This document shows, one piece after another, positions 1-64,000 of a stretch of DNA of 64,000 nt. Both the position numbers and the translations under genes were made by a program. The stretch's first letter is position 1, and each line of letters starts with the position of its first letter. The notes under the pieces were generated by a model. The model was not told the origin of the DNA and ran no database searches. It saw only the letters and a program-made list of their open reading frames with translations. Origin of the DNA: Candidatus Poseidoniaceae archaeon (GTDB lineage Archaea > Thermoplasmatota > Poseidoniia > Poseidoniales > Poseidoniaceae); NCBI GenBank assembly GCA_965662895.1, contig CBFIJH010000002.1, positions 128,001-192,000 on the forward strand. Reading direction: 5' to 3'.

Positions 1-1
1 G

Positions 2-229
2 ACGCGAGACCAAATCAATTCAATTATGCCAGAAGAAAGGACAAACATGGACCTCATACCTTCATTTATCAACGATCTACGTGTAATTACAATAGGAGAT
101 AAACAAGACCTTTGCCCGTGTGCTGGAACGCACGTACGTAATATTTCGGAAATCAAGGGCATCGAGTTTATTGGAAAAAAATCGAAGGGGAAAGGGACAC
201 AACGAGTTACGTACCAACTTCGTGGTTAA
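2..229 (+). CDS. alaX: AlaX-type alanyl-tRNA editing protein, C-terminal part (5' truncated by window)
   Basis: tRNA_SAD-like motif DLCPCAGTHVRNISEI followed by KSKGKG..RV; frame is open back to the window edge. Confidence 0.8.
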   Translation, partial: TRDQINSIMPEERTNMDLIPSFINDLRVITIGDKQDLCPCAGTHVRNISEIKGIEFIGKKSKGKGTQRVTYQLRG

Positions 230-275
230 TTATCCCAATAAGTTTAATCATAATCGTTTTTTGAAAGATGTAAAA

Positions 276-977
276 TTAATCTTCATCTTCAAGTAAATCG
301 AGAACATCAGAAACTGCCGAATCCCAAACCATTTTCTTTGTTTTCTTCTGGTGTAATTCTTCATTTTCAAGGATCTCAAGTATTCCATCATCGACACCGA
401 CATTTCCTGCTTTAATGTTGGTCCGCGTAACCATTTCAACATCTTCTCCTGCACGATCCGAACGGTCAACTGGTGCAATATCCTTACTTGGAATGGTTCG
501 TCCTGCGTGATAATGGTCACGATCAAAGTCTTTTTCGCTCCAGGTGTCGGTACCGATTTTTCTTGCCACTTCCGGTTCAGGAGGCTTGTCTTTCCATTGA
601 TTCTTGTTTGCGATATTTTGGATGATTGATTGTTTTTCGACGCTCTTTTGAAGTTCAAAAATCTCCAAAACATCCTGTCCTGATCGTTCCTTTTCCTTTG
701 GTGCGTATTGACTTGCTCGATGTTGTTGTTCGTCCAACCATGGGCCGTGAATAGGGTCAGTATCATGGCGATGAGGAGCGACAGACATAGCTAGCAACTC
801 CTTCGCGAATTGATAGAATGCGTCTTCAGGAGGTGCTTTAGCCATTTCATCGCGAATTCGTTTGTGAGAAGCAATGCATTTCTGGCATCTTGAACTCCCG
901 ACTTCGTCTGGCTCATCGCACCACAGGCAACATGCCTGGAATCCCATGTCCTTCATTGCTCGCCTAGGCATTGACAT
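276..977 (-). CDS. hypothetical protein with N-terminal Cys cluster (possible Zn finger)
   Basis: ORF of about 233 aa with CCLWC-x10-CQKC; ATG at 977 chosen over TTG at 986. Confidence 0.7.
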   Translation of the reverse strand: MSMPRRAMKDMGFQACCLWCDEPDEVGSSRCQKCIASHKRIRDEMAKAPPEDAFYQFAKELLAMSVAPHRHDTDPIHGPWLDEQQHRASQYAPKEKERSGQDVLEIFELQKSVEKQSIIQNIANKNQWKDKPPEPEVARKIGTDTWSEKDFDRDHYHAGRTIPSKDIAPVDRSDRAGEDVEMVTRTNIKAGNVGVDDGILEILENEELHQKKTKKMVWDSAVSDVLDLLEDED

Positions 978-1065
978 GGTGCTCAACGAACCCTAGTTGT
1001 TCAAACACATGAACTCTCGCACATCGCGAGCGAGGATTGAAAGAAGACAACGAATTGAGAAGAGC

Positions 1066-1953
1066 ATGGTTCGAGACTCACGTGCGGATATTCTCGAACC
1101 GAGTCCATTTTATGGAACACAACAAAAAATCCATCGCGTTCATGCAGGACAACAATCGCAATCAAGTTCTCCAATCAATAATTTCTTTCGCGTCATGACA
1201 CAGACTCAACCTAAACTCCACAAGGGTGGAATTTGGCATTTCAGTGAAGAAGAGAAGAAACATTTGTTGTATGCAACTGCAGCTTTCACACTTGCCCTTG
1301 GTTTTATGGCTGCAGGTGGACTTGGTGGACTTTCAATCAACGGGCCATCAACATGGATACTTCAAATTCTTTTATCGATGCCAATTATGCTGATTGCAGT
1401 TGGTCCTGCATTCGTTCTCCATGAAATTGGACACAAAATTGTCGCAAAAAAGAATGGTTGTTGGGCAGAATTCCGAGCCGATCCCAAAGGCTTACAATTT
1501 GGCGTTCTTATTTCTCTCTTTCTTGGTGTCCTTTTCATGGCTCCTGGTGCAGTGATGGTTGCAGGTCTTGTAACACGTCGGCAAAACGGGCATATCGCTG
1601 TTGCAGGGCCGTTGGTAAATCTTGGATTGTTTGTGATTGGTATTCCATTGGGTGCCCTGCTGTTTATGTTAACGAATGCACAAGACTACAGCACGATGGG
1701 TTATTTGCAAGATGGGGCACTTATTTGGCAATCAATGGTCTATGACATTGTTCTTTACTGGATTGGTGCAAATCTCATTCTTGGTCTGTTTAACATGATC
1801 CCATTGGGTCCGCTTGATGGTGTGAAAGTTAAGGATTGGAACAACGGTGTTTGGTGGGGTGTCTTTCTAATATTCCTATCACCAATAATCATCTATTTGA
1901 CGACACCGTATTCGCCAATGACGCTTGTCATTTGGCTCTCGAATCTCGTTTAA
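1066..1953 (+). CDS. site-2 protease (M50 family intramembrane Zn metalloprotease)
   Basis: HEIGH motif, IAVAGP, NMIPLGPLDG and several TM helices; start uncertain (997/1009/1066). Confidence 0.9.
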   Translation: MVRDSRADILEPSPFYGTQQKIHRVHAGQQSQSSSPINNFFRVMTQTQPKLHKGGIWHFSEEEKKHLLYATAAFTLALGFMAAGGLGGLSINGPSTWILQILLSMPIMLIAVGPAFVLHEIGHKIVAKKNGCWAEFRADPKGLQFGVLISLFLGVLFMAPGAVMVAGLVTRRQNGHIAVAGPLVNLGLFVIGIPLGALLFMLTNAQDYSTMGYLQDGALIWQSMVYDIVLYWIGANLILGLFNMIPLGPLDGVKVKDWNNGVWWGVFLIFLSPIIIYLTTPYSPMTLVIWLSNLV

Positions 1954-3993
1954 TCAAAGACCGTGGATTTCCTTGGACTTATCGTGACTCCAGTGGTAAC
2001 ACAATCGGAGGAGGTTGAGATAGTGTCCCTGGCCGTCTTTGACCATCTTCTCGTGAAGCGGCTCATTGGTCATGAACATGTCACCCCAAACGTTGGCAGA
2101 TGTACCCTTCTTGCCCTTTGGCAGGTCAAAGACTTCGTTTGTTGTTGGTTCCAACAAGTTCTTCCAAACAATTGCTGGATTGACAGCCATCGTTACTTCC
2201 ACGATGATTTCGTCCTCGTTGAGGCCAGTTCCTGTCTGCCAGGATTCTTCTCCCATATCAGCAAGGAATGGGAGACATAGATCGATGATGGAGAGTCCAG
2301 TCATTGGGTCAGCACCGGTCATTTGACCGTAAGCTTCTCGCATTCGTCCACGGTCAGCGCCACGAGCACCCGTGATCATGCGTAGCTTGTCGATAGATGT
2401 TGGAACGAGGAATCGAATGTCCGTGTAGTAGACAAGCGCCTGTTCACTGCTGCCTGCAGGTGCAAAGATGTGTGAGAACGGCTGTGCACCACTGCTTTCA
2501 CCAAGCATGTCCATCGGGAACAATGTCTTGAGTGCGTTCGTTGCAACGGATTGGACAACGCGTCGAATCAATCGCTCTGGAGCGGCTGAAACGTCGTTAA
2601 ACGATTCCATGTATTCATCGAGGTTGAGAATATCGTATCCACGAACAGCGAGGATTGAATGGACGTTTGGACCAAGGATCTTGTCACCCTCAATCATTGC
2701 CTGACTAATCCAGCGAGCACCCTTAGCGAAATCGCTTGCAGTAACGAGATCAGCATATGCCTTGTATCGACGAGCAACACGGTTCATGAAGTCCGCTTGG
2801 TCGAGCTTGGTGAAGACCGTAGCAGCGTAGTTTGACTTCAGTGCGTGGTCGGCTACCTGACTTGCGTTGACACACGTTAAGAGATTTCCTTGGTCGTGAG
2901 GGTAGAGCAACAATCGTCGACGCTTGGCAGCGCCACCAAGTGAGCCAACCTTCGGATCGGTCAAGATGTAGCCGAGACAAGCAGTGACTTCGAACAGACG
3001 AGCGTATTTGTCTTCATCGCTTGCGTTTTTGATCCACTCGTCAAGACCTGGCTCGACACAGTGGAATTCAAGTGGGACCATTTCGGAACCTGCACCGAAC
3101 ATCTGTCGAACAGTCGAAGAGGACATCATACCCATCATGGTGTACAATGACGTTTTTCCAGTGGTGAGGAAGACGTCAGTGATTCCTTCTTCACCGAAGG
3201 AGATACGTCGGTCTGGCAGGTTCACCAAGAGATTGAATGCAGTAGCAGTATCTCGGTTTCCATCAACAGCGGGATGAATCCATGTCGTTGGTTTGGTCAT
3301 GAGGTAACCACTTGCATCCTTTCCAAATCCAGCAGGGGAGTATCGAATCCACCCGAGTCGGTTGTTGAACGCAACACCACGGTGCATCAATGAAGGGTAG
3401 TAGACCTTGTCTTGTGGGTCTGAATCTGGTACAACACCTCGGTGTCCGAGACCCCATAGGATTGGTTCCCACTCAGCAACACCATCTTCATCGCCACCAT
3501 CACCTAGGAATGGATGGCCACTTGAGACGGTTTCACCAGTGAGCATGGAACCACCCAATCGCTCTTCATCGCCTGTTGAACAGAAGAAGAACGTCTGTGT
3601 GGTGACGAGTTGCTTTGGCGTCCACATGTTCGCATTGACGACTGTCTTTTGCTTAAGGAAGTCCGAGAGTGTGCTGATTCGACGTTCAAACTTGAATCGC
3701 TCAGATTCAATCCACGTGGAACCGAAGAAGAGGTTAGTGTTGAGTAACTTTGGACGACCAGGTCCGATGTAACGTGAACGAGGATCTCCCTTTGTGTCAT
3801 CCGTTTCATGAATAGGTTCCCACGGTCCTTGTGTTGGAATGTACTTGAGGAATTCTTCGTGATCAAAAGGCATCTTTTGTGCTTCTTTGACGGCGTCTTC
3901 GACTTTATCCATCAACTGGACATAAGTTTCAGTTGGTGTAATTCGTCCACTTTCTTTGAATTGCTTATGCGATACTGCTCGATGTTCCCACAT
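1954..3993 (-). CDS. large hypothetical protein (679 aa)
   Basis: Long clean ORF; GAGGTGA Shine-Dalgarno overlaps the upstream stop; no recognisable motif. Confidence 0.8.
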   Translation of the reverse strand: MWEHRAVSHKQFKESGRITPTETYVQLMDKVEDAVKEAQKMPFDHEEFLKYIPTQGPWEPIHETDDTKGDPRSRYIGPGRPKLLNTNLFFGSTWIESERFKFERRISTLSDFLKQKTVVNANMWTPKQLVTTQTFFFCSTGDEERLGGSMLTGETVSSGHPFLGDGGDEDGVAEWEPILWGLGHRGVVPDSDPQDKVYYPSLMHRGVAFNNRLGWIRYSPAGFGKDASGYLMTKPTTWIHPAVDGNRDTATAFNLLVNLPDRRISFGEEGITDVFLTTGKTSLYTMMGMMSSSTVRQMFGAGSEMVPLEFHCVEPGLDEWIKNASDEDKYARLFEVTACLGYILTDPKVGSLGGAAKRRRLLLYPHDQGNLLTCVNASQVADHALKSNYAATVFTKLDQADFMNRVARRYKAYADLVTASDFAKGARWISQAMIEGDKILGPNVHSILAVRGYDILNLDEYMESFNDVSAAPERLIRRVVQSVATNALKTLFPMDMLGESSGAQPFSHIFAPAGSSEQALVYYTDIRFLVPTSIDKLRMITGARGADRGRMREAYGQMTGADPMTGLSIIDLCLPFLADMGEESWQTGTGLNEDEIIVEVTMAVNPAIVWKNLLEPTTNEVFDLPKGKKGTSANVWGDMFMTNEPLHEKMVKDGQGHYLNLLRLCYHWSHDKSKEIHGL

Positions 3994-4004
3994 TCTTCTT
4001 CACC

Positions 4005-4583
4005 TCAAAACTTCTTTTTCTTGATAGGAATTTTTTCCTCTTCTTTAGGAGCTTCTTCTTCAGGAGTCTCCTCGGCTTCGTCTTCAACGACTTGGTCTTC
4101 CTCTTCAAGGCTATCCCCATCACCAGTTGAATTCTCTTCCACGATTTCGTCTTCAGAAATTTCTTGTTCTTCCTCTGATTCTTCTTCATCTTCACCATCA
4201 TCGGATTCGATATCTTCCATCATGATGTCCACAACTTCGTCGATTTCTTCGTCTTCTTCAGGTTCAGATTCAGCAACAGTTTCTGATTCTTCTCGCGGAA
4301 TGAGGAGCTGCAAAACGAGACCAAAAGTTCCGGCTACTGCGCCAAGTCCGATAATTGCTCCGTTATTGGTTCGTTGTGTATCATCAGGATCGCTGTTTGT
4401 TTCTACACCGGTGACGGGCGGAATCTCATTACCAGTGACGTTTGTCACGATTTCGACAGCAGCCCATGCTGCAAAAACGAGCATGATAATTGACAATAGA
4501 TTTGCGGTCGAGGCATTCGTTTTGACCCAATTTGCAAAGGGCGTCTGACCATCTTCCATACTCGTGCCTCGCGACGTTTGCAT
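4005..4583 (-). CDS. two-TM membrane protein with long acidic C-terminal tail
   Basis: Two hydrophobic segments, then about 80 aa E/D-rich, ending IPIKKKKF. Confidence 0.75.
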   Translation of the reverse strand: MQTSRGTSMEDGQTPFANWVKTNASTANLLSIIMLVFAAWAAVEIVTNVTGNEIPPVTGVETNSDPDDTQRTNNGAIIGLGAVAGTFGLVLQLLIPREESETVAESEPEEDEEIDEVVDIMMEDIESDDGEDEEESEEEQEISEDEIVEENSTGDGDSLEEEDQVVEDEAEETPEEEAPKEEEKIPIKKKKF

Positions 4584-4620
4584 ATAACTTGTGTGCCTTT
4601 AATAAAGAAAAATGAATCAA

Positions 4621-6387
4621 TCACTCATCCAAGTAAGCGTTCTTTACAGGGGTCTCATCAAGGTGGAAGAAAGAATACGTCGCCCACCATGTAATGGTAT
4701 CCAATGCATCGACAAGGTTGCTTGTCCCACTTCGCTCTTCACCGTAATCTTTGCCTGTTGTATCCATCCAGTCAATCATTTCGTCAAGCGTGTCGCATGT
4801 TTGGTGGTAGCACCAATAACCGTCAACAAGTCCACCAAAGCCCATTGTTACGGTGCCAAGATTGTCTTGGAATGTAGCGTGGTCGGAACGTGCGGTCGTA
4901 TCTTCATACACAATAATCTCGGGACGATCTTTTGCAAGCCAATCGTCAACCTTCCATGTTTCAGCATCGTATCCTTCACCAAGGAGTGGAGACATCTGCT
5001 CTTCAACACCGATGGCATCGGAGCCAATCCACATCGCTAGGCCAACCATACCCGGCTGATTCATGACATCATGTTCGAGACTTGGTCCGATGTAAACACG
5101 CATTGGCCATACTTCGTCATCTTTCGGATAACCATCAGGATCGATTTCTGGATTTGGATCGCAACCACCGTCAGGACCGTGATTACCTCCACAAGGAGCT
5201 CCTCCACCACCCGGCCAATTCACACCAGCCATATCGAGATTGACGTAATTAGTCACTTCCACATTTGGATTCTCATTCTTAACCCATTCATCGGTCCAGA
5301 AGTCACTTCCACGCTTACCACCTTCTTCACCAGACCACAGGCAGAATACCATGGTGTTTCGAGTACTGTAGCCAGCCATTGCTTCAGCAACGGTCAACAC
5401 CATACTTGTCCCAGCAGTGTTGTCGTAAGCGCCGACACGTGTACCGTAAGTACGGCCGAAGATATGTGGGTCAAGTGCAACAGCGTTCACAGGCGGAGCG
5501 ATATCAAAGTGAGCACCGAAAACCATCCACTTGTCTCGGTCCACTTCACCCCATCGGTAGCCACAGATGTTGTAAGCTTCTGGATTCTGGGAACCTGTCA
5601 TAACCGAATCGTAGACAAATCGTTGTGTGATCACTTCAAGACCAAAATTTTCCAAGGTTTGGATGAGATGCAATGCAGCATCTTCGTAAGCGGCATTACC
5701 TTGTCCAGCCCAACGGTCCAGATAACCAAGAGCACCATCGACCACATCGGTTGGATCTGCAGTTTGATCGCTCAAACTCGATAGATAATTGAACGTCGTC
5801 CTGCCGTTCACAACACCAGTTGAGTGCCGTCCACCATCAGCTTCAGAGTACGCAGGCGCAGCTGGACGTTCGACTGAAAGGAGCACAGGCGTCACTCCAC
5901 CACCATTTGAATTGGATGTCTGGACCGTGTTTAGACTACCATTTTCACCAATCACTCGTGAGATGCCTTGGGAATTTTCGCCATCATAACCCCCTCGCTC
6001 CCACCACGTTTTCCACGATTCGTTGAGTTCACGGATTGGCCAGTTTTCCCGCCCGTAATCACCGAGCAAAACAACAGCTGTATCGGTTCGAGGTGGTGCA
6101 AGGACGGTGAGCAAGGCGTTCTCGCCTGCTTTGAGATCGACCACGGTTGAATTTTGAACAAAGCCTGTGTCAGGATTCAACATCAAGTACGGAACAAAGG
6201 CTGAGAGATCACGATCTGCAGATATTGTGAGACCTTGGAAGATTCCACCAATGAGCGTTTCAGGTGTTATGGTAACGTCATTTTCACCAATTTGCCCGTT
6301 ATCGTCTCCTTCTCCAAAGCAACCAGAGAGTGGAGCGAGCATCATGATGCACACGAGACCGAGTGCCCGACGTGCATCTCTCCCCAT
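4621..6387 (-). CDS. M28 family metallo-aminopeptidase, lipoprotein
   Basis: Lipobox LAPLSGC; GAHFD, GAYDN, SGEEGG, NLDM, RSDH and CYH motifs. Confidence 0.9.
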   Translation of the reverse strand: MGRDARRALGLVCIMMLAPLSGCFGEGDDNGQIGENDVTITPETLIGGIFQGLTISADRDLSAFVPYLMLNPDTGFVQNSTVVDLKAGENALLTVLAPPRTDTAVVLLGDYGRENWPIRELNESWKTWWERGGYDGENSQGISRVIGENGSLNTVQTSNSNGGGVTPVLLSVERPAAPAYSEADGGRHSTGVVNGRTTFNYLSSLSDQTADPTDVVDGALGYLDRWAGQGNAAYEDAALHLIQTLENFGLEVITQRFVYDSVMTGSQNPEAYNICGYRWGEVDRDKWMVFGAHFDIAPPVNAVALDPHIFGRTYGTRVGAYDNTAGTSMVLTVAEAMAGYSTRNTMVFCLWSGEEGGKRGSDFWTDEWVKNENPNVEVTNYVNLDMAGVNWPGGGGAPCGGNHGPDGGCDPNPEIDPDGYPKDDEVWPMRVYIGPSLEHDVMNQPGMVGLAMWIGSDAIGVEEQMSPLLGEGYDAETWKVDDWLAKDRPEIIVYEDTTARSDHATFQDNLGTVTMGFGGLVDGYWCYHQTCDTLDEMIDWMDTTGKDYGEERSGTSNLVDALDTITWWATYSFFHLDETPVKNAYLDE

Positions 6388-6418
6388 AATTCAACGCAAA
6401 CCGTCTCTCTATCTCAAT

Positions 6419-6700
6419 TCTTTGTTCCAGGTGATGACACTTGAATCATGGTCGAACGGCATTGTTCGGCAGTTGATTGAAGAAGAAGGTTGGTGGGTTG
6501 GCTTTTATTTCGTTATCTTCATCTTCATGACGACATTCACATTCCTCAACATGTTTGTTGCTATCTTCACAAATACCGTTGTTGCATTGGAAGCTGACTC
6601 TGAGGAAGGTATCAACAGTGAAGTTCGCAAGATACAATCCCAACTTGATGTTCTGGTTGATGAAATTAAGCAGTTGCGAGCAGGGCTCGAAGAAGAGTGA
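6419..6700 (+). pseudogene. truncated bacterial-type voltage-gated Na+ channel (P-loop, S6 and coiled coil only)
   Basis: SLFQVMTLESWSNGIVRQL matches the BacNav pore/selectivity filter, then S6 FYFVIFIFMTTFTFLNMFVAIF and a coiled coil; S1-S5 absent; GTG 6431 / ATG 6434 could start an 88-89 aa product. Confidence 0.75.
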
Positions 6701-7201
6701 TTACCACTCTGAATCGAAAATGGCACTCTCGTCTTTGAACGATTTGAATTCAAGATGATTTCCTGCAGGATCGACAATGAACATGGTTGCTTGTGATCCG
6801 GGCTGATCTTCGTATCGAGTGTATGGGCCGATAACAAATTCAACACCGTTTTTGGCAAGTTTGTCTTTGAGCTGATGCCAATCGTTCCATTCCATAACGA
6901 GGCCGAAATGCATCGCGGGGACTTGCTTTCCATCAACTAGATTTGTGGTTAATTCAGGCATATTTGGTACCAAGTGTGCAACGATTTGATGGCCGAAGAA
7001 CTTGAACACACACGATTCTTCTTTCTCTCGACCTGTTGTACAACCGAGAACGTTGACGTAGAATTGCTTTGCTTTTTCTAAATCATTAACAGGAAAGGCG
7101 AGATGGAAAGGACGGAGTTTCTTTGGTGGAGAATAATCGGTACCACAACTCCGACAGACGTCGTTTTCGTCCCAATCGCATTGCCGAATGCAACCTGCCA
7201 A
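6701..7201 (-). CDS. VOC/glyoxalase family protein with N-terminal 4-Cys tag
   Basis: PFHLAFPVNDL..AKQFY..VLGC, HQIVAH, HFG, QATMF..DP.GNHLEFK; probable TTG start at 7201. Confidence 0.85.
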   Translation of the reverse strand: MAGCIRQCDWDENDVCRSCGTDYSPPKKLRPFHLAFPVNDLEKAKQFYVNVLGCTTGREKEESCVFKFFGHQIVAHLVPNMPELTTNLVDGKQVPAMHFGLVMEWNDWHQLKDKLAKNGVEFVIGPYTRYEDQPGSQATMFIVDPAGNHLEFKSFKDESAIFDSEW

Positions 7202-7205
7202 CCCA

Positions 7206-7745
7206 TCACTTCCATTTGACTGAGCAGCCAATGGAATCTGTGGATTGAACCACTGGTGTCGATCCAGCAAGCATAGCATCGATGGCATCCTTCAACTCAC
7301 TGGTCGTCACTTTTGTAGGGTCTCGAGGGCTATCATCCATGCGTCCATGGTACGTGACGACTCCATTTGCGTCGAGCAAGAAAAATTCGGGTGTTCGCTG
7401 AGCTCCCCAAGCGGTTGCAACGTCTTGTGTACTATCATGGAGGTATGCGTACGGCATCCCTTTATCCGCCCTTTTGACCATGTTCTCAAAAGAGTCGACA
7501 GGATAATTGTCTGGGTCGTTTGAATTGATTCCGACAAATCCGATGCCGTTGACGTTACAATATTCTGCCATGTTGTTCATTCTGTCGATGCTGGCGATTA
7601 CGTATGGGCAATGATTGCATTCGAATACAACGACGCAACCATTTGATTTCATTGAGGAACTCAAAGAAGCGAGTTCTCCTCCGATGGATGCGTTTGCATT
7701 TTTTAGATTGAATTTAGGAGCCGTGTTGCCAATCTGGAGGGGCAT
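7206..7745 (-). CDS. thioredoxin-family (AhpC/TSA, redoxin) protein
   Basis: CNHCPYV, INSND, AQRTPEFF, YHGRMDD, SIGCSVKWK. Confidence 0.9.
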   Translation of the reverse strand: MPLQIGNTAPKFNLKNANASIGGELASLSSSMKSNGCVVVFECNHCPYVIASIDRMNNMAEYCNVNGIGFVGINSNDPDNYPVDSFENMVKRADKGMPYAYLHDSTQDVATAWGAQRTPEFFLLDANGVVTYHGRMDDSPRDPTKVTTSELKDAIDAMLAGSTPVVQSTDSIGCSVKWK

Positions 7746-7787
7746 ACTTACGCCTCACTGAAGTTATTGATATGTGTTCGCTTATGT

Positions 7788-10061
7788 TCATGTGGTAGCG
7801 AGTTGCTGTTCGCATTGCTTCAAACGATGCCGAGCAATTGGGTGATTGGGCTCCAAAGCAAGTACGCCTCTCCACGCAGCCATGGCTTGGTCGACATTGT
7901 TCATCGCGTGATAAATAGCGGCTGCTTGCAAGCGCGCATTGATGTTGCTACCATCTGCTCGAATGGCAGCCTCAAAATCACTGAGTGCCGCTTCGTGTTT
8001 TTCCCACGCAGAGTACAACATACCTCGCTGATGCCAAGCATCAGCATAGTCCGGGGCAAGACGAAGTGCTTCGTTAATCGGACCTTCAGCCCGCTCGGGA
8101 CGGTCTAATGCGAGGTAGCATGCTCCGAGTTTTGTTAACGCTTGATAGTGATGCGGAGCTTCCTCAAGCACCGATAGGAAACCTTCCTTCGCTTCACTCC
8201 ATTCACCTAAACGAGATTGAGCGTCGGCTCGTGCAAACACTGCAACAGCAAGCTTCGGAGCAAGCGAAAGTAGGATATCAGCATCTTCCTTTGCTTCTAC
8301 GGCTTTGTCGAGTGCAAGGTAGCAACTGATTCGATTAAGCCGTGCTCGAATGTGTTTTGGATTTTCATTTAACGTATCAGAATACATAGCAATGGCCCGT
8401 TCAGGGTCGCCCGATCGAATAGCGATGTTTCCACGAACGTATGCAATCGTCGGCCCCTTGCCTTGTATCTCAGCGGCGTCAATGTATCGTGTAGCTGCAT
8501 GGATGTCGTCGAAATCAATAGCCAACAGAGCAGCTTCGATTGAACAAGATGAATCTGTATCACCCAGCAAACGGCGAGCCCGGGTCAGTGAAACACTCGC
8601 CTCTTCGAGATCTTTCATTAGGCGTTGTGTGCGAGCTAATCCAAGCCAAGCAACACCGAGTTCCCGGTCGAGATTGAGTGCTGCCTCGAAGGACTTGATA
8701 GCAGAACTGAGAAGCAGTTCATCGGTGGTTCCCGTTCCATCTCGTAATCGATCTGCTTTTGCCAAATGCAGCCGACCTTCAACGATGTGAAGTTCTGGAT
8801 GGTCAATCTTTGGAGGTGTCCCATCAAGCAATGCTTGAGCGACCTCAATCCGTCCTTCAGATAATCGTCGGGAAGCCACCGTGCTACGCAGTTCTGCATC
8901 GAGCGGAAATTTCTCAATTGCTTTCTCAAGGGATGTTTCGGCAGCCATAATATCTCCGCTTTCTGCAAGAAGATCAGCCTTGAGAACGATAAGTTCCGCA
9001 CCTCCACAGTCCAATGCAACAGCATGTGTTGCTGCCTTTAGAGCATCTTTTTCTCGTCCCTGCTTAACACTGAGTAACTTTGCTCGTAATGCCCAAGCGT
9101 CACCGATTTGACGGTCCAAATTCAAACAACTATCCACAGCTTCAAGTGCCCGTTCAGATTCTTCTTCCTCATACAATAATTGAGCATATTGGAGCCAATA
9201 ATCTGGCTTTTTGTTATCTTCTGCCAACGCCTGTTCAATCGCATCAATGGCTTCATTTGCCGATCCTGCGCGATGACGAAGTCCTGCGAGTAGTGAGCGA
9301 TCAGCCGGCGTGTCCAGTCCCAACGCTTCCAAACGGAGGACGTCCTTCTCTGCGTTTCCATCACCCTGTTGAACAAGAATATGCGCGTGCGTACGCAACA
9401 ACTCAGGGTTGTCTGGGTCAAGTTGCAATTGCGATTCTAGCCAGTGGAGTCTTAGTACACCATCTCCTTTCAGTATTGCAACCTTTTCTAATCCCCTCAA
9501 TACAACTACATTTCCTGGTAGAGCCTGATGGGCAACACCCAATGCATTCTCAGCCCACGATAGGTTCTGAAGAGAAAGGGCGCACAAACCAACTTGCAAG
9601 GCCTGCCGTCCATCAAGATCAAGAGCACGCACATTTACCGAATTTTGATAAAAAACAGTAAAGAGCCTTTTCGCCATTTCGGATTGCATTGGTGACAGTT
9701 GTACATCCATATCGTTGAGCGGTACTGATGAACAAACAGCCTCAATAGCATGATGCGCTAATTCCGGCGAGAATTGTCCATTTTCGAGTGTTTCAATCGC
9801 TTGATAGGCTCGAATTCCATGATTCACATCTGGATGCGTTGCACGTACAGCGTTGAGAAGTGAATCGTATTCCTCGATTTTGTTTTGCAATGAAATCAAC
9901 GTCTCAGTTGTTTGTTTGGCATGAGCGCCTTGTGACTCAGAGAGGACGAGTGTTCGATCTGAAACCCTCTGCAAAGCCGCTTTTGCGTGATACAGGTTCC
10001 AAGAGAGGGCAAAACCTGCACCGATTGAAAGTCCAATGATAATGAAGGAAATTGGTTCCAT
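7788..10061 (-). CDS. membrane-anchored tetratricopeptide repeat protein
   Basis: N-terminal TM helix, then many TPR-like units (A..L.P....AW..RG). Confidence 0.85.
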   Translation of the reverse strand: MEPISFIIIGLSIGAGFALSWNLYHAKAALQRVSDRTLVLSESQGAHAKQTTETLISLQNKIEEYDSLLNAVRATHPDVNHGIRAYQAIETLENGQFSPELAHHAIEAVCSSVPLNDMDVQLSPMQSEMAKRLFTVFYQNSVNVRALDLDGRQALQVGLCALSLQNLSWAENALGVAHQALPGNVVVLRGLEKVAILKGDGVLRLHWLESQLQLDPDNPELLRTHAHILVQQGDGNAEKDVLRLEALGLDTPADRSLLAGLRHRAGSANEAIDAIEQALAEDNKKPDYWLQYAQLLYEEEESERALEAVDSCLNLDRQIGDAWALRAKLLSVKQGREKDALKAATHAVALDCGGAELIVLKADLLAESGDIMAAETSLEKAIEKFPLDAELRSTVASRRLSEGRIEVAQALLDGTPPKIDHPELHIVEGRLHLAKADRLRDGTGTTDELLLSSAIKSFEAALNLDRELGVAWLGLARTQRLMKDLEEASVSLTRARRLLGDTDSSCSIEAALLAIDFDDIHAATRYIDAAEIQGKGPTIAYVRGNIAIRSGDPERAIAMYSDTLNENPKHIRARLNRISCYLALDKAVEAKEDADILLSLAPKLAVAVFARADAQSRLGEWSEAKEGFLSVLEEAPHHYQALTKLGACYLALDRPERAEGPINEALRLAPDYADAWHQRGMLYSAWEKHEAALSDFEAAIRADGSNINARLQAAAIYHAMNNVDQAMAAWRGVLALEPNHPIARHRLKQCEQQLATT

Positions 10062-10234
10062 TGCTTGTTTAGTTGTCCAAGTGCCTTTATGTTCTGCGGT
10101 CTTGGTGAACCTATTGACCCCTATTTCCAGACCCTTTGGTGAAACCCAAACAGGTCTATTTTTTGAGAAAATTGCTGGATTTTCGGCTCACATTGAAAAC
10201 CTATGTGAAAATATGCGTTTTTTGAGGAGAGGGC

Positions 10235-12907
10235 ATGAGTAGTGATGGCGTCTCCGAAGAACGAGTAAACATAGAACCGTACATTGAGCGATGGAAAGAA
10301 TCCGGTCTCGGCGAATTAATGTTTGAAAATCTAAACATAAACTCAGTTTCAGACTTGGAGCGTCTACAAGCAACCGTCGAATCAATAATTTCCCTCATCC
10401 AAAGACTCCAGCCTTTCATTGCTTCAGAGAAAATCCAACAAATGCGCCATGATTTGAACGAAATCAAGAATCTTGAAGATGTCAGTCACCAATTCCATGC
10501 TTGGACATCCACTCACGCTCCATGGGAGGAAGGTTACTTCCGATACTACCAAAATTGGTCAGAGCAGAACGAAACGAGGGCACAGTATTGGAACATCATT
10601 GCCATATGTGCAACGCTTGATGAATCGAGTTGGCCATCGTTGAATCTTTTCCTTCCACTTTTCTCAAACCCAGAGAACCATTCTGAAATTATGATTCAAC
10701 TGGAAAAGCTGGTGGACGATGAACAGCGTCAACGCCTTCTTCTCGAAAAAGCAGTTTCTCAACTCAACGACAAAGGATTTACCGTCGAATTCGAAACAAC
10801 GAAAATCATCGATCAATTCAACGAGGTGGAAAAAATGCAAAACTTCTCTGCCCAAATCGCACTCCTTGAACTGGAAATACAATCCTCCATCTTACCGTAC
10901 GACCCGGTTCTTGCTGAAACTTTTACAAATCGGCTTGAAGAATGCATTAAGAATCCTTCAAATGATATTTCAACATTGGAAGAGAATGTGCAAACAATTT
11001 CCAAACATCTCAAATCACGATTGAATGATATGAACGCACTGCTCCAAAAATGGAGGTCAGAGGGCTATTCATTCGAAGAACGTTCCACAATTCCACCTGA
11101 AGAATTACTCGAGTGGGAGCATCTTTTACCTGAGATTGAACAGCAATATCACCGTCATGTGAATGCTTACCAACGCTGGGAAGAAATTGTAAAGTTGTGG
11201 GATATCGAAGATTCATCCATTGATCGTATTGCAGGAAGGTTGGAACACACAGACACCTTCCTAGAGAAGATTGATTCCTTAGAACAAGAGTGGACAAAAA
11301 ATGAATTGCAAGGGGCATCTCTTATTGAGCGATGGGAGCAACTTGGCTTTGAGATGGACATTTGGCGATACAAAATCACTCAGGATCCGCGCCAGGCGCT
11401 CGCTGAACTCAACCAACAAATTCCTTTCCTTGAACGAGCAAATGAGATTCTCGACAGGGTTCTTCATCTCGACACATCTCTTGGTGGTGAAGATGAGGTA
11501 GAACGTAGGACAGCAATTCTTCGAACATTGGAACTGGATGACGATCTACTCGATGAGATGGAAAACTGGATTGATAAAAAGACACTGCGAAATACGCGAC
11601 ATCGCCGTATGCTACAAAGTGAGTGGGAGAAGGCTGCAAGAGAAGGAAAAGTTGAGGCTGGTAAAACTTTTTCAGATCTTCATTCCTTTGAACAGGCGAT
11701 TGCTTCAATCGAACATCAATCACGATACAGTTTTGCGAGTAGCACGACTTCTCACGCCATAGAGCGGACCAAGGCCGAGCTTTTGCGTCTTGAAGAACGT
11801 GGTTGGAACATCACAGAATTGCTACAACTCCTCAATAAGCAACCCGATACCTTCTTTCAACAATTTCCAAAGGCAATGGAAGCCATGTCACGTATCGCAT
11901 CAACACAACGTCGAATTGCTAATCTCGACTGGCGACGTGATGTGAATCGTGCTGGGGAAATTACTCTACATGTTCGTAATCCATTACAATTGGTCAAAAT
12001 TGAACAACAAATTCCAGCATTCATCCGTCATCTTGCAGAACGAGATATCGAAGATGAAGATTACACATACACCACTTGGCTTCCTGAAAAGCGACCTATT
12101 CTCGTCCCTCGTGAACAATCACGAATACGAAAAGTGCCTGCAAAAGTCCAGCCTCAATCAACTCTTGAAGAGGCTCATGAAGCGATGCTTGAAGCGATGG
12201 ACTCCAAGTCATCGCCAGATGTTGAAGAGGTAGAAACGGTCCCGAACATTGAGGAAGCCCACAACGAAGCAACGCAAGAGGAGTGGCGGCCCCCGGATAC
12301 GAATCACTTGCACGATGATGGTGTGTCGGACGAGGACATCAAAACCATGGCAAAAGAAGAAGAACGTGTTGGAGTAGAGCCGAAAACAGTTGTTGCACCA
12401 GCATCTACCACAGGTGTCGAAGGTGATCTAACCCCCTATGAACGCCTTCTTCGTCATATCGGTTTATCGGAAGAGGCAGATATTCTCGCCGGTTCGAGAG
12501 ATGTTTCTGTTGTACGAAGAGCCTTAGCGTCGCATGTTGGCACTGAGCCTCGCGATGTTCGAGTCGATCGATTGCTTCGATTGATGTTGCGTCTTCTTCC
12601 TCAAGGTGACCTAGGAGATCGTGAACGATCAGAGTTAATTGACGCAATCAGCGAGGCCCTTCCAAAGTACAACCAATGGGTTCGAATGCGCCTCGAATCA
12701 AGGCATATGGGCGCATCTGGGACATTCTTTGAGGATGCGAACCGATTAGGTACAGCTTTGCATAGAGTACCTGGACCTGGCGTTCGTGTACCTCTCAATG
12801 CAGATACATATGTGCTTCCTGAACCATCGAATTTGAACGAATTACGCCAACAAACACAACGGTTAATCCAATCGATGAATCTTCCCGCTGCTGGTGGAAT
12901 CAACTAA
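10235..12907 (+). CDS. large helical/coiled-coil repeat protein
   Basis: 890 aa, E/L/Q-rich, recurring [W/L]xxxG[FYWL] turns. Confidence 0.75.
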   Translation: MSSDGVSEERVNIEPYIERWKESGLGELMFENLNINSVSDLERLQATVESIISLIQRLQPFIASEKIQQMRHDLNEIKNLEDVSHQFHAWTSTHAPWEEGYFRYYQNWSEQNETRAQYWNIIAICATLDESSWPSLNLFLPLFSNPENHSEIMIQLEKLVDDEQRQRLLLEKAVSQLNDKGFTVEFETTKIIDQFNEVEKMQNFSAQIALLELEIQSSILPYDPVLAETFTNRLEECIKNPSNDISTLEENVQTISKHLKSRLNDMNALLQKWRSEGYSFEERSTIPPEELLEWEHLLPEIEQQYHRHVNAYQRWEEIVKLWDIEDSSIDRIAGRLEHTDTFLEKIDSLEQEWTKNELQGASLIERWEQLGFEMDIWRYKITQDPRQALAELNQQIPFLERANEILDRVLHLDTSLGGEDEVERRTAILRTLELDDDLLDEMENWIDKKTLRNTRHRRMLQSEWEKAAREGKVEAGKTFSDLHSFEQAIASIEHQSRYSFASSTTSHAIERTKAELLRLEERGWNITELLQLLNKQPDTFFQQFPKAMEAMSRIASTQRRIANLDWRRDVNRAGEITLHVRNPLQLVKIEQQIPAFIRHLAERDIEDEDYTYTTWLPEKRPILVPREQSRIRKVPAKVQPQSTLEEAHEAMLEAMDSKSSPDVEEVETVPNIEEAHNEATQEEWRPPDTNHLHDDGVSDEDIKTMAKEEERVGVEPKTVVAPASTTGVEGDLTPYERLLRHIGLSEEADILAGSRDVSVVRRALASHVGTEPRDVRVDRLLRLMLRLLPQGDLGDRERSELIDAISEALPKYNQWVRMRLESRHMGASGTFFEDANRLGTALHRVPGPGVRVPLNADTYVLPEPSNLNELRQQTQRLIQSMNLPAAGGIN

Positions 12908-14032
12908 TCAGGACAATTCATCAAGAAGTGCATCTTGTTCTTCCTGCGAAATTGATGGTTCCTCGCTCGGTGTTGCTTGAACGGCAACCCGTGGGGCTTC
13001 AGGCATTGGCATGTTGAGTGGAACCGGCTGATTTATTCCAGGAGGACTTGATGGAAGCGGGGCAATTGGTGGCGGTAATGGCGCAGGCATCGCTGCGTTG
13101 ACGACAGGCGGTGGTACAGGACTTGGCGGACTTATTGGTGGTGCAAGTGGAGGTGGAAGTGGAGCGGGAACCGGTTCTGGAGGAACCGGTGCCGATACTG
13201 GTGGACCCATAGGTACTGGCATTTCCTGCATGGGAGTTTCATTGGCATCAAGCACTGCTTCTGGAGCGTTTGTTGCGTCAATCACCCCCGGTGTTTGCAA
13301 AGGAACAATTTCGACTGGTGCGACAGATTCGGTTAATTGTGGTGCAATCGGTTGCTCGATCGTTGGAACGATTGGAGACCGAAGTTGCTTGTGTAAGTTA
13401 TTTATTTCAGAAACATCAAAATGACCCATGCGCATGTAATCGGCCATTGTCGGACCAATCAACGCCATGCTTGCCCGGAATCCTGGAGTAAAGACATTCC
13501 AAGCCGACAATTCAATTTCATGAGAATTGCCGCAAGAGGAAAAGATAAGTCGGTGCTTTGCCAAATGTGCTGGAAGAAATTTCAATCCAACAAAGAACAA
13601 ACCGAGTCCTAAAACAATAGGAGTCAGTCCTTGAATCATCATCAATAGAATTCCTGCAAGTACGAACCCTCCTGAAAGGCCGAATTCAATGGATGTAGGC
13701 TTCTCAATAATATGTTGAAATCCTGTTATCTCAGAGTCCATGACCAGCTGAACATCAATCCTCGGCCCATCTTGATGCAATGTTGTTTCTACGATTCGAA
13801 ATAAGCCATTCCCAACAACAATCGACGTAGAATTTGCACCATCTTTCGATTCGACCAACGGGAATTCTTCAACCTCTTCTTTGTTGTTGTGAAACAGCGG
13901 TTTTGCACGTATTGGAAGGGCAAGCGCATCCATCGTTTCAAATGGTTCAGCAGGAATTTCTTCGACTTCCTCTTGATGAACAGACTCTTCGTTTTCGCCA
14001 TCCACAACGAGCGGTTCGGCATGTTCTTCCAT
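12908..14032 (-). CDS. membrane protein with Pro-rich C-terminal region
   Basis: Acidic N-terminus, two TM helices, PPP-rich tail. Confidence 0.75.
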   Translation of the reverse strand: MEEHAEPLVVDGENEESVHQEEVEEIPAEPFETMDALALPIRAKPLFHNNKEEVEEFPLVESKDGANSTSIVVGNGLFRIVETTLHQDGPRIDVQLVMDSEITGFQHIIEKPTSIEFGLSGGFVLAGILLMMIQGLTPIVLGLGLFFVGLKFLPAHLAKHRLIFSSCGNSHEIELSAWNVFTPGFRASMALIGPTMADYMRMGHFDVSEINNLHKQLRSPIVPTIEQPIAPQLTESVAPVEIVPLQTPGVIDATNAPEAVLDANETPMQEMPVPMGPPVSAPVPPEPVPAPLPPPLAPPISPPSPVPPPVVNAAMPAPLPPPIAPLPSSPPGINQPVPLNMPMPEAPRVAVQATPSEEPSISQEEQDALLDELS

Positions 14033-14072
14033 GTTCTCACCTTAATGGAACAATAAAATCAAGGTAACGGAA

Positions 14073-15302
14073 TCATCGATGTGTTTCAGAAAACCATGAT
14101 TTTGCGCCACTTTTCACATCAAATCCTTTTCCGGGCTTGGTTCCAACAACCGTAGAAATGGATGCTTCTGCAGCAATTTCTTGGATTCGATCGCTGATTG
14201 GTCCATTGATAATCAGGGCCTGAACCCCCTCACTTGCCGCCGCAGACTTGGCTATTGATCCGGCGCCCATTTCTTCGCTTACAGTACCATCGGATAAGAC
14301 AAACATCGCCTTATTCCTTCCTAATCCATCTTGATGATCAAACATTTCTTGGATTTCGGCTGGCGCGATTTCAGACTCATAGACTTCGGACATTTCCTCA
14401 GCCCATTCATCATTCTTCCCGCCGTGTTTCTTTGCATCTTCCTCGTCTTGAGCCTTCATGGTCTTCGCAAATTTTGCTGCATCGACCTTCATCGAGAGGC
14501 ATTTTGTAATCGTCTTCTGAGGAAGGAGCTCCCACTCCTGTCCAACTGGTGCTTGTGCAACGAAGCCAATCTTCAAGATAGCGTTCAATTGCCTGAACAA
14601 CATTTCGCCGCCACGGTCACCGTCAATTGCAAGCGTAACGGATTGCTTTCCATTCGCTAAGTCAATCAACTCTTGTTTGATGTTCCCTGCACCATCTGCG
14701 CTGATAGCATTTTTCACACCACAGTTTAGCAAATTGATGACATCGTTCCGTCCTTCAACAATAATCAATGAGTCAGAACTTTCCACATTCGGGCCACAGG
14801 TCAAACCGTGAAAATTGGTAGCGGTTCCCACGGTCAAGACAGAGCGAACTTCCTCAACCACGGTTTTGCTTGCAGCTTCGCCAGAGTTGACCAAAGCGAG
14901 GAGCAACTCCTTTGCACGATCAACAACAGCGGTGCGTTTGGTTGCTCGAACGTCTGATATTTCAACGACTGAAATCTTTGCTTGACATGGGCCGATGCGG
15001 TCGATCGTTTCCAAGGCAGAACCAATAATTGCGGTTTCTACGTTATCCATGCTGCTTGGAATGAGGATCATTCCATGCACCTTTCCGCCTTTGGTTTCCA
15101 TTTCGACATCGACATGTCCCACACGTGCAGTACGCTGGAGTTTTCGAAGTTCGAGATCATCACCGAGTAATCCTTCCGTTTGTCCCATAATTGCACCGAT
15201 AATGTCCTTCCGCTGGACAGTACCGTTGACCTTGATATCGGCCTTTATCATGTACTTCATTGCTTTATTTTGTTTGTTTCCTGAGTTAGTTCTTCGACCC
15301 AT
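14073..15302 (-). CDS. dnaG: archaeal DnaG (TOPRIM; primase-like, exosome-associated)
   Basis: KY.IKA...G.V...DIIGAIMGQTEGLLG.DL.LR.LQ, LETIDRIGPC, IIVEGRNDV, DGDRGG; AGGAGG SD upstream of ATG 15302. Confidence 0.93.
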   Translation of the reverse strand: MGRRTNSGNKQNKAMKYMIKADIKVNGTVQRKDIIGAIMGQTEGLLGDDLELRKLQRTARVGHVDVEMETKGGKVHGMILIPSSMDNVETAIIGSALETIDRIGPCQAKISVVEISDVRATKRTAVVDRAKELLLALVNSGEAASKTVVEEVRSVLTVGTATNFHGLTCGPNVESSDSLIIVEGRNDVINLLNCGVKNAISADGAGNIKQELIDLANGKQSVTLAIDGDRGGEMLFRQLNAILKIGFVAQAPVGQEWELLPQKTITKCLSMKVDAAKFAKTMKAQDEEDAKKHGGKNDEWAEEMSEVYESEIAPAEIQEMFDHQDGLGRNKAMFVLSDGTVSEEMGAGSIAKSAAASEGVQALIINGPISDRIQEIAAEASISTVVGTKPGKGFDVKSGAKSWFSETHR

Positions 15303-15390
15303 ATGAGGTCCTCCTTTCGTCCTCCTCACAGTCGGTGCATCAACCCCAAAAGGGATGCAGTACAACGGTATGACGCAGTCGCCATACCAA
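15302..15390 (-). promoter_or_regulatory. structured 5' leader of dnaG (three hairpins, SD in a loop)
   Basis: Minus-strand stems GGTATGGCG/CGTCATACC (15367-15388), TGCATC/GATGCA (15336-15359) and TGTGAGG/CCTCATA (15302-15330). Confidence 0.5.
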
Positions 15391-15558
15391 GTGAATGTGA
15401 TTCAGCAGTTGTCCGTATATCCCGCCCCTTTTCAATGCATTGGAGAAAATCACCATGAATCTGTAGATTCTATTTCTGTATTCGAATTCTTAAAAAATCA
15501 TGAAAAAATGCAAAAATCGTCGCGTGGGTTCAAGAAGAGGTTCTTCTTACGTCAGCGC

Positions 15559-16044
15559 GTGTCCGCCGAGTCCGTTTACCGCCTCGCTGCGTTTCGTAGT
15601 ACAATCGAGGTGATGTTACTCGACGGCGTCCTCACTCGTGAAGAAAAGCGGTTGATTATCCGCTTATCTTCTATCCTCAATCTTGAACCACATCAACCTG
15701 CTGAGATTTATCAAGCAATTCTCAATAATGAAAAAACGGAAGATGGGGATGAACTTACAACCAAAGAGCAACATGAGATATACAAGACAGTTTTTGAGGT
15801 AGCAATCATCAATGCTTCACTATCAAAAGATGAGTTCCGAGTTATGGCTCACTTACGCGATATTTTCTCCATCGATGACCAAGAGCATGACCTCGTTGAG
15901 CGTGAATTGAAAGATATGGTCAAACAACGGTTTGAAGATCCTAATATGGTCGAAAAAACACTTACAACGCTTCGTGATTCGGTTCGAGTGGTTACGACTT
16001 TGTTCGATAATGTTCGGAAGAAGAACAACGGTGAAACGCAATGA
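15559..16044 (+). CDS. TerB-like helical protein
   Basis: Two TerB-type motifs, DGVLTREEKRLI and NASLSKDEFRVM; GTG start at 15559 inferred. Confidence 0.65.
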   Translation: MSAESVYRLAAFRSTIEVMLLDGVLTREEKRLIIRLSSILNLEPHQPAEIYQAILNNEKTEDGDELTTKEQHEIYKTVFEVAIINASLSKDEFRVMAHLRDIFSIDDQEHDLVERELKDMVKQRFEDPNMVEKTLTTLRDSVRVVTTLFDNVRKKNNGETQ

Positions 16045-16664
16045 GCACGCCCTCACTTGACGATTATCTGGCCGGTTTTTCCTCGTTCCCAAACCGTCGT
16101 AAAAAGCGAATGCTCCTGCTCCGAGAAGCCTACACATTTGGCGTTCCTGGGATGATAACAAAATCCATGACAGATCGCCTAGCGCAATCGGGCCATTATT
16201 CATTCCACATTGGAACCCCAGACCCTGAAATGAGGCGCATAGCATCTTGGTTGTTAACAAACGAAAAAGATCGAAAAAAGATTGCGAAATTTATCCCTCA
16301 GATTTGGAAGAGAGGGGGCCGAGAGGATCTGAAACTTGTTGGACTTCTCTTGGCGAATATGTCCGACGATGAGTTGGGTGAAAATGGTTGGACAATCTTT
16401 CTCCATCTCATCCAAAATCGCGTATCGGTTGAAGTCTTCCTTGAGACCGCTGAAGAATTTATTCGCGGAGGTCGCACATTGCCTGATGATGCTTGGATTC
16501 AAGAAGCAGCGGACCAGAGCGTTGTTTGGGCTCAATTGATGATTCTCCTCCTATCGCTTGATGAAAACCGCTGCATTCAACATGAACATCTTGTAAAAAA
16601 TACGCCACAAGGCGGTGAATTGTTTGAACGCATCCGCGACCGCCTTCTTGAACGACTATCTTGA
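16041..16664 (+). CDS. hypothetical protein, possibly AlkD-like helical repeat
   Basis: ATGA overlap with upstream gene; G.P.PEMRRIA...IW....RE...LL pattern resembles AlkD. Confidence 0.5.
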   Translation: MSTPSLDDYLAGFSSFPNRRKKRMLLLREAYTFGVPGMITKSMTDRLAQSGHYSFHIGTPDPEMRRIASWLLTNEKDRKKIAKFIPQIWKRGGREDLKLVGLLLANMSDDELGENGWTIFLHLIQNRVSVEVFLETAEEFIRGGRTLPDDAWIQEAADQSVVWAQLMILLLSLDENRCIQHEHLVKNTPQGGELFERIRDRLLERLS

Positions 16665-16689
16665 TGAGCCTCACAGTTCTGGTATCATC

Positions 16690-16899
16690 ATGGCTGAGCG
16701 TTTCCTCCCAACCGAGGATCCTGTACTTGAACAGGTTCTCACATGGACGGTCAAGAGAGATGCGAGAGACGTTCGCCGTCTTCTGGAGTGGTTGCCACAA
16801 GCCAGGTCAAAAAGAGAACGACAGGCACTCCTTGATCGTGTTCGAGATTTGCTCGATGAACTCGAACAGGCCATGTCCTCGCTTGATGATCTGGAGTGA
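16690..16899 (+). CDS. small helical hypothetical protein
   Basis: 69 aa MAERFLPTEDP...; GTGA overlap with the next gene. Confidence 0.7.
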   Translation: MAERFLPTEDPVLEQVLTWTVKRDARDVRRLLEWLPQARSKRERQALLDRVRDLLDELEQAMSSLDDLE

Positions 16900-17420
16900 A
16901 CGCTATGCCGCTTCTCTGCCTAATTCTTGCTGGTGGAAAGAGCGAACGTATGGGTCGTGACAAGGCTTTACTTTACGATTCTGTCAACGCACTTGCAGAG
17001 GAACTTGAAGCAAAAGGATGCAAAGTTGTGGTCGCTTGCGGAAGCGAAAATAGAGCACATCACTTTCATTCAACGTGCTGGCCTGACCCTGAGAATACCG
17101 AATCACTTGCTGAAATAATCAGGGCTTTTGCAGGAAAAAACAATGAAGAAATCCAATTATTTCCTTGCGATATGTATCGACTCGATTCTCGTGCAATCGA
17201 GACTGTTCTCGGCCAACCACCGGGAGTCCCTGTTGATGCTCAAAACAAGGAACAATTCACACTTGCCCGCATAGCAAAACATTGTCAATTACCAGAATCG
17301 AAGAGCTTACGCGACCTTTTTTCTAATTTTCAACGCAATGATATGAGCATTCTTGAAGATCGAATTGAGAATTTTAATCTTCCAAATCAAATCGATGCCC
17401 TGAACAAATCAAATCAATAA
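16896..17420 (+). CDS. mobA: MobA-like NTP transferase
   Basis: ILAGGKSERMGRDKALL, PCDM, NFN.P. Confidence 0.75.
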   Translation: MNAMPLLCLILAGGKSERMGRDKALLYDSVNALAEELEAKGCKVVVACGSENRAHHFHSTCWPDPENTESLAEIIRAFAGKNNEEIQLFPCDMYRLDSRAIETVLGQPPGVPVDAQNKEQFTLARIAKHCQLPESKSLRDLFSNFQRNDMSILEDRIENFNLPNQIDALNKSNQ

Positions 17421-18018
17421 TATGAGGATAAATTCGGTGTTCTTCAATTTGAACTCTTTTCGCTAATTGAGCACGTGTATCGGACGCAAAAACAGGTACG
17501 CGACGTTGAGCGAGAATCGGTCCTGAATCCATGCCTGCATCTACAATATGTACGGTACAACCACTAACTTGAACTCCTGATTTGAGAACATCCGTGTGTG
17601 CATCAGCCCCCGGAAATGCTGGAAGCAATGATGGATGAATGTTGACGATTCGAGGGTAATATCGCTCAACAAATTCCTTTGAAAGAAGGCGCATGTATCC
17701 GGATAGGACAATGAGGTCAACTTCAAACGAGTCAAGATGCGCTTGAATTCTCGCTTCATGTTCATGCCGTCGTTCTTCTTTCGGTTGCTCTATATCAACG
17801 GTTTCAACAAAAGTTGGAACATTGTGATGATGTGCGTGCTCAATTCCACCAGCGCCTTCTTTGTCTGTTATGCACAAAACGGTTTCATGAAGACAATCGG
17901 TTTGTTTTTGATGCGTCAATAATGCATTCAAACCGGTTCCGGACCCAGAGAAAAACACAGCAATCCGAATTGGATTGGACGAATTGGGTGTTTTGGTTAG
18001 CACCCGAGCCCCCGCCAT
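17374..18018 (-). CDS. purN: phosphoribosylglycinamide formyltransferase
   Basis: SGSGTGL, LSGYMRLL, NIHPSLLPAFPG, GCTVH.V..GMDSGPI. Confidence 0.95.
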   Translation of the reverse strand: MAGARVLTKTPNSSNPIRIAVFFSGSGTGLNALLTHQKQTDCLHETVLCITDKEGAGGIEHAHHHNVPTFVETVDIEQPKEERRHEHEARIQAHLDSFEVDLIVLSGYMRLLSKEFVERYYPRIVNIHPSLLPAFPGADAHTDVLKSGVQVSGCTVHIVDAGMDSGPILAQRRVPVFASDTRAQLAKRVQIEEHRIYPHIIDLICSGHRFDLED

Positions 18019-18121
18019 GATTCGACGAATGCACACTGGATTTCAGTCCTTTGGCTCGTACTGGGCTCACCCCTATTCCTTATGAGTGACGTTCCTTAGG
18101 CTTGGTTGAGGAAGTGCGGTA

Positions 18122-18625
18122 ATGGAGGGTACATCATCCAGCCAAATCAACCCACTAGGCTTCGAAGGCTTGCCCGATGAGGAAATACTTGAGCGCATTC
18201 TTGACATGCATAAACCATCAAAAAACCCTGTCGTGCGTTGGCTTTGGACAAGCCTTGGCAGTGTTTTTGTTGTATTTGCAGCAATCGGAACAGTCGTTCC
18301 GGGTTGGCCAACGACGTCATGGCTCGTGGCAGCCGGATTTTGCTTTGGACGTTCTTCACGTCGAATGTTTCGCTGGCTACTAACGAACAAAATATTCGGA
18401 AGCGCTTTGCTTGATTATTACAAAGCAGGGCGAGCCTTGCCACTTCACTCGAAGATTGTTATCATAGGGATTATTTCGGTCGTTTCTGCCTTTTCGATTT
18501 ACGTTGTCACAAAACTTGGCGATCCGGGTTTTGGTCAAGCGACAATTGCAATTGTTGCACTGATCGGAATCTGGTTCGTTGGGTGGAAGGTTCCAACTGT
18601 ACATCTTCAAGTACAGCCGAATTAG
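18122..18625 (+). CDS. YbaN/DUF454 family membrane protein
   Basis: G.VVPGWPTT..L..A..CF.RSS.R...WLL....FG. Confidence 0.85.
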   Translation: MEGTSSSQINPLGFEGLPDEEILERILDMHKPSKNPVVRWLWTSLGSVFVVFAAIGTVVPGWPTTSWLVAAGFCFGRSSRRMFRWLLTNKIFGSALLDYYKAGRALPLHSKIVIIGIISVVSAFSIYVVTKLGDPGFGQATIAIVALIGIWFVGWKVPTVHLQVQPN

Positions 18626-19803
18626 AGTTCTTTCAGATGTGAAGCCAAGCGATTTGCTATTGATGTTCCCACGTCACTGCACGAAGCGGTTCCTCCTAAA
18701 TCATAGGTGAGCGAGGTTCCATCCTTCAGATGTTCAGCGACACTTCGATCAAGGATTTTTGACACGTTCAGCAAATCATCATCATTGGAACGTCGGGCAA
18801 GCCAGTCCAACATCATTTGAATAGAATTGATACTCGCGATTGGGTTGACTTTGTTTTGGCCAGCGTGTTTCGGTGCCGATCCATGAACGGGTTCGAAGAA
18901 CGCATGGTCGTCACCAATGTTTCCCGATGCAGCCATCCCCATACCACCTTGCAGAACCGAAGCCAAATCGGTAGCAATGTCACCGAACATGTTGGAGGTG
19001 ACAACTACGTCGTAAAATTCAGGCGTACGCGTCAGCCATTGGGTGAATGCGTCGATGTATCCGTAATCTTTCTCAACGTGCTGATATGAATTGGCAATGT
19101 TGTCGAAACTTCTTCGGAACAATTGACAACCTCGTGTAACGTTGCTCTTGTCGATGCAAGAAACACGAGAGACCCCATCAACAGGAGCACCGCTTCTCGT
19201 ATCACAGATATCGAAACCCATTTTGATAAGGCGTTCAGACCCATGTGAAGAGATTGGCCTCGGGTCGTAAGCAACTTCACCATGCAAACCAGGGAAATCG
19301 ATTTCTGGAGGCTCGTATCCTTCGAGACCCTTAGCTCGCTGAGCACTACGATGTAGAAGTGAATGATAGAGCCCTTCAGTGTTCTCTCGAAGGATAACCA
19401 TGTTGACCATGTCTGGATCCCAAATGTTGGTAAATCGACCATGGACCTTGTGCGGTACGCCCTCATACAATCGAATTGGTCGGACGTTTGCATAGAGGTC
19501 AAGACCACTTCGCATACCCAAGATCACGGATCCGCCTGCAAGGTCACCATTCGGCAATCTTGCACCTGGATAGCCAATAGCTCCCATGAAAATTGCATCT
19601 GCATCATCTCGACAGAATTCGAACGAACCTTCTGCCCATTCTTCACCCGTTGCCTGGTAATGTTGCCCTCCACAAGGAATCACGGTTTGTTCGAATCCGT
19701 GATTTGTATGTTCTTGGATGGTATCCAAAATACGCTGGGCTTCGACCGCTACTTCCTTCCCTGTACCGTCGCCGGGAAGCACCGCAATGATGTGGTCGCT
19801 CAT
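18622..19803 (-). CDS. isocitrate/isopropylmalate dehydrogenase family protein
   Basis: PGDGTG.EV, YANVRP, RENTEGLY, DKSNV, NMFGDI.TD, FEPVHGSAP. Confidence 0.93.
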   Translation of the reverse strand: MSDHIIAVLPGDGTGKEVAVEAQRILDTIQEHTNHGFEQTVIPCGGQHYQATGEEWAEGSFEFCRDDADAIFMGAIGYPGARLPNGDLAGGSVILGMRSGLDLYANVRPIRLYEGVPHKVHGRFTNIWDPDMVNMVILRENTEGLYHSLLHRSAQRAKGLEGYEPPEIDFPGLHGEVAYDPRPISSHGSERLIKMGFDICDTRSGAPVDGVSRVSCIDKSNVTRGCQLFRRSFDNIANSYQHVEKDYGYIDAFTQWLTRTPEFYDVVVTSNMFGDIATDLASVLQGGMGMAASGNIGDDHAFFEPVHGSAPKHAGQNKVNPIASINSIQMMLDWLARRSNDDDLLNVSKILDRSVAEHLKDGTSLTYDLGGTASCSDVGTSIANRLASHLKEL

Positions 19804-19857
19804 GGTTGCTCGATATGGCAATACTACATGAATGAGACCCATTTCTCACCTGATGCA

Positions 19858-21495
19858 TCAATGGCGAAACAGCCTGTGACCGGTGAAGAGCATGGATACA
19901 CCGAGGTGGTTGGCGGCGTCAATAACCTCTTGATCGCGAATGGAACCTCCAGGCTGAACGATTGATGAAGCACCTGCAGCAGCTGCCTGCTCCAAACCAT
20001 CAGCAAATGGGAAAAACGCATCACTTGCAAGCACACAACCATGTGCTCGTTCTCCAGCTCTTCGGGCAGCAATCCGTACAGCCTCGACCCGGCTCGTTTG
20101 TCCAGGACCGATTCCAACGGTGGCCAACCCCTGCACCATGACGATAGCGTTTGATTTCACTTGTTCACAAACACGCACTGCAAATTTCATCGAATCCATT
20201 TCGTCCCGTGTCACTTCTTTTTCAGTAACGGTTCGTGCGGAATCCCAATCGATGATTGGAGGCTCTTCTGTCTGAACAATCCAACCGCCTTCAATTTGCT
20301 TCAGAATTCGCTTTCTTTCAAGCGGAGCAAGGCGATTGTTTGGAGATTCAATTGTCAGAAGCCTTCGATTGCCTTTCTTCATAATGAATTCCTTTGCTTC
20401 TTCAGTGTACCCGGGTGCAATGAGAACTTCAATGAACAAATCAGCCATTGCTTGAGCAGTTTCAATGGTGACGATTTCATTGAAACAAATGATCGAACCA
20501 AAAGCGGATTCAGGGTCACTTGCGAGCGCATTCTTGTACGCTTCGGTTTGATTTGCGGCCAAAGCAACGCCACACGGGTTGTTATGTTTCACGATGACAC
20601 AGGCATGCGGGGTTTCTGGCCATTCATTGGTCGAGAGTGAACGGCACAGGCGAAGCGTCGCATCGGCATCCGAGTAATTGTTGTACGACATTGCCTTACC
20701 GCCTTCGACATGGGCCGTGACGAGCGTTGAATGGCTTCCAAGTTCAGCATCATCAACAAAGAGAGCTGCGCTTTGATGTGCATTTTCTCCGTATCTCAGT
20801 GTCTGTGATTTTATCGAAGATGCGAGCAGAGTTTCGTGGAATCTTCCTGACTGATCATCAATAGCATCAAACGATTCTGGAACTCCATTCCAACGTTCGT
20901 GAAGAACGTTAGCGATAGCAACATCATAGGAAGCTGTGTGCTGGTATGCGGTCAGTGCAAGTTCCTGCCGTCGAGACACAGGCACACCGGACGGGTCGCC
21001 TTTGGCACGTTCCAAATCATCGATAATCGAGTCGTAATCGTCAGGATTGCAGCAGATGATGACGTTTGCGTGATTTTTTGCAGATGCACGAACCATGGTT
21101 GGCCCGCCAATATCAATCATTTCCAGCAAAGCGTCCTTTTCAAGAGGAGGTTCGGCTGAAGCCGCCGATACAAATGGGTATAGATTGCAAGCGACCAACG
21201 CAATTGGAGTGTATTGAAGTTCTTCCATTCCAATCCGATCTTCCTCTTTTTGTAGACGTGCGAGCAATGGCCCGTGAATTGCGGGGTGCAGCGTTTTTAC
21301 CCGACCATCAAAGATTTCAGGATGTTGTGTCACTTCTGATACACTTTTGACCTCCAAACCCGACTCCATGAGTTTTCGAGCAGTCCCTCCGGTTGAGACC
21401 AGTTCAAAACCGAGATTTGAGAGCGAAGTCGCAAATTCAACGATACCTGTTTTATCCCATACGCTAAGTAGCGCTCGAGGTTTTACCGAGTCCAT
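19858..21495 (-). CDS. purH: bifunctional AICAR transformylase / IMP cyclohydrolase
   Basis: ALLSVWDKTG, STGGT, GRVKTLHP, IDIGGP, LRYGENAHQ, KHNNPCG, ASDAFFPF. Confidence 0.97.
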   Translation of the reverse strand: MDSVKPRALLSVWDKTGIVEFATSLSNLGFELVSTGGTARKLMESGLEVKSVSEVTQHPEIFDGRVKTLHPAIHGPLLARLQKEEDRIGMEELQYTPIALVACNLYPFVSAASAEPPLEKDALLEMIDIGGPTMVRASAKNHANVIICCNPDDYDSIIDDLERAKGDPSGVPVSRRQELALTAYQHTASYDVAIANVLHERWNGVPESFDAIDDQSGRFHETLLASSIKSQTLRYGENAHQSAALFVDDAELGSHSTLVTAHVEGGKAMSYNNYSDADATLRLCRSLSTNEWPETPHACVIVKHNNPCGVALAANQTEAYKNALASDPESAFGSIICFNEIVTIETAQAMADLFIEVLIAPGYTEEAKEFIMKKGNRRLLTIESPNNRLAPLERKRILKQIEGGWIVQTEEPPIIDWDSARTVTEKEVTRDEMDSMKFAVRVCEQVKSNAIVMVQGLATVGIGPGQTSRVEAVRIAARRAGERAHGCVLASDAFFPFADGLEQAAAAGASSIVQPGGSIRDQEVIDAANHLGVSMLFTGHRLFRH

Positions 21496-21558
21496 GATTG
21501 CACCCGTTATCGCACTCTAGTGTGTCTTCGTTATCAAGCATGTGATGAATCCACATCC

Positions 21559-23142
21559 TCAATCTCCACGGGAAGAGATCACTTGATCGACTCGAAGCAA
21601 ACCGCATGTTGTCTCAACCGCCGATTGCAACGCATGCGATACAGTGAATGATGAGAGAAGGACACCTTCGATTTGACCCACACTTCCATCGATGCAAACA
21701 CCAAATTGGCTCGATTGATTCCGGTGTGCTGCACGCAATTGCAGCAAGGTATCAATTTGATCTTCTCCGGCGTTGAGTGCGAGTGTGCTCGGGATGGTTT
21801 CCAGCGCGCGTGCAAAACCTTCGATGGCTAACCGTTGGCGACCAGAAACAGACTCTGCATGTTCTCGCAGTTGGAGTGCTGCGGCAATATGGAAGGCTCC
21901 TCCTCCAAGCAAAGTTGTTTGATGTTCGATGACCGATTCGAGCGATCGAAGAGCATCGTACATAGCTCGAATGTATTCTTCAACAGCAGCACCATGGCCG
22001 CCCCCAACATCGATGGTTACAAGACCTGATTTTTCTCCAGCATCGACAATTAATCGAGTCTTTCGTCCATCTTCTTGTTCCGAAACATCGACGACGGCTG
22101 ATTCAGCAGAACCTAGCACTTCAGGCGACACATCGTCAAGATGATTGACCAAAGATGCCCCAGTTGCAGCAGAAATATCCTCAATACCATCGTCTTCCAT
22201 CATTCCGACAATTAGAATTCCAAGGTCATTGCATGCGTGTTGAATTCGGTCATCAACTTCTTTTGAAGTAAACACAACCTTCGCTGTTGATGCTGCCAGA
22301 ACATCGATTTTTGATTGAAGAATCTTCTCTTCAGCATCTAGGAAAGCCATCATTTGTTCGGGATGTTCAATTTCGACTTCCGCATCCCGCTTGGTTTTTT
22401 GAATGGTCAATGGACAGGTAAGGGCGAGAACATTCGCAGGGCCAGCAATCTTTGGTGTGCGCTCAGAATCAAACTTCTTTTCGACGACAACACCCCTGAT
22501 CAATTTGGTCTCTTCTAGGGAATCGTGTCCTCGCTTTACCATTCGAACATTTTCTGCACGAACTGGACGCCCACTCGATTGAATGGTTGTCATACAATCG
22601 ACCAATAGTTCGGCAAGAGATTCTCTGCCAGATTCCGCAGATTTTCCAACCATTGCTGTCTTGGCAACCGCCAACAAAGACGCTCGTCCGATATCTATCA
22701 TAGAATGTTCCTCAAGGATTTTTTGAGTCCGTTCCATTGCATCTTGGTACGCTTCAACAAGCAAAAGAGGGTGGACGCTGCGTTCCAACAATCGACCAGC
22801 CTCCTTCATCAACTCGCTTGCAAACAACAAGCAACCTGTCACGCCATCGCCACAAGCATTTTCTTGGGACTCTGCAAGTTGAACGAATGCCTTCGCAGCC
22901 GGATGTTTTACCAACAAATCGGCAACAATCTTTGCGCCATCGTTGGTGATTGCTGTTTCCCCATTTGACTTGTACATCATTTTATCCAGACCATTCGGGC
23001 CAAATGTGCGGCGGAGTATATCACCAAATGCTGCTGAAGCACCAATCAATTTCTGTGTGACGGCAACGCCACTCGTTACCGAGGTTGTTGGTCGAACAAT
23101 GACGACTGGAGCGCGACCTGAACCATCGTCTTGTTGCGCCAT
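21559..23142 (-). CDS. group II chaperonin (thermosome-like), divergent
   Basis: TFGPNGLDKM, ITNDGA.I, HPAAK, GDGVTG, GGGA, FARALE.IP..LA.NAG. Confidence 0.88.
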   Translation of the reverse strand: MAQQDDGSGRAPVVIVRPTTSVTSGVAVTQKLIGASAAFGDILRRTFGPNGLDKMMYKSNGETAITNDGAKIVADLLVKHPAAKAFVQLAESQENACGDGVTGCLLFASELMKEAGRLLERSVHPLLLVEAYQDAMERTQKILEEHSMIDIGRASLLAVAKTAMVGKSAESGRESLAELLVDCMTTIQSSGRPVRAENVRMVKRGHDSLEETKLIRGVVVEKKFDSERTPKIAGPANVLALTCPLTIQKTKRDAEVEIEHPEQMMAFLDAEEKILQSKIDVLAASTAKVVFTSKEVDDRIQHACNDLGILIVGMMEDDGIEDISAATGASLVNHLDDVSPEVLGSAESAVVDVSEQEDGRKTRLIVDAGEKSGLVTIDVGGGHGAAVEEYIRAMYDALRSLESVIEHQTTLLGGGAFHIAAALQLREHAESVSGRQRLAIEGFARALETIPSTLALNAGEDQIDTLLQLRAAHRNQSSQFGVCIDGSVGQIEGVLLSSFTVSHALQSAVETTCGLLRVDQVISSRGD

Positions 23143-23180
23143 GATTCACCGTTGCAACCGCTCTTCAAGAAGTCTCCTTT

Positions 23181-24524
23181 TCAACGTCGACGACCCTTTC
23201 TCGTCTTTTTTGAGCGCCCTTGTCGCTCATACGCACGGCTCTGATATGCACGACGGTCTTGATCATCTGTCCAGATTGAATGTTCTGAAACATCATCGGA
23301 ATCGGGCAAATTGTCGAGCGATTCTATCGTTAGACGCAATCCTCCTAACTGGTCTTGGAGGGCTCGAACATTGTCGCCACCCCTACCAACCAATGTTGAG
23401 ATCATATTGCTTGGAGCATAAACCGTTGCTGAAGCATCACTCGTAAATTGAACACGAACATGCACACCAGCCCATTGCCGTATGGTATGGATGAGTTGTT
23501 TTTGAGCGAGTTGTTGAATGGGCTTTTTTTGCCCCGTCTCTGTAACGGGAACGACAGCAAGTTCTGAGCCAAAAGCGAACATTTCGTGTGTGACATTACC
23601 GGATGGGAATTCAACAACTTCGATGACGGGTCGTGCCAGTTCTTCTTGCATCCCCGATGGTGGTTTGACAGTCATTCTTAGTTCAAGCACTTGTTGTATC
23701 TTTCCGGCTTCAACGTGCAAAACAGTGTCAAGCACTTGAGAAACCAATCCGAGCTCGACTTTCCCAATCAGCCGCTGAATCGCTTCAAGCGCTGAGTTGG
23801 CATGCGTAACACCGAGTAGACCGACACCAGCAAGTCGTACATCAGCAAAGATCTCGAAATCCCTTGCTCGGCGTACTTCATCAAAAATAACGAAGTCTGG
23901 GCGTACAAGGAAAATGATTTCTGCGGTCTTCTCTAAATCGCCTTCCAGTGGAGCATACTGTGTAATTCGGTCAGCGAGTTGCAAATCTCTTGGTGCTTCC
24001 ATGGTTTTGACCATGGCTCCGATATCGTCATCGAGATACTCAGCAATGGCTTGCGCCAACGTCGTCTTTCCAGAACCAGGACGACCACAAATGAAGACTC
24101 CTCGATGATGATTGGACAATCGTTCAATGATTTTGGAATCGAGGTTGTAATCACTGAGCGATAGTTTTGCTACAGGTCGAACCACTGTGATTTCTCGAGC
24201 ATCTGAGAAAGGGGGGCTTGCACATGTTATTCTTAGGTCACCAAGTTGCAAGACTTGGCAACCCTTACGATCGATTTCAAGAAAACAATCACTTCGGTGT
24301 TGGTTTGCTTCAACGATTGTTTGCAAAGATTCCTGGAGCGATTCCAACCGTAGGTTATCCCACTCTTCTCCTTCCAATTCGAGCTCAACCAATTCGAGGT
24401 TTCCAATCGTTCCTCGCTTGACTCGAGGAGGACAATCGGCTTTCAGAAAAATTGTGTGGACTTCTGCTTCGAGAAGATCTTCCATTTCAGAGGGGAGGCT
24501 TGGGTGTTCACCGTGCTTTGCCAT
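23181..24524 (-). CDS. PilT/VirB11-type ATPase with C-terminal KH domain (PINA-like, no PIN domain)
   Basis: PPFSDAREITVVRPV, GRPGSGKTT, VKTMEAPRDL, FDEVR, HA, KH motif LVGRGG. Confidence 0.88.
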   Translation of the reverse strand: MAKHGEHPSLPSEMEDLLEAEVHTIFLKADCPPRVKRGTIGNLELVELELEGEEWDNLRLESLQESLQTIVEANQHRSDCFLEIDRKGCQVLQLGDLRITCASPPFSDAREITVVRPVAKLSLSDYNLDSKIIERLSNHHRGVFICGRPGSGKTTLAQAIAEYLDDDIGAMVKTMEAPRDLQLADRITQYAPLEGDLEKTAEIIFLVRPDFVIFDEVRRARDFEIFADVRLAGVGLLGVTHANSALEAIQRLIGKVELGLVSQVLDTVLHVEAGKIQQVLELRMTVKPPSGMQEELARPVIEVVEFPSGNVTHEMFAFGSELAVVPVTETGQKKPIQQLAQKQLIHTIRQWAGVHVRVQFTSDASATVYAPSNMISTLVGRGGDNVRALQDQLGGLRLTIESLDNLPDSDDVSEHSIWTDDQDRRAYQSRAYERQGRSKKTRKGRRR

Positions 24525-24565
24525 CGAGACGATGTCTGGTAGGAAGCCTTTGACACTTCGCACAG

Positions 24566-24943
24566 TTATGCAGATGGTGTCCCCGGTTCGAGCATGCCGA
24601 AGGTCCACCAGATGTAGGCATTGGTTCCAATGCTGCCGATGATTGATCCAACCAATGGGAATTCATAGAAGTAGATGCACCAGTATGTAAGACCAGCAGT
24701 GACGACAACAAATGCGAGAATGTTGAGTATACCTCCATTTTTCATTCCGCTCAACTGGACGGTCTTTTCATAGTGGTTTGCCCCCCAGATGATGGCGATA
24801 AGGCAAGAAAGGATAGAAAACGTCACGACTGCATCGAAGACAGAATCCTGCACAAACCAAGTCGCCAAAGAGGCAATTGTGGTGCCGGCGAGTAACCAGA
24901 GCATGACACGTTCGGGGGTCATGTTCCTCCCAGTGGACATCAT
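24566..24943 (-). CDS. small 4-TM membrane protein
   Basis: Four hydrophobic segments; ATGA-coupled to the upstream oxidoreductase. Confidence 0.7.
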   Translation of the reverse strand: MMSTGRNMTPERVMLWLLAGTTIASLATWFVQDSVFDAVVTFSILSCLIAIIWGANHYEKTVQLSGMKNGGILNILAFVVVTAGLTYWCIYFYEFPLVGSIIGSIGTNAYIWWTFGMLEPGTPSA

Positions 24944-25881
24944 CTCTTCAATTCTCGTGTGTTCAGACTTCCTGAGCCAGCCAATTGTTGCCGAGCGATG
25001 TCGATGCAGTTGATGGTGCGTAAGATTGACCCAGTTGAAGCTGCAGAAGAAAGAGATTCATTATGAAGAAAATCGCGAAGAACTCCTTCCAACGGTGTTT
25101 GGAAGGAATCAACGACAATGGATTGCTTTTGTTCACGGAGAACAACGAATTTTTGATGATTATCCAAAGTAACCAAAATGCTACCATCCGTGCCAACAAT
25201 GCTGACCTTTCCGATATCGGTGTCGGAATTCCAACCTACATCGATGCGGACCTCGACCTGATTTGGATATTCGAGTGTCAAATTTGTGGAAATCCGAGAA
25301 CCGTTGATTTCAGAGATGCGCGTCGGCCCTTGACCATCGAGCAAAAATTCTGCCAAATCAACCCCGTGTATAGCCAATGAATCAAGAGCGTGGGAGACCC
25401 CATCCCCTGCACGTATGGTTTTTTTCAGATACTCCATCGACTGAATAGCTCCAATCTCTCCTTTTCGAATACGCTCTCGGACATTGACAAGACAGGGGTG
25501 GAATCGTAAGAGGAAACCAGTCTTCAAGGTCTTTCCTTCTTGGATTGCAGTAGCAACGAGTGAAGACGCGTGTTCGAAGGTTTCAGCAATTGGCTTCTCT
25601 AAGAACACATCAACTCCCTGCTGAAGAAATTGTTTTCCTAAGTGATAATGTGAACCGTTCGGAGTAGCAATGACGACCGCGTCAAGTTGGAACAGTTTGA
25701 CGAGTGTTTCTGGATCATCGTGAACTTGAAATCCCATTGAACGGGCCTTCTGCAGTGCAACTGTGTCCACATCACAAGCAACAATCGCTTCAATTGATTC
25801 TTTTTGAGCAATCTGACGTAATGCCTGAAGATGCTTTGAGCCCCATCTGCCACAACCAACTACACCTATTCGTCGCGGCAT
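24940..25881 (-). CDS. Gfo/Idh/MocA family oxidoreductase
   Basis: IGVVGCGRWG, IATPN..H, EKP, RFHP, IH.VD. Confidence 0.9.
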   Translation of the reverse strand: MPRRIGVVGCGRWGSKHLQALRQIAQKESIEAIVACDVDTVALQKARSMGFQVHDDPETLVKLFQLDAVVIATPNGSHYHLGKQFLQQGVDVFLEKPIAETFEHASSLVATAIQEGKTLKTGFLLRFHPCLVNVRERIRKGEIGAIQSMEYLKKTIRAGDGVSHALDSLAIHGVDLAEFLLDGQGPTRISEINGSRISTNLTLEYPNQVEVRIDVGWNSDTDIGKVSIVGTDGSILVTLDNHQKFVVLREQKQSIVVDSFQTPLEGVLRDFLHNESLSSAASTGSILRTINCIDIARQQLAGSGSLNTRELKR

Positions 25882-25929
25882 GGTTTCAGGGCGGCTTTGG
25901 AGCAATTGAGGTTTGGCTTCTCACCGTAC

Positions 25930-28167
25930 CTAGTACGCGTCGTAATAGGCATAATCCGGGTATTCAATGTCAAAGGTTACAACATCGGTCAATTCCATAC
26001 TTGTTAGGTTGTGAACGGTGACGCCTGCTCCAGAGAAAGCATAGATGAAGTCACCCATGAAGATGGTCCGTCGAATGTTTTCGTTCCCGCCCCACCAATG
26101 GTTGACATCTTCATGATTGAGGAGAGAAGAATGATTCACTTCACCATGAACGGACATGCTTCCAGTTGCTTCATCGACATTGACAATGATAGCCTTTGAA
26201 ACGTATTCATAGTTCCACAGATAACCCCAATCTTCGTTGTAGGTCTCAACATATCGATAGGTTGAGAGTGGAACAGCGAGCATTTCCTTTGGCCCCCAAT
26301 ACTGGAACGCCTTGTGCTCGTACATTGCCTCTGAATAGGACCATGTCCACTGACCATTATCCGGATCGTTCACAGGCGAGAGCATCAGTGTATCAGCCAC
26401 AGCTGGTTGTGTTAAATCGCTAATATTGAACGTTGAAAGCCGCGTACTCGACCAATCCAAACCCAATCCATCTTCTCCAGCAGGCCCCATACCAATGGTG
26501 AGGAGCATATCATCGTGAAGTGGATGAATGTAGGTTGAAACGCCTGGGACTTCCAATTCACCAAGGATTGTCGGTGTTGCTGGATCCGATAAATCGATGG
26601 TCCAAAGTGGGTCAATTTGCTCGAATGTAACAAGGTAAGCCCGATCTTCGACAAATCGTGCTGACCAGATACGTTCACCTTCTGCAATACCATCAATACG
26701 ACCGTATTCAAGCAGAATTTGTTGATCGGTTTGTGGATCGACACCGCGGACGAGTGTAATGATTGAAGATGACATCGGTTCTGGATTTTCCATCCACCAC
26801 CGATTCCATTGACCAACGGTCGTCGCAACACGAAGAACTCCTTCGTATTCTGAAATACTGAATTGATTCAAAATCTGACCATCAATCCGTCCCGATCCCG
26901 TATACATCGTAACCCCAGGTACGGAGATGTCGAAGGTGTGAATGTTGGTCATCTCGTCAACATCATCTTGACCCCAGAACCACCACCAATCCCATGCGTT
27001 TTCAGCGAGAACCAGTACATCCGTTGAAGCGTAAACAAGTGGATGGTTGCTGAGGAGGTGGTCGGACTCGTAATCGAAGTCAGAAGAAAACAAATCGAGG
27101 GAGAGAATGTTGGTAAATCCACGACTAAAGCCATCCATAGGTTTTGCAAAGTTCTCACATTCCTCAGAACGCATATCGTGCTCAATGATTTGACCATCAA
27201 TCCGTTGGTAGATTTTTGGCACAAGCTCCTCTAAGGTTATGGCTTCAAGAACTTCATCGTTTGCTTGAATTGTCTCGTAGGCAATCATTTCACGGTAGGT
27301 CCGCCGTTGGGGATCGTCCCACTTCAGATCATAGTAGGGGCTCGGCATGTTGAGCCAACTCACCAAGCCTGGAATGTTCAACCATGAGTGGGTGACGGCC
27401 CGAATGGAACCATCAATCTCTCTTGCATCCACGTTGTACCCTTCCAGGTAGAGTTCTTGGACAACCTCTGGATTTGATCTGTCTGATATGTTGTATGTGG
27501 TGTATTTGGTCAATGAATTAACGCGCCACTCGCTGTAATCTCCTCCCCAACGCAGATATTCGTAAAGAGCATCATCAGCGTCGATGCTCCATGGGTTATA
27601 ACTTGAGAGAACAATCAATCGATCTCCTCGCAACATCATGGAAATTGGCGAACCTTCAATGGAAGAGTTGCTAGCGAATTCAATTTCACCGTATTCTGGA
27701 ACGCCCATAATCGAGAGTGATGACCCCTGCAAGGCGTAAATAAAGTACCCATCCGTCTTGATGAAATCCGCTTCATCAACACCTTGCTCTTGGTTGTTGG
27801 TACCACTGAAATCTTCGCCTTGAGTTCGCGTTTGCGGTTGAGTGGAACTTGTTGCAGCATCACCATCCATTGCAGCTTCTGCAACCATCCCATCATCGAA
27901 CATTATCCCTCCGTAGTAGTACTGTTCTTCGACAGCCTGCAACAACTCCGTTCGATACTCTTCGGCAATACTTGCCTTGAGATCGTATTCCATGTCCAAA
28001 CACGAATCGAACTGAACCAGGTGTGGTTGTGAAATGGTCCGACTTGTTTCGGTTCTCCAATCATCCGGCAATTCGGTGGTGATAATTTCATCACGTACAC
28101 TACCAATACAACCAGCTGTGAGCATCAAAAGTACAAGCCCGATGGAAGTAACCATCCTTTTGTTCAT
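25930..28167 (-). CDS. secreted beta-propeller domain lipoprotein
   Basis: Lipobox LTAGC; TNNQEQGVDEADFIKTDG, LNQFSISEY.G.LRVATT, GERIWSARF, VTF.QIDPL, GELEVPG.S.Y.HP. Confidence 0.88.
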   Translation of the reverse strand: MNKRMVTSIGLVLLMLTAGCIGSVRDEIITTELPDDWRTETSRTISQPHLVQFDSCLDMEYDLKASIAEEYRTELLQAVEEQYYYGGIMFDDGMVAEAAMDGDAATSSTQPQTRTQGEDFSGTNNQEQGVDEADFIKTDGYFIYALQGSSLSIMGVPEYGEIEFASNSSIEGSPISMMLRGDRLIVLSSYNPWSIDADDALYEYLRWGGDYSEWRVNSLTKYTTYNISDRSNPEVVQELYLEGYNVDAREIDGSIRAVTHSWLNIPGLVSWLNMPSPYYDLKWDDPQRRTYREMIAYETIQANDEVLEAITLEELVPKIYQRIDGQIIEHDMRSEECENFAKPMDGFSRGFTNILSLDLFSSDFDYESDHLLSNHPLVYASTDVLVLAENAWDWWWFWGQDDVDEMTNIHTFDISVPGVTMYTGSGRIDGQILNQFSISEYEGVLRVATTVGQWNRWWMENPEPMSSSIITLVRGVDPQTDQQILLEYGRIDGIAEGERIWSARFVEDRAYLVTFEQIDPLWTIDLSDPATPTILGELEVPGVSTYIHPLHDDMLLTIGMGPAGEDGLGLDWSSTRLSTFNISDLTQPAVADTLMLSPVNDPDNGQWTWSYSEAMYEHKAFQYWGPKEMLAVPLSTYRYVETYNEDWGYLWNYEYVSKAIIVNVDEATGSMSVHGEVNHSSLLNHEDVNHWWGGNENIRRTIFMGDFIYAFSGAGVTVHNLTSMELTDVVTFDIEYPDYAYYDAY

Positions 28168-28220
28168 GTGCGTATGAGGGGAGAGTGCATTATGAAGAAG
28201 TTGGTAAATTGATTTGACTT

Positions 28221-29033
28221 TCAAGCAATAACTTGCAATGCTTGAATGCCATCGCGTGATATTTTCCATGGTGCTTTTTTTGAAGAACCTATCCTTTCTA
28301 TGAGCCCTTTGTTGCTGAGTACTCGGAGGTGATGAGATAACAACTGCCGCGAGATCTTTAATTTTGTTCGGATTACTTTCCCGTCGAGTCCAAGATTACC
28401 GGATTGAGCCAAAACCTGTAAAATCGCTAATCGTGTTCCGGCTAATGGGCTTTTAATTGAATCAATATCATTTGGATGAATTGTCGAAACCGCAAATCGA
28501 CGTAATTTTCCATCCCGCCATGAAATTATCGAACCTTCCTTTTCGAGTATTTGTAAATGATAAGATGTTACACCATTTGCGAGACCCAACCCGTCTCGGA
28601 GTGCTGTAAAGTGGATTCCTGCGTTTGCTTCGATAAAGCCAAGAACTCGTCCCCGGTTTCGTTCGTTATCGTGCTTTTTCCGAACAATCAACGGCGTCAA
28701 AAAAGCGACTATACACAGAACACGGACGAATTCAAAGAAGAGTGAGCCTACCAGAAGAAAAGAAAGTACGCCGCCACCAATCAATATCATGATCGGGCCG
28801 TAATTTTCATGCCTCTCCACTGGAGTTTCCTCCCTATCAGGAGAGAAATCTGCTCTTGCGGGAGCACCATCACTTTCAGTAGCACTTTCTTCATTGATTG
28901 TACCTGTGGCTGGCTCATCCAAGTTGTCGTGAGGAGATGTCTCTTCGCCGTTGTAATTGATGATAGAAATTCCAGTAATTATTGAGACAAAGCACAGGAA
29001 AACGAGAAGCCGAAGAAAAACCACCCCTCGCAT
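28221..29033 (-). CDS. membrane-bound winged-HTH transcriptional regulator
   Basis: N-terminal TM segments, then two wHTH units (GIHFTALRDGLGLANG..SYHL..LE and SRQLLSHHL..L). Confidence 0.8.
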   Translation of the reverse strand: MRGVVFLRLLVFLCFVSIITGISIINYNGEETSPHDNLDEPATGTINEESATESDGAPARADFSPDREETPVERHENYGPIMILIGGGVLSFLLVGSLFFEFVRVLCIVAFLTPLIVRKKHDNERNRGRVLGFIEANAGIHFTALRDGLGLANGVTSYHLQILEKEGSIISWRDGKLRRFAVSTIHPNDIDSIKSPLAGTRLAILQVLAQSGNLGLDGKVIRTKLKISRQLLSHHLRVLSNKGLIERIGSSKKAPWKISRDGIQALQVIA

Positions 29034-29130
29034 ACCCTCCTTTTTTCGACGAATGCATATCAAATCCGTGGTAAAATGATTTGACAATTGCTCAAACAGC
29101 ATTATGTGCTGAGGTTGAGTAGCACCAATT

Positions 29131-29709
29131 ATGCCAGAAAACGTTGAAATCGAACGACGTTTTCTTGTCGACGGTCGATTCCATCGCCCTTGGATTGATA
29201 CTTCGCATCAATGCATCGAGATTCAACAATGGTATCTGAATAAAACCGGCTTGGAGGTATCAATTGACCAAGGTACAGTAGGATACGAAGGCAACCTTCT
29301 CGTATCCAACGTGTCCGAGCAAATCTGTCGACAATTATCCGAACAACCGGAATGGACCATTCGCATACGCAAATCACATTCAGCGTACTTGCTCACACTC
29401 AAGGGGTCAAGGAAAGGCGCGGCAGCTGCAGAATTTGAATGGGGAATTGAACAAAAGAAGGCTCAATCGATTATCCAACGTTCGACGTTTCCCTACGTTG
29501 AAAAGAAACGATATCTTTGGCGAAATACAGATGGATTTGAGTGGGAAATAGATGAGTTTGAGGGCAATCTAGCCGGTTTGATTATTGCAGAGGTTGAACT
29601 TGAGGAAGAAGAGGCTGAAGTCCAAATCCCAACGTGGACAGGGATGGAATTGACCTATTTGCGCGGTTGGTCGAATGCATCCCTAGCACGAATGCTCACT
29701 CAGCAATAA
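29131..29709 (+). CDS. CYTH domain (triphosphate tunnel) protein
   Basis: EIERRFLV, RIR, LTLKG, EFE, VEKKRY, WEIDEF.G.L.GL..AEVEL. Confidence 0.9.
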   Translation: MPENVEIERRFLVDGRFHRPWIDTSHQCIEIQQWYLNKTGLEVSIDQGTVGYEGNLLVSNVSEQICRQLSEQPEWTIRIRKSHSAYLLTLKGSRKGAAAAEFEWGIEQKKAQSIIQRSTFPYVEKKRYLWRNTDGFEWEIDEFEGNLAGLIIAEVELEEEEAEVQIPTWTGMELTYLRGWSNASLARMLTQQ

Positions 29710-30800
29710 GTTTCCAAAGCATGAACAATCCGTTCAATTTCAGACTCGATTAAACCGTGATGTACCGGAATCGAGACAAGTTGATTCGAAAGGATTTCGG
29801 TGACTGAGAAGTGTTCGTTTGCTTGAGCATGATCAGCATAAACGGGATGTTGGTGGCAAGGGACAGGATAGATTTGTCGAGCATCTATCCCAAATTTCTC
29901 CATGTGTTGGATGAGTGAATGAATGTCTTCGGTTTGTATGCAGTATTGATGCCAAGCGTGCTTGGAAAATGGGCGGATTGCAGGCGATTTTAATTTCGGA
30001 TTTGATTCGAGGATCGCCGTAAACCGAGAAGCAATTGAACGTCGTTTCGCTAACCAGCCATCAAGATGTTTGAGTTGTATGCGACCAATGGCTGCAAATA
30101 CCTCAGACATCCGCATGTTTGTTCCAACTTCTTGAGATTGGAGCGAACCATCCCGGCCATGGTTCACAATGGCGTTGATCCTCGCTCCAATTTCCGCATG
30201 TGCGGAGGTAATCATTCCGCCTTCTCCTCCAACCGCAACATTTTTTGATGGGAAAAATGAGAAGCATGACACTGTTCCGAGTGAACCAGCAATCCTCTTC
30301 TCATCATTCACAAGGATGGACGCACCGTGTGCTTGGGCAGCATCCTCAATCACTGCAATACCGTGTTTTTCACAAAGATCGAGAAGTAAGGTATCGTAAC
30401 ATTGTCCAAAGAGATGAACACCAATGACTGCTTTTGTTTTAGAGGTCAACCTTCTTTCAACATCTTCAACATCAAGACACCAATACTCTGGTTCAACTTC
30501 AGCAAAAATGGGGGTTGCTCCCGTCATGGAAACCGATGTTGCCGTGGCGATAAAAGTTAGAGAAGGCACAATAACCTCGTCACCAGGCCCTACGTCAAGA
30601 AGTCGCAAAGCTGCAATCAACGCACCGGATCCACTGTTGCACGGTGAGGCATATTTGACTCCACAATAGTTTGCAAATTCTTCAGAGAAGGCCTTGCCTT
30701 GCGGCCCTTTGACCCAACGGCCAGAATCCAGTGTATTGATTGCGACCTCTCGCATCTCTTCCGTCCACGTTGGGCGAGCAAGTGGAATACGTTCAGGCAT
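29700..30800 (-). CDS. DegT/DnrJ/EryC1/StrS sugar aminotransferase
   Basis: GPGDEVIVP..TFIAT, IEDAAQAHGA, FSFFPSKN, GEGG. Confidence 0.93.
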   Translation of the reverse strand: MPERIPLARPTWTEEMREVAINTLDSGRWVKGPQGKAFSEEFANYCGVKYASPCNSGSGALIAALRLLDVGPGDEVIVPSLTFIATATSVSMTGATPIFAEVEPEYWCLDVEDVERRLTSKTKAVIGVHLFGQCYDTLLLDLCEKHGIAVIEDAAQAHGASILVNDEKRIAGSLGTVSCFSFFPSKNVAVGGEGGMITSAHAEIGARINAIVNHGRDGSLQSQEVGTNMRMSEVFAAIGRIQLKHLDGWLAKRRSIASRFTAILESNPKLKSPAIRPFSKHAWHQYCIQTEDIHSLIQHMEKFGIDARQIYPVPCHQHPVYADHAQANEHFSVTEILSNQLVSIPVHHGLIESEIERIVHALETYC

Positions 30801-30890
30801 GATTCGGCGAACGATTCAACCTTCAAGAGCATGCGCTTTGACCCACTTGCGCGACGCACAATTCAAGACCTCAACGGCATTTGGTCTGCT

Positions 30891-33272
30891 ATGGTGTCCG
30901 ATGAAGAGCAACCCTCTCCATCAGAACTGGCTTCTTTGGTGAACGATATTCTCGAGCCACCAAGCCCAGCAGAATCCAAGGAGAAATTCAAACCCAAGGG
31001 CATGTTTTTGGGCGAGCGAAGAGACTCTGGAACGCCAATCGATATTCCTCCACAGGTCCTTGCACGCCATGCAGCAATGTTGGGCTCAACAGGTTCGGGA
31101 AAAACTGTTATGGCAAAGGCGTTGATTGAAGAAGCAGCCCTTGCGGGAATTCCCGCATTGATCATCGACCCCCAAGGTGATCTCGCACGACTTGCCCTTG
31201 GAATCGATGAAACCGAACTGCTTGAAAAGAACGGGGACATCGACCGGAAGCGAAACTTGCTTGAAAATTCTGAGGTCCGAATTTGGACTCCCCTTCGGAG
31301 CAAAGGCCTCCCCTTGTGCATTGATCCATTTCGAGCTCCACCAGCAGATCTAGACCCAGAAGAAGCAATTACTGCATGGGATATGGTTGCAGCAGGATTC
31401 ACAAGTTTGGCTGGTTACGATGTTGAAAAAGCGCAAGGCAAGGTTGTGAAACCTTTCCTTTACGAAATTCTCGTTGAAGGTACACGATGCGGCCTCGACG
31501 TTGGTGATTTTCAATCACTTGCCCGAGTCGTTCGTGAGCCACATCAAGAATTTACACGATACCTCTATCCACATTGTTTCGTTGAGGACGATGAAGGCGA
31601 GAAGCTAGACGCTCCGACATGGGACGAGGTCATGTTTGAACATCGCCTCACAAATTTTGAAGAACGGTTGCCGAAAACCACGCGCAACGACTTGGCACGC
31701 CGTCTTGCAGCATTTTCGAGCGGCGTCAACCAACTTTTGTTTTCAAACGGTGTACCCATTGACATCGATTCGTTTGTTGAGCCCGCCATTCCTGGGAAAA
31801 CGCCTCTCAATATTGTTTATTTGAATACCATACAGGATGAAGCACAAAAGCAATATTTTGTTCAAGAGCTTTCTCGAGAATTGTACGATTGGATGTTGAC
31901 ACAACAACCAGCAGAAGGGGAACTCAAACTCCTGTTCTTTATGGATGAAGTCGCACCATACCTCCCCCCACATCCACGAAATCCTCCGGCAAAAGATCTG
32001 ATCAAATTGATATTCAAACAAGCTAGAAAATATGGTGTTGCTTGTGTTTTAGCGACACAGAACGTTTCGGATGTTGATTACAAGATTCTTGCTCAGGCGA
32101 ATACGACCTTCATCGGGCGGTTTACACAGCCGCAAGACGTTGAGAAGGTTCGCCATCTACTCAAAGAAAGCGGGGGCGATCAGGATTTGGTTGCACAACT
32201 TCCAACGCTTGGACCGGGCCAATTCCAAATGGTCGCCCCAGATGTCGACCCTGCACCGGTTCCAATTCAATGCAGATGGCTGTATACTGATCACGGCGCA
32301 CCACTCAATGAAGATCAGGTTGAGGAGGTTATATCTCCGGAAATTCGGGCTTGGGCCAAGTCTCGTTCTGCCGGAAGGAAGGGTAGAGGGACGGGCGCTG
32401 CACATGCAGCAAGCCGGGGCTCGAATTGGTCAAATGGAAGCGATGAAGAAGATTCTGAAAGCATTGTTGAAACAGCGCGAATCCAAGCGATTGGAGGCAT
32501 GACGGCAGCAAGTCGCGGTATCGTTGACGAGTCTGGATTCGAGGTCCGATTGATGGGAGGTCTCTCCGTTCTCAAGGATGGACGTGACCCACTCTACACA
32601 ATGCAAGCCGCGGTAAATGGCGTGTCCGTTATCGCTCTAGGATGGGCGTTTGTTGCACTCCTCGAGGCATGGAGAATCGGCGATATTGGTTGGTTTGGGC
32701 TTGCCTCAAGTGGAATCATCACACTAACCGTTGGCCTGTTTATTTCACTCGAGTTAATCCTGTCACACGATTTGGTTCTTCTTCGGAAACTAGCGAAATT
32801 TGCTCGTTTCTTCCAACTCTTCCTCGTTGCCTGGATTTGGATTCTTTTCACATGGTCAACGTGGGGGTCGCTTGATTTGATGGGGCTCGATCCTTTGTTG
32901 GAGGTTGTTGTGGTTTGGGTGACAATTTTTACCGGCATTGACATCATCAATCGGTTCCAACTTGGAAAGATACGTTGGAATGGAGGCAGTGCGCTCGACA
33001 AGGTGGTTGGATTAACTGCAATACTAACGGATTCACAGATGTCAGAGATGCGCGCCAATTCAACACAAATTTTGGGTGTGTTTCGCTGGGTTCTTCACGG
33101 TTTGACCGTTGTGTGGCTTACCATTCTCATCACCTTTGCAACACCGTTTGAGGACGCACCGAATTGGCTTGAAGAGATGACCAACATGCATCTCTGGCTT
33201 GCATCGCTTTACGCATTAATCTTCTTTAGTGAAGGTTGGTTACGCATCCGGAAACGATATGTGGAGCAATAA
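30891..33272 (+). CDS. HerA/FtsK-like (DUF87) ATPase with C-terminal multi-TM domain
   Basis: RHAAMLGSTGSGKT, IIDPQGD, FFMDEV, QARKYGV...ATQ; about 6 TM helices at the C-terminus; start 30831 or 30891. Confidence 0.85.
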   Translation: MVSDEEQPSPSELASLVNDILEPPSPAESKEKFKPKGMFLGERRDSGTPIDIPPQVLARHAAMLGSTGSGKTVMAKALIEEAALAGIPALIIDPQGDLARLALGIDETELLEKNGDIDRKRNLLENSEVRIWTPLRSKGLPLCIDPFRAPPADLDPEEAITAWDMVAAGFTSLAGYDVEKAQGKVVKPFLYEILVEGTRCGLDVGDFQSLARVVREPHQEFTRYLYPHCFVEDDEGEKLDAPTWDEVMFEHRLTNFEERLPKTTRNDLARRLAAFSSGVNQLLFSNGVPIDIDSFVEPAIPGKTPLNIVYLNTIQDEAQKQYFVQELSRELYDWMLTQQPAEGELKLLFFMDEVAPYLPPHPRNPPAKDLIKLIFKQARKYGVACVLATQNVSDVDYKILAQANTTFIGRFTQPQDVEKVRHLLKESGGDQDLVAQLPTLGPGQFQMVAPDVDPAPVPIQCRWLYTDHGAPLNEDQVEEVISPEIRAWAKSRSAGRKGRGTGAAHAASRGSNWSNGSDEEDSESIVETARIQAIGGMTAASRGIVDESGFEVRLMGGLSVLKDGRDPLYTMQAAVNGVSVIALGWAFVALLEAWRIGDIGWFGLASSGIITLTVGLFISLELILSHDLVLLRKLAKFARFFQLFLVAWIWILFTWSTWGSLDLMGLDPLLEVVVVWVTIFTGIDIINRFQLGKIRWNGGSALDKVVGLTAILTDSQMSEMRANSTQILGVFRWVLHGLTVVWLTILITFATPFEDAPNWLEEMTNMHLWLASLYALIFFSEGWLRIRKRYVEQ

Positions 33273-33289
33273 CCTTCTTTCAAACCACT

Positions 33290-34633
33290 TTACAGCAGAA
33301 TATTGACCATTGCTCCTAGATAGTAGGCAAAACAGAAGATTGTAAAATAAGAAACAACCAGTATTGTTGAATCGTTGCATTTTTGCGGTGCAGAGAAATC
33401 GTTGTCTTTGTTCTTGAGAAGTATGACAGCCCAATAAATCCAGAACGCCCACATCACAGAAGCAAACGTCAATTGGATTGCACCTATTGTATTGAACACT
33501 GAATTTTTCCTCCACATTCTGTGAATGAGAATAAGGAAGAAACTGAGGCCACTTAAGCCAATGAGTCGTTTTGGATAAGGCAACGCCCAGGGAATGAGCA
33601 GTGAGAAAATCATGAGATGGTATCCATAGTGAATCTTTGAGTAAAAGATGAAGATCCATAATATGCAGAGCGTAAATGCAGGAAGAATTTCAATTTTCTT
33701 CATCAATGCAGCACCCCATGTCAGCACAATCATTGAGACAAAAAGAATGTGAAGATATGTGCTTGGAATGTAAACCACGTACTCGCCCAAAAATCGCCAA
33801 AACGACATACCTCGTTGATCAATGTCCGACACAGTTTCAGACAACTGAGCTCCGGATGCAGGTTGTTGACCGGTCAAGTAAAAATTGAGGAATTGGAGGA
33901 ATTCTTCGGTAGCATACATCAAAAACGGTAAGGTAACAACGATGCCGATTCCTAATCCCATGGTTGTGGCAAGAAATCGCTTTTTCCAAGTTTTTGGGCC
34001 TATAGCTGCAAGCGGAGCACAGAGAGCTGGAAACAATTTTGTCATTGCACCAAATCCGAACACAGCAGATGCTTTGTACCAACTTTTTCGAATCATGAAG
34101 AGAAATGCAAGGAGAAGAAAGTTGACAATAATTGCATCATCTTGCATCATCATGATGGATGTATAATGAGAAAATGGTGAAGCGATGTAAAAAATCGATC
34201 CTGCTAAAGCATATTGTTTCTCGAAAAAGGAATTTAGAATATGGTACAAAATCACTGAAGACGAGAAAATAAACACGGCAAACCACATTGTCCAGATAAG
34301 CGCGGTATTCCCAAGTAAAACTGCAGGCACGAACAAATAATTGATCAATGGAGGCGACAGAGTGACGTGTTCCGTATCACTGTAGAGCATTTCTCCGTCA
34401 AGAATCGTTTCTGCACGATCTCTGAAAATGTCCAAATCTTTGTGTTCAAATCGGCCATCATCATCATTAATTTCGTATCCAATAAGCATTGGAGCAGCCA
34501 TGACGAACGTCAAGAAAAACAACAACACGTAGATTCTTTTCGTCGAAAAGGTTTCCATCTTTTTGAACAATAAAATGAATTTATTGTTAAGCGAGTGGAC
34601 CGAATCACGAACCTTTCCGGATGAATTTGACAT
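33290..34633 (-). CDS. GT-C fold polytopic glycosyltransferase (GT87-like)
   Basis: About 11 TM helices; DL.IF, PPL..YLF, Q.DD, TKLFP. Confidence 0.7.
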   Translation of the reverse strand: MSNSSGKVRDSVHSLNNKFILLFKKMETFSTKRIYVLLFFLTFVMAAPMLIGYEINDDDGRFEHKDLDIFRDRAETILDGEMLYSDTEHVTLSPPLINYLFVPAVLLGNTALIWTMWFAVFIFSSSVILYHILNSFFEKQYALAGSIFYIASPFSHYTSIMMMQDDAIIVNFLLLAFLFMIRKSWYKASAVFGFGAMTKLFPALCAPLAAIGPKTWKKRFLATTMGLGIGIVVTLPFLMYATEEFLQFLNFYLTGQQPASGAQLSETVSDIDQRGMSFWRFLGEYVVYIPSTYLHILFVSMIVLTWGAALMKKIEILPAFTLCILWIFIFYSKIHYGYHLMIFSLLIPWALPYPKRLIGLSGLSFFLILIHRMWRKNSVFNTIGAIQLTFASVMWAFWIYWAVILLKNKDNDFSAPQKCNDSTILVVSYFTIFCFAYYLGAMVNILL

Positions 34634-34721
34634 GCTGCTTACTCAAATTGCGTCGTTGAAATGCGACATATATATGTTCGGGAATGAATATCTATTTTAC
34701 CACCACCACGCAGGGTTGCAC

Positions 34722-35657
34722 ATGAGTACCGAGGCGTTGGAACTCTCAATCATCGTTCCAGTTCTTGATGAGGAGGAGAATTTGATTCCACTCGTTGAAG
34801 AAATTAAATCAACATTGGAAAACACTGCCTATGAGATCATATTCATCGACGACGGTTCGTCTGACAATTCGCTTGAGGTCATGATGGGCTTGAAGGAATC
34901 AGAGGGAAATGTCCGGGTCATCAAACACCGTCGAAATTTCGGTAAAGCGGTCGCCTTGAAAACTGGGTTTGCAGCAGCGAGCGGAAAGATTTCCATTACA
35001 ATGGACGGAGATTTGCAAGACAATCCAGCGGAAATTCCTCGGTTCATCGAGGAAATTGAGAACGGCAATGACATCGTTTGTGGTTGGAGGGCGAAACGGC
35101 GTGATAATATCCTCAAACGTTGGCCATCAAAACTCTACAATCGTCTTGTACGTATGATGTGCGGAATCAAGATTCATGATATGAATTGCGGATTCAAGGC
35201 TTACGACACCGACTTGGCAAAATCACTCAATTTGTATGGTGATATGCATCGCTATACCCCTGTTCTTGGGAAAATGAACGGTGCAACGATTACTGAAATT
35301 GCCATCAACCACCGACCTCGCTTACATGGAAAATCAAAATATGGAACAAAGCGACTTGCTCGTGGCTTCTTTGATTTGATTACAATATCGTTCCTCATGG
35401 CGTTTCTTGAGCGACCGATGCACTTGTTTGGGAAGGTAGGAGGATTTCTATCAACAGTGGGACTTGCAGTCTGCAGTTACCTTGTTGTCATCAAGTATGC
35501 CTACGATGAGGGGATTGGCGATCGACCATTGCTCTCGCTCGGGGTTTTACTAATTATCATCGGCGTCCAATTTTTCCTTCTCGGTTTGTTGGGTGAGACA
35601 ATCACCTATCGGGCGAGTGAGAACAACACAAACACATCATCGAGCAAGGAGCTTTAA
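34722..35657 (+). CDS. GT2 polyprenol-phosphate glycosyltransferase (DPM/ArnC/GtrB-like)
   Basis: SIIVPVLDEEEN, IDDGSSD, NFGKA.A, MDGDLQD.P, D.NCGFKAY, two C-terminal TM helices. Confidence 0.92.
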   Translation: MSTEALELSIIVPVLDEEENLIPLVEEIKSTLENTAYEIIFIDDGSSDNSLEVMMGLKESEGNVRVIKHRRNFGKAVALKTGFAAASGKISITMDGDLQDNPAEIPRFIEEIENGNDIVCGWRAKRRDNILKRWPSKLYNRLVRMMCGIKIHDMNCGFKAYDTDLAKSLNLYGDMHRYTPVLGKMNGATITEIAINHRPRLHGKSKYGTKRLARGFFDLITISFLMAFLERPMHLFGKVGGFLSTVGLAVCSYLVVIKYAYDEGIGDRPLLSLGVLLIIIGVQFFLLGLLGETITYRASENNTNTSSSKEL

Positions 35658-36590
35658 TCACTCTTCTTCCAGTTCTTCTGGCGACATCATTGTCAAGCCA
35701 AGAACAAAGACAATGATTTCGACAAGGACGTTTAACGTTCTTGAAAGGACCGCAACAATACCTGCAATCCCTCCGCTCAAAAACAGTGACAAGTTGAACG
35801 TGAAAACGCCTTCTCGAGCCCCGAGACCTGCAGGTAAGAAGAACGCAAAAAAACCAACCAACCAAGCGATCGAGAAAGATCCAATGAGTAACGTAAGAGA
35901 AGCATCCACACCAAGCCCCAAGAGAATGAATTGATGTGCAAGTCCCCACAGAACCCAAGAAACGATCATGAGGAAAAGGGCGATACTGTAGTACTTTCTT
36001 GTCATCGACGTATCATGATTCCATTCGCCTCTTCCCAGAATAGAAAACGGTTTCCGGACGATTGCCTGCGTAAACTTTGGACTCATTATTGGTAAGAGAC
36101 TTGCAAGGCCAACGCAGACCAGAATCCACTTTGTTGATGTTGGAATTCCTTCCAAATGGAGCAAGAAAAGTCCTGCAATCACTGCGGATGATACACTGAT
36201 AATCAATTCCCAAACGAAGGATTCGAGTACGACTTTGCTTCCATATCTTCGAGCAACGTAGGCTCTCCCTGCAATGAGACTTATTTTTCCAGGAACATAT
36301 TTTGCAACGTTTGTTGTCCACCAAATACCAAAACAGAGTCGGTATGGGACGTCTGCTCCACTTCCCAACATCAAAAATTTCCAAACAATTGGGCTCAGAA
36401 TCAATACGCCAAAAATGCAAACAATCGACATAAAGATGATCGGTTTTGCATCAAAGAGCGTGTCAAGTATGTTGATGTTGCTCGATTCAATCTGTTGATG
36501 AATGAACCAAAATGAAAGTATGACAATCAAAACAGTTAGTATTCTCCCAAGCAATTGGGCGGAAGAAGTTGATGCAGTGTCACTTTTCAT
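35658..36590 (-). CDS. lysylphosphatidylglycerol-synthase-TM / flippase-like membrane protein
   Basis: KYVPGK and PAGLGAREG motifs; about 8 TM helices. Confidence 0.82.
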   Translation of the reverse strand: MKSDTASTSSAQLLGRILTVLIVILSFWFIHQQIESSNINILDTLFDAKPIIFMSIVCIFGVLILSPIVWKFLMLGSGADVPYRLCFGIWWTTNVAKYVPGKISLIAGRAYVARRYGSKVVLESFVWELIISVSSAVIAGLFLLHLEGIPTSTKWILVCVGLASLLPIMSPKFTQAIVRKPFSILGRGEWNHDTSMTRKYYSIALFLMIVSWVLWGLAHQFILLGLGVDASLTLLIGSFSIAWLVGFFAFFLPAGLGAREGVFTFNLSLFLSGGIAGIVAVLSRTLNVLVEIIVFVLGLTMMSPEELEEE

Positions 36591-37804
36591 TCAACCACAC
36601 CATACCATTGCTTCATCGTATTCGACAACGATTCATCGGTGTATTTCTGATCGATTTCTGTACGAGCATTATGCACCAATTCGTCGCGATATTCAGAATT
36701 CTCAAGAATCCTGACCATTGCATTTTGCAAAGCATTGACGTCGTTTTCAGGAACGATGAGTCCGGTCTTCTCATGAATGATCGTCTCCGCAATTCCTCCA
36801 CAATCCGTTCCAATAACAGGGATGCCTGCAATCATTGCCTCGAGAACAACAAGTCCGAGCCCTTCTTTCTCACCAAGTGCAGTCGTCTTTGAAGGCAATA
36901 CGAACAATTCAGCCTGATTGTAAAACTCTTTGAGTTCGCCTCGAGGCTTCGAGCCGTGAAATTCGATACGATGATCAATTCCATTTTTCTGCGACAAGGC
37001 TGTCAATCGTTGACGTTCAGGACCGTCGCCAACAATGTCGAGTTTCCATTCTTTGAATTCATCATGTTGCAACAATTTGCTAAAGGCATTGATGAGGACA
37101 TCGACCCCCTTGACCTCCATTAATCGGCCAACAAAGAGGATGCGCTTTGTTTCTTTAGGCGTCGTGAGAGGTTCTTGGCGAAAATCCTCAAGCCCGAAGA
37201 CCATAGGCAATACGAGCCCTTTTCCACGAGATTGTCCATAGTGATTGGTGACGATTTCCTGCAGTGCTTCGGAGACAAAGTGAAGTTTTTTGGCAGAATG
37301 AATCGATTTCTGAGCGAGCCGTTTTGCAATTTTCATTTTATTGATAAGAAAAACATCTGTTCCATGCATTGATATCCATAGATTCGATTGATTCACCATT
37401 GCCTTCTTTGTGATGTAAGCGCCAGGAATCAACCAGTGTGCATGAACAATGGTTGGTTTCAGTTCTTTGATGAGTTTCCTCGTCGCCTTTCTCCACTTTC
37501 GAAGAAAGGAATAAAACAAGAACGCCTTGAATATTGAACGCTTCACCTGTTTATGCATATCGCCCTGGTAGGCGAGCGTTTGTTTGTGTTCTCGTGCATA
37601 TCGGAACCGCCGAATTTCGATGCCATCGATCGTTTCAGTTAACGGTAGGCCGGGGGCGTGTGGGCAATGGACGACAACACGTGCAAAGCCGGAACAAACC
37701 TTCGCCAATTCATGCATAAATGGCGCAACATGGTCGTCTTTGTATCGTGGATAAACGTGGGTGTTGAAGAGGATGATTGGCTCTGACTCCATCGTATCAT
37801 CCAT
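36587..37804 (-). CDS. GT4 family glycosyltransferase
   Basis: HAHW..P, FVGRL..VKG, EGLGLVVLEAM..G.PVI. Confidence 0.92.
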   Translation of the reverse strand: MDDTMESEPIILFNTHVYPRYKDDHVAPFMHELAKVCSGFARVVVHCPHAPGLPLTETIDGIEIRRFRYAREHKQTLAYQGDMHKQVKRSIFKAFLFYSFLRKWRKATRKLIKELKPTIVHAHWLIPGAYITKKAMVNQSNLWISMHGTDVFLINKMKIAKRLAQKSIHSAKKLHFVSEALQEIVTNHYGQSRGKGLVLPMVFGLEDFRQEPLTTPKETKRILFVGRLMEVKGVDVLINAFSKLLQHDEFKEWKLDIVGDGPERQRLTALSQKNGIDHRIEFHGSKPRGELKEFYNQAELFVLPSKTTALGEKEGLGLVVLEAMIAGIPVIGTDCGGIAETIIHEKTGLIVPENDVNALQNAMVRILENSEYRDELVHNARTEIDQKYTDESLSNTMKQWYGVVE

Positions 37805-37928
37805 ACGCTTGCCTTTTGTTCATCACTTATTATTGATGTCCAATTCTATGTCTCGTTCAGATGGTGTTCAGACTTCGCCAAGCGTTTTCAAGATATATGC
37901 TGATAACCAACAACCTTCACCTTGAGAC

Positions 37929-38600
37929 ATGGTGGACGACGAATTCATACCACTTGATTGGACGGAGGTCTCAGAAGATGAGATGAACGACCGGTCTGAG
38001 GCGTTGTTGAATGGAATGAGAAAGCGACGCACGACTCGACATTTCTCAAACCGGAAGGTATCAAAACAGTTGATTGAGAGAGCCATTCTGTGTGGAGGAA
38101 CTGCTCCAAGCGGAGCTCATCTCCAGCCATGGACATTCGTAGCAATCTCGCAACAAGAATTGAAGCAAAAAATTCGGGAAGCGGCTGAGGCTGAGGAACG
38201 AAAAACCTACCAAGATCGCATGCCTGACGCTTGGAGAGAAGTGCTTCAACCTCTTGGAACAGATGCTGTCAAAGAGCATCTCACAGAGGCACCATGGGTT
38301 GTCGTTCTTTTCCGTCAATCGAAACGCCTTCGACCAAACGGAGAATGGGGTCCAACCTACTACAGCAATGAAAGCTGCGGGATTGCAGCGGGAATGTTCA
38401 TTTACGCAATTCACAACATGGGTTTGGTAACGTTAACGCACACACCATCACCAATGGGATTCCTAAGAGAAATCCTCAACCGGCCAGACCATGAACATGC
38501 CATGCTCGTTTTGCCTGTAGGATACCCAGCAGAAGATGCAAAAGTACCAAATTTACAACGAAAGACACTAAATGACATTGCCGTATTCTTTGAAGAATGA
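37929..38600 (+). CDS. nitroreductase family, iodotyrosine-deiodinase-like
   Basis: RRTTRHFS, GTAPSGAH.QPWTFV, EAEE...Y..RM...W...L..LGT...K..L..AP, LTHTP. Confidence 0.85.
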   Translation: MVDDEFIPLDWTEVSEDEMNDRSEALLNGMRKRRTTRHFSNRKVSKQLIERAILCGGTAPSGAHLQPWTFVAISQQELKQKIREAAEAEERKTYQDRMPDAWREVLQPLGTDAVKEHLTEAPWVVVLFRQSKRLRPNGEWGPTYYSNESCGIAAGMFIYAIHNMGLVTLTHTPSPMGFLREILNRPDHEHAMLVLPVGYPAEDAKVPNLQRKTLNDIAVFFEE

Positions 38601-39362
38601 TTACTTGCGAAGCCCGCCTCGTGCCCACTGGGTGTCGACCTCCAGTTCAGGGTGGTAGTGCGACCGTCGCACTGCTTGTCGATGTTGTTGGGCCTCATTT
38701 GTCGCTATGTCATCCGGACTGTTCCGCTTCTTGTGCCAACGCTGTACGAGGAGGCTGACAATGACGCTTGGAATGACAAGAAGTGGGGCGAGTGAAGATT
38801 CCAAGTCGAGATATTCCATTGGCAGGTCGAGAACAATACACACGCCCACATACAGTCCGATCGAGGCAAGCAGCGCTGCTACAATCGGAGGCAGAATATG
38901 TCGAAACGACATGCCAACAAAGAAGGCGATGATCGCCGTGATCCCAGGGAGAAATTCGCCTCGCTCGGGATTGATACCGTAATTCTTCAACAACTGAATT
39001 CCATTGGAGATGACGATGAACACGAATCCTGTGGCAAGCAGACGAATGGACATGGATGTAATCATGACGGCGATGATGGCGAATGCCATTGCAGCAAACA
39101 GCTGGAACCGGTCGAGTGAAATGACGAGGCCTAGTTCCAGTGCAAAAGAATAGAGCGTACTTGCAGAGAGATATCCAATAGCAGCACCGGCAATGGCTGT
39201 AATCAAGCTCAATCTTCGATAGCCTTGAACGAACAGATAAAGCGACAGAATAATGATTGGAATCGCTGTAACATATCCCCCTTCAACAATCTGCGTGATA
39301 ACAGTATCACGAATTTCATCGACATCAGGGGTATCATCCGCCACGGCGATCGGTCTATCCAT
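38601..39362 (-). CDS. polytopic membrane protein
   Basis: About 7 hydrophobic segments. Confidence 0.7.
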   Translation of the reverse strand: MDRPIAVADDTPDVDEIRDTVITQIVEGGYVTAIPIIILSLYLFVQGYRRLSLITAIAGAAIGYLSASTLYSFALELGLVISLDRFQLFAAMAFAIIAVMITSMSIRLLATGFVFIVISNGIQLLKNYGINPERGEFLPGITAIIAFFVGMSFRHILPPIVAALLASIGLYVGVCIVLDLPMEYLDLESSLAPLLVIPSVIVSLLVQRWHKKRNSPDDIATNEAQQHRQAVRRSHYHPELEVDTQWARGGLRK

Positions 39363-39394
39363 AACAAAATAGAATGTCAACTTGTTGGATGATG

Positions 39395-39481
39395 TGGTGC
39401 AGAGGGCAGGATTCGAACCTGCGAACCGTTACGGACTGGGACCTCATCCCAGCGCCTTTGACCAAGCTGGGCGACCCCTGC
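39395..39481 (-). tRNA. tRNA-Leu(GAG), CCA encoded
   Basis: GCAGGGG/CTCTGC-ACCA acceptor, anticodon arm CTGGG-ATGAGGT-CCCAG, long variable arm, GGTTCGAATCC T-arm. Confidence 0.95.
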
Positions 39482-39564
39482 AGCAATCACAACTGCCACA
39501 CTCGCGTATATCAAAACCACGACGCGTTCAAATGACGAGAATTGCGATGTCGGTAATCAATAGG

Positions 39565-39597
39565 TCTCAATAGAACATAGGACTTTCCGAAGTATCT
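39565..39597 (+). promoter_or_regulatory. shared upstream motif, copy 1 (TCTCAATAGA-N10-TTCCGAAGTATCT)
   Basis: 20 of 23 non-spacer positions identical to copy 2 at 43138-43170(-), same 10-nt spacer. Confidence 0.6.
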
Positions 39598-39640
39598 GGC
39601 TATGTATCTTGAATGTCTGAGACAGCACGAGAGGCTATTT

Positions 39641-40489
39641 ATGGAAGCAAACGAGCATTACCGTACAATGTTCCTCTCCGATTGGCATCTTGGCATGAAG
39701 GGCATCAAGTCGGCTGAACTTCTTGCATTCTTAGAAACTCATGACGCTGAGACGATTTATCTGATTGGGGATATCGTCGATCAATGGGTTCTCGGCAGAA
39801 AGTGGTCATGGAATTCGGACTGCGACAATATCCTGCGCAACCTCTTGGAGAAAGCAGAGCGTGGAACAAAAATCATCTACATACCCGGGAACCACGATGA
39901 TGGGTTTAGGGCTTGGGCGAATACCTCCGTCAATGGAATAAGAATCCAAAAAGACGCAGTTCATACAACAGCGGATGGCCGCAAGCTCTGGATTCTGCAT
40001 GGTGATGAATTCGATTTGTTCATGAGACATAGTAGATTTTTGGCAAATCTTGGCCATTCCATTGTTCAGTTGCTCATGAAACTGAACCGTCCCGTGACTT
40101 GGTTCCGAAAGAGAGTAGGGCTGAAACCTTGGTCACTTGCAACAATGGCAAGACGGGCTTTTCAAGGAAGCAGTAAGACCTACCGTAGATTCTCAACAGC
40201 GGTTACAGAAGAAGCGATGAAACTCGGTTACGATGGTGTTGTTTGTGGTCACATCCACAAGGCAGAATTCAAATTGATCAATGGAATTGAGTACTGGAAC
40301 GATGGTGATTGGGTCGATTCATGTACAGCAACCGTTGAGGCAATGGATGGAACGATGCAAATTGTCCATTATCAGCCGGCATCTGAGACCATCAAGGCAT
40401 TGTGTGAGCGTGCTTCAATCCGAGACTCAGAGATAACAAACAAACCCATTCTCCATCTTCCTGAGATTCTGGAACAGGTGGCTTCATGA
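39641..40489 (+). CDS. PlcP/LpxH2-like metallophosphoesterase (putative phospholipase C)
   Basis: YRT.FLSDWHLG, YLIGDIVD.W, YIPGNHD, H.TADG...W..HGD.FD, VCGHIH, N.GDWVDSCTA.VE. Confidence 0.85.
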   Translation: MEANEHYRTMFLSDWHLGMKGIKSAELLAFLETHDAETIYLIGDIVDQWVLGRKWSWNSDCDNILRNLLEKAERGTKIIYIPGNHDDGFRAWANTSVNGIRIQKDAVHTTADGRKLWILHGDEFDLFMRHSRFLANLGHSIVQLLMKLNRPVTWFRKRVGLKPWSLATMARRAFQGSSKTYRRFSTAVTEEAMKLGYDGVVCGHIHKAEFKLINGIEYWNDGDWVDSCTATVEAMDGTMQIVHYQPASETIKALCERASIRDSEITNKPILHLPEILEQVAS

Positions 40490-41625
40490 AAATCGCCTAT
40501 GCACTTGCTGGAGAGGGACGAGGTCACGCAGTCAGAGCCATATCGCTTGCAAAAGGTCTCATAGAGCGCGGCCATGAAATTGATTTCTTTACCTGTGGTG
40601 ATGCCCTCGAATTACTTCGGGAAACGTTTGGTGCCAACGCGGTTCATGATCTCGAAACACCGAGATTTGTTATCGTTAGAAATCGAGTATCAATCTTGCG
40701 GACAGGAATTGCCTCAATTCGTTTCTTTGGCAAACAAGGTCGCAGAAAAAGAAAGTTTTCAAAGACATTACGCTCGATGAACATCGAAGCAGTTATTTCC
40801 GATTTTGAGCCAACGTTTCCAAGGGTCGCTCGTCGACTCAAACTTCCTTTGATTTCATTTAACTCTCAACGATTTGCCTTGGATGCAAAATTGGATGAAG
40901 TGCTGACATTTCGGCAACGGATGAAACTCTTTCCGATCAAAACCTTATGCTGGTTTTTTGCCCCAAAGCCACAACTTAGTTTGGTTTCAAAAGGGTTTAA
41001 CCTGAAACCGAACAAGCCAACTGCACATATACTCGGTCCAATGTTGCGGCCAGAATTTTTCCCAGGGGCATGGAGGCCAACAGGCACACATGCGATTGCC
41101 TATCTTCGAACAAGTGTGCTCCAACACCTCCCAGCTATTGCTGCGCATGCTCAATCGCATGGCCTGTCTCTCAAATTGTACGGACATTACCCTGAAAATG
41201 TTCCTGACAACGTCGAGATCCGACCTATATCGAACGACGGGTTCATTGAGGATCTTCTGACTGCAGACTGGATGATTCAAACCGCGGGTACACAACTCCT
41301 TGGAGAGGCCGGAACAATCTCTATCCCATCGATCTGTATCCCCGAACCGGGACAAGTTGAGCAGGAAATCAATGGGATTCTCGCAGAAAAAACGTTGCCT
41401 AATGTGAAGGTTCTGCGTCCAAAGTCAACATCGATTCAGGAGATTGATGCAATGCTTGAGACATGCCGCAAAGCATCGACGACTTCAAACATCGAAAACG
41501 GAAAAAAACAGGCCGTTGCAATTGTTGATGAATTTTTAAACGGTTTAGAACGAGAGACAACCTTGTCTGAACCAAAGCAAGACCTTGATCTCCAGTTAAC
41601 AAATGAACAACCTTCCTCAAATTGA
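40486..41625 (+). CDS. GT-B glycosyltransferase (MJ1255/VC2487-like)
   Basis: MKIAY...GEGRGHAVRA, VISDFEP, GP.LR, P.PGQ.EQ.IN; ATGA-coupled to the phosphoesterase. Confidence 0.85.
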   Translation: MKIAYALAGEGRGHAVRAISLAKGLIERGHEIDFFTCGDALELLRETFGANAVHDLETPRFVIVRNRVSILRTGIASIRFFGKQGRRKRKFSKTLRSMNIEAVISDFEPTFPRVARRLKLPLISFNSQRFALDAKLDEVLTFRQRMKLFPIKTLCWFFAPKPQLSLVSKGFNLKPNKPTAHILGPMLRPEFFPGAWRPTGTHAIAYLRTSVLQHLPAIAAHAQSHGLSLKLYGHYPENVPDNVEIRPISNDGFIEDLLTADWMIQTAGTQLLGEAGTISIPSICIPEPGQVEQEINGILAEKTLPNVKVLRPKSTSIQEIDAMLETCRKASTTSNIENGKKQAVAIVDEFLNGLERETTLSEPKQDLDLQLTNEQPSSN

Positions 41626-41687
41626 TGAGGTTTAATCATTCAACGAGATTCTGTCAATTGTTTGCCTATTGGTTCCAGGCGTCGAAA

Positions 41688-42359
41688 TTAATCGCGAATG
41701 GTTTGGAGCATATCCGAAACGTATGGTTTGACACTGGCCCATACCTCGCTGTGGACCTCGCCGACCGAACCTCGAGTGTGAACTACGGGGTACCCCTCAA
41801 GTTCTGCTCTTTTCTCGAAGGCCTTTCTGAGGAGCTTCTGATACGCCAAAAATGAGTGAGTGATGGAGGGAGACAATCCCATGTCAGCCCCAGCTTCGTA
41901 ATGGTTGAGTTTTGTCAGCGATTCGTTGTACATCATACGGTTGAGCAGGCGGCGTCCGCCCGCAAGAAGTGTCACGGTCACATCCGCCTCTGGCATGTCT
42001 CGGTACAATCCCTGAATCCATTCCGCATCGCCGCCTCGGACGGTCTCCCGAATCAACGGCGTTGTGGTGTAACGATCGGCGATGACAACAAAACCGGCCT
42101 CCATGAGCGGCTGGACCTCGTGAATGTACTGGTCGTGCAAATCGGTCGCATAGAGAAGGGCACGAGTTCGCCAGTTCAATTGATGAAGATCTGAATGTGA
42201 ACGCTTGATGAGGTCTCCGAGAAGTTCCGAACGGGCAAGCCCAACAACCACCACGGCGACGCCGTGGGCTTGTAGCCGTTCACTCAGTAACCGCACGTGC
42301 ATTGAACGGCCAACATTATCCGGCCCTTCGATGACAATGAGTTTCCCTCCTGTCGTCAT
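41688..42359 (-). CDS. thymidylate-kinase-like protein with degenerate P-loop
   Basis: GKLIVIEGPDNVGRS (Walker A Lys replaced by Arg), ADRY, YEAG.DMG. Confidence 0.82.
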   Translation of the reverse strand: MTTGGKLIVIEGPDNVGRSMHVRLLSERLQAHGVAVVVVGLARSELLGDLIKRSHSDLHQLNWRTRALLYATDLHDQYIHEVQPLMEAGFVVIADRYTTTPLIRETVRGGDAEWIQGLYRDMPEADVTVTLLAGGRRLLNRMMYNESLTKLNHYEAGADMGLSPSITHSFLAYQKLLRKAFEKRAELEGYPVVHTRGSVGEVHSEVWASVKPYVSDMLQTIRD

Positions 42360-43111
42360 GCGTCATCCTCCAGAGCACTCCAGTCAAACGATGATGTGCG
42401 AATCATCTCGGCTACCCGGTCGTTTTCGTCAATGGGTTGAATGTTGTCGAGATCCACGTGCTCTGAAATCATTGCACGCACGCGAGATTGGACCTCTGCA
42501 ACGGTCCCCAAGGCGTCTACTCGGACAATACGACCATCTCGAACCAGAGCGTCGTAGATTTCCTTGATTTTACCCTGAAGTATCTTGTAGGATTCAAACG
42601 GGTCGAATGTCCATCCCATGTCCAGGCCAGCTTCGTAATACTTCAGTGTCGGCCGGCCTTTGATAATCCGGTCGTATCCAATTTCAGGAGGGATATCAAA
42701 GTACAGGGTTATGTCTGGTTCTCTAGCAAACGAATAGTTCGATTCGATGGTATCTCGTTTGACACCTCGGGCACCATCTCTCGCCATTGCCGTGAATTTG
42801 TATCGGTCGCAGATTACGATGCCACCAACCTCCAGCATCGGCTCAATTTGCTTGCTCCAGCGGTCTGCAAAGTCTGCAGCATGGATGAGGTGGAAGGTTT
42901 GTGGCTTGAGTCGTTTTGTGTTCTTGCCGGCCTTCGTGGCTTCTGCAACAACCGGACTTGAGTTCCATTCAGTGTGGTGTACCGGCAGTCCCAGTGCACG
43001 AATCCAGTTGAACAAAAGCATAGCCTGAGTTGATTTACCGCTTCCATCCATGCCTTCGACAGCAATCAATAGACCCCGTTCAAGTGGTAATTTTTCACGT
43101 ACTTCGGACAA
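42356..43111 (-). CDS. thymidylate-kinase-like protein
   Basis: GLLIAVEGMDGSGKSTQ, TEWNSS, HAADFADR, CDRY, YYEAGLDMG; probable TTG start at 43111 (ORF open to 43183). Confidence 0.85.
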   Translation of the reverse strand: MSEVREKLPLERGLLIAVEGMDGSGKSTQAMLLFNWIRALGLPVHHTEWNSSPVVAEATKAGKNTKRLKPQTFHLIHAADFADRWSKQIEPMLEVGGIVICDRYKFTAMARDGARGVKRDTIESNYSFAREPDITLYFDIPPEIGYDRIIKGRPTLKYYEAGLDMGWTFDPFESYKILQGKIKEIYDALVRDGRIVRVDALGTVAEVQSRVRAMISEHVDLDNIQPIDENDRVAEMIRTSSFDWSALEDDA

Positions 43112-43137
43112 TGCATCACACCCGTTCGATTGTTTGT

Positions 43138-43170
43138 AGAACCTTCCGAATTTATTACCATCTATTGAGA
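43138..43170 (-). promoter_or_regulatory. shared upstream motif, copy 2 (TCTCAATAGA-N10-TTCGGAAGGTTCT)
   Basis: Matches 39565-39597; ends 26 nt before the inferred TTG start. Confidence 0.6.
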
Positions 43171-43213
43171 TATTATAATCCAAGTTTTTTTGTAATCTCA
43201 GTGTATGAATTCT

Positions 43214-44026
43214 TCAATAAAAGATGGAACAACAGGTGATTGAGCCATCAGCTTCTCGAATCTGATCCATCTTGAGAACAATCGGTTCCAAACCTTTCTG
43301 CTTGAGTGCCTTTAGAACCGTTGGATAGCCTTCTGCAACGAGGACTTTCCCGTTTTCAAAACCAATCGTGTTGCACCCGTAGACTTCTTCTTCAGGCATC
43401 AGCAGGACTTCGCAACCTTCTGGGAGTTCACCGAAATCCTCCGCAGTAAGGTAACCCTCTGCGGTGAGAATAATGTTGTCGGTTGGTGTTGAGGAAATGG
43501 AGGTGAGATGGAGGGCTTTCTCTATTGGAATGTCGACAATACGCAACTCATGACCAAGGTGTGTCAGAAGGTTGCGTAGTGTTTCAATTCCTGCTTCATT
43601 TGTTCGCTCTGAGCGACCAACGAAGAAGATGTCACCGAGTCGTAGAATGTCGCCACCATCCATTCGAGCATCGCCAAACATACCACAGACTTGGAACCCG
43701 TTGAGTTGTCGTGAAAGGAAATCTGCGATTGGCGGTTGTTCTCCAACACGTGACGGGTGGCCAGGTACTGGTAGGAGCACGTGACCGTCGATAACGATGG
43801 CTTGATCTTCAACAAAAATACAGTCAGGGTGGTTGTTGTCTGCAGGAAGGATGGTCACCTCAAGGCCGATGTCCAAAAGCGCTTGGACATAGGCTGCATG
43901 TTGTGTTTTTGCCAATGCAATATCGGTTGGTCCAGAACCGAAATAGTTGGCTATTGCATCGGAGAAAGAGCGAGGAACGGCCCTCATGAGGACACGTTGC
44001 TTCTGGTCCGTGCGGACAGTAGCCAT
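43214..44026 (-). CDS. dimethylarginine dimethylaminohydrolase / amidinotransferase
   Basis: QH..Y...L, PDCIFVED, SR.GE, DGGD, RTN..G, LHL, DGSITCCS. Confidence 0.9.
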   Translation of the reverse strand: MATVRTDQKQRVLMRAVPRSFSDAIANYFGSGPTDIALAKTQHAAYVQALLDIGLEVTILPADNNHPDCIFVEDQAIVIDGHVLLPVPGHPSRVGEQPPIADFLSRQLNGFQVCGMFGDARMDGGDILRLGDIFFVGRSERTNEAGIETLRNLLTHLGHELRIVDIPIEKALHLTSISSTPTDNIILTAEGYLTAEDFGELPEGCEVLLMPEEEVYGCNTIGFENGKVLVAEGYPTVLKALKQKGLEPIVLKMDQIREADGSITCCSIFY

Positions 44027-44123
44027 GATTGACCGGCCAATCATCGTCATTTAATCCTTGGTGAGTGATTGAAACGTGCCAAAGACCATTGAATTGAAAC
44101 ATAAGTTGCGAGTGGGGTTTAGT

Positions 44124-45716
44124 ATGCGCCTCTCAGTACAGGCTTTTGGACTCATGTTCTTGATGGTTCTTGCACCGTTATCCGGGTGCTTTGGTGAAAA
44201 TGAGGTTGAAACTCTTGACGCAACTTCTCTTTCTGTCCTGGAATCCGAATCGTTGCAGGCCGGAATGTGGCAAACCATTACGCTGGAGGCAAGTGACGAT
44301 CTCGCAGTCTTCGTTCCATACTTTGTTCAAGATCCTGGCTCAATGCGCGCACAAAACGGAACCGTCCTTGATATGAATTCTGGAGATAAAGCAAGCGTGA
44401 ACATCCTCTTCCCGCCTCGAAATGAAGAAATTGTCTTCTTCTTGGGCGACTTTGGACGCGTTGATTGGCCGATACGTGAACCGGATCAGTCGTGGATGGC
44501 ATGGCTTGAGAATCCAAGCACCGGTTCCGCTGTACAAGCTGTCGAAAACCAAGATACTGGCGGACTTTGGCCTTGGCTGGTTCCAGGAAACGAAACAGGA
44601 AACATTCCCGTCCCAATGGTTATGGAAACAAGTCGTCCATCCCGTGCAGATTTGGACGAAGACAATGGCGTTGGGGCGAGTGCAGGATGGGTGAACGGAC
44701 GTGATGTCTATGACTGGGTGGATTTCATCACGGACGATACACCATGTGCAACGTGTGGGCCAGATGGAGCGGTTGGCTATCTTGACCGATGGATTGGAAA
44801 TGCAAATCCTTCTTACGAACACGCCGTGACCTACTTTGAAGGCGTCATGCTTGGATATGGATTGGACCGGGTTGAAGTCCACCGTTTCCAATCAAACACT
44901 GCTTGGTCGGTCAATATTTGCGGATACAAAGATGGCTCTGTTTACCCCAACGAATGGCTCATTTTCGGAGCGCACTTCGATATCGCACCTCCCGTTGCAT
45001 ACACGCCCGGTGCAGAAATCGGCATTCCCGGATACGGCACTCGTCACGGCGCATACGACAATGCTGCAGGTTCGAGTATGGTGCTTACAACAGCCAGCGT
45101 TCTTGCTGATTTTGATGCTCGACGAACGATGGTCTTCTGTCTCTGGTCTTCAGAAGAAGAAGGTCTCTGGGGATCACGTTCCTTTGCAAACGACTTGCCT
45201 GATGGCGTCACCGTTAGCAATTATCTCAATCTTGACATGGCTGGTGTGAACTATCCGGGCGATTATGCACTTTCTGTATATCTTGGCCCAGATGGAACGC
45301 AAGAAGGGATTGATCAAGCAGGAATGTTCCACCTTGCAGAGTGGATTGGTGCAGATGCACTTGACCTTGGCTACGAGATGGAACGGGGACGCGAAGCATG
45401 GCTTGAAGGTGGAGAGAGCCCGCTGTGGGGAGACATCTACGAGGATACGGTAGCAATCTACGAATCGCCAACAGCTCGAAGCGATCATGATTCGTTCCAA
45501 AACATCGGTGTAGCAACTCTTGGTTGGAACGGACTTGTCGATGGATATCCGTGCTATCACAGAGAATGTGACACGATGGAGACGATGATTGATTACATGG
45601 GAACGGACAATTCTACCGGAATCAACAATTTGGTTCACTCATGGGATATCGTGACCTGGTGGGCTGTTTATGCGTTCTTGCACATGGACCAGACGCCAGT
45701 TCCAAACGAGTTGTAA
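44124..45716 (+). CDS. M28 family metallo-aminopeptidase, lipoprotein (paralog of 4621-6387)
   Basis: LAPLSGC, GAHFDIAPP, GAYDN, SSEEEG, NLDMAG, RSDH, CYH. Confidence 0.9.
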   Translation: MRLSVQAFGLMFLMVLAPLSGCFGENEVETLDATSLSVLESESLQAGMWQTITLEASDDLAVFVPYFVQDPGSMRAQNGTVLDMNSGDKASVNILFPPRNEEIVFFLGDFGRVDWPIREPDQSWMAWLENPSTGSAVQAVENQDTGGLWPWLVPGNETGNIPVPMVMETSRPSRADLDEDNGVGASAGWVNGRDVYDWVDFITDDTPCATCGPDGAVGYLDRWIGNANPSYEHAVTYFEGVMLGYGLDRVEVHRFQSNTAWSVNICGYKDGSVYPNEWLIFGAHFDIAPPVAYTPGAEIGIPGYGTRHGAYDNAAGSSMVLTTASVLADFDARRTMVFCLWSSEEEGLWGSRSFANDLPDGVTVSNYLNLDMAGVNYPGDYALSVYLGPDGTQEGIDQAGMFHLAEWIGADALDLGYEMERGREAWLEGGESPLWGDIYEDTVAIYESPTARSDHDSFQNIGVATLGWNGLVDGYPCYHRECDTMETMIDYMGTDNSTGINNLVHSWDIVTWWAVYAFLHMDQTPVPNEL

Positions 45717-45762
45717 AACCGTCGGCAAAAAGCATATAATTTTGAGATGCATATACGCATTC

Positions 45763-46377
45763 ATGGTTCTTATTGAGTGTCCACATTGCGAGGAACATAT
45801 TGAATTGGAAGACGATGCAGTTGGGTTGTTTTCATGCCCGCATTGCGAGGGTGAATTTGAATGGGGGGAGGAGACTCCTTCCTCAAATGTAATGAACGAA
45901 TACGCCTCGATGAGCCATGATCACTTTCTATCACATCCAGCGACACGAATTACAGTCGGTTCAACGGTTGCGACTGTTTTTGGTGCTATGGGGATATTTA
46001 CTGGAATTTTGCCCCTTCTCGGAGGGCTCTTTTTCTCCGAATTGGGATTGGGCAGTCTCGGCGGTTTCCTCATCCTGACCGGCCTGTTTTTCTTCGCTAT
46101 CGGGGGATTCGGAATTTTTGTTGGTGTCAAGATTGCCCAGGGAAAACTGTGGGCTTTGGTGACGAGCTTCGTCCTTTCCGTTCTTTTGACATTGATTCAA
46201 ATCGTGGGATGGCTGTTCTCAGAGGACGGTTGTGCTGAATATGATTTCTGGACGGGTGAGTGCGTGGAAACGTATTCCGCGCCATTCCCAATTTTGGGAT
46301 TCTTACTGTTCGTCACGCTTGCAGGAAGCATCGGAACCTTGCTTTTCCACCCAGCAGGGCGATACCAGTTCGATTGA
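45763..46377 (+). CDS. Zn-ribbon (CPHC...CPHC) membrane protein
   Basis: IECPHC-x14-CPHC followed by four TM helices. Confidence 0.75.
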   Translation: MVLIECPHCEEHIELEDDAVGLFSCPHCEGEFEWGEETPSSNVMNEYASMSHDHFLSHPATRITVGSTVATVFGAMGIFTGILPLLGGLFFSELGLGSLGGFLILTGLFFFAIGGFGIFVGVKIAQGKLWALVTSFVLSVLLTLIQIVGWLFSEDGCAEYDFWTGECVETYSAPFPILGFLLFVTLAGSIGTLLFHPAGRYQFD

Positions 46378-46378
46378 A

Positions 46379-46801
46379 TTAATACTGCTCGAGCACAAGT
46401 TCAGTGGTTGTGGATGCGATTTCGTTGTCTGCAGCCATCCACATCTTGTCCAAAAGTGAGCGAAGCGCTACCGTATCGTCGACGTGTACGAGTGCAACCA
46501 AATCTGCCTCACCAGACACCTCATAAATGATTTCAACACCTTCCCAACCGGTTACTTCGGATGCAAACGATCCGATTTCAACACCGGGCGAGACTTTGAT
46601 TCGAATAAGTGCAGTAAGGCCAATCCCGCTCTCTCGAACGGTGTATCCTCGAATCGTTCCGTTTTCTTCCATGGTGCGGATATGCGTTCGAACGGTGCGC
46701 TCGCTGGCACCGACTTCCTTTGCAAGATCAACATAGGACATTCTGCCGTTTTTTCGGAGTTGTGCTAGAATGGCTCGATCAATTTCTGAGATGCGCGTCA
46801 T
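46379..46801 (-). CDS. Lrp/AsnC family transcriptional regulator
   Basis: ID..IL..L...GR.SY..LA..VG.S..TV...I..M...G.I.GY, YEVSGEAD. Confidence 0.93.
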   Translation of the reverse strand: MTRISEIDRAILAQLRKNGRMSYVDLAKEVGASERTVRTHIRTMEENGTIRGYTVRESGIGLTALIRIKVSPGVEIGSFASEVTGWEGVEIIYEVSGEADLVALVHVDDTVALRSLLDKMWMAADNEIASTTTELVLEQY

Positions 46802-46983
46802 GACATTCGCTCCGCATATCGGTATATCAAACCTTTCACGAACGATTACTGTAAATTAATTTAAAATTTAGGACAGAATCCGGAAAAACACCAGCATAAA
46901 ATGGAATGATTTGAAGAGAGATTTTTCACATCGGACATTCCATTTAATTCAAAGAGCGCCTTCATGTGGAAGAAATGAGACAC

Positions 46984-48234
46984 ATGGCGGATTTGATTTC
47001 TAGTTTAGATGCGCGAATGGTTTTGGATAGTCGAGGGAATCCCACGATAGAAGTCGATTGTTTCGTAGACGGACGCCTCCAGGGCCGGGCGATGGTTCCC
47101 TCAGGCGCTTCCACAGGCCAGCACGAGGCGCTGGAAATGCGTGACGGTGACATGGAAAAGTGGCTTGGTAAAGGTGTTGACCTGGCCGTAAATCACGTCA
47201 AGACTACAATTGCAGACGCTCTTGTTGGAATGACCGTCGACAATCAAAAAGAAATCGATCGAACGATGCTTGAACTTGATGGAACACCAAACAAATCCAA
47301 TCTTGGTGCAAACGCAATGCTTGGCGCATCACTTGCAGTGCTTCATGCAGGTGCAGCCTCACAAGGTGTCCCACTTTGGAAATACATCAGCGGAGATTCA
47401 GCGGGTCGAATGCCTGTTCCAATGTTGAACATCCTGAATGGCGGAGCTCACGCAGCATCGAACGTTGATGTGCAAGAGTTCATGGTCATGCCGCATGGTT
47501 TCTCCTCGTTTGGAGAAGGCCTTCGTGCGGGCGTCGAAATCTATCATCAACTGAAGAGTGAGCTGAAAGCAGATGGGTTGCTTGGAGGCGTTGGTGATGA
47601 AGGAGGGTTTGCTCCAAATCTTCCTGCAAACGAAGATGGTTTGCGATACATGGTTCGGGCGATTGAAGGGGCTGGCTACACCATCGATGATGTAGGAATT
47701 GCGCTTGATGTGGCAGCAACAGAGTTTGAGAAAAACGAAGGCTATCACATGGATGGAAAGGTTCTCTCTTCCGATCAAATGGTGGATATGTACAGCGACT
47801 GGTTGGATGCGTACCCGATTTTGTCCATTGAGGATGGCTTGGGAGAGAACGATTGGGATGGATGGACTGCACTGACAAAACAAGAAGGACATCGAGTCCA
47901 AGTTGTCGGGGACGATTTGTTCGTCACACAATCCGAGCGACTTGCTCAAGGCATATCGATGGGTGCAGCGAATGCAATGCTGGTCAAAGTCAATCAGGTT
48001 GGTACGGTAACTGAAACACTCGAAGCGATGGAATTAGCAACTTCGAATGGATACAGAAATGTTGTTTCGCATCGCAGCGGAGAGACCGAAGACACAACCA
48101 TTGCAGATCTTGCAGTGGGCACGCGTGCAGGACAAATCAAAACCGGGGCCCCTGCTCGATCAGACCGCGTCTCAAAATACAACCAACTCCTCCGGATTTC
48201 AGAAGAAGTGAAAGAATATTTTTCACCTTTCTAA
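46984..48234 (+). CDS. eno: enolase
   Basis: DSRGNPT.EV, VPSGASTG, NGGAHA, VGDEGG, SIEDG, VSHRSGETED, QIKTG..RSDR. Confidence 0.98.
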   Translation: MADLISSLDARMVLDSRGNPTIEVDCFVDGRLQGRAMVPSGASTGQHEALEMRDGDMEKWLGKGVDLAVNHVKTTIADALVGMTVDNQKEIDRTMLELDGTPNKSNLGANAMLGASLAVLHAGAASQGVPLWKYISGDSAGRMPVPMLNILNGGAHAASNVDVQEFMVMPHGFSSFGEGLRAGVEIYHQLKSELKADGLLGGVGDEGGFAPNLPANEDGLRYMVRAIEGAGYTIDDVGIALDVAATEFEKNEGYHMDGKVLSSDQMVDMYSDWLDAYPILSIEDGLGENDWDGWTALTKQEGHRVQVVGDDLFVTQSERLAQGISMGAANAMLVKVNQVGTVTETLEAMELATSNGYRNVVSHRSGETEDTTIADLAVGTRAGQIKTGAPARSDRVSKYNQLLRISEEVKEYFSPF

Positions 48235-48285
48235 CATTCCTGCGTGTATACATTGGGTTATAAGGAAGGTAACATCGCTGAGACC

Positions 48286-49815
48286 ATGCGCAAATCAATC
48301 GTTTGTACACTCGTAGCCTGCCTTTTGCTCTCTGCAATGCCTTTTTCCGTGACTGCAGATGAAACAGAAGATATTCCAACAAACGCTGCAGCAACGGGTG
48401 TCCACGATTCCCTCGTTGCAGCCCTCGCCCACGCCGGGCTCGTCTCAACACTCGAAGGCGAAGGACCATTCACGGTCTTTGCCCCGACCGATCAGGCATT
48501 TGCTGACGCCGGAATCGATTTGTCCACATACGACACACCTGAGAAGAACGCAACACTCGCCGACATCCTCCTCTACCACGTTCTTGCTGGTAACGTCTCA
48601 TCCTCCCAAGTCACGGATGGTCTCTCAGCAGTCATGGTAAACGGTGACAAAGCCACGTTCACCGTGGAAGACAGCACCGTCAAAATCGGAGATGCAACAG
48701 TGACCACAGCCGATGTTGCAGCAAGCAACGGAATCATTCACGTGATTGACAAGGTGCTGATGCCACCTCCCGGTGACATTTGTTACAACGTCGTTTCCCA
48801 CACAATCATTCCAGGGGCCACCAACCTGATCTGCAACTCCCACATGTACGTCGAGAATTACACCATGGGTGGACAAACTATCACAGGTTGTTACAACACG
48901 GTAACACACCAAGTGAGCAACATCAGCGCTGCTGAATGTGGCGCATACATGTGGACGCCCGCCGTAAACATCGCTATGACTGCCCAAGCAACAACCATCC
49001 ACACAGCTCTCGTCGCAGCGCTTGGCGCAGCCGACCTCGTAACAACGTTGAGCGGAGATACAGAATACACCGTTTTCGCGCCAAGCGATGATGCATTCGC
49101 AGCTGCAGGCATCGATCTCGATACATTCGATACGCCCGAAGAGATTGCAGTGCTTTCGGATATTCTCCTCTACCACGTTGTCGCTGGAACAACACTCTCC
49201 ACAGATTTGGCTGCAGGTGCGAACACTGTCACCGCAGCAAACGGTGATGAACTAACGATTACAGTTTCCGACACTGGGGTCGCAGTTGGCGCCGATGGTG
49301 CAGTGGTTACTCTCGCGGATGTACCAGCATCCAACGGAGTCATCCACGTCATTGACAAGGTACTCACACCACCGGCCGACGATCCATTCGAAGGTATTGA
49401 CTGTGCAGAAACAATCGGACTCACATCCGATGGGTACGGATTCACACCATCTGTGGTTAACATCGAGCCAGGTCAAACTGTTTGCTGGTCGTGGACCGAT
49501 GCCGGAATGGCACACAATGTCAAGGAAGTTGACGGATTCCAATCCAGCACTTACGTCGATGGAGGAGTCACTTCTGGTGCTCCAGCAACCACAGTTGCTT
49601 TCCATCACACATTTACCGAGAATCAAACATTCTACTACGCTTGTGAACCGCACATCTCCATGAAGATGCACGGTGAGATCGTTGTCGGAGACGGTGGTGC
49701 AACCACAACAACAGGTGACGAGGAATCCGAAGACGCCCCAGGCTTTGTCGCATCCACCATGATGCTTGCAATGCTCGGAGCGGTTTTGTTTATGAGCCGA
49801 CGACGTAACCTCTGA
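48286..49815 (+). CDS. secreted 2x fasciclin (FAS1) + blue-copper domain protein with PGF-type anchor
   Basis: Signal peptide; two FAS1 units (TVFAP.D.AF...L.YHV...SNG.IHVIDKVL); HN...CEPH....M type-1 Cu site; APGF-TM-RRR C-terminus. Confidence 0.88.
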   Translation: MRKSIVCTLVACLLLSAMPFSVTADETEDIPTNAAATGVHDSLVAALAHAGLVSTLEGEGPFTVFAPTDQAFADAGIDLSTYDTPEKNATLADILLYHVLAGNVSSSQVTDGLSAVMVNGDKATFTVEDSTVKIGDATVTTADVAASNGIIHVIDKVLMPPPGDICYNVVSHTIIPGATNLICNSHMYVENYTMGGQTITGCYNTVTHQVSNISAAECGAYMWTPAVNIAMTAQATTIHTALVAALGAADLVTTLSGDTEYTVFAPSDDAFAAAGIDLDTFDTPEEIAVLSDILLYHVVAGTTLSTDLAAGANTVTAANGDELTITVSDTGVAVGADGAVVTLADVPASNGVIHVIDKVLTPPADDPFEGIDCAETIGLTSDGYGFTPSVVNIEPGQTVCWSWTDAGMAHNVKEVDGFQSSTYVDGGVTSGAPATTVAFHHTFTENQTFYYACEPHISMKMHGEIVVGDGGATTTTGDEESEDAPGFVASTMMLAMLGAVLFMSRRRNL

Positions 49816-49827
49816 TGATGTGATACG

Positions 49828-50739
49828 TTGAACGTAAAGCGATGGTTGGTGGCTGCCGCTCTGGCGGCCACCACCGTTCTTGCGGCTTGGACCTATCTTG
49901 TCGTGTCCTATGACTCGCCTCTAGGTACGGACAACACGATTCTCATCAAACCAAATCCATCGACCACGGATGGTAACGATGATCTCCTTGCAACCCTCTC
50001 GTTTGGACAAGGAGCAGAAAACCTTGATTGGTCTTCGATGCGAATTGACCTCAATGTTGATGAGAACATCTACACATGTTCCTTTGGTCGTCAGTCTGCT
50101 TCAACAAACAGCGACTCGAAGGTTGACTCAAGACTTGCATCCGACGGTGTAACCTTCTCGACGATAATGGATGCAACATCTGAAACCGAGTTCACCTACT
50201 TTTCAATCCCATTGCAACAAGAGGGAAACCAATCGGAATTTACGATACGTGCCTCAAAAACAGATATCTTCCTCGCTGATGACGTTGCGTGGACTTACGT
50301 ACCTGGAAAGTCGCTCCAAGAGGTTCAGTCTGTCAACCAGTCCGATTTGTCCAATGATACCTCGGAACGGTTGGAGTGGTATACGTACGACCTATCGGCC
50401 CACCGAATTACACCGAACGATGGAACCTACATCCTGCTTCAAAACGACGTTTCTTTCAAATTGCAATTCCTGAGCTACTACAATGAGAAAGACGAGAGTA
50501 GGCACATCTCGATCCTTACATCAGCTCTCATCGCCGAAGAACATCCTGCTCTGCAAGATGATACGTTGGTCGTTCCTTCCCCTTGTTTGATTGAAACGCA
50601 AGGGAACTCAACCCTTTGGGGAGCAAATGAGACGATATTCCTTCGTGAGCAAGATGTGAACATATGTAGCGAGCAATGTGCAATTCGCTTTATGATTGCA
50701 TATGAAATGGTTGAAGTGAAAACCGAAAATACGACCTAG
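49828..50739 (+). CDS. surface protein: pilin-like scaffold with HmuY-like insert
   Basis: N-terminal TM; L.W....I......C...C...W...E.I...E...IC scaffold; insert DAT....F.YF...WY.YD...H...P....Y.......KLQ..SYY. Confidence 0.55.
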   Translation: MNVKRWLVAAALAATTVLAAWTYLVVSYDSPLGTDNTILIKPNPSTTDGNDDLLATLSFGQGAENLDWSSMRIDLNVDENIYTCSFGRQSASTNSDSKVDSRLASDGVTFSTIMDATSETEFTYFSIPLQQEGNQSEFTIRASKTDIFLADDVAWTYVPGKSLQEVQSVNQSDLSNDTSERLEWYTYDLSAHRITPNDGTYILLQNDVSFKLQFLSYYNEKDESRHISILTSALIAEEHPALQDDTLVVPSPCLIETQGNSTLWGANETIFLREQDVNICSEQCAIRFMIAYEMVEVKTENTT

Positions 50740-50753
50740 TTTGAGCGGACGAT

Positions 50754-51800
50754 ATGAAGAACGTGCTCCGGAATGTTGGTCCAACATTCTTGCTTCTGTT
50801 TGTTCTGTTGGTTGCCCGTCAAATCTATCCATATTCGTCATTTAACACGCCTACTGTTGATGAGGGATTCGGGATTGAGGTTGTTGCAACGAACCTTGGT
50901 GGTCCAACCTGCCTTGAGTGGTTCAATCAATCAACACTAATCGTTTGCGATCGGGATGGTGGCCAAATTTTCACCCTCGATGCCAACATGAATCGAACAA
51001 CGCTCATTACCGGTTTGGACCGTCCTCACGACATTGCAATAGCAAACACAACGCTCTTTGTTAGCGAAGCAGGCCAACTTACGCGTTTTGACCACAACGG
51101 AGATCTTGGTGAAATTACGAATCGGACACAACTTGTTTCAGACGTTCCAACTGGAAATCATCAAACGAATGCGGTCAACATTCTACCAAATGGGACGCTT
51201 GTGTGGCACAGCGGGTCGACATGCAACGTTTGCGTCGAAGATGATGAACGAAACGGAGCGCTGTTGTGGGTGAATGCATCAACAGGTGAACATGGAGTTC
51301 TTGCGAGTGGTGTTCGAAATTCGTTTGATGGGGTTTGGGTTCCAAACATTGGTTACGTCTTCACCGATAATGGACGGGATTGGGAAGGTGACCATCCAGA
51401 TGAAGAACTCAACCTTCTCACCGAAGGCGGCGATTATGGATGGCCAAATGACGATCCATCCAACCCGGTACCAGCTGGAAGTATTGCTCCGATTGCATCA
51501 TGGACTCCTCATACATCGATGAATGGCGTTGCAGTCCGTCCAGTTCATTCCCCGTTGCCGGGGGGGAACTCAACAATCTATGCAACTGTCTACGGGTCAT
51601 GGAACACACTTCTTCCTCAAGGACATGAAATTGTTCGCATTGATTTGGACTCTACGAATGAAAACGTTGTGGGAACGACGTCGGTTTTTGCTGAGGATGT
51701 TGGAACTCCACTACCGATTGCGTTTCATCCAAATGGAGACCTTTACTTTGCAGTGTTTGGCTCAAACGGAAAGTTGTACAAAATAACAGCAAATAATTAA
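50754..51800 (+). CDS. PQQ-type glucose/sorbosone dehydrogenase (beta-propeller)
   Basis: N-terminal TM; GSTCNVC.E, ASGVRN, DNG.D, EELN....G.DYGWP, H.S..G, GSWN. Confidence 0.85.
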   Translation: MKNVLRNVGPTFLLLFVLLVARQIYPYSSFNTPTVDEGFGIEVVATNLGGPTCLEWFNQSTLIVCDRDGGQIFTLDANMNRTTLITGLDRPHDIAIANTTLFVSEAGQLTRFDHNGDLGEITNRTQLVSDVPTGNHQTNAVNILPNGTLVWHSGSTCNVCVEDDERNGALLWVNASTGEHGVLASGVRNSFDGVWVPNIGYVFTDNGRDWEGDHPDEELNLLTEGGDYGWPNDDPSNPVPAGSIAPIASWTPHTSMNGVAVRPVHSPLPGGNSTIYATVYGSWNTLLPQGHEIVRIDLDSTNENVVGTTSVFAEDVGTPLPIAFHPNGDLYFAVFGSNGKLYKITANN

Positions 51801-51830
51801 AATGCATAAGGAGATATGCAATCTACATTT

Positions 51831-52961
51831 TTATGATAACCACGCATGCAATCTGGCAATACCTTCTCGGATATTTTCGAGAGAAGTTGCGTATGAGAGC
51901 CGAATGAGGCCAGCGCCTCCTTCCATAAGTGAGCCTGGAATGACTTGAACACGCGCTTCAGCGAGCGCACGGTCGGCGAATTCGATATCAGACATTCCGG
52001 TACCTGTTATGTCAGCAAGGATGTAAAACGCACCTTCAGGTTCAGGAGCGTTGACTCCAGGAAGGCCATTTAATCCTTCATGCATAACGATACGCCGCTC
52101 GGCAAAGGACTCAGCCATGTGCTGGGTTTCTTCCTTAAGTTGAAGGGCAACTTCTCCCGCAGGCATGAGGAAGGTTGGTATGTGGGTTGCTGCCGATGTT
52201 TGGCATGTTTTGACAGCCTCCATGAATGCCTTCGGACCCGTAATCCATCCCATTCTCCAACCTGTCATTGCCCAACCCTTCGACCAACCTCCTATGGTGA
52301 TGGTGCGGTCTTGTCCTCCTGGAGAATTGATCGGCGACGTGTATGGATGGTTGGACCAGACGAGCGTTGAGTAGATCATGTCATCAACAATCCATAGGTC
52401 ATGTTTCTCAGCAAACTCAGAGATTTTTCGAATTTCTTCTGGCGTGTAGACCGCCCCCGTTGGATTGTTTGGTGAATTCAACATGATTGCCTTTGTTCGT
52501 GGCGTTACGCTCGCTTCCAATGCATCAAAATCTGGATGGTAAGAGGGCCTCGAGACTGGGACATGAACTGGAACGCCTCCAAAAATTCGAATCATTCCAT
52601 CGTAGGATGGCCAAGCCGGGGCGAACAAAAGGACTTCATCTCCTGGAACAAGCATTGTCATGAGTGAATAAAGAAGCGCCTGCTTGCACCCCGGTGTAAT
52701 CACAACGTCTTCAGGGTCCGATGAGATATCCAATGTGTTGAGATGCGATGAAACTGCTTCACAAAGCGATGCGCTTCCTTGGGAACGGGTATACGCTGTT
52801 TCTCCTCGCTGTAGAGCATCGACAGCGGATTGAACGACAACTTTGGGCGTATCAAAATCTGGTTGTCCAACAGTGAATCGGATAACGTCAGGTGACGGAG
52901 GTGCGAGATACGCAGCGAAACCACGACCTATATCGGAAAAGGCTGGGCTAATTTCTGGCAT
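51831..52961 (-). CDS. class I/II PLP aminotransferase (aspartate aminotransferase-like)
   Basis: GQPDF.TP, NSPNNPTG, DDMIY, SKGWAMTGWRMG; GGAGGTGA SD before ATG 52961. Confidence 0.93.
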   Translation of the reverse strand: MPEISPAFSDIGRGFAAYLAPPSPDVIRFTVGQPDFDTPKVVVQSAVDALQRGETAYTRSQGSASLCEAVSSHLNTLDISSDPEDVVITPGCKQALLYSLMTMLVPGDEVLLFAPAWPSYDGMIRIFGGVPVHVPVSRPSYHPDFDALEASVTPRTKAIMLNSPNNPTGAVYTPEEIRKISEFAEKHDLWIVDDMIYSTLVWSNHPYTSPINSPGGQDRTITIGGWSKGWAMTGWRMGWITGPKAFMEAVKTCQTSAATHIPTFLMPAGEVALQLKEETQHMAESFAERRIVMHEGLNGLPGVNAPEPEGAFYILADITGTGMSDIEFADRALAEARVQVIPGSLMEGGAGLIRLSYATSLENIREGIARLHAWLS

Positions 52962-53040
52962 TTCATCACCTCCCGATATCGCTTCGAATTCATTATTCCT
53001 CTTCAAGACTTTCCAATTGTTTGAGTTTGTAATGGATTTT

Positions 53041-53114
53041 TGGAGCACGGGCGGAGATTCGAACTCCGGTCTCAGGATCTGCAGTCCCGCTCATAGCCAC
53101 TCTGACACCCGTGC
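53041..53114 (-). tRNA. tRNA-Cys(GCA), CCA encoded
   Basis: GCACGGG/CCCGTGC acceptor, U discriminator, CGGGA-CTGCAGA-TCCTG anticodon arm, GTTCGAATC T-loop. Confidence 0.95.
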
Positions 53115-53161
53115 GGTAGTTGTGCGACCAGCACGATGTATTTCAACGCGCCTCATCAAAC

Positions 53162-53710
53162 ATGCTTATGAAAAATCGTGTGCAGGAAGGAATCATGCTT
53201 CACATTCATGGGCCAGGATGGACGCCGACAAAAGCTTATTATGCTTGCAGGTATGAAATTCTCAGGAAACCGTTAGGATTTTCTCAAGGTGCTGAAATTC
53301 TTCAAGACGACGAACAGGCCCTCCATGCCTATGTGGAATTGGATGGAAAGATCGTAGCTGTTGGACGCAGCCATCTTATTCCACAAGCGAGCGATGGTTC
53401 GCAATCGGACTTCCCTGGTCAAGATGGCCCAAAGACCCCTCCTTTTTCTGAACTCCACGCTGCAAATAGGCCAGCAATACAAATTCGACAAATGGGAACC
53501 TTGGACAAGTATCGTCGTCGAGGGTTTGCTGCCCAAATCCTTCGTGCATTGGAAACCGCATCGCAGACCCATTTCGGAGCAACATGTGGATTCCTTCAAG
53601 CTCGAAAAGTTGCACTCTCATTCTACGAATCTCAAGGATGGACAACCCTCGATGCGCCGTATTCAATACCCAATGTCGGGCCACATCGCTCAATGATGAA
53701 ACGATTTTGA
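53162..53710 (+). CDS. GNAT acetyltransferase (YiiD/ElaA-like)
   Basis: R..ILR.PLG, QIRQM....YRRRG.A, AR..A..FY...G, PH..M.K. Confidence 0.85.
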   Translation: MLMKNRVQEGIMLHIHGPGWTPTKAYYACRYEILRKPLGFSQGAEILQDDEQALHAYVELDGKIVAVGRSHLIPQASDGSQSDFPGQDGPKTPPFSELHAANRPAIQIRQMGTLDKYRRRGFAAQILRALETASQTHFGATCGFLQARKVALSFYESQGWTTLDAPYSIPNVGPHRSMMKRF

Positions 53711-53829
53711 ACACTGTCGCCTTTACAAAGAGTGGACTGCTTGATATCTTGGCGATAGGTTGCTATGATACAAGTCACAGAAACTAACAAGAACGACTCT
53801 TATTATATGAATACAAGGAGGAGAGACAG

Positions 53830-54504
53830 ATGGAAATGAACGCTGAGGACCTTTCCACGAAAAAAAAGAACGAGCGATTCCTTGAAGCTCTGAGAACACT
53901 GAGCAATCAAGACCCCGTCTCTTTTTCGGAGATTGCCCCAGAATTGCTTCAGCGCTGTGCATACTATTGGAGAGGGTCAGATCCTTATTTCTCAACGAAA
54001 CTCAATTCTTGGCTTTCTTATGACATGATGTGGAAACCCTTTGGAGAGATTATCCCAGATGATGCGAACTTTGCAAAACGCATAGATTCCGATGCATTTG
54101 ACATAAAAATGTACAGTGGCGCAACAAAGGCGCTCCTTGAATCACTGCAAACTCGATTTCCGGAAGATTTCAACCAGTGGGATGCATCAATCCGTAACCA
54201 GTTTATCATCCTCGGGATGATCGCCATGGGTCGTGAAAAAGGAGAATATCAAGGAGCACTTGTTCACAGGCTCGGCCTGGGATCGGGAGATGTACGAATC
54301 AGAGGATCCAATGTTATTCGGGCCGCGAAAATCGCCCTTGCCCGACTGGGGAAAGATAGCGGTGCAGAGCTTTTTGCACCTGCTTCCGGCCATGGTGTTG
54401 AACGAGTACACAAAATCTCAAGCGCTAAATTATCAGAAACGATTGAGCGCTTCGTCCTTTCTCATTCTGCTTCCGTGCTTCTGCCCCCTCCGAGGAACCT
54501 TTGA
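53830..54504 (+). CDS. hypothetical protein
   Basis: 224 aa ORF with AGGAG SD; no recognisable motif. Confidence 0.65.
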   Translation: MEMNAEDLSTKKKNERFLEALRTLSNQDPVSFSEIAPELLQRCAYYWRGSDPYFSTKLNSWLSYDMMWKPFGEIIPDDANFAKRIDSDAFDIKMYSGATKALLESLQTRFPEDFNQWDASIRNQFIILGMIAMGREKGEYQGALVHRLGLGSGDVRIRGSNVIRAAKIALARLGKDSGAELFAPASGHGVERVHKISSAKLSETIERFVLSHSASVLLPPPRNL

Positions 54505-54679
54505 CTCCTTGAAGCGTTGCTTTCATATACTCTCGGGCTTTTGTAGAAAGTAGAGGGAACGCTGGGTTCCCTAAGAACACCCCCGTGAAAAGCGATGAAT
54601 TTGGAGGAAAAAGTCAAGCAAACAGACGGAACAATATCGATGCACGCCGCCCTTTTCAAGCAGCACAAGCACCAGACAG

Positions 54680-54834
54680 ATGTTGTACCTCAATCCTCCC
54701 TCCTGCAACATGCAGAGCGTACGCTCTGCACCTCTCCCGAGATTGAATGTACCAGCCCGGGTACCTTTGGTTCGGAAAGAGAGAACAGCGGGTTCTCTGT
54801 GTAAACACAACAAAAAAATTGGAAGTGAAAAAAA
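54680..54834 (+). promoter_or_regulatory. structured leader upstream of the secreted Asp-rich protein
   Basis: Stems ATGTTGTA/TGCAACAT, perfect palindrome TGCAGAGCGTACGCTCTGCA (54711-54730), a long irregular hairpin (about 54737-54775) and AGAGAAC/GTTCTCT (54780-54798). Confidence 0.5.
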
Positions 54835-56328
54835 ATGAACACGAATACGAAGACAAAGACAATGAGCATGCTTTTGGCTTTCCTTCTCGCTCTATCAGCA
54901 GCATCTGCTGTAAGCGGTGACGGATCTGACCCTCTGGACCCCAACGATGGTGGTGCAGACTGGGACGGCGATGGTCTCACCAACGCTGAAGAACAAGCCC
55001 AAGGCACAAACATGAACAACGCAGACAGCGATGGCGACGGTCTGCCTGATGGATGGGAGGTTGCCAATGGCCTCAACCCAACCAACGGCGGTGATGGCAA
55101 TGCGGACTCTGACAACGATGGTCTAACCAACGCACAAGAGTACCAAATGGGTACCAACCCAAACAATGCTGACACCGACGGCGACGGCAAGAACGACAAC
55201 GTCGACTCGTTCCCAACCGATCCGAACGATGGAGAGTACTCCGATTCCGACGGTGACGGTATCCCAGACGCATACGACCCAGACTTCCAGGAGTCTGATG
55301 CAGGCGCTGGTGATGGCGGCACTGAAGGCGGCGGCGAATCCAGCGATCAAGGACAGGGACAAGGTCAGGGACAAGGTCAGGGACAAGGTCAGGGACAAGG
55401 TCAGGGACAAGGTCAAGGACAAGGTCAAGGACAAGGTCAGGGACAAGGACAAGGCCAACAACAAGGCCAGGGTCAAGGACAACAGGGTCAACAAGGTCAG
55501 CAAGGTCAACAAGGCGAACAGCAAGACAATGGACAAGGTCAGCAGCAACAAGGTGGACAGCAAGGTGGCCAACAAGGCGATCAACAAGCTGGAGACCAAA
55601 ACGGCGACAACCAAAACGGTCAGAGCCAACAGCAGCAAGGCCAGACCCAAAACGGTCAGCAAGGTCAACAAGGTCAGCAAACCGACCAACAACAAGGTCA
55701 ACAGCTTGACAACCAGGAACAAAACGGTGAAACAGACAACGATGGCGATGGTATCCCAGATAACCTCGACAACGATGACGACAACGACGGAATTCCTGAT
55801 GATCTTGACTCCAGCCCACAAGACCATGACAACGATGGCATCGATGACGCTGAAGACAGCGACGACGATGGCGATGGAATTGACGACGATGAAGAAGTGA
55901 ACGACAATGATCCGAACACGAACATTTACGATCACGACAACGACGGTATCAGCGATGCTGTCGATTTCGACATCGACAACGATGGCGTTGACAACTGGAA
56001 CGACGTAGACGAGAACGGCGAAGACCTCTCCCGTGACCACGACAACGATGGCATGGATGACGGTGTAGATCCTGATGACGACAACGACAACATTCTTGAT
56101 GTCGATGAAGCAGACGGTGACTTCGGTAACTATCGCTACGATCACGACAACGATGGAATTTGGGATCTCAGTGACACCGATGACGACAACGACGGTCTAA
56201 GCGACTGGTTCGAAATCAACGATGGAAACGATCTCACAGGTCAATTTGACTCCGACAACGACGGAATCGAGAACCAACTCGATGACGACGATGACGACGA
56301 TGGAATCCTCGATTCCCTCGAAAACTGA
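54835..56328 (+). CDS. secreted thrombospondin-type-3-like (DxDxDG) Ca-binding protein with Gln/Gly-rich linker
   Basis: Signal peptide; many DxDxDG / DHDNDG motifs; (QG)18 and Q-rich tract; no C-terminal anchor. Confidence 0.85.
   Translation: MNTNTKTKTMSMLLAFLLALSAASAVSGDGSDPLDPNDGGADWDGDGLTNAEEQAQGTNMNNADSDGDGLPDGWEVANGLNPTNGGDGNADSDNDGLTNAQEYQMGTNPNNADTDGDGKNDNVDSFPTDPNDGEYSDSDGDGIPDAYDPDFQESDAGAGDGGTEGGGESSDQGQGQGQGQGQGQGQGQGQGQGQGQGQGQGQGQGQGQQQGQGQGQQGQQGQQGQQGEQQDNGQGQQQQGGQQGGQQGDQQAGDQNGDNQNGQSQQQQGQTQNGQQGQQGQQTDQQQGQQLDNQEQNGETDNDGDGIPDNLDNDDDNDGIPDDLDSSPQDHDNDGIDDAEDSDDDGDGIDDDEEVNDNDPNTNIYDHDNDGISDAVDFDIDNDGVDNWNDVDENGEDLSRDHDNDGMDDGVDPDDDNDNILDVDEADGDFGNYRYDHDNDGIWDLSDTDDDNDGLSDWFEINDGNDLTGQFDSDNDGIENQLDDDDDDDGILDSLEN
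55357..55440 (+). repeat. 12-bp tandem repeat GGACAAGGTCAR x7 (encodes GQGQ)
   Basis: Five copies end in CAG and two in CAA, flanked by degenerate 6-bp units (55348-55458). Confidence 0.92.
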
Positions 56329-56382
56329 GTCAGATTTGATTGAGAATCAAGTCGTAACTCTGCTCCCTCGGAGTGGATGGCC

Positions 56383-56424
56383 GAACCTCAGGGGAGTCCG
56401 CTCCCCTGAGGTTCCTTTTCTTTT
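56383..56424 (+). terminator. 14-bp hairpin followed by a T-rich tract
   Basis: GAACCTCAGGGGAG-TCCG-CTCCCCTGAGGTTC then CTTTTCTTTT. Confidence 0.7.
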
Positions 56425-56518
56425 GATATCCTTCTTATCCGGGTGATACTTTCGACTTCAATCACCCATTGTTTTCATATACAGTTCCAAGGTCAGAGGA
56501 CTGTTTAGAGGGGCTCTT

Positions 56519-59500
56519 ATGCTAGAAAATCGAAACAAAATCACTCGACGACCAAATGCCTTCAAATCACTTCTGCTTGTATTTCTCATGGTGATGAGTA
56601 CAACGCTAGCGATGATGATTCCTTCAGAGTGGGAACAAGAAGAAACGGTAATTGATGTCGAATACCGATCGATGCAGAGCACTCCAGCACTCCAATCCAT
56701 GGACCAAGCAGGTCAGGGTGAATACGAAGGTGCAACAGAGTTCCACTCAGAAGACATCCACCCTGCATTGCGCGACATCATGTGGGCTGACCCTGGCGTT
56801 TCATCGGGAATTATCACCGATTTAGCGGCTGTTGAAGCAATTATGTCTTCAAACAACTTCCTTGTCGAAGAGTCCAACCGGAACGACCACGATAACGACG
56901 GAATCAGTGATTTGTACGACCTTGATGATGACAATGATGGAATTTACGACCTCATTGAGCGATTTGACGGATGTTATGGAACAGATCCTTTCGACCACGA
57001 TAACGATGGGATTCTTGATATCGACGATTATGATGATGACAACGATGGGATTCTCGAAGGGCCAATCGACTATGCAGCCCTTGAAGCGCAAGGATATGAC
57101 CCACTGAACGTCTCTACCGACCGTTTCGTTGTTTCAACAACCGTCCATCCATGGGCGAATGTACAAGTCGGCGACTTCTATCTTGCTGACCAGAACCCCT
57201 TCGACCACGACAATGACGGTGTAACCGACGAAGACAGCGATGGCTCGGGCGCAGGCCGCTTCGATGAAGATGACGATAACGATGGCCGTATCGATCAATT
57301 TACTTGGCCGTGTGATTTTGACTCCGATGGTCTCATGGATTATTTCGATCCGGATGACGATAACGATAACGTAGCTGATGTTGACGATTCCCACCCATAC
57401 GACGCCAGCATTACGACAAGCAATGCCGCAGCTGGAAACCTCTTCAATGCACCAGTTCCGTGGGATTTTGTCAACTATCGTGACTACTCCGGAGGCGTCA
57501 ATTACGTGACATGGGAAGCTGCACGTGTCAATGCTGATGGCCAAGGAGCAGGTTCTGAGGGCGCACAGGGCACTCCTGCGTTTACCAACATCGTTGATGG
57601 TGACTTGGATGGAGATGGTATTCCAAACTTCCTTGACCCGGATAACGACGATGATGGGACTCCTGACTCTGCAGATACCGATGATGATGACGATGGAATC
57701 CTCGATATGTTTGATCCAGATGACGATAATGACGGAATACCGGATACGTGCGTCAATGTTGACAACAATGGTGATGGGCTCGGGGATTATACTCGTGAAG
57801 ACGATTCACCGTATCAAACTCCAGGAGGCGACACCGATAGCAAATCTGGTCTTGATTGCGAAATTGACTATGACCAAGACCTCGATGATGACCGACTCCG
57901 GCCATTCGACCAAAACTACAACGGAGTCTATGACTGGCTCGACCCAGAACTCGGAGGAACGACAAGCCCAGATAATCTAGGCAATGTTTTGGTGAGTGGC
58001 GATGCAACAAATTTCGAGTACGACCTTGATGACGATAACATCGACAACGAAAACGACAGCTTCCCCCTTGACAAGGCTTCGGATGTGATTGCATGGAATT
58101 GCCCTACTTCTTCGAACCCTAATCCACTCAACCCCGACCCAAGATGTCAAACCCGCCGTGCTTCGCACGCACAGTTCAATGACTGGGACGGAGACGGTGT
58201 CCTAAATTGGGAAGATATCGATGATGACAATGACGGAATCATTGACATTCTTGACATTGACTGGGATTGTGACCTTGACAATGATGGCGACCTCCATTCC
58301 CTCAACGGTGCGCTGTATCGCGACGATGGTCCGAATGCAGTTGACTCCGACATCGATGGCGACGGTCTCGAAAACGACATCGACTGGGATGATGACAACG
58401 ATGGTCTCTCTGACCTTTTCGATCCTGATGATGGAAACTGTGGGCTGGTCGACCCCGATCTCAATGATGCCTTCCAAACACCTTTCTATCCTGTCGGCGA
58501 CCTCGGCTCGCTCGACGGAAGCGCTGACAATCAAGATTACACCACAAACATTGATTCGTACTGGGCAATGGTATTCTGGCACAATCCGTTTTCAGACATG
58601 ATGATTGATTACAATGGATACGACAGTACAACCAACCCACCAACGCCTGGAAACGTTCCAGAATTCTACTGGTTCCTATTCGCTCGCTGGTCCTCATACA
58701 ATGGAGGAAACGAATGGGATATCGACAGTGATGGAGACTCTCTCATCAACGGTCTTGACATCGATCAGGATGCCGACGGTCTTCCAGATTGGTGGGACCA
58801 AGATGAAGGAAACGATGGAATTATGGATGTCAATGACGTTAAGCTAGGTGGAACCTTCAATATGAGTATCTGCGGACATACCGTTGGTAATCTCGGCCAA
58901 GGATTCGTCTGCGGTTACTCCTATGCTATTGCTTATCAAATGCCTCTCAACGGTGTGACGGCTCAATTCGGCCTACCCTATTCGACACGCCCAGATGCTG
59001 CTGTTGATCAAGGCGCCACAGCTGGCGGGGTATCAGGCAACTGGTCGTGTACTCCTGGAGCACAGGGTGGCTGCTGGCACTACGACTTCGGAGGCGACGG
59101 CGTAATTGATTCAGCGATTTCCTTTACACAGATGCAAAACAACCGAGATGCGTTCGTAACGTGGATTGGGTTAACGACTGGCATTTGGCAGTGGAACTCA
59201 GACAACGGTCCCGATGCTGACTTCCCAGACGAATTGGGTGCTGATTTGGACAAGAACGATGCCGACGGCGACGTCGATGGGGATTTCTTCAACAACACAA
59301 TCGACCTCGACGACGATTACGATTCCATCTTTGATTGGTTTGATGTCGATGACGATAACGATGGTCTATGGGATTATTTCGAAATCGATTCCAACGATGA
59401 TCTTGATGATGATACAGGTCAGAACAATGGCAATTTCTTCTCAGGAACGAACTGTGTCGATAACGATGATGACGGAAACGATGCAGATGCTGATGGTGAC

Positions 59501-62500
59501 GGGTTTTACCAAGCAGTTTGGGACCGAGGCCAAATGACATTAGGTCTACAACAACCGAAGGTTTACGATGTTGACAACGATAACGACGGCGTACCCGATG
59601 GAGAAGACCCAGATGACGACAACAACGGCATTCTTGATGGGGATCAAGAACTGCTTGCCGGCTGTTTCTGGGGTGAAGAACAATCCACATGGGATCACGA
59701 TAACGATGGTATTGTCAATTGGGCGGATGATGATTGGGATGGCGATGGTCTTTCGAACACGGAGGAACTTGCTGTCTCCCTAACACGAGCTTTTGACCAT
59801 GACAACGACGGTGACCGTGATGATATCGATGTTGATGACGATCAAGATGGTATGCATGACGAAGATGAAATTATGCTTTGGCCGGAGCGATTCAACCGCA
59901 ATTCAACCAATCCATGGGACCATGATGACTTTGGTGGAGGAGAAGCACTTGCTAACCCGAACGATTTGACCACTGGTCCAGACGTCAACGATACCGATGA
60001 CGACAATGATTCGCGCAACGACCTTGACCACGACCATCTCGAAGAGGGCTTTGCACCTGACCCCCCATGCCAGGCTGCCACCTCATCCGATTGGGACCAT
60101 GACAATGACTGTGTCCTTGATGAGGATGATAAGGCGCTGACGTTCATCACATTGGATCTTCCAGGTAACTTGTGGCTTGATGCACGAAGTCCAGCGATTT
60201 TCAGCGGACAAGTTGAGTGGATTAACCCAATCTCCGGAGTCCGAGAAAACGCAAGTGGCCTACCGGTGCAAATTCACATCGAATGGGCGGACAACGGCAC
60301 AACTGCTATTGAAACGACCAATATTCTGTCCGATCAAAACGGACAATTCTCTGTCGGACAATTCCTTTATCCTGAAGACATTGTTGTAGGTGACAACACC
60401 ACATACAAGGTATACGCAGTTGTGACTGAGATGTTCGCGTTTAACGGAGCAACATCCTCCGATTATCTTGTTGGGGTTGAAGCGAATATGACGATCGACC
60501 CGAGCAGTAACAACTGGGAATACTTCCGTAGTGATGAACAACAACTCTGGTTGGAATTTTATTCGTACTACGCTGCCGATTATGAGCGAGGAATTTACTC
60601 CAATCCGATTCCATATGCTCCGGTAACCTTCTCCTTCTACGGTGGATTGTTTGGCAACCTTACCCATCCAACAAATTTCACCAACTTTGATGGTAATGGA
60701 TACCGTGCGAACTCATTTGGTCTCACATCTGTTTCCTTCGAGCAAATTGGAGGCGCTAGCGGCGTATGGAAACAGGTTCAATTCAATTCAACCATGGATA
60801 ACGGGCCGGGTAAAGCTCCCGGCGGTCTTGAAGAGATTATTTGGAACAACAACACAAAGATGCACGATATTGTTCAAACCAATGGCCTTTCAGATCAGTA
60901 TGTCCGCGTAAACACGAGTTTACCGAAAGGCGATTACAATTACATCGGACGAGTTCAGCCGGAACTTGCAACCGAATACCCGTTCCCATTCTTGCATGGT
61001 GACGAAGATGACAATGCCCGTTCGATGCGTGTCATGCACCGCATGAACATCGATGGTACAATGACTTTCGAAGGCGTTCATCCAATCACTTTCTTTGATG
61101 CAACCATCAACAACGGAGATGGAACCTTTGGAAACTGGCGCTATCTTTACCACGGGCCAGCGTTAACAGAAGCGGGCTTGGACTACAACGAGATTTCCGC
61201 CTACAAAGCCTACAGCATGTTATGGGATGGAACAATGAACATGACAACAAACAAGCCAATGTTCACCGGTGAAGCCGAGGATATTGTCGATTTCGTTGAC
61301 GTCAATTCAACGCACTGGTTCATCAAGCTGGTCAATGGCGGAGATGGTGACCTACCGCCTTGTGGCCAAGTCGACCCAACAGACCCTGAAAGTCCGGTAC
61401 GGTGTGAAATCGTGCCTGAAATGGATACTGGTTCTTCGATTGAATTGACTGGTTCAGTAACGAATCGATCTTTGGTACCATGGACCGTCGAACCAGTCGC
61501 CGTGCAACTTGACAAAGACAAGAACGGAATTTTCAGCAGTGGCGGAGAAACGCAATTCACCCAGAAACCAAACTGTATGGATGCCCAAAACAACAGAATC
61601 CCAATGCAGAGCATTGACGACGAAACCGAGTGCACAACGAAGGGAGGCATCGTTGCAGAATACGACTATGATTTCACCTGGGAGAGTCAGTATTCTTCCG
61701 GAACGTATGGAATGCGCGTCGACTTCACGAACTCCGGTTATTATTTCACTGGCAATTCGACGGCACTCGCAACAACTGGTGCGTACATCAACGTTACAGT
61801 GGTTGGAACAACATCGTTTGAATTGACTTCCATTGCACGACTTTACCGAAACACAAACACATCGATTCAGGCACGACTTGTTGACAATTCATTGCAGCCG
61901 GTTCGAGAAGCACCTGTGAACTATACCTGGTCCTTCGATGGCCGAACGGAAACAAGCTACACGGACACAAACGGCTTCTTTGAAATGCCTTTCAACATTA
62001 CAGCAGAAGATGACTTGGGTCTGTTCTCATTGTCGTTTGAATATGAGGGGACGCCACTGCTCAAACCAAGCAGTGCAATCCAAGATGTGTGGGTCGTATC
62101 TCGAACTTACCTTTCGGTTGTATCGACCGATGGGAATCGACGTCAATCGGGTGACTTGTGGGATTTCACCGCTCAAGTCAAGGATGATAACAAGACCTTG
62201 GAATACGATACGGGCGGCCGAGACCTTGACGGAGAAACCGCTCCGAATGGCGGTTTGGTCGATGTTATCTTTGAGGGAACCGACTTCGATAACGTTCAGC
62301 ACCGACAAGTTGTCGCAACACTTGCGCCTTCTGCCGGTGTCATTTCACTACCAGAAACTCAACCAGATAGTTCTCACCTCTGTTATTACGACGGTAACGA
62401 CGACGGGTTCGCCGATCGTGATTTGAACCAAGATGGTGAACTTGACCGACTTGAAGCAGTTGGCTGTCTCAAGGCAGATATTAGCCCACTATCACCGACA

Positions 62501-64000
62501 AACCTGCGAGCCGACCCGGACTCTTTCCTACCTGACGGCTTCGGACCGGTCAATGTTATTCTGCGATTTGAGGAATCTCTTCCGAACGAAGGATGTGCGC
62601 CGCTTGATGCCAGCTACCTTGGCCTCCAAGGCCAGTGGGATCCATGCGCCAATGTTCCTGGTAACAACCACTATCGGACCGTAATGACCTACAATGCGAA
62701 CGGCTTCTCATTGATTGGACGAACATCTCTGTCGGTTGACGATCAAATCGTCTACACAAGCGAAGTCGATTCTGTTACAGGATTGGTTGTTCCCAAACCA
62801 ATGGTCGTCACTGGTCAACTCACTGACGAACTCGGAGAAGTCCTCGCAGGAAGAACCATCCGTGTAAGTTATGAAATGGTAAACGGGCAAAGCGGACCAG
62901 TCAACTGTAACGCTGCAGTAACGGATGCCGATGGAAACTATTCCATCACGTGTCCGCTTTCTGACGCATTGGCAGGGAAAACGAAAGTAACTGTTTCCTA
63001 CTCGTCTTATGACAACAATGATGCATTCCGCTACGACAACAAGACCGTTCAAACAGAGTTTGATGTGTTTTCAAATTCGACCCTAGCCATTACCGAGGTT
63101 GGGCCGTTCAAGTCCAGTGTAGATACCTACGCAGTTGATGGAATTCCTTATCCTGTACTCTACCTGAAGGAATCTTTCCATATTGACGCATTACTGACGC
63201 AGAGCAATGGCCAGGCTGTCGGTGGAAAGTGTCTCAACATTTACCTCGACCCGGAAGAGAATGTACGCCCGATTGCGACCATCCGAACAAACGACCTTGA
63301 CGGAACGGTTGAATGGTTCAGTGGCGATCCATTGCAAAATCCAACGCTACGTGGTGTTGAATTAACAGGTGGCAAGAAGGAAGGTTTCCGAACGCTGAAG
63401 GTTGCATTTGAGCCAGATTTCAATGTTCCAGGCGGATGCGATAAAGACGTTGAAAACGTCCTGAATGGATCGGAAGTCGAGATGCAAGTCCTTGTCCGCT
63501 CTCGCGTTGATTTGCAAGTTGAAACCAACTGGTACTATGGCGCAGAAGCGGGCGTACCTGAAGGCACACTCATTGTCGGAGAAGTTGCACTCTTGCGCGA
63601 CCGACTCGACATCGCCATCGAAAATGAAGAAATCCAATTCATCCGACAATATCGCAATGAATCTGGTGCTTGGGTGACCATGAGTGCAGCTACAAACAAG
63701 ACCATTACCAACGAACAAGGAATCGCGCGATTCGAATGGTCATTCGATGGGCGCTCTTGCGATGGGGTTGAGTGCAGCGGTGAATGGCAGGTCATTGCAG
63801 TGTATGCTGGAAGTCAAAACTTCCAAGCATCGCCGAACAACATTTCGTTCGCTGTGGATTACAAGGCTGCGACTGTTGCCGAGGAGAAAGGCTTCTTTAG
63901 CCCGGAGAATGCGATGGCGTTCAGTATCGTTCTCATGGCCTTGCTGGTTGCGAGCGCATTGTATTACCGACGCGTGATGAGTCGACGGCAAGTTCAGTCA
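56519..64000 (+). CDS. giant cell-surface protein (at least 2494 aa, runs off the window): TSP3-like Ca-binding repeats, beta-rich domains and a TM anchor
   Basis: ATG 56519 MLENRNK...LLLVFLMVMSTTLA; absent from the ORF track because no stop is reached and no in-frame sub-ORF is listed; DHDNDG/DxDxDG repeats to about 60130; ends ...AMAFSIVLMALLVASALYYRRVMSRRQVQS. Confidence 0.88.
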   Translation, partial: MLENRNKITRRPNAFKSLLLVFLMVMSTTLAMMIPSEWEQEETVIDVEYRSMQSTPALQSMDQAGQGEYEGATEFHSEDIHPALRDIMWADPGVSSGIITDLAAVEAIMSSNNFLVEESNRNDHDNDGISDLYDLDDDNDGIYDLIERFDGCYGTDPFDHDNDGILDIDDYDDDNDGILEGPIDYAALEAQGYDPLNVSTDRFVVSTTVHPWANVQVGDFYLADQNPFDHDNDGVTDEDSDGSGAGRFDEDDDNDGRIDQFTWPCDFDSDGLMDYFDPDDDNDNVADVDDSHPYDASITTSNAAAGNLFNAPVPWDFVNYRDYSGGVNYVTWEAARVNADGQGAGSEGAQGTPAFTNIVDGDLDGDGIPNFLDPDNDDDGTPDSADTDDDDDGILDMFDPDDDNDGIPDTCVNVDNNGDGLGDYTREDDSPYQTPGGDTDSKSGLDCEIDYDQDLDDDRLRPFDQNYNGVYDWLDPELGGTTSPDNLGNVLVSGDATNFEYDLDDDNIDNENDSFPLDKASDVIAWNCPTSSNPNPLNPDPRCQTRRASHAQFNDWDGDGVLNWEDIDDDNDGIIDILDIDWDCDLDNDGDLHSLNGALYRDDGPNAVDSDIDGDGLENDIDWDDDNDGLSDLFDPDDGNCGLVDPDLNDAFQTPFYPVGDLGSLDGSADNQDYTTNIDSYWAMVFWHNPFSDMMIDYNGYDSTTNPPTPGNVPEFYWFLFARWSSYNGGNEWDIDSDGDSLINGLDIDQDADGLPDWWDQDEGNDGIMDVNDVKLGGTFNMSICGHTVGNLGQGFVCGYSYAIAYQMPLNGVTAQFGLPYSTRPDAAVDQGATAGGVSGNWSCTPGAQGGCWHYDFGGDGVIDSAISFTQMQNNRDAFVTWIGLTTGIWQWNSDNGPDADFPDELGADLDKNDADGDVDGDFFNNTIDLDDDYDSIFDWFDVDDDNDGLWDYFEIDSNDDLDDDTGQNNGNFFSGTNCVDNDDDGNDADADGDGFYQAVWDRGQMTLGLQQPKVYDVDNDNDGVPDGEDPDDDNNGILDGDQELLAGCFWGEEQSTWDHDNDGIVNWADDDWDGDGLSNTEELAVSLTRAFDHDNDGDRDDIDVDDDQDGMHDEDEIMLWPERFNRNSTNPWDHDDFGGGEALANPNDLTTGPDVNDTDDDNDSRNDLDHDHLEEGFAPDPPCQAATSSDWDHDNDCVLDEDDKALTFITLDLPGNLWLDARSPAIFSGQVEWINPISGVRENASGLPVQIHIEWADNGTTAIETTNILSDQNGQFSVGQFLYPEDIVVGDNTTYKVYAVVTEMFAFNGATSSDYLVGVEANMTIDPSSNNWEYFRSDEQQLWLEFYSYYAADYERGIYSNPIPYAPVTFSFYGGLFGNLTHPTNFTNFDGNGYRANSFGLTSVSFEQIGGASGVWKQVQFNSTMDNGPGKAPGGLEEIIWNNNTKMHDIVQTNGLSDQYVRVNTSLPKGDYNYIGRVQPELATEYPFPFLHGDEDDNARSMRVMHRMNIDGTMTFEGVHPITFFDATINNGDGTFGNWRYLYHGPALTEAGLDYNEISAYKAYSMLWDGTMNMTTNKPMFTGEAEDIVDFVDVNSTHWFIKLVNGGDGDLPPCGQVDPTDPESPVRCEIVPEMDTGSSIELTGSVTNRSLVPWTVEPVAVQLDKDKNGIFSSGGETQFTQKPNCMDAQNNRIPMQSIDDETECTTKGGIVAEYDYDFTWESQYSSGTYGMRVDFTNSGYYFTGNSTALATTGAYINVTVVGTTSFELTSIARLYRNTNTSIQARLVDNSLQPVREAPVNYTWSFDGRTETSYTDTNGFFEMPFNITAEDDLGLFSLSFEYEGTPLLKPSSAIQDVWVVSRTYLSVVSTDGNRRQSGDLWDFTAQVKDDNKTLEYDTGGRDLDGETAPNGGLVDVIFEGTDFDNVQHRQVVATLAPSAGVISLPETQPDSSHLCYYDGNDDGFADRDLNQDGELDRLEAVGCLKADISPLSPTNLRADPDSFLPDGFGPVNVILRFEESLPNEGCAPLDASYLGLQGQWDPCANVPGNNHYRTVMTYNANGFSLIGRTSLSVDDQIVYTSEVDSVTGLVVPKPMVVTGQLTDELGEVLAGRTIRVSYEMVNGQSGPVNCNAAVTDADGNYSITCPLSDALAGKTKVTVSYSSYDNNDAFRYDNKTVQTEFDVFSNSTLAITEVGPFKSSVDTYAVDGIPYPVLYLKESFHIDALLTQSNGQAVGGKCLNIYLDPEENVRPIATIRTNDLDGTVEWFSGDPLQNPTLRGVELTGGKKEGFRTLKVAFEPDFNVPGGCDKDVENVLNGSEVEMQVLVRSRVDLQVETNWYYGAEAGVPEGTLIVGEVALLRDRLDIAIENEEIQFIRQYRNESGAWVTMSAATNKTITNEQGIARFEWSFDGRSCDGVECSGEWQVIAVYAGSQNFQASPNNISFAVDYKAATVAEEKGFFSPENAMAFSIVLMALLVASALYYRRVMSRRQVQS

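Follow-up and report, generated by a model that had tools for sequence, protein, structure and literature searches.

The systems closest to the locus described here are a bacterial operon and a pair of Sulfolobus genes. The PlcP-Agt operon for lipid renovation, known from marine and soil Proteobacteria such as Phaeobacter MED193, SAR11 HTCC7211, S. meliloti and P. aeruginosa (PA3219-PA3218), combines a PlcP-family phosphoesterase with a downstream GT4 glycosyltransferase, Agt, and characterised PlcPs are reported to be 46-47% identical to one another (PMC8528852). SaPPK3 of Sulfolobus acidocaldarius (Saci_2019, cPPK3; Saci_2020, rPPK3) consists of two adjacent TMK-fold paralogues, one of them with a degenerate catalytic motif, in a genome that has a canonical Tmk elsewhere, and the PPK3 family to which it belongs was published in 2026 by Hofmann et al. 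in J Biol Chem (PMC12995831). According to that paper, the homologous Sulfolobus pair has PPK activity and no dTMPK activity, rPPK3s have the arginine of the DRX motif replaced, and the neighbouring genes are those for PPX, CHAD, SixA and PstC/S (PMC12995831). A link of TMK-like pairs to ppx, CHAD and phoU genes, which the preliminary description of the present locus had put forward, is in print, and the main text of the paper does not name Poseidoniales (PMC12995831).

The locus examined here brings a pair of each kind together in an archaeal host. It lies in a 64,000-nt stretch of the genome of a Candidatus Poseidoniaceae archaeon (Marine Group II, MGII), which we call the window, and we consider it rather probable that positions 39515-43212 are an accessory phosphorus-economy cassette of this archaeon, in which two operons of two genes each, independent of one another and with predicted roles, converge. 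The features, in positions of the window, are as follows.

39395-39481, minus strand: tRNA-Leu(GAG), found with ARAGORN, left neighbour of the cassette
39515-43212: the cassette, holding A, B, C and D and nothing else, delimited by blastn of the window against syntenic loci
39565-39574, plus strand: TCTCAATAGA box, copy 1, exact, some 67 nt ahead of A's ATG
39641-40489, plus strand: A, PlcP-family metallophosphoesterase and predicted phospholipase C (PF00149, proteobacterial homologues)
40486-41625, plus strand: B, GT-B glycosyltransferase of the PF13528/TIGR00661 (MJ1255/VC2487) family
41688-42359, minus strand: C, rPPK3-like putative partner subunit with a TMK fold (PF02223; PDB match 2plr/5h70)
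42356-43111, minus strand: D, cPPK3-like putative catalytic subunit (PF02223; PDB match 2plr/5h70)
43161-43170, minus strand: TCTCAATAGA box, copy 2, exact, some 50 nt ahead of D's likely start
43214-44050, minus strand: DDAH/amidinotransferase-like gene, right flank, outside the cassette

The two ATGA-coupled pairs facing each other beside tRNA-Leu, as the preliminary description had it, are borne out by these coordinates: an ATGA overlap joins A to B and another joins D to C, the pairs are convergent, and 62 nt lie between their stop codons. The family calls are a metallophosphoesterase/LpxH-like protein for A, a PF13528 glycosyltransferase for B and PF02223 for both C and D. The ORF of A is open from 39602 with its conserved start at ATG 39641, and that of D is open to TTG 43183, with TTG 43111 as the likelier start because most orthologue models have 234-254 aa and begin 5-12 residues before GILIAVEG. 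DNA contigs of three further studies run across A-B-C-D, and the order is therefore no assembly artefact. New, besides the phosphate genes next to both pairs in relatives and the ppk1 linkage in bacteria described below, is the absence of A-B-C-D beside tRNA-Leu as one block: exactly 39515-43212 is missing in four genomes of the same genus (G112, G124, G072 and G018), whose flanks are contiguous within 13-33 nt at the empty sites. The DDAH/amidinotransferase-like gene is placed outside the cassette because the empty sites carry it too, and tRNA-Leu is present at filled and empty sites alike. A search for direct repeats flanking 39515-43212 found none. At a distance of 1.5 kb from the cassette there is another, unrelated variable block, and there are also glycosyltransferase-rich variable blocks nearby.

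Homology places A in the PlcP family of bacterial phospholipases C, with the corresponding activity predicted. It scores 44 bits on PF00149 and is 43-48% identical (E about 1e-70) to homologues from Rhizobium, Burkholderia, Sphingomonadales and Erythrobacter; the literature level for PlcP is a BLASTP E below 1e-40, and A was compared by way of close kin of characterised PlcPs. Residues D14, H16, G43-D44, G83-N84-H85-D86, H120 and G203-H204-x-H206 are invariant in our alignment (A1), which leaves intact DxH, GD, GNHD/E, H and GHxH, the metal and catalytic motifs of calcineurin-like metallophosphoesterases. An Agt-like GT4 gene is present at 67 of 79 bacterial loci of A homologues, and in 64 of those 67 it follows on the same strand with its start less than 300 nt away. 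The pairing of a PlcP-type phosphoesterase with a glycosyltransferase, as first proposed, is upheld by these plcP-agt operons and by the overlap of A with B. Ten of the 79 loci, plcP-agt-ppk1 arrays of Comamonadaceae/Burkholderiales, carry ppk1 directly downstream of plcP(-agt) and so link lipid-renovation genes to a polyphosphate kinase as well, but with PPK1 instead of PPK3, in co-directional instead of convergent order, and in bacterial hosts. Databases name relatives of A LpxH. As LpxH (UDP-2,3-diacylglucosamine diphosphatase), with which it shares the metallophosphoesterase superfamily, A was rejected: it reaches 43.2 bits on NF003743 against a cut-off of 134, 35.6 on TIGR01854 against 190.35, and only 22 bits against solved LpxH. 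Archaea are not known to have lipid A, and a pathway for it would not be expected in them.

The partner of A sets the locus apart from the bacterial operons. B, which scores 141 bits on PF13528 and whose homologues are mostly from Poseidoniales, is a GT1/GT28-like glycosyltransferase and not Agt, the usual bacterial partner; a B-like gene was found at none of the 79 bacterial plcP loci. Its structure model (pLDDT 89.4) has GT1 UGTs, macrolide and sterol glycosyltransferases and MurG as Foldseek neighbours, and the solved folds closest to it have macrolides, sterols, terpenoids and lipid I as substrates. We predict that B glycosylates the lipid left by A. The glycosyltransferase is downstream in both systems, translationally coupled here, and pst genes stand beside A in relatives; the archaeal host differs from the bacterial ones in having no PhoB or Pho box system.

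As for the second operon, C and D make up, on homology grounds, a PPK3-type two-subunit polyphosphate kinase with predicted activity. In the PDB, D matches the solved cPPK3 homologue STK_15430 of S. tokodaii (2plr/5h70) best, with 181 bits and E 3e-52 as against 54.6 bits for the best canonical dTMP kinase, and C likewise matches 2plr/5h70 best, at 84.9 bits with the next at 24; these bit scores are the proxy by which both are placed in the PPK3 rather than the dTMPK branch, and they agree with the connection of the TMK-like pair to phosphate and polyphosphate that the preliminary description had made. D keeps GKST and DRY intact (alignment A2). C retains the DRY motif, and its Walker A reads G-R-S, with lysine changed to arginine; its orthologues have G-R-[ST] in 26 of 26, arginine occupies this position in 77 of the best 150 representatives, and D95-R96 is kept in 18 of 18 aligned orthologues. 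Judged by these residues, C does not fit the loss of the DRX arginine reported for rPPK3s (PMC12995831) and is degenerate at a different position, Walker A. Predicted as a complex, D and C score 0.59, with 0.02 for the best of three controls, at least 95% of contacts shared between runs and a partner pLDDT of at least 83; of 80 solved complexes 58 reach the mark used, as do 2 of 110 mismatched pairs, scores up to 0.60 count as weak support, and the result may reflect likeness to solved TMK dimers. PPK1, PPK2 and Ppx-GppA were searched for in this 92%-complete genome and none was found; against the main reading, 16 of 29 genomes with D-C have PPK2 in addition. In contrast to the SaPPK3 setting, ppx, CHAD and sixA do not adjoin the pair here.

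Phosphate genes surround the two pairs in relatives, where both adjoin pst, PhoU and Pit genes; as a difference from SaPPK3, the neighbours of the kinase pair are PhoU, Pit, pst and PlcP. PstA occurs within about 6 kb at 9 of 35 loci fetched from relatives, a PhoU-domain gene at 10 of the 35 and a PHO4-PhoU_div transporter at 9, and A-B stands beside pst genes at 6 loci. Here, by contrast, about 118 kb separate the cassette from pst and phoU. One metatranscriptome gave a single 212-nt contig inside A, a weak hint of expression, and nothing for B, C or D in the same run.

The same motif before both operons, which had been noted at the outset, is real in that there are two exact copies of TCTCAATAGA, but it gives no evidence of a specific co-regulation. 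Copy 2 falls within the longest ORF of D and is upstream only if D starts at TTG 43111. With up to one mismatch there are 3 matches in the window against 4.4 expected, and exact copies number 4 in the genome against 4.1 expected. When the motif is relaxed, 22 of the 608 upstream regions in the genome have it, in most cases 17-45 nt ahead of an ATG, and those of pst and phoU are not among them; the box is therefore probably a TATA-like promoter element. Relatives keep it in the corresponding position, before A in G020, G014, G148/L050 and G129 and before D in G020, G074 and G062.

Taken together, the block most likely lets the archaeon exchange the phospholipids of its membrane for sugar lipids and manage polyphosphate, as far as can be predicted from gene content. 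A would cut the phospho-headgroup off glycerophospholipids, and B would add a sugar to the remaining diradylglycerol, its putative acceptor, to give a phosphorus-free glycolipid; D as catalytic subunit with C as partner would form a heteromeric PPK3 that interconverts polyphosphate plus ADP and ATP, polyphosphate serving as a phosphorus and energy buffer. Phosphate stress would be the presumed inducer. A G3P-based substrate for A is plausible since GpsA and three matches to PlsC-type acyltransferases occur in the genome, where a search for a G1P dehydrogenase found none, in agreement with published MGII genomics (PMC6962369). Which membrane lipids MGII make is treated there as an open question (PMC6962369). 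The simplest reading is that the operons serve phosphorus economy in parallel, not one feeding the other, with any functional coupling between them conjectural; that lipid phosphate is channelled into the kinase can only be inferred, because PlcP releases the phospho-headgroup, which is not a PPK3 substrate.

This phosphorus-economy reading has to be weighed against others. Two unrelated accessory operons might share a variable insertion spot beside tRNA-Leu, with no common regulation or function, PlcP and its glycosyltransferase remodelling lipids and PPK3 handling polyphosphate each to its own end, and the independent distribution across the order speaks for this: D-C is present in 29 genomes, A in 14 and both in 10, so that 19 of the 29 have D-C only and 4 of the 14 have A-B only. 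B is next to A in 14 of 14 genomes with A, and the C/D paralogues are adjacent in 29 of 29 with D. Convergent transcription from separate promoters, a non-specific TCTCAATAGA box, the location of the pairs on different contigs in G032 and G052 and the other variable block 1.5 kb away would also suit unrelated operons. All four genes are nevertheless lost or gained as one clean block, 8 of the 10 genomes that carry the two pairs, from two families and with different surroundings, have A-B beside C-D in convergent order, both pairs stand beside pst genes in relatives, and the plcP-agt-ppk1 linkage in Burkholderiales is independent; we therefore regard unrelatedness as rather unlikely. The single four-gene unit of the preliminary description stands as a 3.7-kb presence/absence block within the genus, but the two pairs are separable across the order.

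Other functions can be imagined for each pair. A and B might act on a substrate other than bulk phospholipid, for example as an LpxH-like pyrophosphatase and a GT1-like transferase working on a glycoconjugate that is lipid-linked or small and hydrophobic, such as a surface glycan or a glycoside of a carotenoid or quinone. Against this, the closest relatives of A are PlcPs in plcP-agt operons, A is far below the LpxH cut-offs in an archaeon, where lipid A is not expected, and A-B lies by pst genes at six loci, which makes such a substrate improbable even though the structural neighbours of B glycosylate macrolides, sterols, terpenoids and lipid I, B is not Agt, A weakly matches LpxH, glycosyltransferase-rich variable blocks are nearby, and the lipids of MGII are unsettled (PMC6962369). 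Still less probable, indeed very unlikely in our view, is that C and D serve nucleotide salvage as kinases of dTMP or another nucleotide monophosphate and are not a polyphosphate kinase. Both match PF02223, D reaches 90.9 bits on the dTMP kinase equivalog TIGR00041, above its cut-off of 83.25 (C, at 59.9, is below), and public sources label the orthologues of C and D 'dTMP kinase'. However, a canonical Tmk is encoded elsewhere (C11:57180-57683) and scores higher than D on PF02223, at 109 bits, D prefers the cPPK3 homologue to true dTMP kinases by the bit scores given above, genes for PhoU, Pit and pst adjoin the pair in relatives, and its Sulfolobus homologues are reported to be active as PPK and inactive as dTMPK (PMC12995831).

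If the phosphorus-economy reading is right, it concerns a major group: MGII are among the most abundant planktonic archaea, and none has been cultured. Lipid swapping and polyphosphate handling are each known for scarce phosphorus, and in the literature searched we did not find them described together or in MGII; the supposition that such a unit had no earlier description thus holds for the four-gene cassette, although each half is of a known kind. With the PPK3 pair, a family of polyphosphate kinases that was reported for Crenarchaeota in 2026 (PMC12995831) would reach a major ocean lineage. The putative PPK3 of this lineage is annotated as dTMP kinase and passes the NCBI cut-off, and polyphosphate cycling by marine archaea would therefore be invisible in annotations. 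As a block that is cleanly present or absent, the cassette lends itself as a marker for mapping against phosphate in ocean metagenomes. The pairing of a PlcP of a bacterial family with a glycosyltransferase of its own leads to the prediction that some MGII populations hold glycerophospholipids that are cleavable by a bacterial-type phospholipase C and swapped for glycolipids. More tentatively, and we think this doubtful at present, the cassette could be self-contained and horizontally exchangeable among MGII, with PlcP acting on bacterial-type (glycerol-3-phosphate, ester or mixed) phospholipids, PPK3 as the sole polyphosphate kinase of these lineages, the operons selected and induced together for joint management of headgroup phosphate and polyphosphate reserves, and the same linkage reinvented with PPK1 in Comamonadaceae. 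If this is true, PlcP acting on such phospholipids would be direct genomic evidence of bacterial-type membranes, exchanged for glycolipids under scarce phosphate.

The four genes form a 3.7-kb cassette in which a pair on the plus strand converges on a pair on the minus strand, and ORF and tRNA calling placed all four, as well as the adjoining tRNA-Leu, where the preliminary description had put them. The genome of the host, a Marine Group II archaeon, is 1.86 Mb long and 92% complete, and the window corresponds to positions 128001-192000 of its contig C2. The features are as follows.

39395-39481: tRNA-Leu(GAG)
39602/39641-40489, plus strand: ORF A, putative PlcP-family metallophosphoesterase
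40486-41625, plus strand: ORF B, GT-B glycosyltransferase
41688-42359, minus strand: ORF C, rPPK3-like partner
42356-43183, minus strand: ORF D (longest ORF; start placed at 43111), cPPK3-like catalytic subunit

The ATGA overlap described for the two-gene operons is present in both A-B and D-C, and A-B-C-D is spanned by DNA contigs of three other studies, so this gene order did not arise from misassembly. In four genomes of the same genus without A and D (G112, G124, G072, and G018), the flanks left of 39514 and right of 43213 adjoin each other to within 13-33 nt; thus, A, B, C, and D, and no other gene, form a single presence/absence block (39515-43212). This block starts 33 nt from the tRNA-Leu, and we found neither att-like direct repeats at its ends nor an integrase within it. 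The DDAH-like gene at 43214-44050 was rejected as a member of the D-C operon, because it is also present at the empty sites and therefore belongs to the flank. A 58-nt contig at 43985-44042 had 0 differences and depths of 230 and 106 in two independent DNA runs, in which contigs of the cassette and the DDAH-like gene had depths of about 8-11, and this suggests that the short segment is common to many co-occurring strains with differing flanks. A second presence/absence block (33270-38004) lies 1.5 kb left of the cassette and contains a PMT_2-like membrane glycosyltransferase, a GT2, an LPG_synthase_TM-family protein, and a GT4; it is lacking in the same four genomes, present in G062, and a choice-of-anchor-I gene is found instead in G020.

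Among 151 genomes of the order Poseidoniales, 14 have A, 16 have B orthologues (E<=1e-70), and 29 have D orthologues (E<1e-90), next to a C-like gene in every case. The proposal that the four genes make up a unit was borne out in part: both pairs occur together in 10 genomes and are adjacent, convergent, and on one contig in eight of them (G000, G020, G062, G006, G014, G066, G148, and G129; separate contigs in G032 and G052), but 19 genomes have D-C without A, and four have A-B without D-C (G004, G015, G141, and G028, where the contig spans just 4.9 kb). PPK2 turned up in 26 of the 151 genomes and PPK1 in one. PPK2 accompanies D-C in 16 of the 29 D-C genomes, and the other 13 include every genome with both pairs.

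A is a calcineurin-like metallophosphoesterase according to Pfam, with all metal-binding motifs invariant in the alignment, and it scored 43 where the LpxH cut-off is 134, and no more than 22 bits with solved LpxH structures. Outside Poseidoniales, it has thousands of proteobacterial relatives with 43-48% identity, most of which are auto-named LpxH. Researchers have reported 46-47% identity among characterised PlcPs (PMC8528852), and the identity of A to its proteobacterial relatives falls in this range; as the comparison was made via the close kin of characterised PlcPs, the probable membership of A in the family is based on these kin. We fetched 79 bacterial loci of A relatives, Burkholderia and Rhizobium among them, and 67 contain an Agt-like GT4 gene, which starts no more than 300 nt downstream on the same strand in 64 cases; plcP-agt is a published operon arrangement (PMC4796936). 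A quick ML tree, which left out two rows with stop codons and has several long Poseidoniales branches, separated the 15 Poseidoniales A sequences from the 77 bacterial rows by a branch with SH-aLRT 99. A-like genes (E<=1e-20) were found in 10 of 301 sampled Thermoplasmatota genomes, Poseidoniales in every case.

The glycosyltransferase B belongs to the PF13528/TIGR00661 (MJ1255/VC2487) family. The expected pairing of PlcP with a glycosyltransferase holds insofar as B adjoins A in all 14 A-bearing genomes, but B is distinct from the bacterial partner Agt, and a B-like gene was found in none of the 79 bacterial plcP loci. Almost all homologues of B come from Poseidoniales; next are "MurG-like" proteins of Planctomycetes and Sumerlaeia, with about 30-34% identity. 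Its confident structure model (pLDDT 89.4) is closest to MurG and to GT1 UDP-glycosyltransferases of hydrophobic acceptors, such as OleD, YojK, plant UGTs, and the sterol glucosyltransferase UGT51 (TM-score 0.55-0.67, identity 12-17%), and this modelled fold fits a lipid acceptor, although it does not name which one. The host genome contains a GGGP synthase, a GpsA-type glycerol-3-phosphate dehydrogenase, and three PlsC-type acyltransferase matches, and a G1P dehydrogenase (Fe-ADH_2) was found in four of four archaeal control genomes but had no match in the host genome. The same lipid gene set is described in published genomics of Marine Group II (MGII), where a bacterial-like or chimeric G3P membrane is left possible (PMC6962369). 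A G3P-type host membrane would offer a stereochemically suitable substrate for a bacterial-family PlcP. Apart from the cassette, a B-like glycosyltransferase (44% identity) lies immediately upstream of D-C on the same strand in locus L032 (contig C16 of genome G104), a genome in which PlcP was not found.

C and D are both PF02223 proteins, and D even passes the NCBI dTMP kinase equivalog cut-off (90.9 vs 83.25), the name under which its orthologues stand in public records. However, a higher-scoring Tmk (109 bits) lies on contig C11 of the same genome, and the best match of D among all PDB sequences is 2plr/5h70, STK_15430 of S. tokodaii (181 bits, E 3e-52), compared with 54.6 bits for the best true dTMP kinase; C also matches the 2plr/5h70 chain best (84.9 bits, next 24 bits). 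Despite the cut-off, the pair therefore points away from dTMP kinase. STK_15430 is reported to be a homologue of cPPK3, and Saci_2019/Saci_2020 of Sulfolobus to form a heteromeric polyphosphate kinase, PPK3, with a catalytic and a regulatory subunit, which prefers the formation of ATP from polyP and ADP and does not act as a dTMP kinase (Hofmann et al., J Biol Chem 2026, PMC12995831). According to the same report, both subunits are always present in PPK3 operons, and genomes with PPK3 encode a canonical Tmk at another locus and are mostly devoid of PPK1 and PPK2. In the host genome (92% complete), we found no PPK1, PPK2, or Ppx-GppA. Because D passes a curated cut-off and its orthologues are named accordingly, PPK3 catalytic subunits are likely mis-annotated systematically as dTMP kinases.

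D retains GKST and DRY. In C, the Walker-A lysine is replaced (G-R-[ST]) in 26 of 26 orthologues and D-R is kept, whereas the DRX arginine is reported as replaced in the rPPK3s of PMC12995831. Walker-A residues were counted in relatives of C.

Walker-A residue in the best 150 of 2,055 representative relatives of C
Arg: 77
Lys: 47
Cys: 3
Ser: 1
Motif not found: 18
Fused two-domain proteins, Lys first and then Arg, Val, or Thr: 4

Partners of the Arg type thus make up a large and conserved class. Six single proteins of 450-700 aa (P0338, P0343, P0346, P0351, P0358, and P0372) have two TMK-fold domains, Lys-type and then Arg/Val/Thr-type, and from their sequences are apparently fused cPPK3-rPPK3 forms. 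Complex prediction for D with C gave 0.59 compared with 0.02 for the best of three controls, a weak pass (<=0.60 is weak), with runs agreeing in at least 95% of contacts and a partner pLDDT of at least 83. In comparison, 58 of 80 solved complexes attained the passing mark, as did 2 of 110 mismatched pairs. Solved TMK dimers may account for this pass.

The shared upstream motif of the preliminary description is real at both sites, with the 10-mer TCTCAATAGA exact at 39565 (+) and 43161-43170 (-), but it is no more frequent than chance (4 exact copies genome-wide vs 4.1 expected). The second copy falls within the longest ORF of D. Gene models of D orthologues are mostly 234-254 aa and begin 5-12 residues ahead of GILIAVEG, and an in-frame TTG at 43111, with GGGTG just upstream, is kept in G020 of the same genus; we therefore placed the start of D at 43111, with the box about 50 nt upstream. 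The conserved start of A is the ATG at 39641, about 67 nt downstream of its box. Boxes of the YCTC[A/T]ATAG type occur at equivalent positions in orthologous loci of other genera, and a looser form precedes 22 of the genome's 608 genes, mostly 17-45 nt from the ATG, and is absent at pst and phoU. Given these counts, a specific regulator site was rejected, and the box reads as a TATA-like promoter element, which points to a separate promoter for each pair rather than to a common regulator. A sigma-70 scan, irrelevant for archaea, gave fewer sites than shuffled sequences. Only one RNA run had any matching words (6%); A and the DDAH-like gene were each hit by a single contig, that in A being 212 nt long, and B, C, and D by none, which shows neither transcription nor its absence.

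Phosphate genes recur around these pairs. ORFs of 35 loci around A-D genes were called crudely and clustered, and representatives were scanned against Pfam and NCBIfam; A of L015 and L017, as well as D of L017, L023, L034, and L048, escaped the caller and were recovered by tblastn or genome-search coordinates. PstA was taken as the pst marker in place of the blastp cluster "f3", which was rejected in part as a PstB marker, since its short members are PotA/PhnT-like or LivG/F-like and only the long ones pass the PstB cut-off.

Recurrent neighbours in the 35 loci
PstA, usually with PstB: 9 loci, 7 with D-C and 6 with A-B (PstA 205 bits vs cut-off 193; PstB 388 vs 343)
PhoU-domain protein: 10 loci, mostly just upstream of D (Pfam PhoU domain)
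PHO4 (Pit)-PhoU_div fusion: 9 loci (Pfam)
PAP2 phosphatase-family protein: 7 loci (Pfam)
ParB_N/SerK-like small protein: 9 loci, always convergent on C (Pfam and NCBIfam)

In the host genome, pst and a PhoU-like gene are on the same contig as the cassette, about 118 kb off. The ParB_N-domain protein (130-160 aa; L017-L021, L023, L025, L037, and L046, e.g., L019:4891-5343, minus strand) occurs with or without PlcP-GT, resembles the N-terminal part of the archaeal ADP-dependent serine kinase SerK at 62 bits, far below the cut-off, and has a homologue in the host genome (C11:49784-50194). In one family of the order (f3; L035, L036, L038, L040-L045, and L048), the PPK3-like pair is in a fixed array with the PHO4(Pit)-PhoU_div fusion transporter, a 345-aa PhoU-domain protein, a PAP2-family protein, and an AhpC/TSA-like protein of 480-530 aa, and PPK2 is present in these genomes too.

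A bacterial parallel was also found, as ppk1 lies 227-1302 nt downstream of plcP or plcP-agt, in the same orientation, in 10 of the 79 bacterial loci, all from Burkholderiales or unclassified Betaproteobacteria. These loci (L057, L058, L063, L080, L089, L093, L095, L100, L101, and L110) belong to Comamonadaceae and other Burkholderiales, and we found no mention of the plcP-ppk1 linkage in the accessible parts of the PlcP literature.

In the mechanism we propose, two promoters would drive the two translationally coupled pairs, A would cut headgroups off phospholipids, and B would add a sugar to the lipid left by A, sparing membrane phosphorus. D and C, as a PPK3, would build up polyP as a phosphate store while ATP is abundant and turn it into ATP when energy or phosphorus is short. 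We infer these enzyme activities, together with the inducing signal and any cross-talk between the pairs; what is observed is the homology, the order of the genes, their inheritance as a block, and their neighbourhoods. Direct channelling of lipid phosphate into the kinase step is less favoured than parallel roles in phosphorus economy, because the product of PlcP is a phospho-headgroup, which is no substrate of PPK3.

Our literature search returned no paper with both PlcP and Marine Group II and, in the accessible text of its results, no link between Poseidoniales and polyphosphate and apparently nothing on archaeal PlcP; the Ocean Gene Atlas case study of PlcP names Proteobacteria and Bacteroidetes only. 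The main text of PMC12995831, as far as available, does not mention Poseidoniales, Thermoplasmatota, or Euryarchaeota, although its supplements may list Poseidoniales. The earlier statement that no such unit had been described thus stands for the four-gene block in the literature accessible to the search, but the lipid-remodelling half and the PPK3 half each belong to types already known. The novelty lies in the occurrence in an archaeon, in a glycosyltransferase other than Agt, in a partner subunit of the Arg type that retains DRX, and in the four-gene block itself. The cassette belongs to the accessory gene content of some MGII populations.
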